DNA of 64,000 bases. Source: Nitrososphaerota archaeon (GTDB taxonomy: Archaea > Thermoproteota > Nitrososphaeria > Conexivisphaerales > UBA164). Position 1 is the stretch's first letter, and the number at the start of each line of letters is the position of its first letter. The position numbers and the translations under genes are program-made. The stretch spans positions 21,659-85,658 of the forward strand of contig WYER01000005.1 of assembly GCA_009903795.1 (NCBI GenBank), read 5' to 3'. The notes under the pieces are model-generated. The model was not told the origin of the DNA. It did no database searches and worked only from the letters and a program-made list of their open reading frames with translations. Shown here in pieces: positions 1 through 64,000 of the stretch.

Positions 1-993
1 CCATCCTAGGCCTTCTACCATTAGGTCGAACCCCGGCCCACTGGTTGCAGCAGCAACTCTGGTCCCTGTAAGTGAAGCCCCTATAGCCGCGTTTACAGCA
101 GCAAGCTCATCTTCGAGCTGAAATACCGTAAGAGATCCAATTCCTGCTTCTCCGAGCCTTTCATGCTCCTCTAGAGTAAAACTTTCGTCTGCGGCAGGAG
201 TAATAGGATAGTAAGTCTGCATCCTTAGCCCTCCAACAACTTTGCCCATTGCCACTATGTCATTACCGCTAACTATCATCAACCTTCCAAAGTTTCCTCG
301 TGGAGGGTCTAACTTAAGTGGGCTACCAAAGTTAGAAGAAACTATCTCAGAAACAATTTCAGAGAAAGTCAGATTGTGCTCAAGTACAGGGCCACTCTTA
401 AACCTCCTTGTCAGCCCGTACTTTACGGCTTCAGGATCAATTCCGACCAGGGCAGCCGAAGCGCCTATTATTATCGTTGAAATATACCTAGATGCTTGAG
501 CAGCAACTATGTTTGTCTTTTTTTGAAGCTCTGAAAGAAGGTCCCTGTAACTAAGTCCAACTACATTAACGCCGTTATCTTTAAGGTAATTAACAAGGCT
601 CCCTAAGTCCTGTTCAATGTTAAGTTTCTTTAAAATTTTTAGTATTTTTTCTCCAACTTCTGGCTCAACGCTCGGAATCTGAGAAAGCCTCGTAGAATTA
701 AGGTCAGAATTGTATATCACGTATGCGCCTGAATCCAGGTCTGTAAAATGTGTAAAAACGCTTTCAGCATCCATAGCCCCAAGAAGCTTAACAGGGTACT
801 GGAGGTCTTTCGGAAGCTCCTCGCTGTCGGCTTTAGCGTGTATGTAGCTATGCCTACCTACTATGTTTGAATAGTACTCTCTGTCTGATATAACTCCGTA
901 ACCTGATTTCGCAAAAGCCCATGAAAGAACCTGTGAAGAGGTTTCTAGTCCCCCACCTTGGGGACCTCCTAGTAGATAGTTAAGGCTCTTCAT
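1..993 (-). CDS. 2-oxoacid:ferredoxin oxidoreductase alpha subunit (fused gamma-alpha type), N-terminal ~330 codons; the 3' end lies outside the window
   Basis: Hand translation of the minus strand from the ATG at 993-991 gives MKSLNYLLGGPQGGGLETSSQVLSWAFAKSGYGVISDREYYSNIVGRHSYI. The frame stays open to position 1 and passes in frame through VVGGLRMQTYYPITPAADES at 240-181. The start overlaps the stop of the upstream ORF (ATGA). It is absent from the ORF track because it is open-ended. Confidence 0.8.
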   Translation of the reverse strand, partial: MKSLNYLLGGPQGGGLETSSQVLSWAFAKSGYGVISDREYYSNIVGRHSYIHAKADSEELPKDLQYPVKLLGAMDAESVFTHFTDLDSGAYVIYNSDLNSTRLSQIPSVEPEVGEKILKILKKLNIEQDLGSLVNYLKDNGVNVVGLSYRDLLSELQKKTNIVAAQASRYISTIIIGASAALVGIDPEAVKYGLTRRFKSGPVLEHNLTFSEIVSEIVSSNFGSPLKLDPPRGNFGRLMIVSGNDIVAMGKVVGGLRMQTYYPITPAADESFTLEEHERLGEAGIGSLTVFQLEDELAAVNAAIGASLTGTRVAAATSGPGFDLMVEGLGW

Positions 994-1307
994 CAATCTC
1001 CACCAGGAGATTCGTAAATAGCTACTTCATCTTCCAAAAATTTTTGAGTTAAGCTGTGCCCTAGGCTAATGTGTTTGTCAAGCTCGTTCCTATCAAAAAG
1101 CACGCTGCCGCACTCGATGCAGTATGCCCATCCATAGTTTTCAAAGAGCTTTTCAGTTTCCTCTTTAACAATACTGATAGCGTCTTTACAGCTTTCTTCA
1201 GGGAAGACAACAGAACCTTTTTTCTCGCAATATCCAATAAAGTCGTAGATTGGGTGTTGTCTATAATAAGCGCAGTTTATACATTTCATTAATACTTTTT
1301 CATGCAC
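993..1307 (-). CDS. small cysteine-rich (zinc-ribbon-like) protein of unknown function, translationally coupled to the OFOR gene
   Basis: 104-aa ORF with CINC..C..C and CIEC cysteine pairs. It has a 4-nt ATGA overlap with the downstream gene. Confidence 0.45.
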   Translation of the reverse strand: MHEKVLMKCINCAYYRQHPIYDFIGYCEKKGSVVFPEESCKDAISIVKEETEKLFENYGWAYCIECGSVLFDRNELDKHISLGHSLTQKFLEDEVAIYESPGGD

Positions 1308-1345
1308 AATAAGAATATAAACTTTAGTATTAATTTTTTAATTTT

Positions 1346-2734
1346 TTGTATACAAAATTCATAAAATTATATCTTTCACAAGGTTTAAATAACGTAAAGG
1401 GCATCAAAAAATATATGAATGACAGGCGTGTCATAGATCTTCTGAGAAAGGCAAAAACAATGAACATATCCGTCTGTGATGATCAGGGTCCATGGGGAAT
1501 AAAAGTTTATTATGCTATGCATGATGGGTTTATATTTCTTCTTGAAAATGAAGGCAGAACACTAAAAGCGGTTCAGAAAAACCCAATTGTTTCTTTTTCA
1601 ATAGATCTGAACAAGCCAGACCTTTTTGTCCAGGGAGAAGGGAAAATTGAGATTCTTGGCGATCCAACAAAGCTCGAAAGAGAAAGGGGAGTTTTGCTTT
1701 CTAAGGTTCCTGAAGACATTCTTTTTATAAACATGGGAAACGTGGTTCTTGTTAGGCTTGTTCCAGAAAGGATAAGGGTTACGGACATGAGCGATGAGCC
1801 AAAAAAGTACTACGCTGATTTTAACCTTGAAGAGCTGAATGAAAAAGAGCCGGTTAAGCTGTTAAGAGCTTTAAGGCCATGGAGCTTTCAGATGAGCGTT
1901 TCTGCGATGATACTTGGCGTTCTTCTAGCGAGAAAGATAGTTGTTCCATTATTTTTGCTTGCCATCTTGGGTATAATAATGGTTCACGGCGCCTTTAACG
2001 CGTTAAGCGATTATTTTGATTACATAAACAAAGTAGACCTGCCTAACGGAATGGGTTCAGCAGGTTCAAGGGTTCTTATTGATGGGCTTGTGAAGCCAAG
2101 GTTCCAGCTAGCTTATTCTTTATTTCTGCTTACAGCGTCGCTCATAATAGGAGTTTATCTGGCTTCAGCAAGGGCTTCAATAATTCCCTTTATAATATTG
2201 GGGCTTGTTGCAGGACTTATGTACGGTATTCCCAAAGTTGGGCTTAAGTGGTTAGCGCTTGGAGACCTTGGGGTAATGTTAGCATTTGGGCCGGGCATTG
2301 TCCTTGGCACAGAATCCCTTATGGGAGCTAAGATAAGCATGGCAAGCGTCCTTGTATCGGTAGCAATAGGTATGGTCATAGTTGCTGTCCTTCACGCAAA
2401 CAACTGGAGAGACATGGAAGATGACAAGAGGGCTGGTATAAAGACTGTTGCCATTTTGCTTGGAGAAAAAGGGTCAAAGGCATATTATATTGCGCTTATA
2501 TGGCTTAGCTACGCGCTTTTTGCGTTAGCTGTTTTTCTGGACAGAACCTACTGGCCAATACTTGGGTCTTTCCTTACCATTCCCTGGGCTTACAGGCTTA
2601 CAAAGATAGCGATGAACCCAAAAAGCTGGAAAAGAAAGATACTGGACCAGCAGACTGGCTTCTTTACGGCACTCCACATGTACTTTTCTATAGCTTTCAT
2701 GTTATTTGCTTTAATAGTCTTATATGTCGTTTGA
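1346..2734 (+). CDS. fusion protein: N-terminal PNPOx-like FMN-binding split-barrel domain plus C-terminal UbiA/MenA-type polyprenyltransferase
   Basis: The C-terminal half has NALSDYFDYINKVD, YGIPKVGLKWLALGDLGVMLAFGPGIVLG and NNWRDMEDDKRAGIKT, which match MenA-type Asp-rich motifs. The N-terminal ~150 aa are soluble (VIDLLRKAKTMNISVCDDQGPWGIKVYY..VRLVPERIRV). The real start is probably the internal Met at MNDRRV. Confidence 0.7.
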   Translation: MYTKFIKLYLSQGLNNVKGIKKYMNDRRVIDLLRKAKTMNISVCDDQGPWGIKVYYAMHDGFIFLLENEGRTLKAVQKNPIVSFSIDLNKPDLFVQGEGKIEILGDPTKLERERGVLLSKVPEDILFINMGNVVLVRLVPERIRVTDMSDEPKKYYADFNLEELNEKEPVKLLRALRPWSFQMSVSAMILGVLLARKIVVPLFLLAILGIIMVHGAFNALSDYFDYINKVDLPNGMGSAGSRVLIDGLVKPRFQLAYSLFLLTASLIIGVYLASARASIIPFIILGLVAGLMYGIPKVGLKWLALGDLGVMLAFGPGIVLGTESLMGAKISMASVLVSVAIGMVIVAVLHANNWRDMEDDKRAGIKTVAILLGEKGSKAYYIALIWLSYALFALAVFLDRTYWPILGSFLTIPWAYRLTKIAMNPKSWKRKILDQQTGFFTALHMYFSIAFMLFALIVLYVV

Positions 2735-2768
2735 ATTTTGATATATGGCCTAACGGCAATCTTATTGA

Positions 2769-2809
2769 TAAAGTGAACAAGAAACCTAGCCCATTCTAGG
2801 TAAGGTCAG
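2769..2809 (+). repeat. miniature IS200/IS605-type end element (left-end hairpin fused to right-end tip)
   Basis: The sequence taaagtgaacaagaaacctagcccattctaggtaaggtcag has the same architecture as the copies at 39704 and 42780, and ttga precedes it as at 39704. It overlaps the stop of the 2806..3651 ORF. Confidence 0.45.
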
Positions 2810-3651
2810 CATAATAAAGAAATCGCTGAAAAATATAAAAGGTAAAGCAAATCAGTCCACGTTTTTAGTCTGTGTCTTGATGTGTAAACTGAAACCAGTA
2901 GGGCAACAGGAATAAGAAGCGCTGCTTTAAGAAGATTCAAAGCTGTTAAGGATGAAAGTACCAGCAGAAGAGCGTGAACGTAAGGGTAAAACCTTTTTCT
3001 TCTGGAGCCTTTTACTTCTTCCACTATATGATGAGAATACCTTATGGAAGACGCTATAAGGCCAAAACCTAGAGAAGGCATAATTACGCTGTTCAAAGAA
3101 ACTCCTCCGAGAGCTGTATAAGACCCCAAAACCAGAATAGGTCCAAAGTCAAAAAAAGTCGAAACTTCGCCCACTCCCCTTTTGTAAAGTTCAAGAGGCT
3201 TCTTTAGGTAAGCGTACATCAAAACTATTCCTGCTAACCCATAAAGCAGCAGTACAAGCATACGGGTAAATACAAGCACAACAACAGCTATGATGAACAT
3301 AACTGCAAGCGAGGCTTTTCTTATTATATTAAGATGATTTTGTTTGAAAAGTATCACATGGCAAGGTCCTACACTTAATAATGGTTCGCTTTCAAAACAT
3401 TTCATACCCCTTTTATTATCTTCTAAATCCATCTCGATGTTCATTGAAAGCTGAGAAGCTAAGGCGAAAATGACTATTAAGGAAAAAAGAAAAGGGTTTT
3501 CGAATCCAGTTTTAATCCACGCATAAATTACAGGGATTATCGAAACAAGGTAAAGCGGCACCTTGATCATAGAAGCACTGTTCATGCTTGAAAATATCGT
3601 ATTAAGCATTTTATAATCATGCTTAAAAACTTTCAGCTTTTGTACTAACAA
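2806..3651 (-). CDS. divergent UbiA/MenA-family polytopic membrane protein
   Basis: NIEMDLEDNKRG resembles the first Asp-rich motif, and YAYLKKPLELYKRGVGEVSTFFDFGPILVLGSY resembles the MenA GLGE..FG..G core. The position of the last Asp-rich motif reads YSHHIVEEVKGS, so it is not conserved. Confidence 0.5.
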   Translation of the reverse strand: MLVQKLKVFKHDYKMLNTIFSSMNSASMIKVPLYLVSIIPVIYAWIKTGFENPFLFSLIVIFALASQLSMNIEMDLEDNKRGMKCFESEPLLSVGPCHVILFKQNHLNIIRKASLAVMFIIAVVVLVFTRMLVLLLYGLAGIVLMYAYLKKPLELYKRGVGEVSTFFDFGPILVLGSYTALGGVSLNSVIMPSLGFGLIASSIRYSHHIVEEVKGSRRKRFYPYVHALLLVLSSLTALNLLKAALLIPVALLVSVYTSRHRLKTWTDLLYLLYFSAISLLC

Positions 3652-3703
3652 ACCATAAACAAAGCGAAAAAGTATTAAATCACAAAATTTGATGTTATTA
3701 TAA

Positions 3704-3778
3704 AGCCGGGGTAGCTCAGCTGGTTAGAGCGCCAGACTCATAATCTGGAGGTCGAGGGTTCAAAGCCCTCCCCCGGCA
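3704..3778 (+). tRNA. tRNA with CAU anticodon (elongator Met, or Ile2 if the C34 is modified)
   Basis: Cloverleaf by hand: GCCGGGG/TA/GCTC-AGCTGGTTA-GAGC/G/CCAGA-CTCATAA-TCTGG/AGGTC/GAGGG-TTCAAAG-CCCTC/CCCCGGC/A. The anticodon is at 3739-3741. Confidence 0.9.
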
Positions 3779-3879
3779 AATAAACTTTTCGTTTATGTGC
3801 CTACATACTAACAACTTTAAGTAAACACTGAATGGGCGGTTGCCAAAATGATGCTGTCTGACCGTTTAGGCCAAAAATG
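3775..3879 (+). repeat. arm A of a ~100-bp inverted repeat that starts in the last nucleotides of tRNA-Met
   Basis: ggcaaataaacttttcgtttatgtgcctacatactaacaactttaagtaaacactgaatgggcggttgccaaaatgatgctgtctgaccgtttaggccaaaaatg matches the reverse complement of 6141..6244, apart from a few substitutions and small indels. Confidence 0.8.
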
Positions 3880-4035
3880 AACTGGGCTTCTTTATCAACG
3901 AATTTTTTATAAGCCAAGGACAAGCTATTCTGTCCACCATCGCTTCTTTCCTTGTAACCAATTTCATAATTTTATTTATGCAATTCCTATTATAAATATA
4001 AATATATTTATAAAACAAAAAACTAGAATAAAATC

Positions 4036-5217
4036 ATGAAAACTGACGTAGCAGTTATAGGCGCAGGTGCTACAGGTCTTTTTACGGCACTTGACCTAAG
4101 CCTCAGAGGCATAAAAGTAACAGTAATAGACAGGTCAGGTTTGATCAGCGGTACTTCAGGCAGGATGCATGGGCTTCTTCACAGTGGCGCAAGGTATGTG
4201 ACAAACGATATGACATCTGCAAAACAATGCATTAAAGAAAACATAATATTGAGCAGAATAGCTCCGCATGCTATATTTGATACTAAAGGCCTTTTTGTTG
4301 CAATAAAAGGTGATGATGAGTCTTTTATAGACAAGTTTGTTAAAGGGCTAAATGAGGCAGAAATACCCTACAGCGAAGTCAGTAATCCGTTGCAACTTGA
4401 ACCAAACCTTAGCACAGAAGTTGAGTACGCTGTACAGGTTCCTGACAAAGTTGTTGATCCGTTCAAACTTTTTGCGGGCGTTGCTTATGCAGCAAAACAG
4501 AAGGGCGCAAAATTTTTGCTTTATGAAAAGGTTAAAGGAATTATTGGTTCAAAAGTAATAACCGAAAAAAGGGAAATTGAGTCAAGACTTATAATAAACG
4601 CCGCAGGGCCATGGGCTCCACAAATATCTGCTATGCACAGTAAAGAAAGCAAGGTTGTGGAGCTAATGCCAACCATAGGTGTTATGCTAGTGTTTGAAAA
4701 AAGGCTTAACAGCATGGTTTTGAACCGGTTAAGGCCTCCTTCAGACGGCGACATTATTGTCCCTTATTACGAAACTAGCATTCTAGGCACAACAGCTCAG
4801 GTTGTTGAAGATCCCGATAATGTCCAGGTAGAAAATGAGGATATTCAGTATTTAATAGAAGAAGGGAGCGCTATGGTTCCTAAGCTTTCTGAGCTAAAAC
4901 CAAAAAGATATTATTACTCTGTTAGGCCTTTATTAAAGGGGTCCGATGCAAGGTCAGCTACCAGGGATTTTGAGATTTATGATGAAGGCGACATGCTTAC
5001 GATAGTGGGCGGAAAGCTTACTACTTCAAGACTTATGGCAGAAAAGCTATCTGATGTGGCTAGCGAAAAGCTTGGAGTTAAATCAAAGAGCACGACGTCA
5101 ACAACGCCTATACCCGATGCTCTTTCGATGTATGCTTTAAGAAATACAATAGGAGATGAATTATACAGCAACGGTTATGCTTTTTCTAGATTAGAGGAGG
5201 CGCTCCAAAATGATTGA
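4036..5217 (+). CDS. FAD-dependent glycerol-3-phosphate dehydrogenase-like oxidoreductase (GlpA/GlpD family)
   Basis: N-terminal dinucleotide fold DVAVIGAGATGLFTALDLSLRGIKVTVIDR, followed by SGTSGRMHGLLHSGARY and NAAGPWA. Confidence 0.75.
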   Translation: MKTDVAVIGAGATGLFTALDLSLRGIKVTVIDRSGLISGTSGRMHGLLHSGARYVTNDMTSAKQCIKENIILSRIAPHAIFDTKGLFVAIKGDDESFIDKFVKGLNEAEIPYSEVSNPLQLEPNLSTEVEYAVQVPDKVVDPFKLFAGVAYAAKQKGAKFLLYEKVKGIIGSKVITEKREIESRLIINAAGPWAPQISAMHSKESKVVELMPTIGVMLVFEKRLNSMVLNRLRPPSDGDIIVPYYETSILGTTAQVVEDPDNVQVENEDIQYLIEEGSAMVPKLSELKPKRYYYSVRPLLKGSDARSATRDFEIYDEGDMLTIVGGKLTTSRLMAEKLSDVASEKLGVKSKSTTSTTPIPDALSMYALRNTIGDELYSNGYAFSRLEEALQND

Positions 5218-5650
5218 ACTTAGCGGACAAAACGAAGTAAAAAGACCAAACCTTCTTTTGTTCCTTAAAGACCCTTCTTCTTTCAGCAAATGCATACCAA
5301 ACCTTGAAAGTCTTGAAATAAAATCGCCTACTGAGTTTACTGCAAAGTTTAAGGTTGAAGTTCCTGAGGAGTTTGGTATAAGCTATCTAAAAAACATAGG
5401 GATTAAAATGAACTTTGTAATTTCTTCACAGAACAATACAGTAGGCATGCATGGCGAAGGGAGATCCATGGGCTTAAAAGTTAAGATAGACATAACGATA
5501 GAAGTTGTTGAATATGAAGGTTATTCTGTTATGAAATGGAAGGCTAATGTGGACATAGGGATGTTTGAGCGCATGCTTGGGAAAGAAAACATAGACAAGC
5601 TCTCTAATGATATAATATCCAAGATTGTAGCATGCGTAAGTTCTTCTTAA
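5210..5650 (+). CDS. small SRPBCC/CoxG-like protein
   Basis: 146 aa, with an 8-nt overlap on the upstream dehydrogenase gene. The beta-rich pattern is CoxG-like. The call is weak. Confidence 0.4.
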   Translation: MIELSGQNEVKRPNLLLFLKDPSSFSKCIPNLESLEIKSPTEFTAKFKVEVPEEFGISYLKNIGIKMNFVISSQNNTVGMHGEGRSMGLKVKIDITIEVVEYEGYSVMKWKANVDIGMFERMLGKENIDKLSNDIISKIVACVSSS

Positions 5651-5758
5651 ACTACCCTTCCTTCTCGCCCTAGAAAGTAGGTTTGTTGTCTTTATTATTA
5701 AAGAATTAAATCATTAATTATTTGTTTTAACCTTTTCTACATTCTTTTGAAAGCCTGT

Positions 5759-5955
5759 TTATTTTTTGGTTTTCAGCTCTAATTTAAGGTCCCCCAAAGC
5801 CCTGTCTCCTGCATCCCCAAGGCCAGGAACTATGTAACCGTCTTCATTTACCCTAGGATCAACAGCCACTGCGTATATTTCTGCATTATTATCTTCTCTG
5901 TGAACCCTATCTATACCATAGTTAGTTGCAATAACTGATGCTATGATCTTTCTTT
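5759..5955 (-). pseudogene. upp: uracil phosphoribosyltransferase, C-terminal ~65-codon fragment only
   Basis: Hand translation gives [63 protein letters not shown]. This contains the Upp PGLGDAGDR signature. The upstream part of the gene is replaced by an IS end. Confidence 0.75.
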
Positions 5956-5959
5956 TTGG

Positions 5960-6037
5960 GTTTCCTTTTGCGGCTGTCTTTTGGGTTCATAAACAAGGAA
6001 TTAACAGCCGCACTATAAATAATTATTCAACACAACA
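5960..6037 (-). mobile_element. solo terminal fragment (~80 nt of the left end) of the IS present in full at 12704..13756
   Basis: gcggctgtcttttgggttcataaacaaggaattaacagccgcactataaataattattcaacacaaca aligns to the reverse complement of 12704..12780. Confidence 0.75.
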
Positions 6038-6140
6038 TCTTTTTTCAGTACTCCCGTATGGTACGCCAATAGACACATGTAACCTCTTTGATGTAAGCCT
6101 TACGACGTTGTACCCAAAAAGCCAACAATTATTCCGCCCA

Positions 6141-6244
6141 ACCATTTTTTGCCTAAACAGTCAGCATCATTTTGGCAACCGCCTATTCAGTGTTTACCTA
6201 AAATTGTTAGTATGTAGGCACATAACCGTAAAGCTTATTTGCCC
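6141..6244 (-). repeat. arm B of the inverted repeat derived from the tRNA-Met 3' flank
   Basis: The reverse complement reads gggcaaataagctttacggttatgtgcctacatactaacaattttaggtaaacactgaataggcggttgccaaaatgatgctgactgtttaggcaaaaaatgg. Confidence 0.8.
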
Positions 6245-6391
6245 TTCCCCGGAAGGTTTATTTAGGGTTCAATGTATACCAGAAAATTAGCTTGCGAGGA
6301 AAATTTATTACAATAAACGTTTTAATAGCGTTTGATTGTTCAGGTTTTTTGCAAAATAAAACTTATTACAGCAAAAGCTATAATTTTATTT

Positions 6392-7926
6392 ATGGGGAAA
6401 TTATCTTCTCCTGAAGAAGCGCTGTCTACAGTTAAAGACGGCGCTGTTTTAGCGGTTTGAGGTTTTAATAATGCGTTAACTCCTGAATACCTGTCATAAA
6501 GCTGTTTGAACTGTGGAAAAAACAGGGCATCCAAAAACCTTTTCTTGGAGGCTGAAACTTTACCGGGAACGCCTGGCAGAGGACTTGATTTTATAGGCAG
6601 AGAGCTTATAGAATGGGCATCATCTCAGGATTTCTTAAGAGGCGTTCTTATACCGTATTTTGGCTTTACGCCAAGCTTTATGGAGTTTCTGAAAAAGAGC
6701 CAAGTTGAGATTTATTCATGGAGCATATGCATGACGTCTTACTGGTTCAGGGAAGTTGCCAACGGTCGGCCAGGTTTAATTTCAAGAGCAGGTTTGAGCA
6801 CGTTCTTTGATCCCAGGATGGAAGGGGGGTTTGTAAACGAGATAGCTAAACAAAAAAGAACTTGTAAGGTTGACTAGATAAAGCTTAACAGAGAAGAGTT
6901 TTTGATTTATTCAGCTCCCAAGCCTGACGTTTCTCTTATCAGGGGGACAACGGCTGATGATATTGGAAACATAACCATGGAAAAAGAAGGGATCTACGGA
7001 TCTGTGCTCGCTATAGCTCAGGCCGCAAAGGCTCAGCCAAAGCCAGGAATAACCATAGCTCAGGTTGAGAGAATAGCCAAGTTCGGTTCTCTGAACCCTC
7101 AGAGGGTGATTATTCCTGGGCCTCTTGTTGATGATGTGGTAAAGGCACCTCCAGAATACCACTGGCAGGGCGACACGATACAGTTTGATCCTAGGATATC
7201 TGGAACGATAGTGCCATCCTACTCTGAAGAGATACCGCCAGTAGAGTTAAGCTTCGAAAAGGTCATAGCCAGAAGAACCCTTTTAGAATTTGTTGAAGTA
7301 ATTAAAAGGCTAAAAAAGCCGCTCATAGCTAACGTCGGCGTTGGTATACCAGCGCTTATATCTAACATAATAAAAGAGGAAAAGCTTGAAGAATACATAT
7401 ACACAACGGTTGAGTCGGGCCCTGGGGAGGCGTGGCGCTTGGTGGCGCTGATTTTGGGCTATCCGTGGGCCCTTTTGCGATCATACCTATGCCGGATCAG
7501 TTTTCAGTGTACGAGGGAGGTATAGTTGATGTTGCTTCTTTAGGCTTTATGCAGATTGATTCTGAAGGAAACGTTAATCCATCGATTCTTCCTGAAAGGT
7601 TTACAGGACCGGGAGGTTTTCCGGTCATAGCGGCGGGTTCTCTGAGGGTTTACTTTGCAGGAGGCTTCACCGCGGGCAAAAGAGAAATAAAGGTTAAAGA
7701 TGGTAGGTTGAGGATTGTAGAGGAAGGGAGCATAAAGAAGTTTGTAAAAAAGGTTTACAAAGTTTTGTTTAGCGGGAAAGAGGTCCTTTACATAACTGAA
7801 AGGGCGGTCTTCAGGCTCACAGAAAATGGTATAGAACTGAAAGAATACGCTCCTGGGATAGACGTTGAAAAGGATATCATAAGTAAAATGGAATTTGAGC
7901 CAAAAACCAGTAGCGATCTAAAGTAG
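6392..7926 (+). pseudogene. acyl-CoA:acetate/3-ketoacid CoA-transferase (YdiF-like) carrying multiple stops and frameshifts
   Basis: The reading is MGKLSSPEEALSTVKDGAVLAV*GFNNALTPEYLS*, with the homology then continuing in another frame (IKLFELWKKQG). There is an in-frame TAG at 6875-6877 (..CKVD*IKLNREEFLIYSAPKPDVSLIRGTTAD) and a frameshift near 7420-7435 (TVESGP / ALGGADFGLSVGPFAIIPMPDQF). Confidence 0.75.
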
Positions 7927-8073
7927 ATGGATAAAAGGATTTTTGAACAAAAAAGCATGGAAATCTACAACGAAATAAAACAACTTCTTGGATGAGCTTA
8001 ACACGAAAATTTTTCCATAACTCATTAATCAAAAGATAAGGATAAAAATAATGTTTTTAAAAAAGCTGTAAGC

Positions 8074-8628
8074 ATGAAATGCGAAGACCTTTACAAAGTC
8101 GCTGAAGCGTGTATATGCCTTACTTTTTATGAGGAAGCTGCAATCCTTTATAAAAAATATATAGAAGAATGTAACGCAAAAGACCCTGCCGCTTGGCATG
8201 GTCTAGCAAATGCGCTCGAAGAAATTAAAGATGAAGCATACAAAGAAGCATATAAAAAAGCTTATGAACTTTATGATGAAAGCAGCTGGAGTTCTTGTCT
8301 CTGGAAAGGTTGGTGTGCTATGAAGCTTGGTAAGTACGAAGAAGCAGTAAGGCTCTTTGAAAAGTCCGTCAAATATAACGATAAATACCCGTACACTTTA
8401 CAGAGCTATGCTATAGCATTGATAAAGCTGGGAAGGAAAGATGATGCAGAGGAAGTTTTAAGGCGCTTTAAAGAAATAAGCAAAGAAATAAAATATGAGG
8501 AGAGGATCTGTGAGGGTTATGCTATGCTGCTGAGCGTTAAAAACTTTGAAGAGATCGATCACATATACAGGAAAGCTCAAGCTGTAGCAGAAAGGTGTAA
8601 CAAAAATACTTTGGACTATGCCCGTTAG
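8074..8628 (+). CDS. TPR-repeat protein
   Basis: 184 aa with repeated A/Y/W-rich 34-residue-like units (AAWHGLANALEEIKDEAYKEAYKKAYEL, WKGWCAMKLGKYEEAVRLFEKSVKYN). Confidence 0.55.
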   Translation: MKCEDLYKVAEACICLTFYEEAAILYKKYIEECNAKDPAAWHGLANALEEIKDEAYKEAYKKAYELYDESSWSSCLWKGWCAMKLGKYEEAVRLFEKSVKYNDKYPYTLQSYAIALIKLGRKDDAEEVLRRFKEISKEIKYEERICEGYAMLLSVKNFEEIDHIYRKAQAVAERCNKNTLDYAR

Positions 8629-8864
8629 GGCAATCTCCACCTCAAAGCGAAGATTCCCTACTTATCACTTAACCCATAGCTGAAGTTCAATTTGATGAAA
8701 TGGTTCTGTGAGGTCCGCTATAGATGGGTATGAATGGTCTGCTCTTTACATACAATTTTAATTCATATATCTACAAGCCCTAAAAATAATTTTTGAAAAA
8801 GGCATTCAAAAGGCTGCTATTGACAGGACCGCTTGCATTATTTTTGTCAAAAAATGGTGAGCCA

Positions 8865-10592
8865 TCACTTCATCTTTGCGAATTTCTTGTAACCGGAAAG
8901 CATGTCTTCCATAGTAAGTATGCCTATGAACTTTCCACCTCTGACAACAGGAATCCATGTGGACTTTGACGTTGCCATCGCTTCCCAGGCTTCTTCCAGT
9001 GTTGATTCAGGCCTCACGTATGGCGTTCCCCTGATTATTTTTTCCTTCAGGCTTGAGCTTTGATCGAGGTCTTCAAGCCTGACAACTCCTATGAAGTTCC
9101 CCTTTTCGTCTATGACAGGCAAAGAAGCTAGTCCTTCCCTTTTCATTTTATCTATTGCCTCCTTTGAGTTTGAACTGTCCATAACGAATATGTTCTTTAT
9201 CATAACATCCTCTACCTTTATTCGTTTTAATAAAGGGACAGAGTACTCTTGCGCATGAGCTGGCGAATCCTTTCTGGTCTGAACTTGAGCATGATAAAGC
9301 GAGTGCCTGTACGCAATTATAAAAGCTAAGCCAGCGCTGAGCATCGTAGGAGGCAAAAGCTGAAGGTTTCCGCCCATCTCCACAGCCATAACTATGACAG
9401 CTAAAGGAGCGTTTGCTGCAGCCCCAAAAAGGGAAGCCATGCCGACTATAGCATAAGGCGCAAAAGGATAAGGCGTTTTAGTTAAAACGTTAATAAGAAC
9501 TGCAAAAACTGAGCCAACGAGCCCGCCTATCATTATTCCGGGAGCGAATTCACCCCCAGAACCCCCGCTGCCAATTGTAAGGGATGTAGCAAGTATCTTT
9601 AAAAAAGGAAGCATGATCAAAATTATAATAGGGCTCAGCCCTAGCCCAACCAGTACGTTTAGCTTTTCATCTAAAATTAGGTTCATCCAGCCGTATCCAA
9701 CAGCTATGATCTCAGGGAAAGCCATGCCAATAACTCCGACAGAAGCGCCTCCTATAGCAGCCCTTACTGCAAATGGTAACTTTACTTTTCCGAAAATATT
9801 TTCAAAATAAAACATGGATTTAACGTAAAGTATAGCAAAGAGCCCGCTTACTATACCAAGGGCTAAAAAAGATGGAATCTGTGAAACAGAAAAAGAATAC
9901 ATTATTGTCCCGAACATCGGGCCATATCCAACGGCAATCCCAAATATCATGTAGCCAACGGCTGAAGCTATTAGAGAAGGGTAGATGACTTCATATTCAA
10001 AATCCCTTTTGTAGAGGAGCTCGGCTGACAGCAGGGTTCCTGCTATGGGAGATTTAAATATTGTTCCTATCCCAGAACCCAAAGCCACAGCAACAGCCTT
10101 TCTCCTGTCTTCAGGAGATAACTTAAAAAGATCAAATACATGTGATGCAACAGAAGCAGAAACGAAGGCTTCAGGTCCTTCTCTTCCAGCGCTTCCTCCG
10201 CCGCCTATTGTAAATGCTGAAGCTATGGCTTTTATTAACCAGCCAAACTTGTCAAATTTTCCCTGCTTATAATGGAAAGATTGAATTACCTTATCAGTTC
10301 CGTTACCAGCAGCATCTGGAGAAAACGTTGTAAGGATTCCAGAAATGAAGGCTCCTAAAGCTGCAGTTAATGGAAGAAGATAAGGTCTAAGCGATGAGTA
10401 AGTGTAGTTGATGCTTCCTCCAAATCCTAAAGGAACAGGCAGTTTTGTTCCAACTAAGTTATAAAGAAAAATATATTTTACAAATCTCAATAAATAAAAT
10501 ATTAGTAATGATGTAGCACCAGCAACAAAACCTAGCAAAATTCCGAGTACGGCCCATTTTTCATAATAATCTAGCTTTACATTTGAAAACAT
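8865..10592 (-). CDS. ClC-family chloride channel / H+-Cl- antiporter with a C-terminal CBS pair
   Basis: GSAGREGP, GSGIGTIFKSPIAG and GGEFAPG selectivity-type motifs, followed by two CBS-like segments (VEDVMIKNIFVMD..LPVIDEKGNFIGVV and IPVVRGGKFIGILT). Confidence 0.85.
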   Translation of the reverse strand: MFSNVKLDYYEKWAVLGILLGFVAGATSLLIFYLLRFVKYIFLYNLVGTKLPVPLGFGGSINYTYSSLRPYLLPLTAALGAFISGILTTFSPDAAGNGTDKVIQSFHYKQGKFDKFGWLIKAIASAFTIGGGGSAGREGPEAFVSASVASHVFDLFKLSPEDRRKAVAVALGSGIGTIFKSPIAGTLLSAELLYKRDFEYEVIYPSLIASAVGYMIFGIAVGYGPMFGTIMYSFSVSQIPSFLALGIVSGLFAILYVKSMFYFENIFGKVKLPFAVRAAIGGASVGVIGMAFPEIIAVGYGWMNLILDEKLNVLVGLGLSPIIILIMLPFLKILATSLTIGSGGSGGEFAPGIMIGGLVGSVFAVLINVLTKTPYPFAPYAIVGMASLFGAAANAPLAVIVMAVEMGGNLQLLPPTMLSAGLAFIIAYRHSLYHAQVQTRKDSPAHAQEYSVPLLKRIKVEDVMIKNIFVMDSSNSKEAIDKMKREGLASLPVIDEKGNFIGVVRLEDLDQSSSLKEKIIRGTPYVRPESTLEEAWEAMATSKSTWIPVVRGGKFIGILTMEDMLSGYKKFAKMK

Positions 10593-10600
10593 ATCAATAA

Positions 10601-11530
10601 TTATTCCTCAATACCTAGCACGTTTTTCAGCAAAGCTATTCTGATGAACATCCCGTTCTTAGCTTGTTCAAAATACTTTGCTTGAGGCATGCTATCTACA
10701 TCAGTAGCTAGCTCGTCGACACGCGGGAGAGGATGCAATATGTAAGGTATTTTCTTTAATTTTAATAACATATCTCTCGTTATTTTATAGCTTCCTTTTA
10801 CCTTTTCATATTCTGACGGGTCAGAAAACCTTTCTTTCTGGACCCTGGTAACATATAGCGCATCTAGCTTATCAGCTACATCTTCAACTCTTTCTGCGAA
10901 CTCGTATTCTGCGTTTTTTATCCCGCTCAAGACATCATCCCTAACTTTTAACGAAGGAGGTGAAATGTAATACAACTTTATATCTTTGAATTTGTCAAGC
11001 ATAAATGATAAGCTTTTTACGGTTCTTCCATATTTTAGATCTCCCATTATGCCTACGTGTAGCCCGTCTAAGTGCCCAAAAATCCTGTAAAGAGTATAAA
11101 CATCTGTAAGAGCCTGTGTCGGGTGCTCATTTATACCGTCTCCAGCGTTTATAACGGGCGCCGCGCATATTTTTGCTGCTTTTTCTGCGTTGCCTGCAAC
11201 GCTCTGTCTAAGTATTATTACGTCTGGCTCGTAACCATCTACCATAGTCATAGTATCTTCAAAAGTTTCGCCCTTCTATATGCTAGATATTTCAGAAGCT
11301 CCAAAATCAAGGACCTTTATACCTAGGTAAGTTCCTGCAAACTGAAAGCTTAACCTAGTCCTTGTGCTTGGTTCTAAAAAAACAGTAATAGCTACTTTAT
11401 CGTCTGCTTTGAAGATGGGCTTCCTAGACTTTAGTATATTTCTGTATTTTTCTGCTTCTTTTATAAGAAACTCAACTTCTTCTCTTGTAAGATCTTTTGC
11501 AGAAATTATGTCTCTCCCTTTTAGATTCAT
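10601..11530 (-). pseudogene. pyrB: aspartate carbamoyltransferase catalytic chain interrupted by one in-frame TAG
   Basis: The N-terminal part contains FLEPSTRTRLSFQ. The C-terminal part contains HPTQALTD, GDLKYGRTV and HPLPR. The two parts are in the same frame and are separated only by TAG at 11276-11278 (..ASEISSI*KGETFEDTMTMVDGY..). Confidence 0.8.
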
Positions 11531-12386
11531 GTTTAAAGTAAAAATACGCTAGTTAATTAATTTTTTCTTTAAGATTTATGGGATTAAAGGTGGAACCCCA
11601 TTTAGCGAACTTTAGATAATCGCTTTATGAAAATGTTTAAACCTTCTGCAAGTTATCATGTAAGGCTTTATAGCAGAGTTTATACAGCTAGCCAATTTCA
11701 TGTTGAGCATTATTTGTTATACACTACACCGTTAAAACTGATGAGGCCCCTTATAAATTTCCTCAGAAAAATGAAATTTTATACTTGCGGGAGTACTGTT
11801 AACTCCATAAAGTAAAAAAGCATTAAAATAGTTAAGCTACCCAAGGATAGTAACTACCCGGGGTAGTTACGAAATATTTTAACTTTTTGAGTTTTAAAAG
11901 GGTCACTATATTTTAGTTTTAGGTTGATAAGAAGCTTTAATTCTGCGAAAGGTGTGTTTTTGAAGTTTTTACTTAACAGTTTTGTCTCTTTTACTCTTCG
12001 GTCTTGTTGTGTCCTTGCCTTCTCACGCTTCGCTTTTGGGTCCTTTTGGAGAAGTTTTGCTTTCAATGTATAAGATAAACGCGCAAGCTGTGTATCCAAG
12101 AGCCCGCTTTCTTACGCTTACGGTTCTGTTTTTATAGGAGGATCGTGGTATTACGTGAACAATTCCGCAATAGTTTCAAAGACAACTACTTCGAAAACAT
12201 CTTCGACGGGAGGAGGGGTTAGGGCAACGAATGTGAGTGCTTCTGCTTCGGCTTCAGCTTCTGCATCTGCGACTTCAAACACGACAATCACGGCTTTTAC
12301 CCTTTTTTCGGTCGCGTATAGGTCGTTCAGGTTTTATTATGAGCACCTCCTTTATAAACCGAGGGAATGTTGATTTGAAAAACGAG

Positions 12387-12461
12387 TGCTCCGGCCGGGA
12401 TTTGAACCCGGGTCTTCGGCTCGAGAGGCCGACATACTTGACCAGTCTATACGACCGGAGC
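12387..12461 (-). tRNA. tRNA-Glu (CUC)
   Basis: Minus strand: GCTCCGG/TC/GTAT-AGACTGGTCAA-GTAT/G/TCGGC-CTCTCGA-GCCGA/AGAC/CCGGG-TTCAAAT-CCCGG/CCGGAGC/A. Confidence 0.9.
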
Positions 12462-12500
12462 TATTTTTATTTTAGATTATGCATTTTTAGGTTTTACTGT

Positions 12501-12606
12501 GTTAACTGCTCCAATCTCGCGATTGGAGCTTCTCGGTTCATAGTCGTGCCTTATTTGAGGCCCGATCATTTCCGGGAATTTCGCCTGCGTTTAACAGGCT
12601 AAGCCC
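12501..12606 (-). repeat. copy 1 of a ~100-nt hairpin-rich element located upstream of a tRNA gene
   Basis: The minus strand reads gggcttagcctgttaaacgcaggcgaaattcccggaaatgatcgggcctcaaataaggcacgactatgaaccgagaagctccaatcgcgagattggagcagttaac. The 3' 40 nt are identical to 33788..33827. Confidence 0.7.
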
Positions 12607-12703
12607 TTTAGTGTAGATAATTTATAAAATTCGCTTATAAGCATTATTTATATTCTACTTAACTTTTTTCTTCATCATTTTTCAGATTTATTACTTCACA
12701 TCA

Positions 12704-13756
12704 TGCTGTGTTGAATAATTATTTATAGCGCGGCTGTCAATTCCTTGCTTATGTGCCCAAAAGAAAAAGACAGCCACAATAATAATAGCAAAAGATGGGG
12801 TAATAAGTTTATCGACAAAAGGAACTGGAAAAGTTACAATGAAGAGCTTGTAGTGAGGGGTGAGTTTTTGTTGCCGATAGATATGTTTGAAAACTGGTAT
12901 GAAGAATTGGATAAGATGAATGAGGGCAAGAAAGGTAGGCCATATGAATTTCCTGAATCTTTTATAAAAATCCAGGCTTTATAGCATCAGTGTTGGTTAA
13001 AGGGGACTTGAGGGTATAGCAAGGTCACTGGAAAAGTTATGCTTGATACCTTACCATGATGATTACACAACCATATGGCAAAGAGTACATGACATGAGAC
13101 CTGAAATAAGGCTACCAACATACGATGAAGTCGAAGCTGGCTCAGACGGAACTGGGTTTAAGTCTGGCAACGCTGGCGAGTACAGGACTTATGTTTATGG
13201 AAAAATAATGAGAAAGTACGTTAAGGTAATAATAACTGCTGAGATAAAGTCAAAGAAGCTGATTGCTTTGATGTAAAGATAGGCGAAGTATCTGAGCCAA
13301 AGGTAGCTGTGAAGCACATAAAGCTGTTAAAAGAGAAATGGATAAAGCTGAAAAAGTTCTACGGCGATGGCGCATACGACACGAACGAAATATTCAATGC
13401 AATTGGCGATGCAGAATCAGCTATAAAGATAAGGAAGAACGCTACAACTTATCGTTGTAGAGGTAGCCGGAGAAGAAGGCAGGAAGTTAGGAAGTACATA
13501 AAGCTTGGGTACAAGACATGGGCAAAAGACACCAAGTATGGGCTGAGATGGGCTATCGAAGGGATATTCTCATCAGTAAAGAGGAAGTTCGGTGAGGACC
13601 TTAGGGCAAGAAGCCCTATTGGACTGATAGCGGAAGCTATGCAGAAAATGTGGATTTATGATGAGATGGTAAGCTATGGGAGGAATTCAATGTTGTCAAC
13701 GATCTAGGCTATCAAAATTAACATGCCAAATTGCTAAACAATTATTCAACACAGCA
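12704..13756 (+). mobile_element. DDE-transposase insertion sequence (IS4/IS5 superfamily) with ~17-bp terminal inverted repeats and a 9-bp target-site duplication; the transposase is decayed
   Basis: The terminal inverted repeats are tgctgtgttgaataatt at 12704 and aattattcaacacagca ending at 13756. The flanking direct repeats ttcacatca lie at 12695-12703 and 13757-13765. Confidence 0.85.
12745..13707 (+). pseudogene. DDE transposase split into three ORFs by a stop and frameshifts
   Basis: The three ORFs are 12745..12984, 13043..13276 (GSDGTG) and 13309..13707 (YGDGAYD, RWAIEGIFSSVKRKFGE). Together they form one IS4/IS5-type transposase. Confidence 0.8.
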
Positions 13757-13799
13757 TTCACATCAAAAAAAATATAAATATATCAAAACGATAGGCTAG

Positions 13800-15098
13800 T
13801 TGGCATGTATAAAAAAAGGAGGAAGAAAAAAGGTCGACTGTAAGCGTTTCCTCCATCAAAAAAGTGATTCAGTTCCTTGGTTAACGATTTTAGCATTGGG
13901 TATGGGCATGCTAGTTTATGGAATAGCAGAAAGTTACGGTCCAGTTGCAGCTATAAGTAGCATAATTCCTTCTAAATTTTCTTACTTGGGTTTCGGTTTA
14001 CCTTCTATAGCCGGCGGTGTAGGATCTCTTTTTGCAGGCATTATAACGGATAGGCTCGGAAGGCGAAACTCTTTTCTTACTGTAGCATTGATGATAATAG
14101 TAGGAGTAGTAATATTTCTTGCATTCCCAACTAGCACAGCAGCTTTAATAATATCTTTTATCCTTATAGGAATGGCTGCAATAGGTTTAGAAACGCCAAT
14201 AATTACTGCAATATCTGAAGTTGTACCAGCAAAATGGAGAGGTAACGTAGAAGTTGTTGTTCAAAACTTTGGAAACCTTGGCGTTGCATTGATTTTTATA
14301 CCTGCTTTGTTAGGCTTTACGGTGGCACAAACAGAACTTGCGTATGGAATTCTTTTTATTGCTCCCCTTGCAGCTATGTTAATAGGATATTGGGGAGTAA
14401 AAGAAACTCTCCCATGGAAGTCAATAAAGGATGGCTCTAAAGAGGATGTAAAAAAGGCTTGGGAGAACGTTGACAAAGGTCATGTGGAATCAGTAAAGCC
14501 GACTTCACCTTTCTGGTTCAGGTTTTTGTTCATTACAGTAATTGGTATCGTACAAAGCGTTGCTTTTGTCTGGATAACATATGACGTTGCTTACTACTAC
14601 TTTGCCAGCAGCGTAGCAGATATAGTGCCAGTTATAGGCGGAATTACAATGATGATCGTTGGTATATCTTTTGGAATATTCTTTGCACACAAATTTTCAA
14701 GAAAATCAGCAACCACATTTTCATATGGACTCTTAGTTGCGCTTTGGGCCATTTTATGGATTTATGTTGCTCTTACAAAGAGTTCATCGGGATTGCTGCT
14801 GCTCGCATTAATGACCTTATTATTTGTACCCACTGAACTCACTTGGGGTACAAGAGCAATGTTGACCCCTGAACTTTTCAGGACAGAGCAGAGAGGAACA
14901 TATGTTTCCATAGTAAGGACTTTGGTCTGGATAATAACTGGATTGATAACTATGGTTTTATCTTATATAGTCTTGCCGTTTAACGTATCATCAGCAATAG
15001 TAATGGCCATTTTTATTATAGGTTTTGCTTTTACTCTTGCCTGGCAGTTAAAGGGTTTTGAAACTGCAGGAAAGAGCCTTTCAGGGCTAGACCTATAA
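13800..15098 (+). CDS. MFS-type transporter
   Basis: About 12 predicted hydrophobic segments, with GIITDRLGRRNS as the MFS loop 2-3 signature. The true start is probably an internal Met. Confidence 0.7.
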   Translation: MACIKKGGRKKVDCKRFLHQKSDSVPWLTILALGMGMLVYGIAESYGPVAAISSIIPSKFSYLGFGLPSIAGGVGSLFAGIITDRLGRRNSFLTVALMIIVGVVIFLAFPTSTAALIISFILIGMAAIGLETPIITAISEVVPAKWRGNVEVVVQNFGNLGVALIFIPALLGFTVAQTELAYGILFIAPLAAMLIGYWGVKETLPWKSIKDGSKEDVKKAWENVDKGHVESVKPTSPFWFRFLFITVIGIVQSVAFVWITYDVAYYYFASSVADIVPVIGGITMMIVGISFGIFFAHKFSRKSATTFSYGLLVALWAILWIYVALTKSSSGLLLLALMTLLFVPTELTWGTRAMLTPELFRTEQRGTYVSIVRTLVWIITGLITMVLSYIVLPFNVSSAIVMAIFIIGFAFTLAWQLKGFETAGKSLSGLDL

Positions 15099-15102
15099 AA
15101 AT

Positions 15103-15321
15103 TTATTTTTTATTAAAAAGCAATAAATAATGATATGTTAGGTCTTTCTGTTTAACGAGTTCAAACCCTATTTTTTTCATATCATCTATAACTTCTTCCT
15201 TTTTAATCCTCCACGGTGGGCCAAAAACCCTTTTTTCATTAAAATCAAGTATAGCTATTGATTTGGCTATTCTTTTTAGGTTTTCAAGTATAAAATCTTT
15301 GCATTCTCTTACAAGATCGTG
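15103..15321 (-). pseudogene. class I SAM-dependent methyltransferase, C-terminal fragment (gene split by IS insertion)
   Basis: Hand translation gives HDLVRECKDFILENLKRIAKSIAILDFNEKRVFGPPWRIKKEEVIDDMKKIGFELVKQKDLTYHYLLLFNKK*. It continues the N-terminal fragment at 16728..17009 exactly in frame. Confidence 0.75.
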
Positions 15322-15480
15322 CTGACATCCTCTCCGTCTTAAAAGGCGATGGTTCCTTCAAGGCGGATCATGGGTTTGTGGTTTATCGCCTTCATCTTCA
15401 TCGTTTCATAGCTAGCAGGTGCGAATCGCACCCACCCCGCTCTGTTCGTCCAGCGATAGACCACGGGCTGTGCCTTCAGC
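15322..15480 (-). ncRNA. putative omega (reRNA) scaffold of the TnpB element
   Basis: Assigned by position: the 3' end of tnpB plus the right end. Complementary segments are ccgcctt / aaggcgg and cgcct-ttta-aggcg. The same stretch is what the TnpB-less copies retain. The boundaries are not determined. Confidence 0.35.
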
Positions 15481-16601
15481 CACTTACCCCTATCCTTAAC
15501 GGACTCGGGGATATGTAGAATGTTTATTGCCCCGTTCAGATCAGCGTTTATTACCTTCCCTGTGTGAGGACACTTGAACAAGCCTCTTTCAATCCTTCCG
15601 TTTTCGTGAATTTCCCCACACAGGGAACACTTCTTAGATGTATTTTCCTCATCCACGAGCTTAACCTTTATTCCGTATTCTTGTGCAACGTTCTTGATTC
15701 GCTTTATTATTGCTGAATAGCTCCAGAAGTTTGTGTTCCTTTCGTTTCCTTTATCCTGAGCTATTCCCTTTGGGTAGCCTATCTTTATTTCCCCTACTCC
15801 TTTATCATACAGTCTCTCTACGATTTCCCTCGCTAAGCCTTCTCTAGCGTTCTTAAGCAAAAGAGAACGCTTTTTGTAAAGTTTTTCAAGCTTCCTGCTA
15901 GTTTTTAAGCCGTGCCTTGCAAGCCTCTTCTTTTCCTTAGAAATGCGCTTTGTTATCTTCTTGAACTCTGAAAGCACTGAACCTCCTTTAAAAAGCATCC
16001 ACGAGCCGTCTTCAACGGCAACGGTTGCAAGGTTTACAACGCCTAGATCGATGCCCGCTTTCATTTTGCCTTTTGGTTTATTATTTACTTTTACACTTAC
16101 AGGAATTCTTGCGTACCACTTTCTTCTCACGGTATCATAAAATATTTCAAGGGTTCCCTGCTTGCCTACCCACTTAAGCTTGCCAATGAACTTGAGCCTC
16201 AGGTTGAAATCCATGAGATATATTTCGTTTCCTTCAATCTTGTACCTGTCATGTCTTATCAGCAAAAACAAGTCATCTTTCTTTTTATGTGGAGGCTTAG
16301 GCTTCATCCACTTAGGCAATTCACCTTCTTTCTTCTTTTTGCTTAGCTCGAAGAAAGATTTCCATACAGAAGCGTTCTTTCGCGTTACTTGTTGAACGTT
16401 TGCCCCGTGCAATACAGCTTTGAATTTTTCATAAACGACTTTTTCTGTTTTATTAAAATCTACAGGCTCGTGCTTTTTATATTGCTCAAGCCTCAACTTA
16501 TTAACTTCGTTCCAGCAATTAACGAATGCCTTTCCGAGAGCCGTTAGTTTAGCTTTTGTCTCCTTTCCTGAAATGATGAGTACCGTGTTTGATCGTCGCA
16601 A
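15339..16601 (-). CDS. tnpB: TnpB RNA-guided endonuclease (RuvC plus zinc finger)
   Basis: GIDLGVVNLATV (RuvC-I), the CSLCGE..CPHTGKVINADLNGAINI zinc finger and RuvC-III. 420 aa with no internal lesions. Confidence 0.9.
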   Translation of the reverse strand: MRRSNTVLIISGKETKAKLTALGKAFVNCWNEVNKLRLEQYKKHEPVDFNKTEKVVYEKFKAVLHGANVQQVTRKNASVWKSFFELSKKKKEGELPKWMKPKPPHKKKDDLFLLIRHDRYKIEGNEIYLMDFNLRLKFIGKLKWVGKQGTLEIFYDTVRRKWYARIPVSVKVNNKPKGKMKAGIDLGVVNLATVAVEDGSWMLFKGGSVLSEFKKITKRISKEKKRLARHGLKTSRKLEKLYKKRSLLLKNAREGLAREIVERLYDKGVGEIKIGYPKGIAQDKGNERNTNFWSYSAIIKRIKNVAQEYGIKVKLVDEENTSKKCSLCGEIHENGRIERGLFKCPHTGKVINADLNGAINILHIPESVKDRGKWLKAQPVVYRWTNRAGWVRFAPASYETMKMKAINHKPMIRLEGTIAF

Positions 16602-16727
16602 GCTTTTGTTATTTTATTCTAATTAAAGTATATAAATACTTAAGCCTTTTTCATGCGAAACACGTTAGCAAAGAAAAAGTATTTTAGTATCCCCGCCTCT
16701 AGAAGAGGCGAGGCTTTCGTTCGTGTG

Positions 16728-17009
16728 GTAAACATTTGCCATAAAAATCAGATCAAACTCACCATCTATTTTTTCACAAAGGTTTTTCTTAACAGTTTTT
16801 ATTCCTTTTTCTTCCATTTCTTTAAAGTAGTAATCGTCTACATCAAATGCATATACAACAGCCCCTTTTTCTTTAAAAGCGTATGAAAAGCGGTCGTCTC
16901 CAGTTCCAAAGTCAGCAACCTTCATGCCTTCTTTTAAATCTAAAAAATCTATTATTTCATTTATATTGTAAGCGAATATGCTGTATCCCCCATGATGAAA
17001 GTGATGCAT
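16728..17009 (-). pseudogene. class I SAM-dependent methyltransferase, N-terminal fragment
   Basis: MKVADFGTGDDRFSYAFKEKGAVVYAFDVDD (motif I/II) ..DLIFMANVYH, after which the ORF runs into left-end sequence of the IS (TNESLASSRGGD). Confidence 0.75.
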
Positions 17010-17105
17010 ATAAGTGGATAAATTATTTATGTATTAAACGTTTTGTCAAAAATTACCTTAAATAAAAATTCAAATGTTATATTTTATTAAAATTTAAAGT
17101 AGTTC

Positions 17106-17438
17106 ATGCAACGGGAAAAGATGCTTATAAGGGGCATTGTTTCTTTACTGATACTTGACATCTTGTTAGATAGCGAGCTTTATGGTTACGCCATCAGAAA
17201 AAAGCTTTTAGAAGAGATCAAAGAACCGATTCCTAACGGATACATCTACGTTATTCTTAAACATCTAGAAAGGAAAAATTGCGTAAGGTCAAGGCTTAAA
17301 AAAATAAACAAAAGGATAGTAAGGGTTTACACTATAACAGAAGACGGAAAAAGGCTTTTGTTTGAACATAAAAATTCTTTGGAGAAAATGATAATTATTT
17401 CGAGAAAGATTCTAAATAATATAGAAAAGCACCGTTAA
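17106..17438 (+). CDS. PadR-family winged-helix transcriptional regulator
   Basis: LILDILLDSELYGYAIRKKL..NGYIYVILKHLERKNCV..YTITEDGKRLL. Confidence 0.7.
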   Translation: MQREKMLIRGIVSLLILDILLDSELYGYAIRKKLLEEIKEPIPNGYIYVILKHLERKNCVRSRLKKINKRIVRVYTITEDGKRLLFEHKNSLEKMIIISRKILNNIEKHR

Positions 17439-17836
17439 TATCTTATAATAATATTTGTGGCCGCTTTCTTGTTTATATAAGGAGGCAATGATTGGTTTTT
17501 AATCAGCTCTGTAATCTTTTCTCCGTTCTGAATAAGTCTCTTAAAAGCGCTCCATGTAAGAACACCAATGAGCCTTTTTTCCTTAGCGTCAACTATACCA
17601 ACTCTATATTTTCTACAGAACCAGGCAATTCTATCGTCAGCTTCCACAGTTTTAAAACCAGTAACTCTGACAAACCGACCTCGAAAAGAAGGCGTCCTAC
17701 CTCTGCTGAGTATTATTACAAAATAGTATCTTTTATCATTTTCAGAAACTTTCCAGTATTTATCCTCTTTTATCGCATATTTTATATTGTTAACGTCTTT
17801 ATCTGAGATCTTTTTAAAAAGGCTAGGTTTTTTCAT
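17435..17836 (-). CDS. hypothetical protein
   Basis: 133-aa ORF, convergent with the PadR gene and overlapping it by 4 nt. No motif recognised. Confidence 0.4.
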   Translation of the reverse strand: MKKPSLFKKISDKDVNNIKYAIKEDKYWKVSENDKRYYFVIILSRGRTPSFRGRFVRVTGFKTVEADDRIAWFCRKYRVGIVDAKEKRLIGVLTWSAFKRLIQNGEKITELIKNQSLPPYINKKAATNIIIRY

Positions 17837-17954
17837 ATAAAAAAAATATACTTTAAGGTCTATAAACGTGTTTGTTAATCAGCATAGGTGAACTACTCCG
17901 CCCTCACGGAAGGGGACTTCCGCCCCTTAACCCCAAAAGGTTAAAAGTTCAGAC

Positions 17955-18302
17955 TCAGGGCTTCACAACGCTATAAACAAAATAAGCATAATCCGCTCCT
18001 GCTGGGACTGCATACTTGATAACCTTAACGCTTACAGAGCTTACAGTAGCAAAAGAAGAAACAGTCTTTGCAACAGTAATCGCTACATCTTCTATTAACT
18101 TAAATTCTTTTCCTTCAACGTTTTCCCTTATTTTTTTAGCGATTTCACTGTAACTTACCGTAGAGCTTATGTCTCCTTTATAATCTTCTTTAAGTCTTGC
18201 TTTAACGTCAACGCGTATGACCCTTTCGAACAGATCTTCACCAGTATCGACACCTATTTTGCAGCTCAGCTTTAAGCCTTTTATTCCAACTTGGGAAGTC
18301 AT
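17955..18302 (-). CDS. dihydroneopterin aldolase (FolB)-like tunnelling-fold protein
   Basis: 115 aa: IKGLKLSCKIGVDTGEDLFERVIRVDVKARL..STVSYSEIAKKIRENVEGKEFKLIEDVAITVAKTV. This fits the FolB pattern. Confidence 0.55.
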   Translation of the reverse strand: MTSQVGIKGLKLSCKIGVDTGEDLFERVIRVDVKARLKEDYKGDISSTVSYSEIAKKIRENVEGKEFKLIEDVAITVAKTVSSFATVSSVSVKVIKYAVPAGADYAYFVYSVVKP

Positions 18303-18440
18303 AATATACCTTCAAAATTGTGTATATTAAATTTTTTATATTCAAAATAATTTTTATCTTAAAATAAAAAATTTATCAATCATAAAAGCGCTTTCTTTTA
18401 AAAAAATTATTAGGCATAAAGCTAGTTAATGATCAGAAAC

Positions 18441-18731
18441 CTAAGCTTCTTCCAGATAAAACACGTACCTAGCGCCTTCGAACTCTCCTTCGCCCTTCTC
18501 CTTCCAAGTTATCTTGTACTTTTTAACTGACCTCGCAGAGCTAACCGTTGCTACAGAAGGCACGCTTTTCCATAACCTTTCAACCTTTTCCTTATCTTTT
18601 GTCATCAGCAGCGATCTCCTTTTCTTCATAAGGTACTTAATAAGCGTCTTTTGCGGATCATAACCTTCAACCTCAACCTTCTCATTCCCGAAGTCAAGCA
18701 AGAATTTTCTTTTTCCCATGCATAAATTCAT
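18441..18731 (-). CDS. hypothetical small basic protein
   Basis: 96-aa ORF with no recognised motif. Confidence 0.35.
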   Translation of the reverse strand: MNLCMGKRKFLLDFGNEKVEVEGYDPQKTLIKYLMKKRRSLLMTKDKEKVERLWKSVPSVATVSSARSVKKYKITWKEKGEGEFEGARYVFYLEEA

Positions 18732-19292
18732 ACGTACAAAGATAAAAGCTTTAGCCCTGAGCGATCTAAACCTCGTTGTTGGAGCTTACGGTTCATAGCG
18801 CGCTTGCTTTCGCTTGGGTTTATCACTTGAAATCCTGCTTCATCTTATAATTTTTTGTTTCCTGAAATTTTCTGCTAATGAGAGTGTTTTCTCTTATTAT
18901 TTCATTCTTGTCAGGGTTGAGCCTAAGTATTTAAAGAAAATGTTCTGTAAAATTTAAAAAGCATTTCTGAAAGGTGTCATCTAAAGCTCAAAAAATATTT
19001 TTTGCCTTTTAACCTTATATTAAGTTAAAGATGCACGAAGATACATAAAAGGCTCATATTTATGAATTAAAACTGTCTTAGCAAACTCTGAAAACGCGTT
19101 TAAAAATAAAAATTCTTTAATAAAAATATCTTTTTTAAAGCGTAAAAGGTTTCATATTTAATTATTAATCGCCGTTTTTATTAAAAATGTTATAAAATTT
19201 GAAGGTTTGATTGTTCAATTATCTTAAAATCAAAACAATAAAAATCAAATAATTTGGAAATACTTAAAAAACATGCGGTTTAGGAAGGTTTC

Positions 19293-21704
19293 GTGAGCGG
19301 AAATTTACCCCCTAAAAAAAGCTTCGAGGAACTTTTAAAGGAGCTGGGGGTAGACCCATTAAAGGGCCTTACTTCTGAAGAAGTCAAAATTAGGCAGAAA
19401 AAATTTGGGTTTAACGAAGTTGTTGAAAAGAAGGAATCATCTTTAAAAAGGCTCGCAAAGAAGTTCTGGGGACTTACTTCGTGGATGCTAGAAATAACAA
19501 TGGTTCTTACGCTGATTTTAGGAAGGTACCTTGATTTTTATATAGTAACAGGGCTTCTTCTTTTAAACGTTCTTCTTGGGTACTTTCAGGAAGAAAGGGC
19601 AAACAAGGCTCTAGAAGCTCTCAAACAGAAACTGCATGTTAATTCCAGAGTTTATAGAGATGGTAAGTGGACTGTAATACCTGCAAGAGAACTTGTCCCA
19701 GGAGATATAGTCAGAATAAGGGCCGGCGATATAGTTCCTGCTGATATAGTAATAGGAGAAGGAGAAGTTGAGGTTGATCAATCTGCCTTAACTGGAGAAT
19801 CGCTAACAGTATCCAGAGGTTCTAACGAAGCCGTTTACTCTGGCTCTGTAATAAGGAGAGGTGAAGCCACGGGAATAGTAACAGCAACAGGCGCAAAGAC
19901 ATACTTCGGAAAGACAACAGAGCTTGTAAACATTGCAAGGCCAAAGCTTCACATGGAAGAGGTCATAGGACAGGTTGTAAAATGGCTCTTAATCATGGTC
20001 ATTACTCTCCTAGCTGCTGCTTTTGTATATTCAGCAATACTGATAAAGGCCGGTTACCTTAGCCTGCTTGAACTTTCCCTCGTACTTTTGGTCTCTGCTA
20101 TACCCGTAGCTCTGCCTGCTATGTTCACAATAACCATGGCTCTTGGCTCCATAGAGCTTTCTAAGAAGGGAGTTCTTGTTACCCGTTTATCTGCTTCAGA
20201 AGACGCAGCTTCAATGGATACTTTGTGCGTTGACAAAACTGGTACTATAACGTTAAATAAGATTTCAGTGGCAGAGGTTGTACCAGTTAATAGCTTTAGC
20301 GAAGATGATGTGGTGATATTTGGAGCACTTGCTTCAGAAGAGGCTAATCAGGACCCAATAGATCTGGCTTTTATACAGGAAGCCAAAGATAAGAAAGTAG
20401 ACCTTAACAAATACAAGGTTTTAAAGTTTGTCCCATTTGATCCAAAGACAAGAAGAACAGAGGCTACAGTACAGTTTGACGGAAAAACCGTTGATGTGAT
20501 AAAGGGAGCTGTCAACGTTGTAATTCAGCTGTGCAAGCTTGATGAACAGACAAAGAAAAAGGTTCAAGAAACTATGGATGAAATGGCAGAAAAAGGTTAC
20601 AGGAGCCTGGGCGTCGCTTTAAGGGAAAATAATGAAGCTAAGCTTATAGGCATAGTAGGACTTTACGACAAGCCAAGACCGGATTCAGCTCATCTAATCT
20701 CAGAATTGAAAGATCTTGGCGTAAAGGTCAAAATGCTAACTGGGGATGCAAAACCTATAGCGTTACAAGTAGCAAAGCAGGTTGGGCTTGGAGAAAACGC
20801 TGCTGACATTGTTGAAGTAAAACAAATGAATGATGAAGAAAGGGATGAAATAATAGAAAAGAGCGACGTTTTTGCAGAAGTTTATCCTGAGGATAAGTAC
20901 ATGATCGTAAAATCTTTGCAGAAAAAGAAGCATATAGTGGGAATGACAGGGGATGGGGTAAATGATGCGCCAGCTTTAAAACAAGCGGAAGTTGGCATAG
21001 CTGTAAGCAATGCAACTGATGTTGCAAAGGCCGCAGCAAGCGTTGTTCTGACGCAGCCTGGCTTGATAAACATAGTCGACCTCGTTAAAACTGGTAGAAT
21101 GATATATCAAAGAATAGTAACCTGGATATTTAACAAAGTTGTAAAAACATTCCAGATAGTTGTTTTTACTGTCATCGCGCTGTTTTTATGGAACCGGTTC
21201 GTCGTAAATGCGTACGATGTTTTGTTACTTCTTTTCCTTATCGATTTTGTAACAATATCGATTTCAACAGATAACGTAAGGTATTCAAAAAACCCTGATA
21301 AGTGGAACATAGATTGGCTTGTAAAAGTTTCTATGCTTATAGGAGTAGCATCTGTAATCGAATCGCTGTTCTTCACTTACATTGGCGTAAAGTACTTTGC
21401 GCTTCTTAACAACGTAAACCAGCTGCATACATTTGGGTTTGAGCTGCTTATGCTTTCCGGTATGCTAACCATATTTGTGGTAAGGGAACGCGGTCATTTT
21501 TGGAACTCAAGACCAAGCAATACTTTGCTTATTTCGATTATAACTGACATAGCTTTGGCGGTTGCGATATCAACTTTCGGGATCCCGGGCATAACTCCAA
21601 TACCTTTAATTGACTCCCTAACGCTTCTTGCACTTTCAGTGATTTTTATGTTATTTGTAAATGACTTTGTAAAGATAGCAGTGATCAAAAAGATTAAACA
21701 GTAA
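19293..21704 (+). CDS. P-type ATPase, plasma-membrane H+-ATPase-like (P3A type)
   Basis: TGES, CVDKTGTITLN (phosphorylation site), MLTGD and GDGVNDAPALKQAEVGIAV. Confidence 0.85.
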   Translation: MSGNLPPKKSFEELLKELGVDPLKGLTSEEVKIRQKKFGFNEVVEKKESSLKRLAKKFWGLTSWMLEITMVLTLILGRYLDFYIVTGLLLLNVLLGYFQEERANKALEALKQKLHVNSRVYRDGKWTVIPARELVPGDIVRIRAGDIVPADIVIGEGEVEVDQSALTGESLTVSRGSNEAVYSGSVIRRGEATGIVTATGAKTYFGKTTELVNIARPKLHMEEVIGQVVKWLLIMVITLLAAAFVYSAILIKAGYLSLLELSLVLLVSAIPVALPAMFTITMALGSIELSKKGVLVTRLSASEDAASMDTLCVDKTGTITLNKISVAEVVPVNSFSEDDVVIFGALASEEANQDPIDLAFIQEAKDKKVDLNKYKVLKFVPFDPKTRRTEATVQFDGKTVDVIKGAVNVVIQLCKLDEQTKKKVQETMDEMAEKGYRSLGVALRENNEAKLIGIVGLYDKPRPDSAHLISELKDLGVKVKMLTGDAKPIALQVAKQVGLGENAADIVEVKQMNDEERDEIIEKSDVFAEVYPEDKYMIVKSLQKKKHIVGMTGDGVNDAPALKQAEVGIAVSNATDVAKAAASVVLTQPGLINIVDLVKTGRMIYQRIVTWIFNKVVKTFQIVVFTVIALFLWNRFVVNAYDVLLLLFLIDFVTISISTDNVRYSKNPDKWNIDWLVKVSMLIGVASVIESLFFTYIGVKYFALLNNVNQLHTFGFELLMLSGMLTIFVVRERGHFWNSRPSNTLLISIITDIALAVAISTFGIPGITPIPLIDSLTLLALSVIFMLFVNDFVKIAVIKKIKQ

Positions 21705-22182
21705 ACATGGTGCCGTTAACTTGGGCTCATTCTGATCACCTTATGTAATAAATAATTTTTGGCTTTCTGCATCTTTTCAAAACGCTTCAGTCTTGTTTTT
21801 ATATTTTTCATTTTAATTTTTTCAGAAATTCTTTAGAATCTAATGTGTACCATACTTCATTCTTGTCCACATCAACTCGTCAATAATGAATTTTCTCTCA
21901 TAGCTTACACATTTTTTGTACTTTTAGGCTTGTTCATAAAAGTCTCTTCTTTTGTAACGTTATGTCTCCAGCTTTCTTCAATACTAGTATAAAGAACATC
22001 TGTTATTCTCTCATTACAGAAATTCCCTGAACGGCGGATTTCTTTAAATTACCTTCAACCTTTTTCTTAACTATTCAATTTATCTTGTCATCTTTAAGTG
22101 CGCTACTTTAACTATTTATCCGAAACTTGCTCAAAAGTGCAGCTAGCTTATGAGGGTGAATAATTGTTTATTAAAAAAATTC

Positions 22183-23493
22183 TTAACGCTTTAAACTTTT
22201 AACATGTTTTAGTATTTCTTCAGATAGTTTTCCTTCTTTTTCTACAGCTTCATATCTTACTAAAGTTATTGGTTTATTTATATGGATAAAGAGGGAAAGA
22301 TTCGCTGGAGTCCCCAGAACTACTAGATCAGCCGGTATATTATTTATTGTTTCCTCCAGTTCTTTTAGTTGAAGCTCACTGTACCCAAGAGCAGGAAGAA
22401 TTTTTCCCATATGAGGGTATTTTTTGTAAGCTTCCGCTATGCTTCCTACTGCATATGGTCTAGGATCTACTAACTCAGCACCTTTTTGTAACGAAACTTT
22501 TGCGGCAACACCTTCGCTCAATCCGCCATGTGTTACTGTAGGGCCGTCTTCAACTGCTAGAACCTTTTTACCTTTTAGATCAATCTCAGTATTTAAAAAA
22601 GGCACTGAATCAGTAACGAATATTTTTGCTTTGCTATTTATTTCAAAAATCGTTTCTTTAAACCTTTCAATTTTCTCTTTTTCAACGAGATTTGCTTTAT
22701 TTATAACTATGGCGTCTGCCATTCTGACGCAAGCCTCACCAGGGAAGGAGCCCTTTACGCTGTTTTCCCGCATAGGATCTACTACAGTTATCATAAAATC
22801 CGGCATGTAAAAAGGCATATCGTTATTGCCTCCGTCCCACAGAATTATTTCTGAATTAGTTTCAGCTATTTGCAGTATTTTTTCATAATCTACGCCAGCG
22901 TAAACAACAGCACCGTTTTCTATATGAGGTTCGTATTCCTCGACTTCTTCTATGGTCAAACCTTTTAGGTCATCTAAGCTCTTAAAAATCTGAACCGCTT
23001 CTTTTTCAAGGTCTCCGTACGGCATAGGGTGCCTTACAACGCTAACTTTGAAGCCGTTCGACGCTAATACTTTATAAACAAACCTTGATATTGTGCTTTT
23101 CCCTACGCCAGTTCTTCCTCCTGCAACTGCAATCACAGGCTTTTTAGATTTAATCATTGTGTCTTTGGGTCCAAGAAAGTGGAATGAAGCACCGTTGGCA
23201 AGAGCTATTGACGCTAATTTCATAGGTGTTTCAAAATCAACATCGCTGTAAGAAAAGTAGACGTCATCAACTTCAAATTTCTTTATAAGCTCGGGGAGCA
23301 TCTTCTCCGGATATATAGGAATCCCTTCAGGGTAGTTTTTACCTGCAAGAGACGCAGGATAAATTCTGTTTTCTATAAAAGGTATCTGTGTAGCGGTAAA
23401 AGCCACAACCTTTACCTCTGGGTTATCCCTGAAAAAAACATTAAAGTTGTGAAAGTCTCTTCCTGCAGCCCCCATGATTATAGCTTTTCTCAT
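22183..23493 (-). CDS. COG2403-type P-loop protein (cyclic 2,3-diphosphoglycerate synthetase-like)
   Basis: N-terminal IIMGAAGRDFHNFN and a P-loop GGRTGVGKST. It has a 4-nt overlap with the upstream aminotransferase gene. Confidence 0.5.
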   Translation of the reverse strand: MRKAIIMGAAGRDFHNFNVFFRDNPEVKVVAFTATQIPFIENRIYPASLAGKNYPEGIPIYPEKMLPELIKKFEVDDVYFSYSDVDFETPMKLASIALANGASFHFLGPKDTMIKSKKPVIAVAGGRTGVGKSTISRFVYKVLASNGFKVSVVRHPMPYGDLEKEAVQIFKSLDDLKGLTIEEVEEYEPHIENGAVVYAGVDYEKILQIAETNSEIILWDGGNNDMPFYMPDFMITVVDPMRENSVKGSFPGEACVRMADAIVINKANLVEKEKIERFKETIFEINSKAKIFVTDSVPFLNTEIDLKGKKVLAVEDGPTVTHGGLSEGVAAKVSLQKGAELVDPRPYAVGSIAEAYKKYPHMGKILPALGYSELQLKELEETINNIPADLVVLGTPANLSLFIHINKPITLVRYEAVEKEGKLSEEILKHVKSLKR

Positions 23494-24821
23494 TCTTTTT
23501 CAGCCTCCATAATACCTTTCTCAACTATATCAAGAGCTTCTGATACAAGATCTTCTGTTATTGTTAACGGAGGAGCAAACCTAAGCGTGCTGATCCCTGC
23601 AGTTATTAACAGAACCCCGTGTTTCCAGCTGTATTCTATTATTTTCTTTGCTCCATCAGGATTTGGTTCCTTAGTTTCTTTGTTCTTAACAATTTCAGCG
23701 CCTATCATAAGACCTTTGCCCCTCACATCGCCAACTATTTCATGTTTTTCCTTTATTTCATCTAATCTCTTAAGCATGTACTTTCCAACTTTTTCAGCGT
23801 TCTCTAAAAGCTTCATTTTTCTTATCGTATTTATAGTTGCAATAGCGGCCTCTGTCGCTACAGGGTTTCCACCAAAAGTACTTGCATGACTTCCTGGAGG
23901 CCAGCTCATTAACTCAGCCCTAGAGACCACAGCTGATAGAGGCAATCCCGAGGCTAGAGCTTTAGCTATAAGTATTACATCAGGCTCAACACCATAATGT
24001 TCAATTGCAAACCACTTACCGGTCCTTCCCATGCCAGCCTGAACTTCATCATCAACTACTATTATCCCGTTTTCTTTCATTAAATTAAAAAACTTTTTGA
24101 AATAGTCGTCAGGAGGAACAACGTACCCTCCTTCACCCTGTATAGGTTCTATAAAAGCAGCGGCCACTTCATCAGGAGGTACATATTTCTGGAAGAGATT
24201 TTCTTTTATGTAATCAACACAATAAAGGTTACAATTGGGATAAGTTAGTTTAAACGGACATCTGTAACAGTAAGGGTACGGCACATGTTCTACTCCTGGA
24301 AGAAGAGGAGAAAAGCCCCTAACCTGTGCTGGTTTGCTTGCGGTCAAGCTGAGAGCCCCCATAGTCCTACCATGAAAAGATCCTATAAATGCAAGTAGCC
24401 TAGGCCTTTTTGTGTAATACCTCACAAGTTTTATTGCTGCTTCTACAGCTTCTGCGCCAGAATTCCCGTAATAAACTTTTTTCTCAAAGCTGCCTGGGGT
24501 TATCTTTATAAGCTCTTTAGCGAGAGTTACTATGTTTTCATAATAAAAATCTGTGTATGAATAGTGAATAAATTTCCTTATTTGACGTTCAACGGCTTTT
24601 ATTACCGGGTCTGGAGCGGTTCCAAGCCCAAGCACGGCTATCCCGGCATTCATATCTATGTATTTATTCCCGTCTACGTCTTCGATTATAGCTCCTTTAC
24701 CCTTTTTTATTACGAACGGATAGAACCTCTGAATTGACGGGGAAAGGTATCTCTGGGTATCCTCAACTATCTTTTTAGCTTTTTCCCCTGGAGGTTCAAC
24801 CTTTATTTTTGTACGTTGCAT
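23490..24821 (-). CDS. class III PLP-dependent aminotransferase (4-aminobutyrate/acetylornithine type)
   Basis: GNSGAEAVEAAIKL, VVDDEVQAGMGRTGKWFA, and the STFGGNP-type C-terminal motif (HASTFGGNPVA). Confidence 0.8.
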   Translation of the reverse strand: MQRTKIKVEPPGEKAKKIVEDTQRYLSPSIQRFYPFVIKKGKGAIIEDVDGNKYIDMNAGIAVLGLGTAPDPVIKAVERQIRKFIHYSYTDFYYENIVTLAKELIKITPGSFEKKVYYGNSGAEAVEAAIKLVRYYTKRPRLLAFIGSFHGRTMGALSLTASKPAQVRGFSPLLPGVEHVPYPYCYRCPFKLTYPNCNLYCVDYIKENLFQKYVPPDEVAAAFIEPIQGEGGYVVPPDDYFKKFFNLMKENGIIVVDDEVQAGMGRTGKWFAIEHYGVEPDVILIAKALASGLPLSAVVSRAELMSWPPGSHASTFGGNPVATEAAIATINTIRKMKLLENAEKVGKYMLKRLDEIKEKHEIVGDVRGKGLMIGAEIVKNKETKEPNPDGAKKIIEYSWKHGVLLITAGISTLRFAPPLTITEDLVSEALDIVEKGIMEAEKE

Positions 24822-25004
24822 ATTTAGTTATAGGAAACCGTATAAGATAAAAATTTCGAATCTAATGATGGAAAATTTTTATGTTTTTCGTACATAATTA
24901 AGAAAAATATTTCTAATTTCGGATAAAAAAATTACATATGACAAAAGTCTAACTAGAATTCTCGAATAGAAAGCGTTAAAAAGGCTAAAAATATTTTTGA
25001 ACCT

Positions 25005-25466
25005 ATGCAGGTTATTGTGTCGGATAAGAGCACAGATTTCCTTTTGCAAGAACTAAAAGATGTTTTAAAAAGTGAAAAAGTAATTGGACTTGCAAGGTTA
25101 CCCGAACCAAGACCGGGAATAAGGTACAGAGATGTTATCAAGAAAATTTTCAGCCTTGCGGGAAGCGTACAGGCTATTGTTTTTATTGAAATGGAAGACG
25201 GGGAAAAAAGGGTTTATGTATTTGATTTAGAAGCAGCTATAAAACCAGGTACGCCGTTAACCGAATCAAAAGTTAAAGTAAAGGGAAAATATTTTAAGTA
25301 CAAGGATGGGCTTTCTCAAGTGGTATATTACAAAGAAAGCTCGGAAGGAAAGGCTGAAGACGTTTTCAGAATGATTGATGAAATGGCTGACCTTTATGAG
25401 GCAGCATACGAACAGGCTTTTTCAAGAAAGGTTTCTGCTATAGATATTTACTATTGGTTAGAATAG
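25005..25466 (+). CDS. hypothetical protein next to the CRISPR trailer
   Basis: 153-aa ORF. I see no resemblance to Cas proteins. Confidence 0.4.
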   Translation: MQVIVSDKSTDFLLQELKDVLKSEKVIGLARLPEPRPGIRYRDVIKKIFSLAGSVQAIVFIEMEDGEKRVYVFDLEAAIKPGTPLTESKVKVKGKYFKYKDGLSQVVYYKESSEGKAEDVFRMIDEMADLYEAAYEQAFSRKVSAIDIYYWLE

Positions 25467-25654
25467 GGTTCTGCATACTCCCCTAACCCTATTGGAACGC
25501 GTTCCTGGATAATAGCCATGCTTCCTTTTACGTAAGTTTGTAAATTGATACCCTGCTTTTATCAGACTTCAGCAAGAAGTTTTTGCTTCTTGAAATTTTC
25601 TACTGAGAAGAGTTTCTTTTCTCTTATTCTTGCATCCATTTCAGGGTTATGAAC

Positions 25655-26186
25655 GTTTAAATCCTATATTAGTCTTCTGATTATAACGAAACGAGCGCTT
25701 TTAATTTTCCCGTGCTTTGCAACGCGAAAGAGTTTCAATCCTATATTAGTCTGATTATAACAATGATAGTATCGCAGTTCAGGACATTTCAAGACATATT
25801 GTTTCAATCCTATATTAGTCTGATTATAACCACGTCTTTTGTTTTCAGGTAGGAATACGCAATATGGGTTTCAATCCTATATTAGTCTGATTATAACAAC
25901 ATGACTTTCATTCCGCAAGACCCGAACGAGGAAATTCCCCCACGTTTCAATCCTATATTAGTCTGATTATAACCAAAACTGGATGTGAAAGTAAAAGTAA
26001 TTCAGGTATATTGTTTCAATCCTATATTAGTCTGATTATAACAATTAACAATGACGCAGTGGAAGTTACTACCAGTGCTTGATGTAAGTTTCAATCCTAT
26101 ATTAGTCTGATTATAACTGTCACATAGGATGATACTATTGGTTGTTGATTAAACTTGTTTCAATCCTATATTAGTCTGATTATAAC
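25655..26186 (-). CRISPR. orphan CRISPR array with 8 repeats (one degenerate) and 7 spacers of 37-46 nt
   Basis: Exact 30-nt repeats gtttcaatcctatattagtctgattataac start at 25732, 25801, 25868, 25944, 26013, 26088 and 26157. A degenerate 33-nt repeat lies at 25655-25687 (c>a plus a ttc insertion). Read on the minus strand the repeat ends in ATTGAAAC, and the AT-rich flank at 26187+ fits a leader. Confidence 0.95.
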
Positions 26187-26500
26187 CCGCTACCGCATTA
26201 TTATATTTCATATAAATATAAAAGTTTTACTTTTTAGTATAATATTGGCTGAATCGTCGGTTTTGATGTTTATTTATAAAGATGAGCATGACGTTTGAAA
26301 AAAAAAGTAAAACATAACTCCTTTAATCTTATAATCTACTAATTATCTAGGGCGGGGAGGATGTCAGATCATTTTAAACAAGAAAAATCCTCTGTAAGGG
26401 TTAGGTAGTTCGTTTAAACTCAAACTTTTTAAGTTGATAAAAAGCTTCTATTTTATTTGCATGATAAACAGTTAAATTCTTAAAGTAATAGATAAACAAT

Positions 26501-28003
26501 ATGAGCAAATTTCAAAACCCAGTTATAAAAGAAATAACAGAAAAATACAGAAAAATATGGGCTATCATCCACGCTAACAACCTTCTTAGCTGGGATTCAG
26601 AAATTTATATGCCTGAGAGGGGTGTTTCTGAAAGATCTATAGCTTTAGCAGAGCTAAATGTGCTTTACAGGGAGCTCATATTAAAGGATGATTTTGTATC
26701 CCTCGTAGAAAAAGGAAAAAATGAAAAGGATCTAAACATGTGGGAATCTGGAACGATAAGGGTTTTAGACAGAGAAATAAACAAAATGAAGAAGATACCG
26801 CCGGAACTTTTGTTCGAATTGCAGAAAACTTCGTCTGAAGCTTTTCAGGTTTGGAAGAACGCTAAAGCACAAAAAAAGTTTGATGCTTTCCTTCCGTACC
26901 TAAAAAAGCTCGTGGATTTAAACATACAGATAGCTGAAAAGCTAGGTTATCAGGAAAAACCTTATGATGCCTTACTAGACATGTACGAGGAAGGGCTAAA
27001 TACCCGAGATGTCAAAGCCGTGTTTGATAGCCTAAAACCTGGCTTAAAGAATTATTTAGAAAAGATAAAGGGCGGGAAATTTTATGGAGTACACGAGCTT
27101 GAAGGCGTAAGTTATGAAACCTCATCGATGGAGAAGGTAAATAAAGAAGTCTTAAAGATGATAGAATATCCAGAGGAAAGGGCCAGAATAGACGTAAGCC
27201 CTCACCCCTTTACCATCAGCATGGGAATAAACGACGTAAGGATAACAACGAGGTATGAAGGTTATGACTTCAAAAGGTCTCTTTTCAGCGTTTTACATGA
27301 ATTCGGCCATGCGACTTATGAGCTTCAGATAGATCCTGAGCTTGACATGACACCTATAGGCACAGGGGTAAGTTTAGGAATACATGAAGGGCAGAGCAGA
27401 TTTTGGGAAAATGTAGTATCCAGAACTCTAGCTTTTACTGAATCTGTTAAACCTGTTCTTGACAAATACCTGGGTTTTACTTCTAAATATTCTCCAGAAG
27501 ATGTTTACAGGTATTTTGCAATGGTAAAGCCAAGCCCCATAAGAACTGAAGCTGACGAAGTTACTTACAACCTCCACATATCTTTGAGGTTTGAAATTGA
27601 GCAGATGCTTATTGAAAAGGAGCTAAAGCCTGAGGACGTACCAGAGGTATGGGACAACATGATGCAAGATCTACTAGGTATCAAGCCAGCTGATATTTCT
27701 GAAGGAGCATTACAGGACGTACACTGGGCCCACGGCACTTTTGGCTATTTCCCAACATACACTCTCGGAAACATAGTAGCTTCTATGATGATGAAAAAGC
27801 TTAGCGGTAAAAATAAGATATACGAGCTTGTTAGAAATAGAGCTTTCAAAGAAATAAAGGAATTCTTAAAAGAGAATGTACATCAGTACGGCTCATCGCT
27901 GTCTCCTAAAGATCTGCTTATAAAATCTTTTGGAAAGAGTTATTCCCCTGAAGACCTTTTAGATTATATTCAGTACAAATACATAAATGGCATCGAATAC
28001 TGA
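26501..28003 (+). CDS. M32 (Taq-type) metallocarboxypeptidase
   Basis: HPF, DVRITTRY, HEFGHATYE (HExxH) and IHEGQSRFWEN. Confidence 0.85.
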   Translation: MSKFQNPVIKEITEKYRKIWAIIHANNLLSWDSEIYMPERGVSERSIALAELNVLYRELILKDDFVSLVEKGKNEKDLNMWESGTIRVLDREINKMKKIPPELLFELQKTSSEAFQVWKNAKAQKKFDAFLPYLKKLVDLNIQIAEKLGYQEKPYDALLDMYEEGLNTRDVKAVFDSLKPGLKNYLEKIKGGKFYGVHELEGVSYETSSMEKVNKEVLKMIEYPEERARIDVSPHPFTISMGINDVRITTRYEGYDFKRSLFSVLHEFGHATYELQIDPELDMTPIGTGVSLGIHEGQSRFWENVVSRTLAFTESVKPVLDKYLGFTSKYSPEDVYRYFAMVKPSPIRTEADEVTYNLHISLRFEIEQMLIEKELKPEDVPEVWDNMMQDLLGIKPADISEGALQDVHWAHGTFGYFPTYTLGNIVASMMMKKLSGKNKIYELVRNRAFKEIKEFLKENVHQYGSSLSPKDLLIKSFGKSYSPEDLLDYIQYKYINGIEY

Positions 28004-28009
28004 TATTAC

Positions 28010-28303
28010 AAAATGAACAAAAGCCTCGCCTCTTCTAGAGGCTGGGTAAATTTAAATTACTAAAACCTTGTAAAGCATATTAAAGCGTGTCCCGTAGGGA
28101 ATACTTCAAGAAGGCTCTACATATCCTGGAGTCCAATGAGGATAGGGTAAGTGGCTGAAGGAACAGTCCGTGGTCTATCGCTGGACGAACAGAGCGGGGT
28201 GGGTAACCACTAGCTATGAAGTCATGAAGATGAAGGCGGTAAACCACGAACCTATGACCCGCCTTGAATGAACAATCGCCTTTTAAGGCGGTGAGGATGT
28301 CAG
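28010..28303 (+). mobile_element. TnpB-less miniature IS200/IS605 derivative (left end + tnpB 3' tail + right end)
   Basis: aaaatgaacaaaagcctcgcctcttctagaggctggg ... gtggtctatcgctggacgaacagagcggggtgggtaaccactagctatgaag ... gccttttaaggcggtgaggatgtcag. The ORF remnant contains stop codons. Confidence 0.85.
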
Positions 28304-28344
28304 AGAAAATTTAAAAACTAAACCAATAAATGATCTGCTGAAGA

Positions 28345-28429
28345 GCGGGGGTCCCCTAGCCAGGTCGATGGGGGCGGACTTAAGATCCGCTGGCGTAGGC
28401 CTTCGTGGGTTCGAATCCCACCCCCCGCA
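28345..28429 (+). tRNA. tRNA-Leu (UAA)
   Basis: GCGGGGG..GCGGA-CTTAAGA-TCCGC, a long variable arm TGGCGTAGGCCTTC, then GTGGG-TTCGAAT-CCCAC/CCCCCGC/A. Confidence 0.9.
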
Positions 28430-28444
28430 TCAAACGTTGTTTTT

Positions 28445-30190
28445 TCACACCAAGTTATCGATCTTTTTCAGGTTTTCAACAAGTATTTCCTCATTGTTTG
28501 GGGCCTGTATGAAAACCGGCACGTTCTTCTGTCTTGTTGCTTTATAAGATACAAACAACCATTGACCAGTTTCCAGCTCTGTTGTCCTTTCAATAATGTC
28601 TGTGTTAAGTGAGAACGCATCAGCTATAACAAGCCTGTCATAAAGTCGAGGTAAGGTACTCACAAAATAGCTGTGAAGCTGCTGCACGGCGTTTGTGTTC
28701 AAGTGGGCAAGTCTCTGTGTGCTAAGCCAGCAATGAGCCCTGTACTTTCTTCCTTGTCTTAAAAGCGCCTCAACTGATTTGTTTGACGCGTCTGAATAAT
28801 CATCCTTTGAAGTTTTGTCGGGTATGAACTCCTGGGCTTCGTCCAGAACAACTAGGACCTTTTTTCTGCTCCCCTTGGTTTTCTTTAAATAAAGCAACGT
28901 GTCTATAAAGGCTGAAGCTATAGCCCTTGCTTTTTCAGGGTCAGGAACGTAAACTACAGTTAATCTATTGGAATTTTCTCCCAGAACATAGTCTGCCAGA
29001 TCTTCAGGGTTTACAGCTTTGTTTTCCTTTTTTTCCTTCTCTGATAAGCTGTTCAGGTATTCGCTCAGGCTTTGCATTGACTTATAAATGTTGGATTTTT
29101 CGCTAACATACCTCATTAGAGAATTAAGGATACCTATGAGCTCACTCCTATCATTATCTTTTAAGTTAGAAACATCGGTTTCCTCGGTATAGCCTTTTAT
29201 AGTTGTAAATTCTGAAATCCTATTCAGTTCTATCATTCCAGTACCGGGTTTAAGCTCCTGCTGGAGCATTTCGTACAGCTGTCCTAGAGTTAAGGTTGGG
29301 GGCTTTAGAGTAGTAACCAGCTTGACGGCTTTGCTATTGAGGAATATACTTACATATTTTTGGAGTTCTGCGAACGATATTTTATCTTCTAGTGTGTCAG
29401 GTATTACTTGCGAATCCAAAAAATTCTCTACATTATTTATATTTTCTGTAGAAAACATTTCGCCTTCTTTAATTAGCTCATCAAGAAGGTGTATCCCATA
29501 TTCGCCAGCTATGTCAAACACGATGACCTTGAGGTCTTTATCAGACTCAAGAGATTTCCTTATCAGATAAGAAAGAAGGTTTGATTTACCAGAACCGGTA
29601 AAACCAAAAGCGCCCATGTGGTATTTTATCATTGAGTTCAGGTTTACTTTCAGATCAAGCTCAAAACCTAACAGCTTTCCTACAACAATTCCTTCTTCCA
29701 TGCTTAGGAACCTTTCAACCGATTCCCTTGAAAGTAGATAAACCCTTGAACCTGGCAAAGGTATTGAGTTATCTTTCACAAACTCAATACTTTCATCGTT
29801 TACTGTCATCCTGTATTTGGTCGGGACTGCCCATACATTTATCCACGTTTCGTTACTTTCTTCCCAGCTTTCATAAATGCTCTCCATCATTTCCCACCTT
29901 ATATCTCTGGGTATTCTTTCGTCCATTCCGACCATTTGGTAGTGAAGCGGTTTTATGCTCGCTATTTCATATATAAGATACTGATTTTTCTTTTTTTCAA
30001 CAGCAACAAATTGGGGTTCCTGAAGTTTTTCAAAAACCTCGTCGCTGAACTTAACCTCAAGAAGTGCTACCTGAGATGAAACTACTATTTCTCCTTCTCT
30101 TCCCCTTGTCGAGGTCACCCTTTCCCTCTGCTCCCTAAGCCTAGCTTCGAACTTCCCGTTTACGTCATCAAAAACTCTCAACTTTTCCAA
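28445..30190 (-). CDS. herA: HerA-like (FtsK/HerA superfamily) hexameric ATPase/helicase
   Basis: Walker A GFTGSGKSNLL, Walker B VLVVLDEAQEFIP, and GRKYRAHCWLSTQR. It overlaps the upstream NurA-like gene by 23 nt. Confidence 0.8.
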   Translation of the reverse strand: MEKLRVFDDVNGKFEARLREQRERVTSTRGREGEIVVSSQVALLEVKFSDEVFEKLQEPQFVAVEKKKNQYLIYEIASIKPLHYQMVGMDERIPRDIRWEMMESIYESWEESNETWINVWAVPTKYRMTVNDESIEFVKDNSIPLPGSRVYLLSRESVERFLSMEEGIVVGKLLGFELDLKVNLNSMIKYHMGAFGFTGSGKSNLLSYLIRKSLESDKDLKVIVFDIAGEYGIHLLDELIKEGEMFSTENINNVENFLDSQVIPDTLEDKISFAELQKYVSIFLNSKAVKLVTTLKPPTLTLGQLYEMLQQELKPGTGMIELNRISEFTTIKGYTEETDVSNLKDNDRSELIGILNSLMRYVSEKSNIYKSMQSLSEYLNSLSEKEKKENKAVNPEDLADYVLGENSNRLTVVYVPDPEKARAIASAFIDTLLYLKKTKGSRKKVLVVLDEAQEFIPDKTSKDDYSDASNKSVEALLRQGRKYRAHCWLSTQRLAHLNTNAVQQLHSYFVSTLPRLYDRLVIADAFSLNTDIIERTTELETGQWLFVSYKATRQKNVPVFIQAPNNEEILVENLKKIDNLV

Positions 30191-31979
30191 GCTCTTTCGC
30201 CCCTTCTTCTCTTAATCTCTCGCTTTCTGATCGTATATCTCTAAATCTCCTCGATATCATAAATATTTTTTCTTTCCTAGCATATGATTCAAGCTTAAAA
30301 TCCGCAACGCTTCTTATTGACCATTTTATTGTGCTTATTTCCTGCTTTACTTTTTTGTCTGCAAGGAAAAGCAGGTGGTTGTGACCATAAGCTTCGAGTA
30401 TTTCTGGATTATCTGAGATCGTGAGAATCTGCAGGATCATATTATCCAGAGCGTTTAATCCATTTTCCATATACATTTCAGCCTTAATTGTTTTGCCCTT
30501 TACATCAACGTTAAGCTCAGTAAACATCTGATCATCAAAAGCGTGATCTATAAACCTGTCATATGTAAAAACAGGCGATCTCATCATTGGATCTTTGGAG
30601 AAAGTTCTGAGCTGAAAGTAAGCCTTTGCAAAAAGGCCTGTCCTGCCAATTGATTTTTTAGCTGCTATAAACCTGCCCTGGTACATGGTTAAATAAGAGA
30701 AACCATAATCATACGATATGGTTCTCCAGGGAGTCTTTACTTTATCATAATGTACAGCTGAGAGCACTGTTAAAAAAGCCTTATCGTTCTTAAGTTTCAA
30801 TACGTTGTTAAAAGTCTGGGGCATTACAGACCTGGAAAACTCAGAAGCAGATGTATCTTTGGTTAGCCCGATCACAAGGTTCTTGTTCTTTAAAGCCATA
30901 TCGTATATCATATATATTAAATAAACGTTTATTGCTCCAAGGTCGTATACAGAAAGCCAGTTTTCTTTATCTATTCTCAGAGGATGCTCATTTTCCTTAA
31001 AAGCTTTAATAGTTACAGCTTTGACAACTTCGGTCACCCTTTTCCAGTAATCCTTAACGTCTTCTCTGAGCTTTAGTTTTCCGAGTTCTGCAGCATCAAG
31101 TAGTTCTCCGTTATATTTCTTGTCCATATCTATAATGGATTTCCAAAGCTTTTCTTTCTCCTGTTCATTAAGGCCAAGCTTTTTCCCCATATCATCAGCA
31201 GAACTTTCTCCTTGCTCAATCAGAACTTTGATTCCAGAATACGTAAGATACGGGAAACGGCGCGGCACGAAAATGTTTCCGGCACCCAAAACTGAAGCAA
31301 TAGCAAGGTCAAGTTTTTTAGCGTAGCCATTAGATAACCTTATTTTAGTTAGATTTGGGGTATCAGATTTTAAAGCTATTCTGAGGTCTTTAAGCGATGT
31401 GGCAAAAGTTCCTGAAATTGGCCTGTCCATGAAAAGGATACCATTATTTAAATTCTGCATTACCATGTAAGCTGACCATAGCTCGGCCATCGTCATCATA
31501 GAGTAAGGTATCCTTTCTATCGAAGTTTGAAGTTCAAATTCAGAAAAAGCTTCAGCTTCCTGATAAACTTCAGTTAAATCTTCAAGCCAAAGAGGTATTG
31601 CTGCATAAGAAGAAAGCTCTTCCTCTTTCTTTGCTTTTCTTATGTCAAACTTTATACTGTTTTGATCGATGTAAAAGGGACAAGAATAAGCTACGGAATT
31701 TACGTAAAATATGAGCGTTTCAAGCCTTTCATCGTAATCCATAGAACCGTCAATGCCGTATGCTTTATGTTCCCCAAAGCCAAAGTAAGATTTAGCTGTT
31801 TCAACGGCCCTTTTATTATCAAGGTTTTTAAGTAGCCGCTCTATGATTTGAGGATAATCCTTGACTTCCTTAACTCTTTCGTTGAACTTTTCTATCAGCT
31901 CATTGGTCTCTTCCTCTATCTTCTTTACTAACCTTGAATAAGCTGAACCTTTATCCAACGTTTTAATATTTTTAAACAC
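30168..31979 (-). CDS. nurA: NurA-family nuclease, enlarged (603 aa)
   Basis: YGIDGS, FMDRPISG, GLTKDTSASEF and GHNHLLFLADKKVK match the conserved NurA motifs in order. About 190 aa are inserted between the second and third motifs. The start codon is GTG. Confidence 0.7.
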   Translation of the reverse strand: MFKNIKTLDKGSAYSRLVKKIEEETNELIEKFNERVKEVKDYPQIIERLLKNLDNKRAVETAKSYFGFGEHKAYGIDGSMDYDERLETLIFYVNSVAYSCPFYIDQNSIKFDIRKAKKEEELSSYAAIPLWLEDLTEVYQEAEAFSEFELQTSIERIPYSMMTMAELWSAYMVMQNLNNGILFMDRPISGTFATSLKDLRIALKSDTPNLTKIRLSNGYAKKLDLAIASVLGAGNIFVPRRFPYLTYSGIKVLIEQGESSADDMGKKLGLNEQEKEKLWKSIIDMDKKYNGELLDAAELGKLKLREDVKDYWKRVTEVVKAVTIKAFKENEHPLRIDKENWLSVYDLGAINVYLIYMIYDMALKNKNLVIGLTKDTSASEFSRSVMPQTFNNVLKLKNDKAFLTVLSAVHYDKVKTPWRTISYDYGFSYLTMYQGRFIAAKKSIGRTGLFAKAYFQLRTFSKDPMMRSPVFTYDRFIDHAFDDQMFTELNVDVKGKTIKAEMYMENGLNALDNMILQILTISDNPEILEAYGHNHLLFLADKKVKQEISTIKWSIRSVADFKLESYARKEKIFMISRRFRDIRSESERLREEGAKELGKVESF

Positions 31980-32007
31980 TGAAATATAAACAATTGTTTA
32001 AAACTAT

Positions 32008-33012
32008 TCATTCTTTACATTGTATGAGCCTCTCAACTTCTATTAGCTGATCAAATTTAACCAGCGAAAGCAGCCTATCGCCTACTTTGATTTCTTCTTC
32101 AGGATTAAGGTACTTAACGGGTTTCCCTTCCCTGATAAGGACTATGTAATCAAAAGGAAGCTCCTTTAACTTCATCCCTTTAATCTTTGAACATTCCTTT
32201 ACGTCTATTTCAACCATTTCCATTCCTGAGAGCTTTCTTGAACTGTCAGATATAACGCCAATTACGCTTCCCGTAACTGTTGCAGAAGCTATTACGTTTC
32301 CTATCATCCTGTAGATTGGCACCACAACATCTATGCCAGCTTTTTTAAGCCCATCATACATCTGTTCAGAGTTGTTTATAGCTATGGTTTTTATTTTTGG
32401 GTTGAGGTGCATCGCGGTTAGGGCATAAAGCATGTTCATCTCATCGCTTTCCAGAGTTAAAACTATGGAGCTTGCGTTCTGAACGTTAGCGTCGCTCAGT
32501 GCATCTATCGGTGACGAAAGGTCGGAAAGTATGTAAGATATGCCGCGTTTCTGTAGCTCGTTAACGTTTTCTTTTTGTCTAGTAATAACGCAGAAGTCCC
32601 TCTTGGAAGTTATCAGCCTCTCTGCAACGTACCTGCCTATATGCGTGTAACCGAGAATTATTATGTGCCCTTTCATGTACTTAACCTTGCTCTTCTGAAC
32701 TTCGTCTAGCCAGAGGTCAGTTTTAACTACGCTGTTAACTACTCCCTGAACCAGAGAGGCTGCGGAGCCTACGCTCGTAAGTATTATCCCGATCAGCAGA
32801 AACTTTTCAACTACAGGTATTTCTGTTATGGGGGGCGCGTACAGACCTATTGTTGAGATCGTTGAGACAGAAGCCAATAGAGCCGAAACGGGGTCAAGCT
32901 TTTGAAAATAATAGAACACGTATGCTCCGAACCCTATCATGAATGAAAGAACGAGCAACTGTTTCCATATATGCTTGAAGACTGAATAAGGATGTAGAAA
33001 AAGGGGTGTCAA
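32008..33012 (-). CDS. two-TM cation channel with a cytoplasmic RCK/KTN (TrkA-N plus TrkA-C) domain and an atypical pore signature
   Basis: The pore region is SVSTISTIGLYAPP, whereas a K+ filter would read T-V-G-Y-G. The Rossmann-type segment is HIIILGYTHIGRYVAERL, and the C-terminal TrkA-C-like segment is IKVGDRLLSLV. Confidence 0.7.
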   Translation of the reverse strand: MTPLFLHPYSVFKHIWKQLLVLSFMIGFGAYVFYYFQKLDPVSALLASVSTISTIGLYAPPITEIPVVEKFLLIGIILTSVGSAASLVQGVVNSVVKTDLWLDEVQKSKVKYMKGHIIILGYTHIGRYVAERLITSKRDFCVITRQKENVNELQKRGISYILSDLSSPIDALSDANVQNASSIVLTLESDEMNMLYALTAMHLNPKIKTIAINNSEQMYDGLKKAGIDVVVPIYRMIGNVIASATVTGSVIGVISDSSRKLSGMEMVEIDVKECSKIKGMKLKELPFDYIVLIREGKPVKYLNPEEEIKVGDRLLSLVKFDQLIEVERLIQCKE

Positions 33013-33164
33013 TAAAAACCCTGGCTCTGATGCTAGTTCTGAGCTTGTACTTATGTAGGCTCGTCATATAGGATCATCAAAAAGCTTAACTTATAAGTTG
33101 TGTGCCATAAACGCTTTTAGATTTCCATATTCATCGCTTGAGATCCCGCGCAAGATAGTAGATC

Positions 33165-33590
33165 AAAATTTTTTAGCATATAATGTCGTTTTAACTTTAA
33201 CTAAAACCATACACGATTTTACGATCTAATAATGTTAAAGCAAATTATGCATTAATCAGCCTTTAAAAAAATCTATGCACAATGTTTTTTTAAACTTGTT
33301 CAGACAGGCTATAAGGAACAACCTGGAGCAGCATGACACTAGTGTATTGTTACTAATTATAAAAATTGCAAATATGTTGGTTCGTTCAAAAAACTGTCAT
33401 TATTGCTATTGACTTTTATGTGGCATGTGCATGTGATCCAGGAGTCTTAAGTTAATGCAACAGAAAGGATATTGACTTTTCAGTTTGCAACTAAGCCTTT
33501 TGCAAAAGGTGACAAAAATTTAATGAAAAATCAGCATATTTAACTAACCCACTTTTGATGCTAGAGCTGTTTAAAGGAAAGCATTTCAGG
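33165..33590. repeat. noncoding paralog P1 (~430 nt), collinear with 56300..56730
   Basis: The shared ordered blocks include ctaataatgttaaagcaaattatgcatta, atgtttttttaaacttgttcagacaggctataaggaacaacct, gttcaaaaaactgt and aaaaatttaatgaaaaatcagc..ttaactaa. Confidence 0.6.
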
Positions 33591-33726
33591 GAACTGTTAA
33601 GGTGCAACCCTATCATAAAAATCATGCAAAAGTTTTGATCCTAAGATTAATGGAAAAAGCAACGGTACGCATACCACCTTATAGAAACGCTTATAAGCAA
33701 ATTCAAGATAGATTACCTGCTTGAGA

Positions 33727-33827
33727 GGGCATAGCCTGTTAAACACAGGCGATATGCCCGGGATGATCGTGCCCAAACAAGGCACGGTTATCCGAGAAGC
33801 TCCAATCGCGAGATTGGAGCAGTTAAC
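33727..33827 (+). repeat. copy 2 of the ~100-nt hairpin-rich element, ending 7 nt upstream of tRNA-Lys
   Basis: gggcatagcctgttaaacacaggcgatatgcccgggatgatcgtgcccaaacaaggcacggttatccgagaagctccaatcgcgagattggagcagttaac. It contains three or four hairpins, including a 9-bp stem with a GCGA loop. Confidence 0.7.
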
Positions 33828-33834
33828 AAACAGT

Positions 33835-33921
33835 GGGCCCGTAGCTCAGCCAGGTAGACGTGAGGCCTAAAGCATCGGGCTTTTAACCCGAGGGTCGTGG
33901 GTTCGAATCCCACCGGGCCCG
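33835..33921 (+). tRNA. tRNA-Lys (UUU) with a ~13-nt insertion in the D-arm (putative non-canonical intron)
   Basis: After removing cgtgaggcctaaa (about 33859-33871) the fold is perfect: GGGCCCG/TA/GCTC-AGCCAGGTA-GAGC/A/TCGGG-CTTTTAA-CCCGA/GGGTC/GTGGG-TTCGAAT-CCCAC/CGGGCCC/G. Without the removal the D-stem cannot form. Confidence 0.75.
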
Positions 33922-33993
33922 TACATTTTTTAAAATTTTCATTCAATTTTTTCTAAAGTAATATTTTTAAGTTACAAATTTTACAAATCATTC

Positions 33994-36225
33994 ATGAATT
34001 TTACGGAAGTTAAACTTAGAGTTGAAGAGGCAAAAGGCAGGGATGTGGGAAGGTTTATAGCAAGAATTCCTCAAAAGGTTATGAGACAGCTTGGTATATC
34101 AACTGGCGATTATATAGAAATAATCGGGAAAAACAGCGTTTACGCACAAGCCTGGCCCTCTTACTATGAGGATGAAGATAAAGAAATAATAAGGCTTGAT
34201 GGCACGCTTAGACAGGGAGCAGGTGTTGGTATCGGAGATGAAGTAAGGGTAAAGAAAGCGAAGATATCCTCAGCTCAGAAAGTTGTTATAGCCCCCATAG
34301 AAGTCAAAGTTCAGGCAGATCCAGAGTATTTTAAAGAAGAATTTTTGCTCGGGAAACCAGTTTGGAGGGGGTCTTTGCTTATCATACCATATTATAGTGA
34401 ATCCCTTAAGTTTATGGTAACGTCTGTTTCTCCAGGACCTGTTGCTTATGTTGACGAAAATACACAAATAGAGCTAAAAGAGGAACCCGTAAAGGAAGTT
34501 CAGGTACAAGTTGGTAGGATATCTTGGGAAGACATCGGAGACCTTGAAGATGCAAAAAGGAAGATAAGAGAAATGATAGAGTTGCCTTTGAGGCATCCCG
34601 AAATATTTAAGCACCTCGGGATTGAGCCTCCAAAAGGAGTTCTTTTAATAGGTCCTCCAGGAACTGGCAAGACTCTGCTTGCTAAAGCTGTAGCTAGCGA
34701 AGCTAACGCGTTCTTTTTGTCATTAAACGGCCCAGAAATAATGAGCAAATACTATGGGGAATCTGAGCAAAACTTGAGAAACCTGTTTGAAGAAGCAAAA
34801 AAGAATGCCCCAAGCATAATATTTATAGATGAAATTGATGCTATAGCTCCAAAAAGAGAGGAAGTAACTGGTGAAGTTGAAAGAAGGGTAGTGGCTCAGC
34901 TTTTAACCCTAATGGATGGTCTTCAGGAAAGGGGTCAAGTAGTTGTCATAGGAGCTACAAACAGGCCTGATGCAGTAGATGAAGCTTTAAGAAGGCCTGG
35001 TAGGTTCGATAGAGAAATATATATAGGTATGCCAGATAAGCAGGCAAGAAAAGAAATACTGAACGTACATCTAAGAAATGTTCCACAGTGTGGCGAAGAA
35101 GAAATAAGCAAAAAGATATGCTCGCAAGAAGATAAGATAGACCTTGATGAAATAGCAGAAATGACAAATGGATATACTGGCGCAGATATAGCTGCATTGG
35201 TCAAAGAAGCAGCCATGATGAGGCTAAGAGAAGCTATAGATAACAAAGAAATAGATCCAGAACAGCCAACAATACCGCCCGAAAAGCTTGGAAAGATAAG
35301 GCTGAGAAGAAGGGATTTATTAGAAGCTATAAAGTATGTTCAGCCTACAGTTTTAAGGGAAGTCATCGTTGAAGTACCAGAAGTCCACTGGGAGGACATA
35401 GGCGGTTATGAAAAGGTCAAACAGGAATTGAAAGAAATGGTCGAGTGGCCATTAAAGTATCCCAAATACTTTGAAGAGATAGGAACAGAACCTCCAAAAG
35501 GAATACTTCTATACGGTCCTCCAGGAACTGGCAAGACTCTGCTTGCTAAAGCTGTAGCTACAGAAAGCCAGTCTAACTTTATAGCGGTAAGAGGGCCTGA
35601 AGTCCTAAGCAAGTGGTTTGGGGAAAGCGAGAAAGCGATAAGAGAAATTTTCAAGAAAGCCAGGATGGCGGCTCCTTGTGTAGTTTTCTTCGATGAAATA
35701 GATTCTATAGCGCCAGCCAGGGGCACAAGGTTTGATAGCGGGGCCACAGACAGGATAGTGAACCAGCTACTAGCTGAAATGGATGGAATAGCACCATTAA
35801 AGAATGTGGTTGTAATAGCTGCTACTAACAGGCCAGATATAATAGATCCTGCACTACTCAGGCCAGGAAGATTTGACAGGTTAGTTTATGTTCCACCTCC
35901 AGATGAGACAGCTAGGTTCGAAATACTTAAAGTACATACAAGAAAATTGAAGGTTTCAGACGAAATAAAGGCTAACGATTTTTCATATTTAAAGGACCTT
36001 GCGGCTAGAACAGAAGGTTATACAGGAGCCGATCTAGCGTCATTAGTAAGAGAGGCAGCAATGCTGGCATTGAGAGAAAGCGTCGAACAAAAATTGGAAC
36101 ATGCAAAGCCTGTTGAAAAGAAGCATTTTGAAGAAGCGCTGAAGATCGTTAAACCTTCCCTCACAAAAATTGACATAGAAAAGTATGAAAGGCTTTCAGA
36201 AGAAATCAAAAGAACAATACGATAA
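33994..36225 (+). CDS. cdc48: CDC48/VCP-type AAA+ ATPase (two AAA domains plus an N-domain)
   Basis: [15 protein letters not shown] occurs twice, with Walker B motifs [10 protein letters not shown] and [10 protein letters not shown] and second-region-of-homology motifs. Confidence 0.95.
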
Positions 36226-36317
36226 TAAAAATATAATTGGTTTATAAGTTAAAAATTAGTAAAATTTTTATCATTATGTGAAAAAAGTTTATATTTTTTA
36301 GATATAATAAATTAAAT

Positions 36318-37664
36318 GTGCCAATAGATCTTACTCCTTTAAGAGTTCTTTCGGCATCAGGAATCATAGCGCATTTGTCATTAGCTTCGTCTTTTCTTGG
36401 CACGATAGCTTTGGCTTTAGTTCTAGAGTACAAATATCTACGAACAAAGGATAATGCATACTTTCAGAAAGCTAGAATGTTTTCTGTAATATCTACGATA
36501 ATATTTGGTGTTGGAGCCGCATATGGGACGTTTGCAGAGTTTGGGCTTGTTACTGTGTGGAGCAACTTTATAGCTATGATAGGGGCTATTGCGCTTCCAT
36601 TTTACCTTGAGCTGTTCGCTTTTCTTTTTGAGGTTGTTGTTTTGCCGATTTACACTGTAACATGGGAAAAGATAAAAAACGGATGGTTACACTTTTTTAT
36701 AGGAGTTATAGCGGCCTTTGGGGGTTATTGGAGCGCTTATAACATACTGGCCGTTATGGCGTCACTTTCGATGCTTCCTCCTGGGCTGCAAATAGTAAAC
36801 CTTTCGCAACAAGGTCAGTCAATATCTAAAGCTATAACATACTTGTTAGTTTGGAGTTCACCAACTCAAATGCTAAACATGTACTGGTGGGGCGCTCAGG
36901 TATTCATATTTCACGGTATACTTGCTGCTGTTATCGTAAGCTGGTCTCTTATAAGTGGCGTTTATATCTACAAATATATTAGAGACAGGGATCCGGTAAG
37001 GAAAAAAGTGCTCAATTTGATGTTGCTCCCTCTCGCAGTACTTACTGCAATTCAAGGACTTGTATTAGGTCATTTTCAGAGTGAACTGGTTCTTTCTGAC
37101 GATCCTTTGAAGTTAGCAGCTCTTGAAGGAATGTACTGGAGTGGACTCAAGGTTGATCCACTTACAAGCTTTGTTGCTTATGGTACTTTTAATCATCAAT
37201 TCTGGGGTTACTACAGTTGGCCCGCTAGCATAAGGCCTCCAACATTTGTTACGTTTGCTTACCTTGTGATGATGGTGGGTTTCGGTATAGTGCTTGGAAT
37301 ACTAACGCTAGCACTGGGGCTTGATTATGCGTTCGAAGAAAATTTAAAGAAAATAGGCTTTGGATGGTTGTATAAATTGCAGCCTTGGTTAAAGAAGATA
37401 TCTCAGTATTTAATTCCTTTTTCAGGTATAACAGCAGGCATAGGCGGAGCTCTGGCAACAGAAAGCGGCAGATTTCCGCTTATCTTTGTATCCAGCGTTC
37501 CTACAACATCAGGCCCTCCTGAGATAACAGGTGTTCCTGTTTCTGCAATCGTAAACGTAGCCCTTAACATGCCTGTTTGGGAAGTTGCCTTACTGATAAT
37601 TGTAGCTCTTTCCATACCTTTTGTAGCCGTTTATGGCATCTGGGTTTATGTAAGTAAAAGGTGA
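36318..37664 (+). CDS. cydA: cytochrome bd-type quinol oxidase subunit I
   Basis: Polytopic membrane protein with the periplasmic motif DPLKLAALEGMYW, which matches the CydA ..KLAA.E.. signature. Confidence 0.75.
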   Translation: MPIDLTPLRVLSASGIIAHLSLASSFLGTIALALVLEYKYLRTKDNAYFQKARMFSVISTIIFGVGAAYGTFAEFGLVTVWSNFIAMIGAIALPFYLELFAFLFEVVVLPIYTVTWEKIKNGWLHFFIGVIAAFGGYWSAYNILAVMASLSMLPPGLQIVNLSQQGQSISKAITYLLVWSSPTQMLNMYWWGAQVFIFHGILAAVIVSWSLISGVYIYKYIRDRDPVRKKVLNLMLLPLAVLTAIQGLVLGHFQSELVLSDDPLKLAALEGMYWSGLKVDPLTSFVAYGTFNHQFWGYYSWPASIRPPTFVTFAYLVMMVGFGIVLGILTLALGLDYAFEENLKKIGFGWLYKLQPWLKKISQYLIPFSGITAGIGGALATESGRFPLIFVSSVPTTSGPPEITGVPVSAIVNVALNMPVWEVALLIIVALSIPFVAVYGIWVYVSKR

Positions 37665-38911
37665 AAAATATGGTTACAAGTACTTCAGTTGTAGCTGGTT
37701 TGCTTTCATGGGCCTTTGACGTGCATTTACCTCTAGTTTATACCGTTCTTGGAATACTTTGGATTACGCCATTTATTGAATATATAGGAGGTAAAAGAAT
37801 GGACAGCAGGTACTCAGATCTAGCGAAGGTAATGCTGAATTACCTTATAGTAGTATACGCCATAGGTGGAGTCTTTGGCACTATCATAACAGTTTTCCTT
37901 GCCGGTTTGATGCCAGTTTTTACCAATTTAGCTGGCATAATTTTATGGCCTGTATGGGCAACAGCCATAGTTGCAGGTGTTATAATAACCATACCCGTCA
38001 TAGGCATGTACTATAGAACATATAATACATGGAATTATAAGAACCATGCAATTCTAGGTATTTTGCTCGCAATTTCTGCGTCTTTGATCCCACTTATGTT
38101 CAGGTTGGTTTTTGCATATACAGCCTTTCCTGCGGGTACATCCATAACTCCAGACCCTTCGTCTATAATAGGCTTTGACCTTTCAGTTAATGTTTTTAAA
38201 GCATTTATGAACCCTCTTTACCTTCCGCTTTACGCCAGCACAATGAGCGCCGTTTTGGCGTTTACGGGTATTATGATGATATTTGGGTTCAGTGTTAGAT
38301 ATAAAGGCTTACCGCATCAGGACCTTGGAATTTCAGTAGGTAAAAGGATAGCGCTGGTATTTGGCACATTATATGGCATCTTTACATCAATTTATTTGTA
38401 CGAGGTTTACGAAACTTCTGCTACAATGGCTTGGTCCATATTTGGTAGTCCACCTTCTTATCTTCCTTCTGCACTTCAGGCTGTTTTTAAACCAACTTAT
38501 CTGTTGAATGAAGCGTTTTATGCCACCGTATCTATTGCGCTTCTTTTGTTTGTGATTCTCGTTGTGTTTAATTTAAAGAACAACAGAACTTTAGGTATAA
38601 TTTTGGGACCAGTTTCTATAGCGGTACTGGATCTTGCAGAAACCATAGACCTTTTAGCTCATGCGCCTTATGCTGTTGTACCACCTGTCAGCGTAGCTGA
38701 AAATCTGATCAACACTTATGGGGTACAATTCGCCTTGACTGTAGCCAAAACGCTTCAAGTATCTACTTTGTCATCGACTCTGGACTTTTTGGTTCAGTTG
38801 ATAAACAAGCTGCCACCTTTGCTTTATATGTCTCTTATTCTTTTCGCTTTCTTTAACGTTCTGTTAATTATAGTAATTTATCTTGCTTTAGCATGGAGAG
38901 AAGAAAGGTAA
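37661..38911 (+). CDS. cytochrome bd oxidase subunit II-like membrane protein
   Basis: 416-aa polytopic membrane protein with a 4-nt overlap on cydA. It is assigned by context only. Confidence 0.5.
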   Translation: MKNMVTSTSVVAGLLSWAFDVHLPLVYTVLGILWITPFIEYIGGKRMDSRYSDLAKVMLNYLIVVYAIGGVFGTIITVFLAGLMPVFTNLAGIILWPVWATAIVAGVIITIPVIGMYYRTYNTWNYKNHAILGILLAISASLIPLMFRLVFAYTAFPAGTSITPDPSSIIGFDLSVNVFKAFMNPLYLPLYASTMSAVLAFTGIMMIFGFSVRYKGLPHQDLGISVGKRIALVFGTLYGIFTSIYLYEVYETSATMAWSIFGSPPSYLPSALQAVFKPTYLLNEAFYATVSIALLLFVILVVFNLKNNRTLGIILGPVSIAVLDLAETIDLLAHAPYAVVPPVSVAENLINTYGVQFALTVAKTLQVSTLSSTLDFLVQLINKLPPLLYMSLILFAFFNVLLIIVIYLALAWREER

Positions 38912-38912
38912 C

Positions 38913-39251
38913 TTAAAAGCTAATTACCTCGTAGCCCTGGTTTACGTAATAAGCTAGTCTTTCGCCTGTAGGCAGTAAGTTAATACCAAGTTTTGTCAGC
39001 TGTTCTTTTATATTTTTTGAAGAAGCATAATATACGCACGCGCTATCTACATGTCCATTTTTTAGAAGATAGTTAAAATTTTCAAGATCTTGACCGTTTA
39101 TAGATGTTAAATATTCTTCACCTGGTCCATAAAATATCACTTTTAAATCATCGTATCTTTTGTTCATCGCTGATCTCGCAGCCATAGTAAGTGCGAGCGA
39201 AAACCTTTCTGGATTCTCTTTACCTGTTACTATAAAAAATAACGCTTTCAT
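38913..39251 (-). CDS. small DsrE/DsrF-like protein (weak call)
   Basis: 112 aa: MKALFFIVTGKENPERFSLALTMA...DSACVYYASSKNI. This is an alpha/beta pattern with a conserved Cys. Confidence 0.35.
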   Translation of the reverse strand: MKALFFIVTGKENPERFSLALTMAARSAMNKRYDDLKVIFYGPGEEYLTSINGQDLENFNYLLKNGHVDSACVYYASSKNIKEQLTKLGINLLPTGERLAYYVNQGYEVISF

Positions 39252-39703
39252 ACGCTTATCATTTTAAGAACTTTTATCTATGTTATTTTGATATTTTTTG
39301 AATGATAATAGTTAAGGGTGAAAATACCTTTCCGAGAGGTAGGGGATGGATAACCCCTTGAAATTTTCTATAATAAGAAAAATAAGAAATATTATATTGT
39401 TAATTCCCAAATGGGCTTTGCCTGTGGAACTTAGGCGAGACGCCCAGGGATGAAAACGCCTCTGCGATTGTGAGTTACTTGCAAAGTATTCTGCGCGTAA
39501 GCTTTTAAGCGAAACGGAAACCCCTTTTAGTGAGGACAGGATAGTTCACTACGCCAACAGAACATTTTGACGTTGGAGTCAGATAAACGCCTTAGCTATT
39601 ATAAACCTAATATCGCAAAAATATAGTATGATTTACCATTATAAAATCCCAGGATCGTTTATGGTTTGCATAAAAGCGTCATCTTTGCTAAAAAAGTTTT
39701 GAT

Positions 39704-39750
39704 AAAGTGAACGACAAGCCTCGCCTCTTCAAGGACGGGGAGGAGGTCAG
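39704..39750 (+). repeat. miniature left-end-hairpin/right-end-tip element
   Basis: aaagtgaacgacaagcctcgcctcttcaaggacggggaggaggtcag, preceded by ttgat. A decayed tnpB-tail-like sequence follows it (tggtctatcg..tagttatgag). Confidence 0.6.
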
Positions 39751-39924
39751 TGGTCTATCGTACCTAGTTATGAGATACCTAAGGAGTTGTGGAAAAAGGA
39801 GAATCAAAGATCAACAATAGAACCGCACTGACTTCCTACTTAAAAAAGGTTTCTAAATATTCTTTCACTTTATTTTTTATGCACTGCTGTCTTGTTTTGT
39901 TTAAAAAATTAAGAGCAAAAAACT

Positions 39925-41425
39925 CTGACCTCCTCCCCGCCTTAAAAGGCGAGGGTTCCCTGAGGTCTTAAGGGTTACACCCCTTTACGGGTGCTACTCT
40001 TTTGTGATCTACTATGAAAGATATAGGCTTCTTTATTTTTGAAACAATTACGTCCACTGCTTTTTTGAGAATGTTCAATGAGCCGTTAAGGTCTGAATGA
40101 AGTCTATGTCCTTTAGGGCAAATAACTACTCCTCTCGGGTTTCTTTCGACTTCTACATCATGATAAGCACAGTACTTTGAAGTATTATACTCAACAACCT
40201 CAAACACTTTTATTCCATACTCTTGAGCCTTAAGTTCTATTGTATCCATGAATTTGCAATAAGACCAAACGTTTACGGTAAATTTATTGCCCTTCTCCTG
40301 AGCTATCTCGATAGGGTAGCCTAAGTATATAGTTGAAACGCCTAGTTCGTGCAACTCTTTTACTAAATGCGAAGCAAAGTTCCTGTACAAGTGACGAAGC
40401 CTTCTCCTTAATTTCCAGTGTAAATTCCTCTTCTCTTTTAATAACTCCTCATACGCTTTATATTTACCCATGTTTTTCGTTTTGTCTGCCAATGATTGTA
40501 CTTCTGCTATTTTATTTTCAAAGTAAAAATAATCTTCCTTAGCCCTAACGCCTTTGTACAGCAACCAAGTTCCGTCTTCTACGATTACGCTTGCCAAAAC
40601 GTTGATGCCTAAGTCTATTGAAGCCATTTTGTTTCCTTTAGGCGATTCAACCTGAATGCTTTTCCTTTTGCCGTGAACAATATGCTTGCTTTTATTTCCC
40701 TTTTTAGTTATTTCAATGCCTACATCAACGGGGATTGAAGCGTACCACGCGTTCCTAGTTTCGTCGTAGTATATTTCAAGCCTTCCTTGTTTACCGTACC
40801 ACTTTAACCTGCCTACGAAATCAATTTCGAGCTCAAAGTCCTTGAGGATTAACTTATGGTTCTGCTCGTCCACAACGTACCTGTCTTGTCTTATCACGAG
40901 CATTAGCTTCCTCTTCTTAGTTTCCCTGTCCTTCCAGTAATTCGGTGGGCTAACGCGTTTTATGAATGGCGGCAATTTTCCTTCTTTCTTCAGCCTTAGC
41001 AAGGAGAAAAAGGAAGACCAGGCTTCGTTGTTCTTTTTCATGACTTCTTGAGCGTTAGCGCTACCTAATTTATCCTTATACTTCTCGTAGTATTTATCCC
41101 ACGTTGTATTAAAATCCACGTGATGTTGCTGGAAGAACTGTTGTCTCCTTTCGTAGTTAATTTCGTTGAAGAGTTTTGCTGAAATGTTCGCTAACTTTTT
41201 GAGCTTTCTTTCTTGAAAACCGTTCGGGAAAAGGCGCACGACGTTTGTCCTCTTATTTGAATACGTAACTTCGTAGATGCCCTCCTCTGGCATTGCGGGC
41301 GAATTCGGCTCCCGCTCCTCATGTCCTAAGAGTTGACCAGAGGAGAGCATCTTAAAACAAAAATAGCAGTTTTAATTTAAAAGCTTTACCCCGCCCCTAG
41401 AAGGGACGAGGTTTTCGTTTGTTTT
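39925..41425 (-). mobile_element. second IS200/IS605-family tnpB-only element
   Basis: The left end is aaaacaaacgaaaacctcgtcccttctaggggcgggg (minus strand), preceded by gttat. The right-end tip cctcgccttttaaggcggggaggaggtcag ends at 39925. Confidence 0.85.
39968..41350 (-). CDS. tnpB: TnpB RNA-guided endonuclease (second, divergent copy)
   Basis: SIDLGINVLASV, and the CAYHD..CPKGHRLHSDLNGSLNI zinc finger with RuvC-III. 460-aa ORF; the real start may be the internal MPEEGIY. Confidence 0.9.
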   Translation of the reverse strand: MLSSGQLLGHEEREPNSPAMPEEGIYEVTYSNKRTNVVRLFPNGFQERKLKKLANISAKLFNEINYERRQQFFQQHHVDFNTTWDKYYEKYKDKLGSANAQEVMKKNNEAWSSFFSLLRLKKEGKLPPFIKRVSPPNYWKDRETKKRKLMLVIRQDRYVVDEQNHKLILKDFELEIDFVGRLKWYGKQGRLEIYYDETRNAWYASIPVDVGIEITKKGNKSKHIVHGKRKSIQVESPKGNKMASIDLGINVLASVIVEDGTWLLYKGVRAKEDYFYFENKIAEVQSLADKTKNMGKYKAYEELLKEKRNLHWKLRRRLRHLYRNFASHLVKELHELGVSTIYLGYPIEIAQEKGNKFTVNVWSYCKFMDTIELKAQEYGIKVFEVVEYNTSKYCAYHDVEVERNPRGVVICPKGHRLHSDLNGSLNILKKAVDVIVSKIKKPISFIVDHKRVAPVKGCNP

Positions 41426-41555
41426 ATAACTTTTGTCCAAAACTAAGACAAACTCGCTCGAAACGCCCCTCGCAGTTTGTTCGCTTTCATAAGTTATCGT
41501 AGTCCCAGGATGAGCAGTTCCAAAACTAGGCAGGGAAGAGGTCAGCTCAGTAGTT

Positions 41556-42722
41556 CTAGGAGCTCAACAACTCGCTTGCGGCTTCTACCACCCCAACTTT
41601 GTTCGGTAAATCCTTTAACAAACTGTATTCTTCAGCTTGTTTTTCTATGAACCCATAATCCAGCAATCTGTTTAATATTTCATAAATTCTAGGTTCTGGA
41701 ACATCTTCTCCAAGTATCGAGCTCGCAACTTTGGTGATTTGTTTTAGTTCGCCTTTGCCCCCAAGCCTTTCTAACGCCAAAATTGTCGCTGAATAGCGTT
41801 CCTTTGATTGTGTGCTCAAAATAAAGTTTTTGGCTTCTTCCTTTACTTCTTTCATAGCCATTTTTACTATATCATCCACTTTTATCGCTTTATTGTGCTT
41901 TAAAGAGAACGAATATTCTGAACCAAAAAACGTTAACCAGCCAGGAACGCCGTCAAACTTGTTTAAAGCGTCCTCTAAAACTTCATCGCTAACTTTAACC
42001 CCTTCCTCATCAAACCCCTTAACCAGAAAGTCTTTGCTGGCTTCCCTGTCAAACCTTTCTAAGTAAATTCTTCTTATATACCTTCCAAAGAAGGGTTTCT
42101 CGTATTCAATGTTCTTTAGAACTTTTTCCAAAATTCCGATCATACTTCCAGTAAATATGATGGTCGTGTTTTTGCAATAGTCATAAATATCGTGGAACAC
42201 AGAGGAAAAATTAATTCCGTTAACCTTCGCAAGCTCTTGCGCCTCATCAAAAATTATAACCAGATTCTTTCCGTTGTCTTTCGCTAGCTCATCCATTTCT
42301 CTTGTCAGAAATCCAATATCCTCGTTTCTGAATTTTTTTAGTCCTGCCCTTATCTTGACCGCATTAAAATCTATAAATGAACTCTCGTCGATGCCCAAAA
42401 CGTTAGAAACGACTCTTAAAACTTTGCCGCCTAGCGTGTATTTCTTGATCGCTGAATTGATGCTTTCGAGAAACAAATTGATGAAAGAAGACCTTGGATA
42501 ATTACTCTTTTTTGGATTATAAATTCTCATCAAATTCAGATTTAATACAATGCTGTTAGTTTCGTTTACGGAAACGTTAACTATGCTGGTCTTCCCAACC
42601 CTTTTCATTCCTAAAACTACTATCCACGTTTTTCTCTGTATGCTATCTTTTATCATTTCAATTTCTTTTTCTCTATCGTACAAGTCCTTTCTGTATTCTT
42701 TGGGTCTAACGTCAAATAACAT
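41556..42722 (-). CDS. archaeal ATPase family protein (AAA+/STAND-like P-loop with a C-terminal winged helix, DUF234-type)
   Basis: DREKEIEMI..VVLGMKRVGKTSIV (Walker A), LVIIFDEAQEL (Walker B), and a C-terminal EILNRLLDYGFIEK wHTH-like segment. Confidence 0.75.
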   Translation of the reverse strand: MLFDVRPKEYRKDLYDREKEIEMIKDSIQRKTWIVVLGMKRVGKTSIVNVSVNETNSIVLNLNLMRIYNPKKSNYPRSSFINLFLESINSAIKKYTLGGKVLRVVSNVLGIDESSFIDFNAVKIRAGLKKFRNEDIGFLTREMDELAKDNGKNLVIIFDEAQELAKVNGINFSSVFHDIYDYCKNTTIIFTGSMIGILEKVLKNIEYEKPFFGRYIRRIYLERFDREASKDFLVKGFDEEGVKVSDEVLEDALNKFDGVPGWLTFFGSEYSFSLKHNKAIKVDDIVKMAMKEVKEEAKNFILSTQSKERYSATILALERLGGKGELKQITKVASSILGEDVPEPRIYEILNRLLDYGFIEKQAEEYSLLKDLPNKVGVVEAASELLSS

Positions 42723-42779
42723 TATTACGCCGCCGTAATAATTACGCCGCCGTAATATAAAAGTATTTAGGTTTCTGAC

Positions 42780-42827
42780 AAAATGAACGACAAGCCTCGT
42801 CCCTTCTAGAGGCGGGGAGGAGGTCAG
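42780..42827 (+). repeat. miniature left-end-hairpin/right-end-tip element
   Basis: aaaatgaacgacaagcctcgtcccttctagaggcggggaggaggtcag. Confidence 0.6.
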
Positions 42828-42868
42828 CTACTGTTACAGGTATATAGTCCACGTAAGCACTTAAAGAG

Positions 42869-44094
42869 TTATTCTTTTTGTTGTAAAAGTGATGGCATAA
42901 CTTTTGCCCAACCTATAACTGTAATGATGTTAGTTGCAATAATTATTAATGATGCAATAGTAACTATGTAATGCGCCATAGGCAGAGAGTAATACAAAGC
43001 CAAAGATGCTAGAACTGCTGGCGTTAATCCCTGAGCCATCATAACATAATACGCTTTTTCGTACTTTTTATTCTTTGTAGAAAGCTTAACTGCTATATAT
43101 CTAGAGCTGAGCAGGATTACCAGCAAAATTCCTACATAAACGTAAGTTAAGAGCGAAAACAGCTTATCAATAAAAAACACGAGTCCTATAAAAAAGAAGA
43201 AGTATGTTCTTAAAAAGAATGTGATTTCTTTTTGAAACATTTTTATATAGTTCACTTGAAGATCTAAAATTTGTTCATTTGCATTTGTCCTAAAAAGGTT
43301 CAGAAATTTTTTGTTGTTCATCAGCACCATACCAAAGGTTAATACTCCTAGAATAGCGCTACCGTTTATAAAAGACAGAAAAGCATATAGCGCAAGCGTA
43401 TAGCCAATTGTTGCTATATAAAAGAATTCTTCCGTCCAGAAATGTCTTGCAAACTCTATCCATACAATGGCTGCGACGAACCCAATAACGATGCCTATAC
43501 TAATCTGAGAAACTAAGGAACTTATTGTGTTTTCAAAACCGTTTATGCTAAAAGGTATAGATTGCAAAAAAGAGTTTAAGCCAAATGTAAACAGAACGAT
43601 TAAAATCACGCTGTTAAGGCTAGATTCAAGGGTGATGTTTGTGAAAAAATCTTCCGCTCTAAGGCTTTTTGCCAAATACGGCACGACTGCCGTTGTAGTC
43701 TCACCGCCTATTACTGTTGAAAGGAAAAATGAAGAATAATTACTCCAGCCAAATAAATATTTGAAGGTGAAGTCAGCAATATAGAGAGAGATACATAGAT
43801 CAACGTTCTAGTAGTGGCGCTTCCACCTTCCTTTAAAAGATCATCAATCATGAAACTCATTCCAAGTTCGAGCATTATCATGGCTAAAGTAAGCTGAGAT
43901 AAGTAAGGAAGTATTTTTACGATTATTGAATATGGGAAAATTCCAAAGATAGGTCCAAAGAGAATACCTATAAGTATAAGGAAAATATACTCTGAGAAAC
44001 CTGTTTTTCTGAAAAACATTTCACCAAAGAAACCTATAAATATTAAACCGGCGGTTATAAAAAAGATTGAAATGTACGAAAGTGCATAACTCAT
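42869..44094 (-). pseudogene. CPA1-type Na+/H+ antiporter split by a frameshift
   Basis: The N-terminal ORF is 43711..44094 (FGEMFFRKTGFSEYIFLILIGILFGP) and the C-terminal ORF is 42869..43684. The C-terminal frame is open upstream to ISLYIADFTFKYLFGWS..STVIGGETTTAVVPYL, so the frames switch at about 43783-43795. Confidence 0.75.
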
Positions 44095-44134
44095 ACGATT
44101 AGTTTTTAAAAGTATTAGTATTTAAAATTTATAG

Positions 44135-45256
44135 ATGCTGTCTAACTTAGAGGAAGATCTTATAAATAATTTTAACGCGTGTGATAAATGTTTAAAACGA
44201 TTTGTAAAAAAACCAGATAAAACTCTTTTAAAAAAATCTGAAAAAAACAGAAAGAACTGTAAGCTTTGTGGAGGGCTGCTTAACGATGTTAGAATACAGA
44301 AATCCGTTTTTATGAAAATCAACGCATATAAATGCAGAACTTTTAAGTTAGGAGTCCGCTTACCACAATCTTTGGAGAAACTTGAAAATGACATCGCCCT
44401 AAAATATGGGATTGTAGATTATATTACTCTTAGAAAAGCAGTTAAACAGAGGATTTCAAACTATCTAAAAAGAAAATTAGGCCTAAAAATAGCCAATTCG
44501 CCGGATTTAAGTATAATCGTAGAAATAGGTGAACATGAAAATATGGTTTATATTAATGAAAAAAGGGCAATTTACAGAATAAATTTTATCAAAAAGAGAG
44601 GGGCTAAAGTTCTCGCGGAAAAATGCGAAGAGTGTAATGGAAATGGCTGTGAAGCGTGCAGGTGGACAGGGAAGAAAAAAGATGGATCTTTCGAATCTTA
44701 TCTTTTATACGATTTACCTCAGAAGCTTAAAGCTTCACACCCCGAAATTATATGGCCAATAAAAGACATGCCAGAATTAGAATTCTATGGAAATGGGTTT
44801 CCGGTTTACGTTATATTTAAGAGCATAAAAGAAAGATCAAGCGCACCTTTACTTATCGACTTTGATATAAACAAAGAAGTTAAAATAGTAAGCTTTTATG
44901 AAATTAAAGGACATTTGAGTTTAAACAAGCCATTTTTACTTGAAGGAGATTTATGTATAAAGTTTAGAACCGGTTGCGATGCGGCTAAAATTGAAAAGTT
45001 ATACAAACTTGAAAGAATAAATATTGAAGGTAAAAATAAGACAAAAACATGGGTAAAAAGTGTAAAAATAAGGAGATTTTTTAAAAAGAACGATTATTGT
45101 TGTATTGATGGAGAGTTTGAAAGCGGAATAAATTTTTACAATTTACTAGGAATCAGAGAAGGTATAAAAGACAAACACATACTTAATAAGCCTTTTGAAA
45201 AAGATGAAATTGAAGCTTTCTTATTGGACTTAAGACGTGCAAGCTTGCCTGATTAA
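44135..45256 (+). CDS. Pus10-like tRNA pseudouridine synthase (divergent)
   Basis: An N-terminal CDKC..CKLCGG zinc ribbon, then CEECNGNGCEACRWTGKK followed by WPIKDMPELEFYGNGFPVYV. This lies in the position of the Pus10 GREDxDVRMLGNGRPF catalytic block. Confidence 0.55.
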   Translation: MLSNLEEDLINNFNACDKCLKRFVKKPDKTLLKKSEKNRKNCKLCGGLLNDVRIQKSVFMKINAYKCRTFKLGVRLPQSLEKLENDIALKYGIVDYITLRKAVKQRISNYLKRKLGLKIANSPDLSIIVEIGEHENMVYINEKRAIYRINFIKKRGAKVLAEKCEECNGNGCEACRWTGKKKDGSFESYLLYDLPQKLKASHPEIIWPIKDMPELEFYGNGFPVYVIFKSIKERSSAPLLIDFDINKEVKIVSFYEIKGHLSLNKPFLLEGDLCIKFRTGCDAAKIEKLYKLERINIEGKNKTKTWVKSVKIRRFFKKNDYCCIDGEFESGINFYNLLGIREGIKDKHILNKPFEKDEIEAFLLDLRRASLPD

Positions 45257-46060
45257 AGTGTTTAGCTGCCCTAAACATATGAACATCGCTTCTTCTGTTC
45301 TTACAGTTTTAACCTTTTGTCCCTCTATCATGTTAAGCCAAAAACCCATATTTTTATATTTGTCTTCAAGCATTTCTTCTAAGCCTCTTTTTGGAGAACC
45401 AAAAAATATTTCGAACCTTCTTTTATCTTTAAATTCTTTTTTCAAGTTTTCCCACTCGCTTGAAATAGGTTTTCCCTCTCTTGAAGTAAAAATTATAGAT
45501 CCGTTAGATTGAAACGCTTTGTCTAAGGCTTGTTTTATGTTAAACAGTTTTATTACCTCAAAGCCAAAGTAGTCTGGGAAAGGATGTTTTATCGCATAAA
45601 TCTTTCCCTTCTCCTTGTAAAGCTTTATGGGTATTATTTTTCCTTTTTCGATGTTTTCTTTAGATTTAAGTTCTACTGGTTCTTCTAACCCAGTTTCTAC
45701 GTAAAATTTATCACCCTTCACAATTACTAAGCCAAACCTCAGTTCTTCATTCTTCGTAATAACATGGCTAGGAATGTTAAGCGGCGGTAACATGCCTACA
45801 TATTTAAAGTCTTCTTTTAACGGTATAGCGACTTTTCTAAGGTATGGCGGCGTTAATATATATCTGAGTAATGAATAAAAAAGCTCTAAATCTTCATGCT
45901 TGCCATGAACATCATCATGATATATGTTAAGCTCTTCTACACCAAAAATGGCTGCGGCTCGCGCAATAAGTCCTACCTTTTCTGTTTTACTCATAAGGCT
46001 AGTTCTTTCGCTAAGAACCGAATCTGGCACGTAAACAGATAACCTGATTTTTTGCGTCAA
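45230..46060 (-). CDS. SPOUT-superfamily putative RNA methyltransferase (DUF171/COG2106-like)
   Basis: RLSVYVPDSVLSE..KVGLIARAAAIFGVEELNIY..LRYILTPPYLRK. It overlaps the Pus10-like gene convergently by 27 nt. Confidence 0.5.
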   Translation of the reverse strand: MTQKIRLSVYVPDSVLSERTSLMSKTEKVGLIARAAAIFGVEELNIYHDDVHGKHEDLELFYSLLRYILTPPYLRKVAIPLKEDFKYVGMLPPLNIPSHVITKNEELRFGLVIVKGDKFYVETGLEEPVELKSKENIEKGKIIPIKLYKEKGKIYAIKHPFPDYFGFEVIKLFNIKQALDKAFQSNGSIIFTSREGKPISSEWENLKKEFKDKRRFEIFFGSPKRGLEEMLEDKYKNMGFWLNMIEGQKVKTVRTEEAMFICLGQLNTLIRQACTS

Positions 46061-46142
46061 TTTAAAGATACTTCCACCGTTTTAATCTTTATAAACATGT
46101 TATAAAAAGATTTAAATTTGCAAATAGTTCACCAAAGATAAA

Positions 46143-47390
46143 ATGGATGAGTTAATAGAAAAGGCTCTTTTAGCAAGAAAGGCGTGGTATGAGCTTTCTA
46201 GAGCCTCCGATAGCCTTCGAAGAAAAGCGTTAGAAGCAATGTCCCAGGCTTTAATTGAAAACCAAGAAAAGATAATTAAGGCTAACCTTTTAGATGTAAA
46301 CAAATTTAAAGAAGAAAGGCAAAACGATCCGCTTTTAGACAGACTTATTCTAAACGAAAAACGGCTAAAGTCAGCGGCTGAAGGGTTAAAAAAGGTAGCT
46401 CAATTGCCGGATCCTATAGGTGAAGTTGTTGAAGGCTGGACTACGGTTCATGGTCTTAAAATTCAGAAAGTTCGTGTTCCTATCGGAGTAATAGGTGTGG
46501 TTTATGAATCTAGGCCTAACGTTACCATAGACATATCAGGGCTAGCAATAAAGTCTGGAAACGCCGTCATTTTAAGAGGCGGATCTGAAGCGCTTAATTC
46601 AAATAAGGCTATAGTGGATGTCTTAAGAGAAAGTATTAAAGACATTCTAAATCCAAACGTTATTCAGTTTATTGAGAATACTGATAGAAACATTGTTGAT
46701 AGGATGCTTAAACTAAACGGCTATTTAGATCTTTTAATTCCAAGAGGTAGTGCTTCCTTTATCGATTATGTTAGAAGAAACGCAACTGTACCAGTAATAG
46801 AAACTGGAGCAGGCAACAATCACATATTCGTTAATTATGATGCCGACCTTAATATGGCAACTAAAATAATAATAAACGCGAAAGTACAAAGGCCCGCAGT
46901 TTGCAATGCTGTAAGGAAGGTACTAATACACAAAGATATAGCAGAGAAATACATTCCAATCTTAGTAAATGAACTAAAAAAATATGGCGTAACCATAAAG
47001 GGCGATGAAAAGGTTAGAGCTATAGTTCCTGACGTTATCTTAGCAAAAGATGAAGATTGGGATGAGGAATATATGGATCTAACTTTGGCAATAAAAATTG
47101 TGAATTCTGTAGAAGAAGCTGTAGAACACATAAACAAACATGGTACAAAACACTCTGAAGCTATAATAACAAATAACCTACATGATGCGCAGTATTTTAC
47201 ATGGAACGTTGACGCAGCTTGCACATACGTAAATGCATCAATAAGATTTACGGATGGTGAACAGTTTGGATTTGGAGCAGAAGTTGGAATAAGCACTCAG
47301 AAGCTTCATGCACGCGGTCCTATGGGAATTAAAGAGCTTACAACAACAAAGTATATTATATTTGGAGAGGGTCAAACGAGGGAAATTTAA
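46143..47390 (+). CDS. proA: gamma-glutamyl phosphate reductase
   Basis: VPIGVIGVVYESRPNVTIDISGLAIKSGNAVILRGGSEA, AVCNAVRKVLIH, and a HGTKHSEAI-type C-terminal region. Confidence 0.85.
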   Translation: MDELIEKALLARKAWYELSRASDSLRRKALEAMSQALIENQEKIIKANLLDVNKFKEERQNDPLLDRLILNEKRLKSAAEGLKKVAQLPDPIGEVVEGWTTVHGLKIQKVRVPIGVIGVVYESRPNVTIDISGLAIKSGNAVILRGGSEALNSNKAIVDVLRESIKDILNPNVIQFIENTDRNIVDRMLKLNGYLDLLIPRGSASFIDYVRRNATVPVIETGAGNNHIFVNYDADLNMATKIIINAKVQRPAVCNAVRKVLIHKDIAEKYIPILVNELKKYGVTIKGDEKVRAIVPDVILAKDEDWDEEYMDLTLAIKIVNSVEEAVEHINKHGTKHSEAIITNNLHDAQYFTWNVDAACTYVNASIRFTDGEQFGFGAEVGISTQKLHARGPMGIKELTTTKYIIFGEGQTREI

Positions 47391-47433
47391 CATAAAAGGA
47401 GTTTAAGAGAAACCTCCATTACCTCTGGACGAC

Positions 47434-47540
47434 GGAGCGGGGTGGGCAACCACTAGCTATGAAGTCATGAAGATGAAGGCGGTAAACCACGAACCTATGA
47501 TCCGCCTTAAACTAGCCTTTTAAGGCGGTGAGGATGTCAG
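47434..47540 (+). mobile_element. right-end-only fragment of the TnpB-less element family
   Basis: ctggacgacggagcggggtgggcaaccactagctatgaagtcatgaagatgaaggcggtaaaccacgaacctatgatccgcctt..gccttttaaggcggtgaggatgtcag. Confidence 0.8.
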
Positions 47541-47733
47541 CTATGGAACACAGGCGAGATGCCTATGGATAATTTTTGTAAATAAAATATGAGATGTAAT
47601 TATTTTCTCAACGTAAGCATAGCCGTGAACTGGGAAGTGACGTAAGGTCATATTAGTTCATATTTTATTAAATGCGTATGCAATAAAAGATACACTTATA
47701 TTTACTCAATCGTATGGATTGGCGTGATATATA

Positions 47734-48648
47734 ATGAAAGTATTAGTTTGTGATCCAATAGATGAAGAAGGTATAAAAATGCTTAAAGAAAAAGGGTTCG
47801 TTGTAGATTACAAACCAAATATAACTGCTCAAGAACTTAAAAATGTGGTAGCAAATTACGATGCTTTGTTGGTAAGAAGCAGGACTAAAGTTACAAAAGA
47901 AATAATCGAAGCTGGTAAAAATCTTAAGGCAATAGGCAGAGCTGGCGTAGGTCTTGACAATATAGATTTAGAAGCCGCTAATGCAAAAGGTATAAAGGTA
48001 GTAAATGCTCCTGAGTCTTTGACTCAGTCAGTAGTAGAGTTAGTAATCGGTTTTATGGTAGCATTGAGCAGGTACATGTGCAAAGCAGATAAAACTATGA
48101 AAGAAGGTAAATGGCTAAAAACTGAATTCCTCGGTCATGAGTTAAAAGGTAAAACTCTTGGAATTGTTGGATTTGGGAGAATCGGTAAAGGCGTAGCTAA
48201 GGTCGCTCAAGCTCTAGGCATGAAGATACTGGTTTATGATGTAATTTCTGTAGACCAAAAAACTCTTATGGAATACGATGCAAAACAAGTAAGTTTAGAA
48301 GAAGTTTTAAAGGAGTCTGACTATGTTACTATTCACGTACCAGGGGGCCCACAAACTTATCACCTTATAGATTTATCAAAGCTTAAATTGATGAAGCCCA
48401 CTGCTTTCATTATAAACACTTCTAGAGGTAATGTTATAAAAGAGGAAGATTTGGTATATGCGTTAAAGAATAAATTGATAGCAGGAGCAGCTTTAGATGT
48501 ATTTGAAGTTGAACCTCCAGTTAATAAAGAGCTTTTAAGCTTAGAAAATGTTATATTAACGCCCCACATAGGCGGGGAAACGGCTGAAGCACAACGCTTG
48601 GCCGCAACTCTTACCGTATCTAGGTTAATAGAGGCGTTAGGTCAATGA
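47734..48648 (+). CDS. D-isomer-specific 2-hydroxyacid dehydrogenase (3-phosphoglycerate dehydrogenase-like)
   Basis: [17 protein letters not shown] fold, TSRG, and a LDVFEVEP...TPHIGGET catalytic region. Confidence 0.8.
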
Positions 48649-49067
48649 AAAATATGTACGATTATATAAATGAAACATGGAAAAGATATTATAAAGAAAA
48701 GCCAGAAGAATACAAACAGTACTTAATAAAGTGGAGAAGGGAGCCAAGAATTCTCAGAATAGAAAAACCAACTAGATTAGACAGAGCAAGAGCACTAGGT
48801 TATAAGGAAAAACAAGGCTACATAATTGTAAGAGTTAGGGTCAGTAAAGGCGGAATGAAGATTCAAAGACCATCTTCAGGAAGAAGACAAAAGCATGCAG
48901 GATCAAAGCTTATCTCAGGGCAAAAATCTAAAGAAAAAATTGCTTTAGAAAGGGCTCAAAAGAAATACGTCAATTTGCAACCACTCGGTTTGTATTATGT
49001 GGGAGAAGATGGTAAATACGTATGGTATGAAATAATTTTTTATGATCCGGCCATCGTTAAAAATTGA
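48645..49067 (+). CDS. rpl15e: 50S ribosomal protein L15e (short form)
   Basis: YDYINETWKR..WRREPRILRIEKPTRLDRARALGYKEKQGYIIVRVRVSKGG..YYVGEDGKYVWYEIIFYDP. Confidence 0.8.
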   Translation: MKNMYDYINETWKRYYKEKPEEYKQYLIKWRREPRILRIEKPTRLDRARALGYKEKQGYIIVRVRVSKGGMKIQRPSSGRRQKHAGSKLISGQKSKEKIALERAQKKYVNLQPLGLYYVGEDGKYVWYEIIFYDPAIVKN

Positions 49068-49642
49068 CAGAGGAAGAAAGGATCAAGAAGCTAATAAAAG
49101 ATATTTATATTTCAAAAATTACTGGTGTTGAATTTTCGTTAAATAATGAAGATAAAGATTTTTTATTAAAAAATAAATTAATAGATAATGATGGCAATTT
49201 AACAAGTGAAGGACGGAAAAAAATAAAAGTTGTGTTAGCTGGGGGAGTTTTTGACATAATTCATCCAGGGCATGTTTATTTTTTAAAAAAAGCTAAAGAA
49301 TTAGGAGAAATTCTTGTAGTTGTTGTAGCAAGAGACGTTAATGTTTTAAGGTTTAAGGGGGTTAAGCCTATACATTCTGAAAACCTTCGTGCAGAACTTG
49401 TAGGAGCTATAAGATATGTGGATACGGCAATACTAGGTGATGAAAACGACCTTTTGAAAACCGTAGAAAGGGTTAAACCAGACATAGTTGCGCTTGGCTA
49501 TGATCAGGTTCATGATGAAAAATGGATAAGTTCAGAAGCTAAAAAAAGAGGTATAACATTACAGATTGTGCGTTTAGATTCACCTTATCCTAACATAAAA
49601 AGCAGAAATATAAAGAACGATCCTAGGTTCGGATGGTTTTAA
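49064..49642 (+). CDS. cytidylyltransferase-fold nucleotidyltransferase (RibL/FAD synthase-like) with an N-terminal extension
   Basis: GGVFDIIHPGHVYFLKKAKELG ((H/T)xGH motif) ..VVVARD. Confidence 0.65.
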   Translation: MTEEERIKKLIKDIYISKITGVEFSLNNEDKDFLLKNKLIDNDGNLTSEGRKKIKVVLAGGVFDIIHPGHVYFLKKAKELGEILVVVVARDVNVLRFKGVKPIHSENLRAELVGAIRYVDTAILGDENDLLKTVERVKPDIVALGYDQVHDEKWISSEAKKRGITLQIVRLDSPYPNIKSRNIKNDPRFGWF

Positions 49643-50037
49643 CCTTAGGATTTTAAGTCCATTTTATAGAAAGTTTTTTTAATAGCTAAAGAAAATTTTG
49701 TGCCTTCAAACCCAGGGGAGAAGAAGAAACAAACCTTGCTTAATATAAAGTCTCAGTACGCTTTACAGCTTTTTTAACGCCATATCCAGGAAGGAGCAAG
49801 TACAAACTACTCATAAGGATCAATACATAAACATGGTAGTCCACTACGGCAAAAGCTATTCGATAGTAACCAAGCTTCGATAGGAGAATCCGCATCGCCT
49901 TGAAGAGGAAGTTTAGCTCTTTGGCGAATGAAATCAGCGATAAACGTGGCTTTGTGAAACATGTAGGAAAGGCTTAGAGATGATTTTGCAAATATGATGA
50001 AATAATTTTTCACATAAGCATAGCTGTAAAATAGAAA

Positions 50038-50320
50038 GCCTCGTCTCTTTTAGAGGCGGGCTAAAATTTAAATTACCAAAACCTTATAAAGCGTATTAAA
50101 TCGTGTCCCGTAAGGAATACTTCAAGAAGGCTCTACATATCCCCGAGTTCTTTGAGGATAGTGGTAAGTGGCTGAAGGCACAGCCCGTGGTCTACCGCTG
50201 GACGAGCGGAACGGGGTGGGTAACCACTAGCTATGAAGCTATGAGAATGATCGCGGTAAACCACAAACCTGTGATCCGCCTTGAAGGAACGCTAGCCTTT
50301 TAAGGCGGTGAGTATGTCAG
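50038..50320 (+). mobile_element. TnpB-less miniature IS200/IS605 derivative
   Basis: The architecture matches 28010..28303. The track ORF 50103..50303 (..GKWLKAQPVVYRWTSGTGWVTTSYEAMRMIAVNHKPVIRLEGTLAF) is the TnpB C-terminal remnant. Confidence 0.85.
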
Positions 50321-50356
50321 AAAGAATTTATAAATGTTCATGTTTACATTTAATTT

Positions 50357-51031
50357 ATGGAGCAAGTAAAGATTAGGTGGCTAGGCCATGCAGCTTTTGA
50401 AATACAAGGTCAAGGTAGTGATATATTGATAGATCCTTGGCTAACAAACCCTCTTTCTCCAGTTAGGCCAGAAGAAGTCAAGCCTGATTATATCGTTGTA
50501 ACGCATGATCATAATGATCATTTAGGCGAAGCCATAGAAATATCAAAAAGAACAGGCGCTCCCATAATAAGCGTTTACGAACTTGCTAATTATATAAGTG
50601 AAAAAGGGGGAAAATCCATAGGGATGAACATAGGCGGTCCTTTAGTTTTAAAAAACAATTTATATGTATACCTGACGCAAGCATTTCATAGCTCTACACA
50701 TGGCTCTCCTACGGGGGCGATAATTAACATAAACGGCTTAAGTATCTATCATGCGGGTGATACAGGGTTGTTTGGAGATATGAAACTAATCGGAGAAGTT
50801 TACAGTCCAGATGTAGCCCTTCTTCCGATTGGAGGTTTCTTCACAATGAACCCTGAACAAGCGGCAGTAGCCGTCCAGTTAATTTCTCCCAGATATGCCA
50901 TACCAATGCATTATAACACTTTTGATATAATCAAGCAAGATCCTTCTATTTTTGCCGAAAAAGTAAAGAAACTTCGACCTTCTACTGAGGTTTTAATATT
51001 AAAACCTGGTGAGTCAAGAGATTTAAGTTGA
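50357..51031 (+). CDS. metallo-beta-lactamase-fold hydrolase (UPF0173 type)
   Basis: IRWLGHAAFEIQ..ILIDPW..VTHDHNDH..YHAGDTG. Confidence 0.75.
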   Translation: MEQVKIRWLGHAAFEIQGQGSDILIDPWLTNPLSPVRPEEVKPDYIVVTHDHNDHLGEAIEISKRTGAPIISVYELANYISEKGGKSIGMNIGGPLVLKNNLYVYLTQAFHSSTHGSPTGAIININGLSIYHAGDTGLFGDMKLIGEVYSPDVALLPIGGFFTMNPEQAAVAVQLISPRYAIPMHYNTFDIIKQDPSIFAEKVKKLRPSTEVLILKPGESRDLS

Positions 51032-51753
51032 CCGAGCTTTTATATCTTCAAGATTCTTACATAAAAGATTTTACAGCAAAGGTTCTAGAAGATTTTGGAG
51101 ATTATGTAGTTCTTGACAGAACTGCATTTTACCCAGGTGGGGGTGGACAGCCTAATGATGAGGGCTGGCTCCAACGAGAAGATAGCTTGACAAAATTTGA
51201 AGTAAAAAAGGTAGAAAAAAGAGAAGAAGTTGTATTACATTATATAAACAAAGAAAAATCTTTGAATATCGTAGGAAAAAACGTCAAAGGTCTACTGAAC
51301 TGGGACAAAAGATACACTTACATGAAATACCATACGGCTATACACCTGCTTGATGCTGTGATGAGAAAAAATTTCGGTAAAGCGTTTTTGACTGGCGGAC
51401 AAATATATGCTGATAAAGCGAGGGTTGACATTGATTATCCTGGTTTGAACAAAAACATGATCCCGCAAATTGAATATATGATAAACAGCGAAATAAAAAA
51501 CGGTCGAGACGTGGTTATAAAATTTTTATCAAAAAAAGAGGCAGAAAGCATCCCTGATTTAGCAAGAACCAAGCCAGGACAGGAGCTTCTTAAAAAACTT
51601 GAAATCGTCAGAGTTGTGGAAATTGTTGGTTTAGACGTTCAGATGGATGGGGGAACCCACGTTAAAAACATAAAAGAAATAGGGAGCATAAAGATAACTA
51701 ACTTTGAAAACAAAGGTTCACATAACAAACGAATAGAATTTGTTCTTATTTAA
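51028..51753 (+). CDS. alaX: alanyl-tRNA editing protein AlaX-type
   Basis: GGGQPND, HTAIHLL and the zinc/editing motifs in DGGTHV. Confidence 0.75.
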   Translation: MTELLYLQDSYIKDFTAKVLEDFGDYVVLDRTAFYPGGGGQPNDEGWLQREDSLTKFEVKKVEKREEVVLHYINKEKSLNIVGKNVKGLLNWDKRYTYMKYHTAIHLLDAVMRKNFGKAFLTGGQIYADKARVDIDYPGLNKNMIPQIEYMINSEIKNGRDVVIKFLSKKEAESIPDLARTKPGQELLKKLEIVRVVEIVGLDVQMDGGTHVKNIKEIGSIKITNFENKGSHNKRIEFVLI

Positions 51754-51830
51754 TAGTGTAATTGTTTTTCACATCGTGTCATATGGATTTAACCTAACAT
51801 TTTTTAAGATGTTATAAGCAATAAATAACA

Positions 51831-52118
51831 TTGAAAATAAAAGATCTTTCGATTGGAAGCGCGAGAGTTAAGGTAGAGGGAAAAGTAGTAAATAAATCTG
51901 AACCTAAAACAGTAAAACTGTGGGATGGTAGAGATGCAAACGTAGCAGACGCTGTTTTAGAAGATGAAAGCGGAAGTATAATACTAACTTTATGGAATGA
52001 TCAAATAGATATGGTAAACGTAGGCGATAAAGTTCAGATCATCAACGGCTACGTAAGCAACTTTAAAAAGGAAAAAAGACTTAATCTAGGACGGTACGGC
52101 AAGATAATAAAAGTTTAA
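51831..52118 (+). CDS. small OB-fold nucleic-acid-binding protein (SSB/RPA-like)
   Basis: VKVEGKVVNKSEPKTV..ADAVLEDESGSIILTLWNDQID..GDKVQIINGYV. Confidence 0.6.
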   Translation: MKIKDLSIGSARVKVEGKVVNKSEPKTVKLWDGRDANVADAVLEDESGSIILTLWNDQIDMVNVGDKVQIINGYVSNFKKEKRLNLGRYGKIIKV

Positions 52119-52124
52119 AAATTT

Positions 52125-53504
52125 TCATAAAACTTCAACTTTTCTCCAAAAAGTTCCTAAAGGAGTATCAATAAGCTTTACTTTATACTCTAGCAAGGTT
52201 TTTCTTATAGCATCTGCATTTTTAAAATCTCTTTCTTGTCTTAATCTATTTCTTTTTACAATTAATTCCTCTATCATTTCTCTTTCTTTAGATGTAGTTT
52301 CCGTGAGTTTAAACCCAAATACTTCGAACAGATCTTGAAATTCCTTTAGTTTATCTGAAACTTCTGCTGAAATTTTTAAGGATGCCCAAAGTTTGTTTAT
52401 GATCTTTGACGCCCTTAACATATGGTTTAAGGCTGATGGCGTGTTCAAGTCATTTTCTAGATCTTTAAATGCAAGGTCTATTTCTCTCTTTATATCAGCC
52501 ACATCTACGTCAGAGCTTATGTCGAAAGTCTGCATTAAGCTATATTTAGCATCTTCAATTGATTTCCAGCTTTCAATAGCTTCTTTTATTTTTTCTTCAT
52601 TGAATTCCAACTGAGCCCTATAATGGGAACTAAGCGAAAAAACTCTCAAAGTATTCGGTCCATATTTTCTTAAAAAATCTCTTATATATACGACGTTATG
52701 AAGACTTTTACTCATTTTTTCTTTTCCAAACTTGACTAAGCCAACGTGCATCCATATCTTAGCTAATGGTTTACCGCTTAATCCTTCACTTTGAGCTATT
52801 TCATTTTCATGATGTGGAAATATTAGATCTTCTCCACCACCATGAATATCGATCGTCTCGCCCAAGTTTTTACGAATCATGGCGGAACATTCTATGTGCC
52901 AACCTGGTCTTCCCTTTCCAAATGCTGTTTCAAAATAAGGTTCTTCATCATATTTTTTCCACAATGCAAAATCCAAAGGGTGTTTCTTATTCTCGTTAGC
53001 TTCTATCCTTGCTCCTGCTATAAGTTCTTCTTTTTTTATCTTTGAAAGTTTACCGTAGTCTTTAAATGAATTAACGTCATAATAAACCCCATCACTAGAA
53101 ATATACGCATGACCTTTATCGATCAGTCCTTTTATAAACTCTTCTATATCTTGAATGTGTTCTGTTGCTCTTGGGTAAAGGTCTGCCCTCAGAAGGTTTA
53201 ATGCATCTGAATCTTCTAGGTATGCTTTGATAAACCTTTCAGAAACTTCTTTATAACTTGTGCCCAATTCTCTGGCTCTGTTTATGATTTTATCATCTAT
53301 ATCTGTAAAATTCTGAACGTAAGTCACTTTAAATCCTTTCTTTTGCAGTAATCTCCTTAATACATCAAAGACTATAAAAACTCGCGCGTGACCTACGTGG
53401 CTATAGTCGTAAACGGTAACTCCACATACGTAAATTTTAACTTCTTTATTTCTTTCTGGATCTAATTTTATATAATTTCTGCTTAAAGTATCACTTAGTA
53501 ACAT
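52125..53504 (-). CDS. cysS: cysteinyl-tRNA synthetase
   Basis: YVCGVTVYDYSHVGHAR (HIGH), WHIECS and KMSKSL. Confidence 0.9.
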   Translation of the reverse strand: MLLSDTLSRNYIKLDPERNKEVKIYVCGVTVYDYSHVGHARVFIVFDVLRRLLQKKGFKVTYVQNFTDIDDKIINRARELGTSYKEVSERFIKAYLEDSDALNLLRADLYPRATEHIQDIEEFIKGLIDKGHAYISSDGVYYDVNSFKDYGKLSKIKKEELIAGARIEANENKKHPLDFALWKKYDEEPYFETAFGKGRPGWHIECSAMIRKNLGETIDIHGGGEDLIFPHHENEIAQSEGLSGKPLAKIWMHVGLVKFGKEKMSKSLHNVVYIRDFLRKYGPNTLRVFSLSSHYRAQLEFNEEKIKEAIESWKSIEDAKYSLMQTFDISSDVDVADIKREIDLAFKDLENDLNTPSALNHMLRASKIINKLWASLKISAEVSDKLKEFQDLFEVFGFKLTETTSKEREMIEELIVKRNRLRQERDFKNADAIRKTLLEYKVKLIDTPLGTFWRKVEVL

Positions 53505-53549
53505 TTACCAACGAAAAAATTTAACTTGACCAGATTATAAATTTTTTAC

Positions 53550-53845
53550 AAAATGAACGAAAGCCTCGCCTTTTCTAGAGGCTGGGTAAATTTAAATTAC
53601 TAAAACGTTGTAAAGCGTATTAAAGCGTGTCCCGTAAGGGAATGTTGCACGAGGGCTCTACATATCTTGTAGTCCAATGAGGATAGGGGTAAGTGGCTGA
53701 AGGAACAGCCCGTGGTCTACCGCTGGACGAACGAAGCGGGGTGGGTAACCATTAGCTATGAAGTGATGAAGATGAAGGCGATAAACCACAAACCTATGAC
53801 CCGCCTTGAATGAACAATCGCCTTTTAAGGCGGTGAGTATGTAAG
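53550..53845 (+). mobile_element. TnpB-less miniature IS200/IS605 derivative overlapping the 3' end of the MFS ORF
   Basis: aaaatgaacgaaagcctcgccttttctagaggctggg ... gccttttaaggcggtgagtatgtaag, preceded by tttac. Confidence 0.85.
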
Positions 53846-55004
53846 ACACCTTATTATTTGACTTTTTAATTTTCATTTGCATTTTTATCGTTTCAGCGCG
53901 TTTTAATGGTAAGAATTTTATTAAAACCCAAAAGAATAAAAAAACTATAGCTGCAATAAAAGCTACTAGCCATATATAATCAAACCCATAAAAAGAAGCG
54001 AGGCCACCTATTAAAGGCCCCAAAGTATACCCAGCACCTATACTTGATTCAAAAATTCCTGTTCTTATGCCAAGGCCTTTAATTTCTGTAAACATTATTT
54101 TATAAAGAACATAAAAATATATAATCCCTGAACCGTAAAAAATTAAAGAAAGCGAAACAAGCTGCAGGAAAAACTCTTTATAAACAAAAAGAATAACATA
54201 AAAGACCTGAAGTCCTAGTCCTAATGTTATTCCAATTTTTGGTTCATCCTTAAACAAAGGTGCTGAAAGAAAAGCCATTACTATAAAAACGCTTGAAATT
54301 GACATTATCATTCCTGAACCCTTTACACCAAACACAATTCCTGCATATGCTGAATAAAACGCATAAATGATTGAGACCGAAAATCCATAAAAGAAAATTG
54401 GAAATATTATTTCTTTACCTAAATCTATTTTTGAAATAACGTTTGTTTCTTCATACTTTAGAGGTTCTAAGTATATTGCTAAAATTCCTCCAAGAAGGGA
54501 AAAAGCTGACGCTATTATAAAAGGTAAAACAAGAATTAAAGTAAATAATGAACCTAAATATGGTGCTATTGTAGAAGCAAAAGACCAGCCTATAGTGTAC
54601 ATCGCTGTAGATGCTTTTTTATTATCAAAAAATTTTGACAACGCTTCTAAAGAAGGCCAGACAAGACTCATCGACAACGCTTCTAATCCTCTTATCAGTA
54701 TCAGCAAATAAGGAATCTTTACAAAGACATACAATAATATTATTAATGCATAAAAAATTAGACCAAATTCTAAAGATCTTATATAACCTATTTTTTCGGA
54801 TTTTTTGCCAATTATGTATGCTGAAAATGTATAAACTACGCCGTAGGAAAATCCCATCAGGCCAAGGATAAGTCCTGTAGCCCCTATTTTAACAGCAAAA
54901 ATTGGAGCGTAGAACCTTATTAATGAAAGCGGCATCTGGGATAGAAGAGATAGTAAGAACAGCAAAAAGAGAAATTTTATTCTTTTGTTCAAAGCGTTAT
55001 ACAA
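53658..55004 (-). CDS. MFS-type transporter whose last ~60 codons are read from the inserted miniature element
   Basis: The hydrophobic MFS body runs up to ..FLFFWVLIKFLPLKR. The tail ..VSYILTALKGDCSFKAGHRFVVYRLHLHHFIANGYPPRFVRPAVDHGLFLQPLTPILIGLQDM is antisense to the element at 53550..53845. Confidence 0.65.
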   Translation of the reverse strand: MYNALNKRIKFLFLLFLLSLLSQMPLSLIRFYAPIFAVKIGATGLILGLMGFSYGVVYTFSAYIIGKKSEKIGYIRSLEFGLIFYALIILLYVFVKIPYLLILIRGLEALSMSLVWPSLEALSKFFDNKKASTAMYTIGWSFASTIAPYLGSLFTLILVLPFIIASAFSLLGGILAIYLEPLKYEETNVISKIDLGKEIIFPIFFYGFSVSIIYAFYSAYAGIVFGVKGSGMIMSISSVFIVMAFLSAPLFKDEPKIGITLGLGLQVFYVILFVYKEFFLQLVSLSLIFYGSGIIYFYVLYKIMFTEIKGLGIRTGIFESSIGAGYTLGPLIGGLASFYGFDYIWLVAFIAAIVFLFFWVLIKFLPLKRAETIKMQMKIKKSNNKVSYILTALKGDCSFKAGHRFVVYRLHLHHFIANGYPPRFVRPAVDHGLFLQPLTPILIGLQDM

Positions 55005-56223
55005 GCTTATAATTTTTTAAAATAAATCCTCCCGCGTTTTTTACTTCTATAGCGTACGCGTTACCCAAGGGCTTTTCAGAAATCCATACAAGAGTTCCAT
55101 AAAAATCTATAAAACTCTTTATAGCATCAGAGTATTTTTCCTGAAAGGTTGTTGAAACATAATTCTCATATGTGAATGTCAGTTTTCTTATTAAATGTTT
55201 TTTAAGAATCCAGTTCTTTTCTTGCAAAAATTTGCTATATAGTGAAGCTTCTGAACTTGCAAAACCCTCTTCCGATAAAGTATCGGATATTAATATCCCT
55301 GAATCTTGATCAGCCAGATATTTTTCGAGTTGCGTTAGGTAGTCTTTAGCTTCTTCATAGCTTTTTAAATAAGGTTTTTTAATAAAAATAGGAATAAAAT
55401 TTTCACCCGCCAAATTTACAATAATGTTTTTAACAAAATCTTCATTTTCTTCCTCGGCAAGCTCTAATAACACTTTCATACCTTTTTTCTTATAAAACGT
55501 CGCAAAAAATACTTTCATGAGCTTTATCAACTCATTGTGGACTTCTTTAGAAACTTTCACAAGAACATCTGATTCTTCGAGCATCTTATATGGAGATTCA
55601 GGCATATCAACCCTTTTAATAGCGCTAAGGCTATCCAATTTAAATTTTAACGAAGTATTAAAAATTTTGATTTTGTTGTTTACGATTGTAAAAAGAAAAG
55701 GCGCTTCTCTTACAGGAAAGTTTCTATCTTTTATTACTTTAATGCTCCTTATTTTTCTTCCTTTTATTTCTGTATATCCAAAGTTCAAAATTGCATCTGA
55801 AATGTAATCGGCTTCGCTTTCCGATTCTCCTTCATATATCATCAGGAGGGTGCCATTTTTGGTTTTAGAAGAACCGTAAAGGATCTGTTCTATGGGCCTT
55901 TTTTCCTTAAAGTTTTCTAGAAGCGCATTGATAGAATCTATTATAACTAGGTACCCCGATTTAAGACCATCCAAAATTTCAGAAATAACTATTTCGCTAT
56001 TACCTATCACGTTTAAGAATTTAAGCTCAACTTTTTTATTAGTTGTATTTTTTAGCTTTTCTTTTATATAGCTTTCGGGTTCTGAATAGGATATGTATTT
56101 TATCTTTCCAAAATAAGCGCTAGCAGATAAAGAAAAAAGAGTTTTACCTGTACCAGGATGCCCTTTAATAAGTGTAACATAACCTTTTGTTGCCGCTATT
56201 TTTAATGGCGATCTTTCCTTCAC
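54997..56223 (-). CDS. KaiC/RecA-superfamily ATPase with a C-terminal domain of unknown function
   Basis: VTLIKGHPGTGKTLFSL (Walker A) and YLVIIDSINAL (Walker B). The C-terminal ~200 aa have no P-loop. It overlaps the MFS gene by 8 nt. Confidence 0.6.
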   Translation of the reverse strand: MKERSPLKIAATKGYVTLIKGHPGTGKTLFSLSASAYFGKIKYISYSEPESYIKEKLKNTTNKKVELKFLNVIGNSEIVISEILDGLKSGYLVIIDSINALLENFKEKRPIEQILYGSSKTKNGTLLMIYEGESESEADYISDAILNFGYTEIKGRKIRSIKVIKDRNFPVREAPFLFTIVNNKIKIFNTSLKFKLDSLSAIKRVDMPESPYKMLEESDVLVKVSKEVHNELIKLMKVFFATFYKKKGMKVLLELAEEENEDFVKNIIVNLAGENFIPIFIKKPYLKSYEEAKDYLTQLEKYLADQDSGILISDTLSEEGFASSEASLYSKFLQEKNWILKKHLIRKLTFTYENYVSTTFQEKYSDAIKSFIDFYGTLVWISEKPLGNAYAIEVKNAGGFILKNYKLV

Positions 56224-56299
56224 TACGGAAATAAATTAAAAACTACACTATAAAAATTTTAATCTGTTTAAGAATGAACTACCCATCGTTTACAGCGGT

Positions 56300-56730
56300 T
56301 TAAAATTTTTTAGTATAAAAATGGCTTCTTAACGTTTATGCAAGTTATACACAGTCCTGCTACCTAATAATGTTAAAGCGCATTATACATTAGAATGAAA
56401 TATTGGATAAATCATTGGTAATGCATGTTTTTAAACCTGTCTAACAGTAAGGAACAACCTCAAGCAAAAGAACCCTATGTTGGTATAACTAATTCATTAT
56501 TAAAAAAGATGTTGACATGTTCAAAAAACCTGTAACCATTAAAATGGACTGACACTACGTAACATTGTTAGCACGAAGATAATAGAAAAGAAAAGGGATA
56601 AGCTTATTAGTTCTCAATCATGTATTTTGCAATTAATGATAAAAATTTAAGGAAATTTAGGAAATCAGCTTGTTCGATTAACTAGCTTAAAAGCTTAAAG
56701 CTGATTTAAGGAAAACAGTAACATAAAACA
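56300..56730. repeat. noncoding paralog P2, collinear with 33165..33590
   Basis: ctaataatgttaaagcgcattatacatta, atgtttttaaacctgtctaacagtaaggaacaacct, gttcaaaaaacctgt and aaaaatttaaggaaatttaggaaatcagc..ttaacta occur in the same order as in P1. Confidence 0.6.
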
Positions 56731-56869
56731 GAAAGGTGACGATTTTATCATAAAATCAAAGTTTTGATTTACTTTCACGGAAGAAGACTTAACTCCGTTA
56801 GGTTAAAATTTTATATTTTGTAAAGATATTTCGAAAAAGTTTTTAATATGTTTAGAGTGAAATAAACAC

Positions 56870-57208
56870 ATGGGAGGTAATAAGAAAAAGACACTTGCGG
56901 CTATGGAAAAAGAACAGATGAGAGAAGAGCTTAAAAAACAGGGACTATTAGAGAAAAAGAAAAAAGATAAATCGGAAGAAAGAAACAAGTCTAAATCAGA
57001 ATTTATAATGACTTTAAGCGATAGCGATGTTATGAAAATAATCAAAGATATGCCGTATGTAACAGCTTATCAACTTTCAAAATCAACAGGTGTCAAAGTT
57101 AGCGTTGCAAAAGATTTTCTCGAACAACTCAGAGAAAAAGGGTACATCAAAATAGTAGGTGGTACAAGCGGTAAGTATATTTATGTGCCGGTTTCTGCTG
57201 CAAGCTAG
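56870..57208 (+). CDS. rps25e: 30S ribosomal protein S25e
   Basis: A Lys-rich N-terminus, then VTAYQLSKSTGVKVSVAKDFLEQLREKGYIK as the winged helix. Confidence 0.7.
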   Translation: MGGNKKKTLAAMEKEQMREELKKQGLLEKKKKDKSEERNKSKSEFIMTLSDSDVMKIIKDMPYVTAYQLSKSTGVKVSVAKDFLEQLREKGYIKIVGGTSGKYIYVPVSAAS

Positions 57209-57330
57209 AAAACACCTTTTTATTTTTGTTTACTATTTTTAACTTGTAAAATTTAATTTTGTCAAATGATTGAAATTTTATACAGATAAGTTTAAAAAGA
57301 GATTAGGGAAAGGATAATACAAATAATAAA

Positions 57331-58668
57331 ATGGAAAAAATCAGCCTTCTTTATAAAGAAGAGAAAACAGCGTTTACACAATCTACTTACGATGAACAAC
57401 TTCTAAACTATCTTGCAGAGAAAGTTGGAACTCCCTATTATCTGACTGACGAACAAAAAATAGGTAAAAACTATAGCAAGTTAAAACAAGCGTATTCTAT
57501 TTATAAAGGCCCTTCCTTAATAGCTTATTCGGTTAAAGCAAACTTTAATCCTTTTGTTTTAAATTACCTTAGCAAGTTAGACAGCTATTTTGACGTAACT
57601 TCACCGGAAGAGCTTTACTTTCTTTTAAAATCAGGTGGAAAACCGGAAAATGTCATTTACACCAGTGTTACTGAAATGGAAGAAGAATACAGAAACGTCA
57701 TGTCTAAAGGAATCAGAAGAATTGTTGTAAGTTCTATGAGAGGACTTTATAACGCGCTCGAAGCTGGAAAAACGCTAAACATAACACCTGAAATAAGTAT
57801 AAGAGTAAATCCTGAGGTTCAAGTAAGAGCTGAAGTAAAATCAGCTATGAAAGTAAGCAAATTTGGGGTACCAATTAACGGAACAAACCCAGAATCAGCA
57901 TATAAAATGGTAAAAGTATTGATGGACGAACCAAACGTTAAGTTTGGGGGATTCCATTTTCACCTAGGTTCCCAGCTTGAAGATCCTAACGCTTATGTGC
58001 AAGCACTGGAAAAGGTCAAACAGCTTATATTAAAAATTAAAAAAGAAAGAGAATTTAAGATCAATTTTCTAGACATAGGCGGAGGAACACCGGTAAATTA
58101 TGGGGTAAAAGTTCCTTCCCCAGATGAGATAGTCAAAACAATCATAGATAAAATAAATGAACTGGTTGACGTCAATGGTGACTTCTTTACTTTAGCTGTT
58201 GAATCTGGTAGATACATAGTCGCAGAGTCAACGATTATGGTTTCAAAAATAGTTAATTCAAAATATTATGGAAATAAAAAAATAATATACTTAGATGCTG
58301 GTTATCACTATTTGCTGGACATCGCTTTGCTACAACAGGTTTATCCGCTGGAAGTAGTTGGAAGTAATAATGAAACTAATGAAGAAAAACCTATGGTGGT
58401 TGGCAGGCTGTGTGATTCTATGGACGTTTTTCAGGTTGGTCCAGAATCTAAGCTTGATGGAGCTGAACCTGGTAAACTTGTGGTTATAAAGAACGTTGGT
58501 GCTTATTCTATTGTTTTTAACATGCCGTTTCACAGTCAGGTAAAGCCAGCAATAGTCTACAGAACGTCTGATGGAAAATACTACCTTGCGCGTAAAAGAC
58601 AGGAATTAGAAAGCCTTTACGAAGAAGAAGGAGGGAGTTTGCTTAGAGAAAAACTAGAAATCGTTTAA
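57331..58668 (+). CDS. PLP-dependent Orn/DAP/Arg decarboxylase family 2 enzyme (diaminopimelate decarboxylase-like)
   Basis: YSVKANFNP (PLP lysine), FHFHLGSQ, DIGGG and CDSMD. Confidence 0.75.
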   Translation: MEKISLLYKEEKTAFTQSTYDEQLLNYLAEKVGTPYYLTDEQKIGKNYSKLKQAYSIYKGPSLIAYSVKANFNPFVLNYLSKLDSYFDVTSPEELYFLLKSGGKPENVIYTSVTEMEEEYRNVMSKGIRRIVVSSMRGLYNALEAGKTLNITPEISIRVNPEVQVRAEVKSAMKVSKFGVPINGTNPESAYKMVKVLMDEPNVKFGGFHFHLGSQLEDPNAYVQALEKVKQLILKIKKEREFKINFLDIGGGTPVNYGVKVPSPDEIVKTIIDKINELVDVNGDFFTLAVESGRYIVAESTIMVSKIVNSKYYGNKKIIYLDAGYHYLLDIALLQQVYPLEVVGSNNETNEEKPMVVGRLCDSMDVFQVGPESKLDGAEPGKLVVIKNVGAYSIVFNMPFHSQVKPAIVYRTSDGKYYLARKRQELESLYEEEGGSLLREKLEIV

Positions 58669-59430
58669 CTTTTGTGTTAACTTTTTAATTAACTCAACTG
58701 CTTCATTTTTCTTTTTGTCGGGTATTTCTCCAAACTTAAAATCCTTAGAAAATGCTTTGAGCTTTTTTCCTTCTAATTTTGAAAACTCGTGAAAAAAATA
58801 CACGCTAGCTTCTAACTCTCTTTTATTATCCATAAGTTGATGGATTTTCATTAAAAAAATTTGCGAACTGTTTTTATCCATAAGAAAAGCCAGCGTCTCA
58901 GCTCTTTTTCTTAAAATGGAACCTATGTTTGAGTCAATCTGCAGGGTCTCAAAAATCTCTTTTAGTATTTCAGAATTTTCTTTGATGATTTGGCTAAATA
59001 TATGTGATGGGCTTAGACTTGTACCTGTAATTACCACTGCCGGTTCAATCAACCTTGCAACAGAGGCATAAAAAGATATAGAACCTAAAGAAGAAAACTC
59101 TGATAAATGCATTATTGATTTCTTTAATGAGCTTTTTAGAATTTTTTTAATTAAAATCGATTTGTTTTCTGCTATCGCCAGGCTAAATTTAAAATTAGGG
59201 TCATAAAGGGGAATGGCTTCTTCTTTGAATAATGATTTTTCTTCATTTAATCCATAAATTATAATTTTGTTTTTATCATCTAAAATTGTGGGGGGTAAAT
59301 CAGAAGGAAATATAACCACATCATTATAACAAAAACTGTAGTTGATTTTTTTAACGTTACATCCTGTATAAATTATGGTTTTATCTTGAAATTTACTAAT
59401 GAGTCTTTGAATTAAGTCTTCATCTAACAA
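58654..59430 (-). CDS. hypothetical protein
   Basis: 258-aa ORF with no recognised motif. Confidence 0.4.
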   Translation of the reverse strand: MLDEDLIQRLISKFQDKTIIYTGCNVKKINYSFCYNDVVIFPSDLPPTILDDKNKIIIYGLNEEKSLFKEEAIPLYDPNFKFSLAIAENKSILIKKILKSSLKKSIMHLSEFSSLGSISFYASVARLIEPAVVITGTSLSPSHIFSQIIKENSEILKEIFETLQIDSNIGSILRKRAETLAFLMDKNSSQIFLMKIHQLMDNKRELEASVYFFHEFSKLEGKKLKAFSKDFKFGEIPDKKKNEAVELIKKLTQKLNDF

Positions 59431-59493
59431 AGCATCTCCCCAACTATTGTATTTTTGGATATGTTAATTTAATACCGGTTAATAAATAATATT

Positions 59494-60009
59494 ATGACTG
59501 TTCTAGAATTCGAAGGGAAAAAACCTTTTATTCATTCTTCTAGTTATGTTTCTAGCACCGCCTTAATAATAGGCGACGTAAGGATAAAAGAAAACGCCAG
59601 CGTATGGTTTTATTCTGTTTTAAGAGGTGATTCTAATACGATAGAACTTGGCGAGTACAGTAGCGTTCTTGACGGTGTTCTGATAAAACCAGACGAAAGT
59701 GCCTGTATTATAGGCAAAAAAGTAACAATAGGTAAAGGTTCAATACTAGAAGGAGTAATAATAGAAGAAGGAAGCGTTATAGGCGCGGGTTCTATTATAC
59801 TTGAAAATGCGCGCGTAGGTAGAGGCAGCTTTGTTGCAGCAGGAAGTCTAGTCCCTCAGTACATGATTATACCAGAAAACAGCATAGTAATGGGCAACCC
59901 GGCTAAAGTAGTTGGTGAAGTAAAACCGCAGCAAAGAAAATACGCTGAAGAAAGTTGGAGAAAATCCTTAATACTAAAGGATTTATATAAAAATATTATA
60001 AAAATATAA
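59494..60009 (+). CDS. left-handed beta-helix (hexapeptide) protein, gamma-carbonic-anhydrase-like
   Basis: Imperfect hexapeptide repeats (IGDVRIKENASVWFYSVLRGD..IGKGSILEGVIIEEGSVIGAGSII). Confidence 0.7.
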   Translation: MTVLEFEGKKPFIHSSSYVSSTALIIGDVRIKENASVWFYSVLRGDSNTIELGEYSSVLDGVLIKPDESACIIGKKVTIGKGSILEGVIIEEGSVIGAGSIILENARVGRGSFVAAGSLVPQYMIIPENSIVMGNPAKVVGEVKPQQRKYAEESWRKSLILKDLYKNIIKI

Positions 60010-60019
60010 TGTATTAAAA

Positions 60020-61588
60020 ATGGATAAAGAAAGTGACGAAGGAAACATTGAGTATAAACTTTTACTTGATAAACTAACAGAAGAAAAAGCTGAAAGGCTT
60101 GCTGCACAAATGCTTTACAGGCTAAACGAAGGGCACGGTGAAGCCTTTTATATTGTTGGCCTCTCTGACGATGGTCAACCTATTGGTCTTTCTGATCAAG
60201 AGTTAAGCAATTCTTTGAACAACCTAAAGATAATCGCTCAAAAAGCAGGAGCTAACATACAAATAATCAGAACTGTAATGGGAGAAAAAGGCGCAATAGC
60301 GGAAGTCTACGTTAGAAGAATAAGAAATTATCCTCCAGTAGAAGTCTCTGTAGCCCTTTTGGGGAACGTAGATGCTGGCAAATCAACTTTAAAAGGCGTT
60401 CTAACTTTCTCAACTCTTGATAATGGTAACGGTTATGCTATGTCACTGGTTGCAAGGTATTTACACGAAATAAAGATGAGAAGAACTTCTTCTGTATCTG
60501 TTCACATTATTGGTTACGATTCAGAGGGAAGGCTTGTAAACGATATATTACAGAACTATAACGAATCAGAAATTTATCTAAAAAGCAACAAAATCATATA
60601 TCTTATTGATCTAGCTGGGCATGAAAAGTATTTTAAAACTACGCTTAAAGGAATAATGGGTAATCTGCCAGATTATAATATTTTAGTTGTTTCTTTAAGT
60701 AGCGGGCCAATTGGCACTTTTAAAGAACATCTTGGTATTTCTGTAGCTCTAAAAATTCCGATTATAATAGTGTTTACAAAAGTGGATATGGCACCAAAGC
60801 CGGTAGCGGAAATGAGCATAAATGAAGTCATAAAGATGTTGAAGATGCCAGGAATTGATAAGATACCCTTTATGGTAAAGGATGAATCTGATTTAATTGT
60901 TGCATCTAAAAATATAGCTAACGGAAGGATAGTTCCTATATTTATAGTATCTAACAAAACAGGAGAAGGCATTGATCTTTTAAAGAAGTTCATGAACTTT
61001 TTGCCAAAAAGAATAAACTGGGAGGAAAGAAGAAAAGAAAAGTTTATGCTTTATATAGATGATATATTTAGAGTTGCTGGCGTAGGAACAGTTATAAGCG
61101 GATTGATAAACAGAGGCATTATAAAAGAAAACGAAGAACTATTTATAGGACCTATGGCTGATGGTTCATTTAAAAAAGTAAATGCGTTTTCTATTTATAA
61201 AAACCGCGTACCTGTTAATTCGGCTTATGCTGGGGAGTATGTAACTATAGCTCTAAACAGGGTTTCGCCGGAAGAAATTAAAAGCGGAATGATACTGACT
61301 AACGATTTAAGGTCAGTAAAGGTTGTATGGAAGTTTAAGGCTGATATAAGAGTTTTACATCACCCAACTTTGATTAAGATAGGTTATGAACCAGTTATAC
61401 AGTTAAATACAATAAAGGAGGTCGCTAAAATAATAAGCTCGCAACCTCCTTTTCTTAAGACAGGTGAATTTGGTAGCGTAGTTTTCCAGTTAAAGTACAG
61501 ACCAATAGTTATAAACGAAGGGGACACTTTTATTTTTAGAGAAGGTAAAGCAAGAGGCATAGGTAAAATAACTGGTATATTAAACTAG
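60020..61588 (+). CDS. GTPBP1-family translational-type GTPase
   Basis: GNVDAGKST (G1), DLAGHEKY (G3) and TKVD (G4), followed by EF-Tu-like beta-barrel domains. Confidence 0.8.
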   Translation: MDKESDEGNIEYKLLLDKLTEEKAERLAAQMLYRLNEGHGEAFYIVGLSDDGQPIGLSDQELSNSLNNLKIIAQKAGANIQIIRTVMGEKGAIAEVYVRRIRNYPPVEVSVALLGNVDAGKSTLKGVLTFSTLDNGNGYAMSLVARYLHEIKMRRTSSVSVHIIGYDSEGRLVNDILQNYNESEIYLKSNKIIYLIDLAGHEKYFKTTLKGIMGNLPDYNILVVSLSSGPIGTFKEHLGISVALKIPIIIVFTKVDMAPKPVAEMSINEVIKMLKMPGIDKIPFMVKDESDLIVASKNIANGRIVPIFIVSNKTGEGIDLLKKFMNFLPKRINWEERRKEKFMLYIDDIFRVAGVGTVISGLINRGIIKENEELFIGPMADGSFKKVNAFSIYKNRVPVNSAYAGEYVTIALNRVSPEEIKSGMILTNDLRSVKVVWKFKADIRVLHHPTLIKIGYEPVIQLNTIKEVAKIISSQPPFLKTGEFGSVVFQLKYRPIVINEGDTFIFREGKARGIGKITGILN

Positions 61589-63130
61589 CTGATTATCTTG
61601 TTTAATAAATGAACTAAGCTCGTTAAGCGCCAGATAGTAGCTTTCTTCTGGAGATTTTCTGTAGTTGTTTATCATTTCCAATAAATTGTCTATTCTTCTT
61701 ATTCCTTTGACGGCTAGCCATTTAAGGTAGATTTCTCTTCTGTTGAGCTCTTTTTCAAAATCTTGTCTGCTTATACCGTACCTTTGCTCTAACAATTCTG
61801 CAATCCTGCTTTCACCGGTATATTTTATTTCATCTGTTACTGGATCCCATTTAAATGAATCCTTTAACAGAACTTTTCCTGTATTGCTATCATAACCAAC
61901 TATTTCTGCTAACTCGATCATTTTTCTGGCTACCTTTTTTTCAGCACTTATCCTAAGTTGTAAACCTATCATGTTTAAAGTGCTAGCAATGAACTCCTTA
62001 GGTATGTTCATGGGTCTTGTAGACAGCCTTTCTATTGCGGCTTCTATTGTTTCAGCGTGTATCGACGATAAGCCGCCATGGCCTGTAGCTATAGCCTGCA
62101 GTAAAGTATAAGCCTCTTCTCCTCTAACTTCTCCTACTATTATTACATCAGGTCTTTGTCTTAGCGCTTCCTTTAAAAGGTCAAACAAACTTATGTTCTT
62201 TACAAACTCGGTTTGAACATCCCTCGTAACAGATGCTATCCAGTTCTGACGATAAAGGTTAAGTTCTCTTGTATCCTCAATGGTAATTACTTTATAATTT
62301 ATTGGTATAAAAACTGTCAATGCGTTAAGCGTAGTCGTTTTTCCGCTCGCTGTGCCACCTGCTAATAGTAAAGACATATTATGCTCTATAGCTATCCACA
62401 AATATGCTGCTAACTTTGCATTTAAAGTTTTAAAGTTAATTAGGTCTATTATTGTTATAGGATCTGTCCTAAACTTTCTTATTGTAAAATTTGTCCCTCT
62501 GCCTGTTATTTCTCCACCTAATGTTATTTGTATTCTGTGTCCCTCAGGAAGAGTCGCATCAACCATTGGATTAGAAAAGCTTAATGTCCTTCCGCTTTTA
62601 TAAGCGAGTTTTAATACGAATGAATCAAGCTCCTCTTTGCTGGAAAAAACAACGTTGCTCGGAAGGCTTTCGTAAAAACGATGCCACACATAAACAGGAA
62701 TGTTCGGACCGTTGCAGGAGATATCTTCTATTTCTTCATCATGAAGCATAACGTCTATCTTCCCATAACCTAACAAATCGCGCTTTATATAATAGTAAAC
62801 CTTTTCACTTTTATCAGTCATTTTTAATTCTTTAAGCCTGTTATCGATGAGCTTTTTCATATTTTCCCATATCTGTTCCTGAGACTCGTTGATATTGAAA
62901 GAAACTTTCTCGAATAAGTATTTTTTGATATCTTCTAATAGGTTTATTTCAGTATGATTTAACGTAGGCTCCAAAACATAGTAAACATAATTTCCGCGTT
63001 CATCAACTGCTATGCCTACGAGAACATTTCCTAAAGTTTCTATCTTTTTTAGATCTACAAACTGTACATTGTATTCTGGTTCTTTTTCCTCTTTTTCTTG
63101 CTTACTTTCTGTCTTTTTTCTCCAAAACAT
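61580..63130 (-). CDS. archaeal type IV pilus/archaellum-type secretion ATPase (FlaI/PilB/VirB11 family)
   Basis: LLAGGTASGKTTTLNAL (Walker A), IIVGEVRGEEA (Walker B region) and ATGHGGLSSIHA. Confidence 0.85.
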   Translation of the reverse strand: MFWRKKTESKQEKEEKEPEYNVQFVDLKKIETLGNVLVGIAVDERGNYVYYVLEPTLNHTEINLLEDIKKYLFEKVSFNINESQEQIWENMKKLIDNRLKELKMTDKSEKVYYYIKRDLLGYGKIDVMLHDEEIEDISCNGPNIPVYVWHRFYESLPSNVVFSSKEELDSFVLKLAYKSGRTLSFSNPMVDATLPEGHRIQITLGGEITGRGTNFTIRKFRTDPITIIDLINFKTLNAKLAAYLWIAIEHNMSLLLAGGTASGKTTTLNALTVFIPINYKVITIEDTRELNLYRQNWIASVTRDVQTEFVKNISLFDLLKEALRQRPDVIIVGEVRGEEAYTLLQAIATGHGGLSSIHAETIEAAIERLSTRPMNIPKEFIASTLNMIGLQLRISAEKKVARKMIELAEIVGYDSNTGKVLLKDSFKWDPVTDEIKYTGESRIAELLEQRYGISRQDFEKELNRREIYLKWLAVKGIRRIDNLLEMINNYRKSPEESYYLALNELSSFIKQDNQLV

Positions 63131-63197
63131 TATTATACAAACTTAAAGAGGTTTCCTTATTTATAAGCTTAAAACTAAAACTTTTTTAAGCTTCAGA

Positions 63198-63635
63198 TTA
63201 CCTTTTTGGTATATAACAACTATAAGGTCTCCCTTTGTTTATTTTAAGCATGGCGTTTTCTATCTCTTCGTTAGCAACGTCTATCCATTTCTGATCCCAT
63301 TTTATTTCCTCTACTTCAAAAAAAGATTTCCCACTTACAAGGTCTTTTACTATTTTCCATACTACAGTGCCGTAAAACGGTTTAACGAGTTTGCTATCGT
63401 TATATTCACATTTTGCTACAGCGCTACCCTTTTCTACAAAATATATACAATTTTTGCAGTATGAGCTCATCCAAACCACATCTCTTTGAGGTTTATAATA
63501 CTTCAGTAGCTCTTCGATGAACCTTTTTTCTCTTTTTTTATGTTCTTCCAGGAGTTGTTGTTTTCCAATTTCTGTTCGTGTATAATAATCTAGATTTTCT
63601 GTTAATTCATCGAAATCACGATCTTCTTCAGACAT
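63198..63635 (-). CDS. hypothetical cysteine-containing protein upstream of the secretion ATPase
   Basis: 145 aa with CKNC..C..C spacing that loosely resembles ORF 993..1307. Confidence 0.4.
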   Translation of the reverse strand: MSEEDRDFDELTENLDYYTRTEIGKQQLLEEHKKREKRFIEELLKYYKPQRDVVWMSSYCKNCIYFVEKGSAVAKCEYNDSKLVKPFYGTVVWKIVKDLVSGKSFFEVEEIKWDQKWIDVANEEIENAMLKINKGRPYSCYIPKR

Positions 63636-63695
63636 TCAAAATTTATTATAAAAACAGGCATATAAAAACCCTTTAGTATTTTTATTTAAAAACTC

Positions 63696-64000
63696 TCAAG
63701 GAAAATTGCTACCAGCAAGCTTAGCTTCAAGACTCTTAAAAATCATGTTTTCCTTTAGCAAGGCAATTCCGCAGCTTTTATTTATAACCTGAACTTCAAC
63801 TATGTATTCAGGATTTTCCAAATTTACTTTTCTTTTTATTTCTTCAGCTATAATTTTAATAAGTTCATTGCGATTTAGGTCAGAAAATCTGAGTTCGGCC
63901 TCTATTTTGTAAGTTGAACCTGTAGGTATCCTTTCCGCTATTTCTTTTGCTATTTTCTTTATTTCATTGACGTTAACGTAACAGTTAGTTTCCAAAGGAA
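63696..64000 (-). CDS. THUMP-domain-like RNA-binding protein, C-terminal part (the frame stays open to the window edge)
   Basis: ..STYKIEAELRFSDLNRNELIKIIAEEIKRKVNLENPEYIVEVQVINKSCGIALL. The frame has no stop before position 64000. Confidence 0.45.
   Translation of the reverse strand, partial: PLETNCYVNVNEIKKIAKEIAERIPTGSTYKIEAELRFSDLNRNELIKIIAEEIKRKVNLENPEYIVEVQVINKSCGIALLKENMIFKSLEAKLAGSNFP

What the first reader, a model, noticed from the sequence alone, without database searches (positions are those of the whole stretch)
28010..28303. TnpB-less miniature elements that keep exactly the omega-RNA-encoding tail plus both transposon ends
There are three full copies (28010..28303, 50038..50320, 53550..53845) and one right-end-only copy (47434..47540). 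Each joins a left-end hairpin (aaaatgaacRaaagcctcgcctYttctagaggcKgg) directly to the last ~200 nt of a tnpB gene and the right-end tip (gccttttaaggcggtgagKatgtMag). In copy 28010 the protein remnant is broken by stops (..PGVQ*G*GKW.., ..RLE*T..), yet the nucleotide sequence stays close to the other copies. All copies read gggtaaccactagc where the resident tnpB (15339..16601) reads gggtgcgattcgcacctgctagc, so their parent is not in this window. It is established that the TnpB guide RNA (omega/reRNA) is encoded by the tnpB 3' end plus the right end, with the guide taken from the flank. My inference is that these are trans-mobilised MITEs. They could also act as stand-alone guide-RNA genes for the two intact TnpB nucleases, each carrying a different flank-derived guide.
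Basis: partly seen in the sequence, partly recalled or inferred. Interest (0 to 1): 0.7.

Follow-up and report, generated by a model that had tools for sequence, protein, structure and literature searches.

The report
Gene-less transposon copies keeping guide RNA
These are short, protein-less copies of an archaeal IS200/IS605 transposon that keep both ends plus the whole guide-RNA (omega RNA) module of the lost tnpB nuclease gene; this kind of element is already described, so it is a clean new example, not a new kind.

Summary
The window holds three ~290-nt elements (28010-28303, 50028-50320, 53550-53845), one 5'-truncated copy (47425-47540) and one full-length 1.4-kb tnpB element (15322-16727, minus strand). 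Each short element joins a left-end hairpin and a 76-nt element-specific segment to the last ~180 nt of tnpB and the right-end tip.

That tail matches the omega RNA scaffold. In three hot-spring metatranscriptomes RNA depth is very high over it and zero over the element-specific left part. The scaffold is conserved, with a supported fold, from this Nitrososphaeria archaeon to Sulfolobales, Thermoproteales and other archaea.

The family is high-copy, has sharp boundaries, inserts after TTAC, and shows empty sites in related strains.

Three things are not shown:
- RNA made from the short copies themselves.
- A TnpA transposase (none in 265 kb searched).
- Compatibility with the second TnpB, which has a different scaffold.

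Palindrome-associated elements (PATEs) derived from IS605, and mobilised stand-alone omega RNAs that work in trans, are already published. Verdict: real, well described, a new member of a known kind, modest interest.

The parts
28006..28009 (+). TTAC target / transposon-adjacent motif in front of M1
   Evidence: TTAC precedes the left end of M1, M3, six MITE copies from metagenomes and the MAG, and the full-length copies.
28010..28303 (+). M1, a complete short element (the finding)
   Evidence: Metagenome contigs of other copies diverge at 28006 and 28303.
28024..28046 (+). M1 left-end subterminal hairpin (GCCTCT-tct-AGAGGC)
   Evidence: DNA fold, z = -2.5. Shared with the left end of tnpB1 at 16691-16731 (I13).
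28047..28122 (+). Segment specific to the short elements, with an A/T-rich aaatttaaatta box
   Evidence: Found only in short copies and in no sampled full-length copy. DNA depth is 650-1170 but RNA depth is 0.
28123..28303 (+). tnpB 3' remnant. The omega RNA scaffold is 28140-28303 and the right-end hairpin and tip are 28277-28303.
   Evidence: Covariance model hit of 188.9 bits. RNA fold of -53.7 kcal/mol, z = -2.6. High RNA depth from about 28145. Frame broken.
28304..28323 (+). Predicted flank-derived guide of M1 (AGAAAATTTAAAAACTAAAC)
   Evidence: Inferred from the position rule for TnpB guide RNAs. No second match in 265 kb. Viral hits stop at nt 16 and are chance.
50028..50320 (+). M2. 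Scaffold 50156-50320. The left tip is aberrant and there is no TTAC.
   Evidence: 189.6 bits. Remnant frame open. A related strain has ...TTAC directly abutting 50321.
53550..53845 (+). M3. TTAC at 53546-53549, scaffold 53681-53845. The predicted 3' end of the MFS gene ORF 53658-55004 (minus strand) overlaps the element.
   Evidence: (193.6 bits).
47425..47540 (+). M4, a 5'-truncated copy with no left end. It lacks the 5' strands of scaffold helices 1-3.
   Evidence: 100.9 bits.
15322..16727 (-). Resident full-length element. tnpB1 ORF 15339-16601, scaffold 15322-15495, TTAC at 16728-16731.
   Evidence: Pfam OrfB_IS605 and Cas12f1-like_TNB. D-E-D residues intact. Empty site in metagenome X2. 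tnpB mRNA seen in RNA runs.
39925..41425 (-). Second IS200/IS605 element (tnpB2, ORF 39968-41350). It has a different scaffold and a right-end tip GGGGAGGAGGTCAG, and is not a cognate partner.
   Evidence: 25 bits, tip only.

Best explanation
M1-M3 are PATE-type, non-autonomous derivatives of an IS200/IS605 (tnpB-only, IS1341-like) insertion sequence of a hot-spring Nitrososphaeria archaeon.

Shown: one ancestral deletion removed about 1.1 kb of tnpB. It kept the left-end hairpin, a short internal segment, the complete ~160-nt omega RNA scaffold and the right end. That derivative then multiplied to an estimated 30-50 single-copy equivalents (summed contig depth, so other community members may contribute).

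Inferred:
1. A Y1 TnpA encoded elsewhere excises and inserts the single-stranded element 3' of TTAC, without target duplication.
2. The element is transcribed at a low level. For M1 this would be read-through from the carboxypeptidase gene that ends 3 nt upstream of its TTAC.
3. A TnpB1-type protein made by full-length copies binds and trims the scaffold in trans.
4. The 3' extension, which is the element's own flank, guides cleavage of the vacated TTAC+flank joint.
5. Recombination with a sister chromosome then restores the element.

On this reading the omega RNA module is a retention device that the short elements borrow, not a host gene. M2 (no TTAC, damaged left tip) and M4 (no left end, half a scaffold) are immobile fossils.
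For: Anatomy and boundaries.

Single shared deletion junction in all 15 short copies.

TTAC rule.

Copy number: the element-specific segment is roughly 30-50 times single-copy depth, against 9-15 times for the tnpB body.

Mobility:
- An empty tnpB1 site with TTTAC in run X2.
- In a divergent strain, homology to the window starts exactly at 50321 and is preceded by ...CTTAC.
- A full-length copy sits in the MAG after the TTTAC that matches window ~8092-8096, where the window has no element.

Scaffold is a real structured RNA:
- 43 sequences with TnpB only 55-59% identical keep it.
- 97.8% of cells are paired, against 32-53% when partners are slid.
- 14 cells show compensatory changes, a value reached by 0 of 500 shuffles.
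- A variable-length hairpin keeps its stem.

Short copies keep the fold: about 1.0 broken pair per copy against 0.69 in full-length copies. All but one of their frame-breaking indels lie in unpaired columns.

Expression: in three metatranscriptomes RNA depth is 10^3 to 8x10^4 over the scaffold only. tnpB mRNA is present. A low-depth RNA contig runs from the upstream gene into M1 (X9 record 17). One RNA contig crosses M1's right tip into its flank.

Partner enzyme: TnpB1 keeps D185, E318 and D354 and the zinc-finger cysteines. A 58%-identical relative from Sulfolobus islandicus belongs to the family whose member SisTnpB1 cuts DNA with such an RNA (PMC10640517).

Concept already published: PMC10055086, PMC10691335, PMC3119063.
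Against: - No RNA can be assigned to the short copies. The element-specific segment has zero RNA depth although its DNA depth is high. RNA contigs that reach upstream of the scaffold carry tnpB coding sequence.
- Contigs break at the right tip, so guides are unresolved.
- Among short copies the scaffold is on average no better conserved (~0.89 pairwise identity) than the element-specific segment (0.88).
- There is only one deletion junction, so retention of the scaffold could be an accident of one event.
- Terminal-only elements of 40-48 nt persist in the same window without any scaffold.
- No TnpA was found.
- The window's own TnpB1 carries the long-hairpin scaffold variant. Cross-use of the short variant is assumed, not tested.
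Confidence: 0.55

Rival explanations
1. Inert deletion derivatives. One internal deletion happened to leave the 3' 180 nt. The copies spread (or were copied by recombination) only because both transposon ends are present. The scaffold is carried as baggage and stays similar through youth and gene conversion with full-length copies. No guide RNA function.
For: - A single junction is shared by all copies.
- No RNA specific to the short elements was seen.
- Scaffold and non-scaffold parts have equal mean divergence.
- There are slightly more broken pairs than in full-length copies.
- Scaffold-less terminal-only elements persist.
- Gene conversion is evident. At the same site, M1 and contig L004 are 93.7% identical with 3 indels, while the flanks are 98.7% and 99.7% identical. 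M1 shares derived variants with M3.
Against: - Substitutions in short copies still avoid paired positions (0.53 per paired column against 0.94 per unpaired column, summed over the 15 copies), and indels mostly avoid helices.
- The junction lies only about 22-25 nt upstream of the RNA's 5' edge, so the whole scaffold is kept and little else.
- Stand-alone omega RNAs have been shown to work in trans elsewhere (PMC10691335, citing Altae-Tran 2021).
Confidence: 0.35
2. Host-recruited guide-RNA genes. The short elements are domesticated stand-alone guides that direct TnpB against foreign DNA or regulate host genes.
For: The scaffold RNA family is very abundant in situ. An element-specific segment with an A/T-rich box could act as a promoter.
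Against: - Guides are simply each copy's own flank. They have no second match in 265 kb of related DNA.
- Viral-contig matches end exactly at the 16 nt that were required, so they are chance.
- The copies are polymorphic, multi-copy and decaying (M2, M4), which is how selfish elements behave.
- No nuclease-dead TnpB is present; D-E-D is intact.
Confidence: 0.03
3. Assembly or duplication artefact: the copies are mis-assembled repeats or segmental duplications and not discrete elements.
For: Repeats do break metagenome assemblies here.
Against: - The same element with the same boundaries is present on independent contigs from several studies and in a MAG, each with different flanks.
- One independent contig (L004) reproduces the M1 locus over 4 kb.
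Confidence: 0.01

Closest known systems
Palindrome-associated transposable elements (PATEs) derived from IS605-type transposons, described in Haloquadratum walsbyi (PMC3119063), including HqIRS71 and the 52-bp terminal-only forms
   Same: - No terminal inverted repeats and no target duplication, with near-terminal palindromes like those of tnpB-bearing IS605 elements.
- Origin by internal deletion.
- One described PATE (HqIRS71) also keeps a non-coding C-terminal tnpB segment.
- The 40-48-nt hairpin-plus-tip elements in this window mirror the 52-bp terminal-only PATEs.
   Different: A different archaeal lineage (thermophilic Nitrososphaeria, not haloarchaea), with unrelated sequence. That paper predates the discovery of omega RNA, so it did not interpret the retained tail.
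Stand-alone, mobilised omega RNAs and PATE-like elements that carry omega RNAs (Altae-Tran 2021 as summarised in PMC10691335; Geobacillus stearothermophilus elements in PMC10055086)
   Same: Loci with transposon ends and a guide-RNA scaffold but no nuclease or transposase gene. They sit in genomes that also hold effector-bearing copies and were proposed or shown to be used in trans.
   Different: Those cases are bacterial, and some are IscB-type. Here trans use is not demonstrated. Expression of the archaeal scaffold is shown only at the family level.
IS605 elements of Sulfolobales encoding TnpA plus TnpB, including SisTnpB1 of Sulfolobus islandicus (PMC10640517)
   Same: TnpB is 55-59% identical. 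The omega RNA scaffold aligns along its whole length, with the same helices and a similar right-end tip (GGAGGAGGTCAG or close variants, against GTGAGGATGTCAG here). A thermophilic RNA-guided DNA nuclease has been shown experimentally in this group.
   Different: The Sulfolobales copies sampled here carry tnpA upstream. That paper also describes solo-tnpB elements, and gives TAMs of TTTAA (tnpA+tnpB elements) and TTTAT (solo tnpB). The elements here have no tnpA, use TTAC, and the short copies carry a shortened variable hairpin.
Classical MITEs (deletion derivatives of DDE transposons)
   Same: Short, non-coding, multi-copy and dependent on a transposase supplied in trans.
   Different: Classical MITEs are defined by terminal inverted repeats and target-site duplications. 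Both are absent here.

Membership tests
IS200/IS605-derived non-autonomous element (PATE) | Subterminal hairpins at both ends, no terminal inverted repeats | tested here: met
   Left hairpin GCCTCT-tct-AGAGGC and right hairpin CGCCT-ttta-AGGCG (5 bp). The two termini are not inverted copies of each other.
IS200/IS605-derived non-autonomous element (PATE) | Insertion 3' of a fixed short motif, without target duplication | tested here: met
   TTAC precedes M1, M3, six further short copies and the full-length copies. The flanks show no duplication. M2 is an exception (CTGT), although a related strain has TTAC abutting its right flank.
IS200/IS605-derived non-autonomous element (PATE) | Ends shared with a protein-coding IS of the same genome | tested here: met
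   85-88% match to the tnpB1 left end and 81-97% match to its 3' tail (I1-I4, I6, I7, I11, I13).
IS200/IS605-derived non-autonomous element (PATE) | No coding capacity | tested here: met
   Only the last ~56 codons of tnpB remain. They are broken in M1 and M3 and open in M2.
IS200/IS605-derived non-autonomous element (PATE) | Multiple copies at unrelated sites, with presence/absence differences between strains | tested here: met
IS200/IS605-derived non-autonomous element (PATE) | A Y1 (HUH) TnpA available in trans | tested here: inconclusive
   tblastn with four archaeal TnpA proteins and a motif scan found none in the window or in 29 related loci, 265 kb in all. The whole genome was not available.
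TnpB omega RNA gene (stand-alone copy) | Scaffold coincides with the tnpB 3' end and stops at the right-end boundary | tested here: met
   Alignment to 28 full-length copies. Covariance model hits end at 28303, 50320 and 53845.
TnpB omega RNA gene (stand-alone copy) | Conserved secondary structure supported by covariation | tested here: met
   34 pairs with 97.8% of cells paired, against 32-53% when partners are slid. Four pairs and 14 cells show double changes, reached by 0 of 500 shuffles for cells and for the score. Support is moderate because the sequences are very conserved.
TnpB omega RNA gene (stand-alone copy) | Accumulates as a stable RNA of roughly scaffold length | tested here: inconclusive
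   This is clear at the family level in three metatranscriptomes. It cannot be assigned to the short copies. The element-specific upstream part has zero RNA depth.
TnpB omega RNA gene (stand-alone copy) | 3' extension of about 16-20 nt taken from the flank serves as guide | tested here: inconclusive
   Assembled contigs break at the tip where copies diverge. Only one long X7 contig crosses M1's tip.
TnpB omega RNA gene (stand-alone copy) | A cognate, catalytically intact TnpB in the same genome | tested here: met
   TnpB1 keeps D185, E318, D354 and the zinc finger, and its mRNA is detected. TnpB2 is not cognate.
TnpB omega RNA gene (stand-alone copy) | Binding by TnpB and guided cleavage | not testable with these tools
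   Needs biochemistry.
Classical MITE | Terminal inverted repeats and target-site duplication | tested here: not met
   Neither is present. The term MITE applies only loosely.
Any Rfam family | Match at gathering score | tested here: not met
   Only four tRNAs pass in the window. This scaffold is not a curated Rfam family.

The most novel reading that the evidence does not exclude
The short elements may spread not only by TnpA transposition but also by recombinational conversion of resident copies. Two observations fit this. First, at one and the same TTAC site the window and contig L004 carry the short element, while the sister-species MAG carries a tnpB-containing copy (L028). Second, two alleles of M1 at that site differ by 6% plus 3 indels, while their flanks differ by 0.3-1.3%, and M1 shares derived variants with M3. 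If this holds, guide-bearing short elements would replace full-length elements in place and come to dominate the guide pool of the remaining TnpB proteins (about 30-50 short copies against 9-15 full-length ones).
Probability: 0.2. Interest if true: 0.5.

Novelty: new member of a known kind. Interest (0 to 1): 0.3.

Why it matters
This is a tidy natural example, in thermophilic Nitrososphaeria, of transposon parts being separable. A short element can keep only the ends (for a borrowed transposase) and the guide-RNA scaffold (for a borrowed nuclease).

It also shows that one omega RNA scaffold family is shared, almost base for base, across distant archaeal orders and is very abundant in hot-spring metatranscriptomes. 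That gives a compact, naturally trimmed scaffold variant (a 4-bp GTAA hairpin) for thermostable TnpB work.

It does not open a new question. The idea of stand-alone omega RNAs used in trans is already in the literature.

Tried and rejected
- Rfam at gathering score: only tRNAs.
- Gapped hairpin-to-tip pattern in species-representative genomes: no hit. The same pattern in metagenomes gave only 6 loci, because repeats break assemblies.
- TnpA search by motif and by tblastn: nothing.
- Looking for the parent of the 76-nt element-specific segment in full-length copies, including relatives with TnpB 81-84% identical: none found.
- Locus-specific guide expression. Logan contigs branch exactly at the right tip, both for M1 and for the positive control tnpB1, so this cannot be read from these data.
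- Empty sites for M1 and M3 in eight metagenomes: none seen.
- TTAC plus 16-nt guide searches in viral contigs. The three hits end at nt 16 and lie in unrelated AT-rich contigs, so they are chance.
- Guide matches within 265 kb of related DNA: self only.
- CRISPR spacers against the elements: no match.
- The sigma-70 promoter scanner was not used because the organism is an archaeon.
- Excess conservation of the scaffold relative to the rest of the short element was tested and not found.

Full report
**What is there**

They are recovered as repeat families together with the 3' end and left end of a full-length tnpB element on the minus strand.

The resident gene at 15339-16601 has the Pfam domains OrfB_IS605 and Cas12f1-like_TNB. 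A second tnpB lies at 39968-41350.

A covariance model built from 43 scaffold sequences and run over the whole window with filters off finds exactly five copies:
- M3 at 53681-53845 (193.6 bits)
- M2 at 50156-50320 (189.6 bits)
- M1 at 28140-28303 (188.9 bits)
- the tnpB1 tail at 15322-15495 (182 bits)
- the truncated M4 at 47364-47540 (100.9 bits)

The next hit is only the right-end tip of tnpB2, at 25 bits.

**Anatomy**

Each full short element has five parts, in this order:
1. A TTAC in the flank.
2. A ~14-nt left tip.
3. A hairpin, GCCTCT-tct-AGAGGC.
4. A 76-nt segment with an A/T-rich box (aaatttaaatta).
5. From 'ctacatatcc' onward, the last ~180 nt of tnpB through the right-end hairpin (CGCCT-ttta-AGGCG) to ...GATGTCAG.

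The 76-nt segment occurs in every short copy and in no sampled full-length copy. So 'hairpin joined directly to the tnpB tail' is not quite right.

M1's coding remnant is frameshifted and has three stops. M3's has two stops. M2's is open.

M2 has a 3-nt deletion in its left tip and is preceded by CTGT, not TTAC. M4 begins in the middle of the scaffold and has no left end.

**It is a mobile, high-copy family**

In four hot-spring and related metagenomes, summed contig depth rises from the single-copy level to 30-90 times that level between 28010 and 28303. Contigs of other copies, with different flanks, diverge from the window sequence before 28006 and after 28303.

Pattern searches recovered six further short copies on metagenome contigs. 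They also recovered 24 scaffold matches (23 loci) in one MAG labelled Nitrososphaeria archaeon F8S.bin.2. That MAG shares about 93-95% nucleotide identity with the window over syntenic stretches. It holds a mix of ~1.4-kb full-length elements and short ones.

All 15 short copies share one deletion junction. Eight of the nine with an intact left end follow TTAC.

Presence/absence differences are seen in three places:
- An X2 contig joins 15311 to 16726, leaving TTTAC plus a variant 10-nt flank. This is an empty tnpB1 site.
- In a divergent strain in X10 and X8, homology to the window begins exactly at 50321, the first base after M2. It is preceded by ...GCAATCTTAC.
- A full-length copy in the MAG follows the TTTAC that corresponds to window ~8092-8096, where the window has no element.

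From summed depths, the element-specific segment is at about 30-50 single-copy equivalents. The tnpB body is at about 9-15. These are crude figures, because contig depths are summed across community members.

**The parent**

That is correct.

Full-length copies in the MAG carry the short form or a +3 variant. These include L026, which sits at the site orthologous to tnpB1.

Relatives from Sulfolobales, Verstraetearchaeota and other lineages carry long forms. In every case the segment is a hairpin:
- GTGG-gtaa-CCAC
- GTGGG-taaat-CCCAC
- an 8-9-bp stem in the long forms

So the difference is a length-variable stem-loop of the RNA. The inference 'parent not in this window' holds.

**The retained tail is the omega RNA**

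TnpB1 has homologues at 55-59% identity inside complete tnpA+tnpB IS605 elements. These come from Sulfolobus/Saccharolobus, Metallosphaera, Sulfurisphaera, Caldivirga, Thermofilum and a Sulfolobus virus.

Despite that protein divergence, the ~165 nt from GGATAGGGGTAA to GGTCAG align almost base for base.

RNAalifold gives six helices with 34 pairs. Counted on the alignment:
- 97.8% of cells form standard pairs, against 32-53% when partners are slid by 1-3 columns.
- Four pairs and 14 cells show changes on both sides. For the cell count and the covariation score, 0 of 500 shuffles reach the observed value.
- Most one-sided changes are wobble-compatible.

M1 and tnpB1 fold alike, each with z of about -2.6. 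Rfam has no family for this RNA.

**RNA evidence**

In three metatranscriptomes held as assembled contigs, depth over the scaffold reaches 10^3 to 8x10^4. This holds over ~28145-28303, 50157-50320 and 53682-53845. Flanking genes are at 0-30.

The 5' edge of that signal lies 22-25 nt downstream of the deletion junction. The short elements therefore keep the whole scaffold and little else.

The element-specific segment has zero RNA depth, although its DNA depth is 500-1300. Every RNA contig that extends upstream of the scaffold continues into tnpB coding sequence (..ATAAACATTCTACATATCC).

tnpB mRNA is present at depth 200-600, and its 5' untranslated region is at 0-7.

Contigs end at the right tip, where copies diverge, both for M1 and for tnpB1. 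Guide-bearing RNAs therefore cannot be read from these data.

The only locus-specific signals are two:
- A low-depth X9 contig that runs from the upstream carboxypeptidase gene into M1.
- An X7 contig (depth 28.7) that runs from M1's tip through its flank and the tRNA-Leu gene.

Family-level expression is thus shown. Expression of the short copies is not.

**Constraint on the short copies**

Short copies have about 1.0 broken pair each, against 0.69 for nearby full-length copies. Summed over the 15 copies, their substitutions fall at 0.53 per paired column against 0.94 per unpaired column, much like the full-length copies.

Their frame-breaking indels (1, 8 and 14 nt, and 3-4 nt in a loop) lie in unpaired columns. 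The one exception is a 1-nt deletion in a hairpin. Full-length copies show mostly in-frame indels (multiples of three).

Against selection, mean pairwise identity among short copies is about the same for the scaffold (~0.89) as for the element-specific segment (0.88). The copies are also not independent.

Gene conversion is evident. At the same site, M1 and contig L004 differ by 18 substitutions and 3 indels in 286 aligned nt. Their flanks are 98.7% and 99.7% identical. M1 shares derived variants with M3.

At that same site the MAG contig carries at least 335 nt of tnpB-type sequence (L028). That contig is low-coverage and ends inside the repeat, so a chimera cannot be excluded.

**Partners**

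TnpB1 keeps the RuvC residues D185, E318 and D354 and the zinc-finger cysteines.

TnpB2 also keeps D-E-D. However, it is only 41% identical to TnpB1, has a different C-terminus and an unrelated scaffold, and shares only the right-end tip. It is not a plausible user of these RNAs.

No Y1 TnpA was found in the window or in 29 related loci. This neither proves nor excludes a copy elsewhere in the genome.

**Guides**

Each predicted guide is the element's own 3' flank. None has a second match in 265 kb of related DNA.

TTAC plus 16-nt guide searches of viral contigs gave three hits. All end at nt 16 and lie in unrelated AT-rich contigs, so they are chance.

This fits the published homing/retention model, in which the target is the vacated donor joint (PMC10055086). 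It does not fit a defence or regulatory role.

**Comparison with what is known**

IS605-derived PATEs were described in 2011 (PMC3119063). That description includes a member that keeps a non-coding tnpB C-terminal segment, and 52-bp terminal-only forms.

Meers et al. note PATE-like elements that 'often encode omega RNAs' needing TnpB in trans (PMC10055086).

Altae-Tran et al. 2023 state that mobilised stand-alone omega RNAs exist and were shown to work in trans (PMC10691335).

SisTnpB1 shows that this archaeal TnpB group is an RNA-guided nuclease at 75 C (PMC10640517).

The finding is therefore a correct and well-observed instance of a known kind. 'MITE' is a loose label for it, because there are no inverted terminal repeats and no target duplication.

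**Verdict**

Observation confirmed. Interpretation partly supported.

Most likely these are non-autonomous IS200/IS605 derivatives that borrow TnpA for movement and TnpB1-type proteins for retention through their own omega RNA (confidence about 0.55). The main rival is that the scaffold is inert baggage (about 0.35).

Novelty: new member of a known kind. Interest 0.3.

Noticed in passing
window 42780-42827 (+), 39704-39750 (+), 2770-2809 (+), 26339-26367 (+): Terminal-only mini-elements of 40-48 nt. A left-end hairpin is fused straight to a right-end tip of the tnpB2 type (GGGGAGGAGGTCAG). They follow TGAC or TTGAT. They match the 52-bp terminal-only PATEs described in Haloquadratum and carry no omega RNA scaffold. 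A similar hairpin-to-tip form also appears as a loose end of an X18 RNA contig.
   Followed up: partly
window 12704-13756: A 1053-nt insertion sequence with terminal inverted repeats GCTGTGTTGAATAATT and a DDE_Tnp_1 transposase split into three ORFs. It is absent from this site in the sister MAG (L026). The same IS sits inside the left-end hairpin of three short elements in the MAG (L016, L021, L029), at the same position. A solo 61-nt end lies at window 5977-6037. This suggests hairpin targeting, as reported for SMR-A elements in Haloquadratum.
   Followed up: partly
window 25655-26186: A small CRISPR array. It has eight 30-nt repeats (GTTTCAATCCTATATTAGTCTGATTATAAC; the first is degenerate) and seven spacers of 37-47 nt. 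No cas gene was found among the neighbouring ORFs scanned. The spacers do not match the transposons or any fetched locus.
   Followed up: partly
window 15311/16726 joint in metagenome run X2: A single-copy-depth contig lacks the whole tnpB1 element. It reads TTTAC followed by a 10-nt variant of the flank. This is an unoccupied site in a related strain.
   Followed up: yes
window 28006-28303 versus L004:1957-2248 and L028:5563-5884: The same insertion site holds three different occupants in close relatives. They are M1, a 93.7%-identical short allele with an 8-nt deletion, and (in the MAG) a copy with at least 335 nt of tnpB. The flanks are 94-99.7% identical. This points to conversion or replacement, or to a MAG assembly chimera.
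   Followed up: partly
window 53658-55004 (-) versus M3 53550-53845: The predicted MFS transporter ORF runs about 188 nt into M3 on the opposite strand. Either the insertion replaced the gene's original 3' end or the ORF call is extended by the element.
   Followed up: no
window 12500-12536 / 33792-33828, 12572-12625 / 33708-33761, and 3775-3860 / 6158-6243: Inverted repeat pairs lie next to tRNA genes (tRNA-Glu at 12386-12461, tRNA-Leu at 33834-33922, tRNA-Met at 3705-3778). One pair is 37 nt and 100% complementary. They may be another small repeat family or attachment-site remnants.
   Followed up: no
window 42869-43684 and 43711-44094 (-): A Na+/H+ exchanger appears split into two adjacent ORFs. 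This may be a frameshift or a pseudogene. It lies close to the mini-element at 42780-42827.
   Followed up: no
L033, L034, L042 (471-614): In some relatives with TnpB 57-59% identical, the ORF just upstream of tnpB is a 47-aa protein with a weak VapB-antitoxin/DUF7557 match. It takes the place of tnpA.
   Followed up: no
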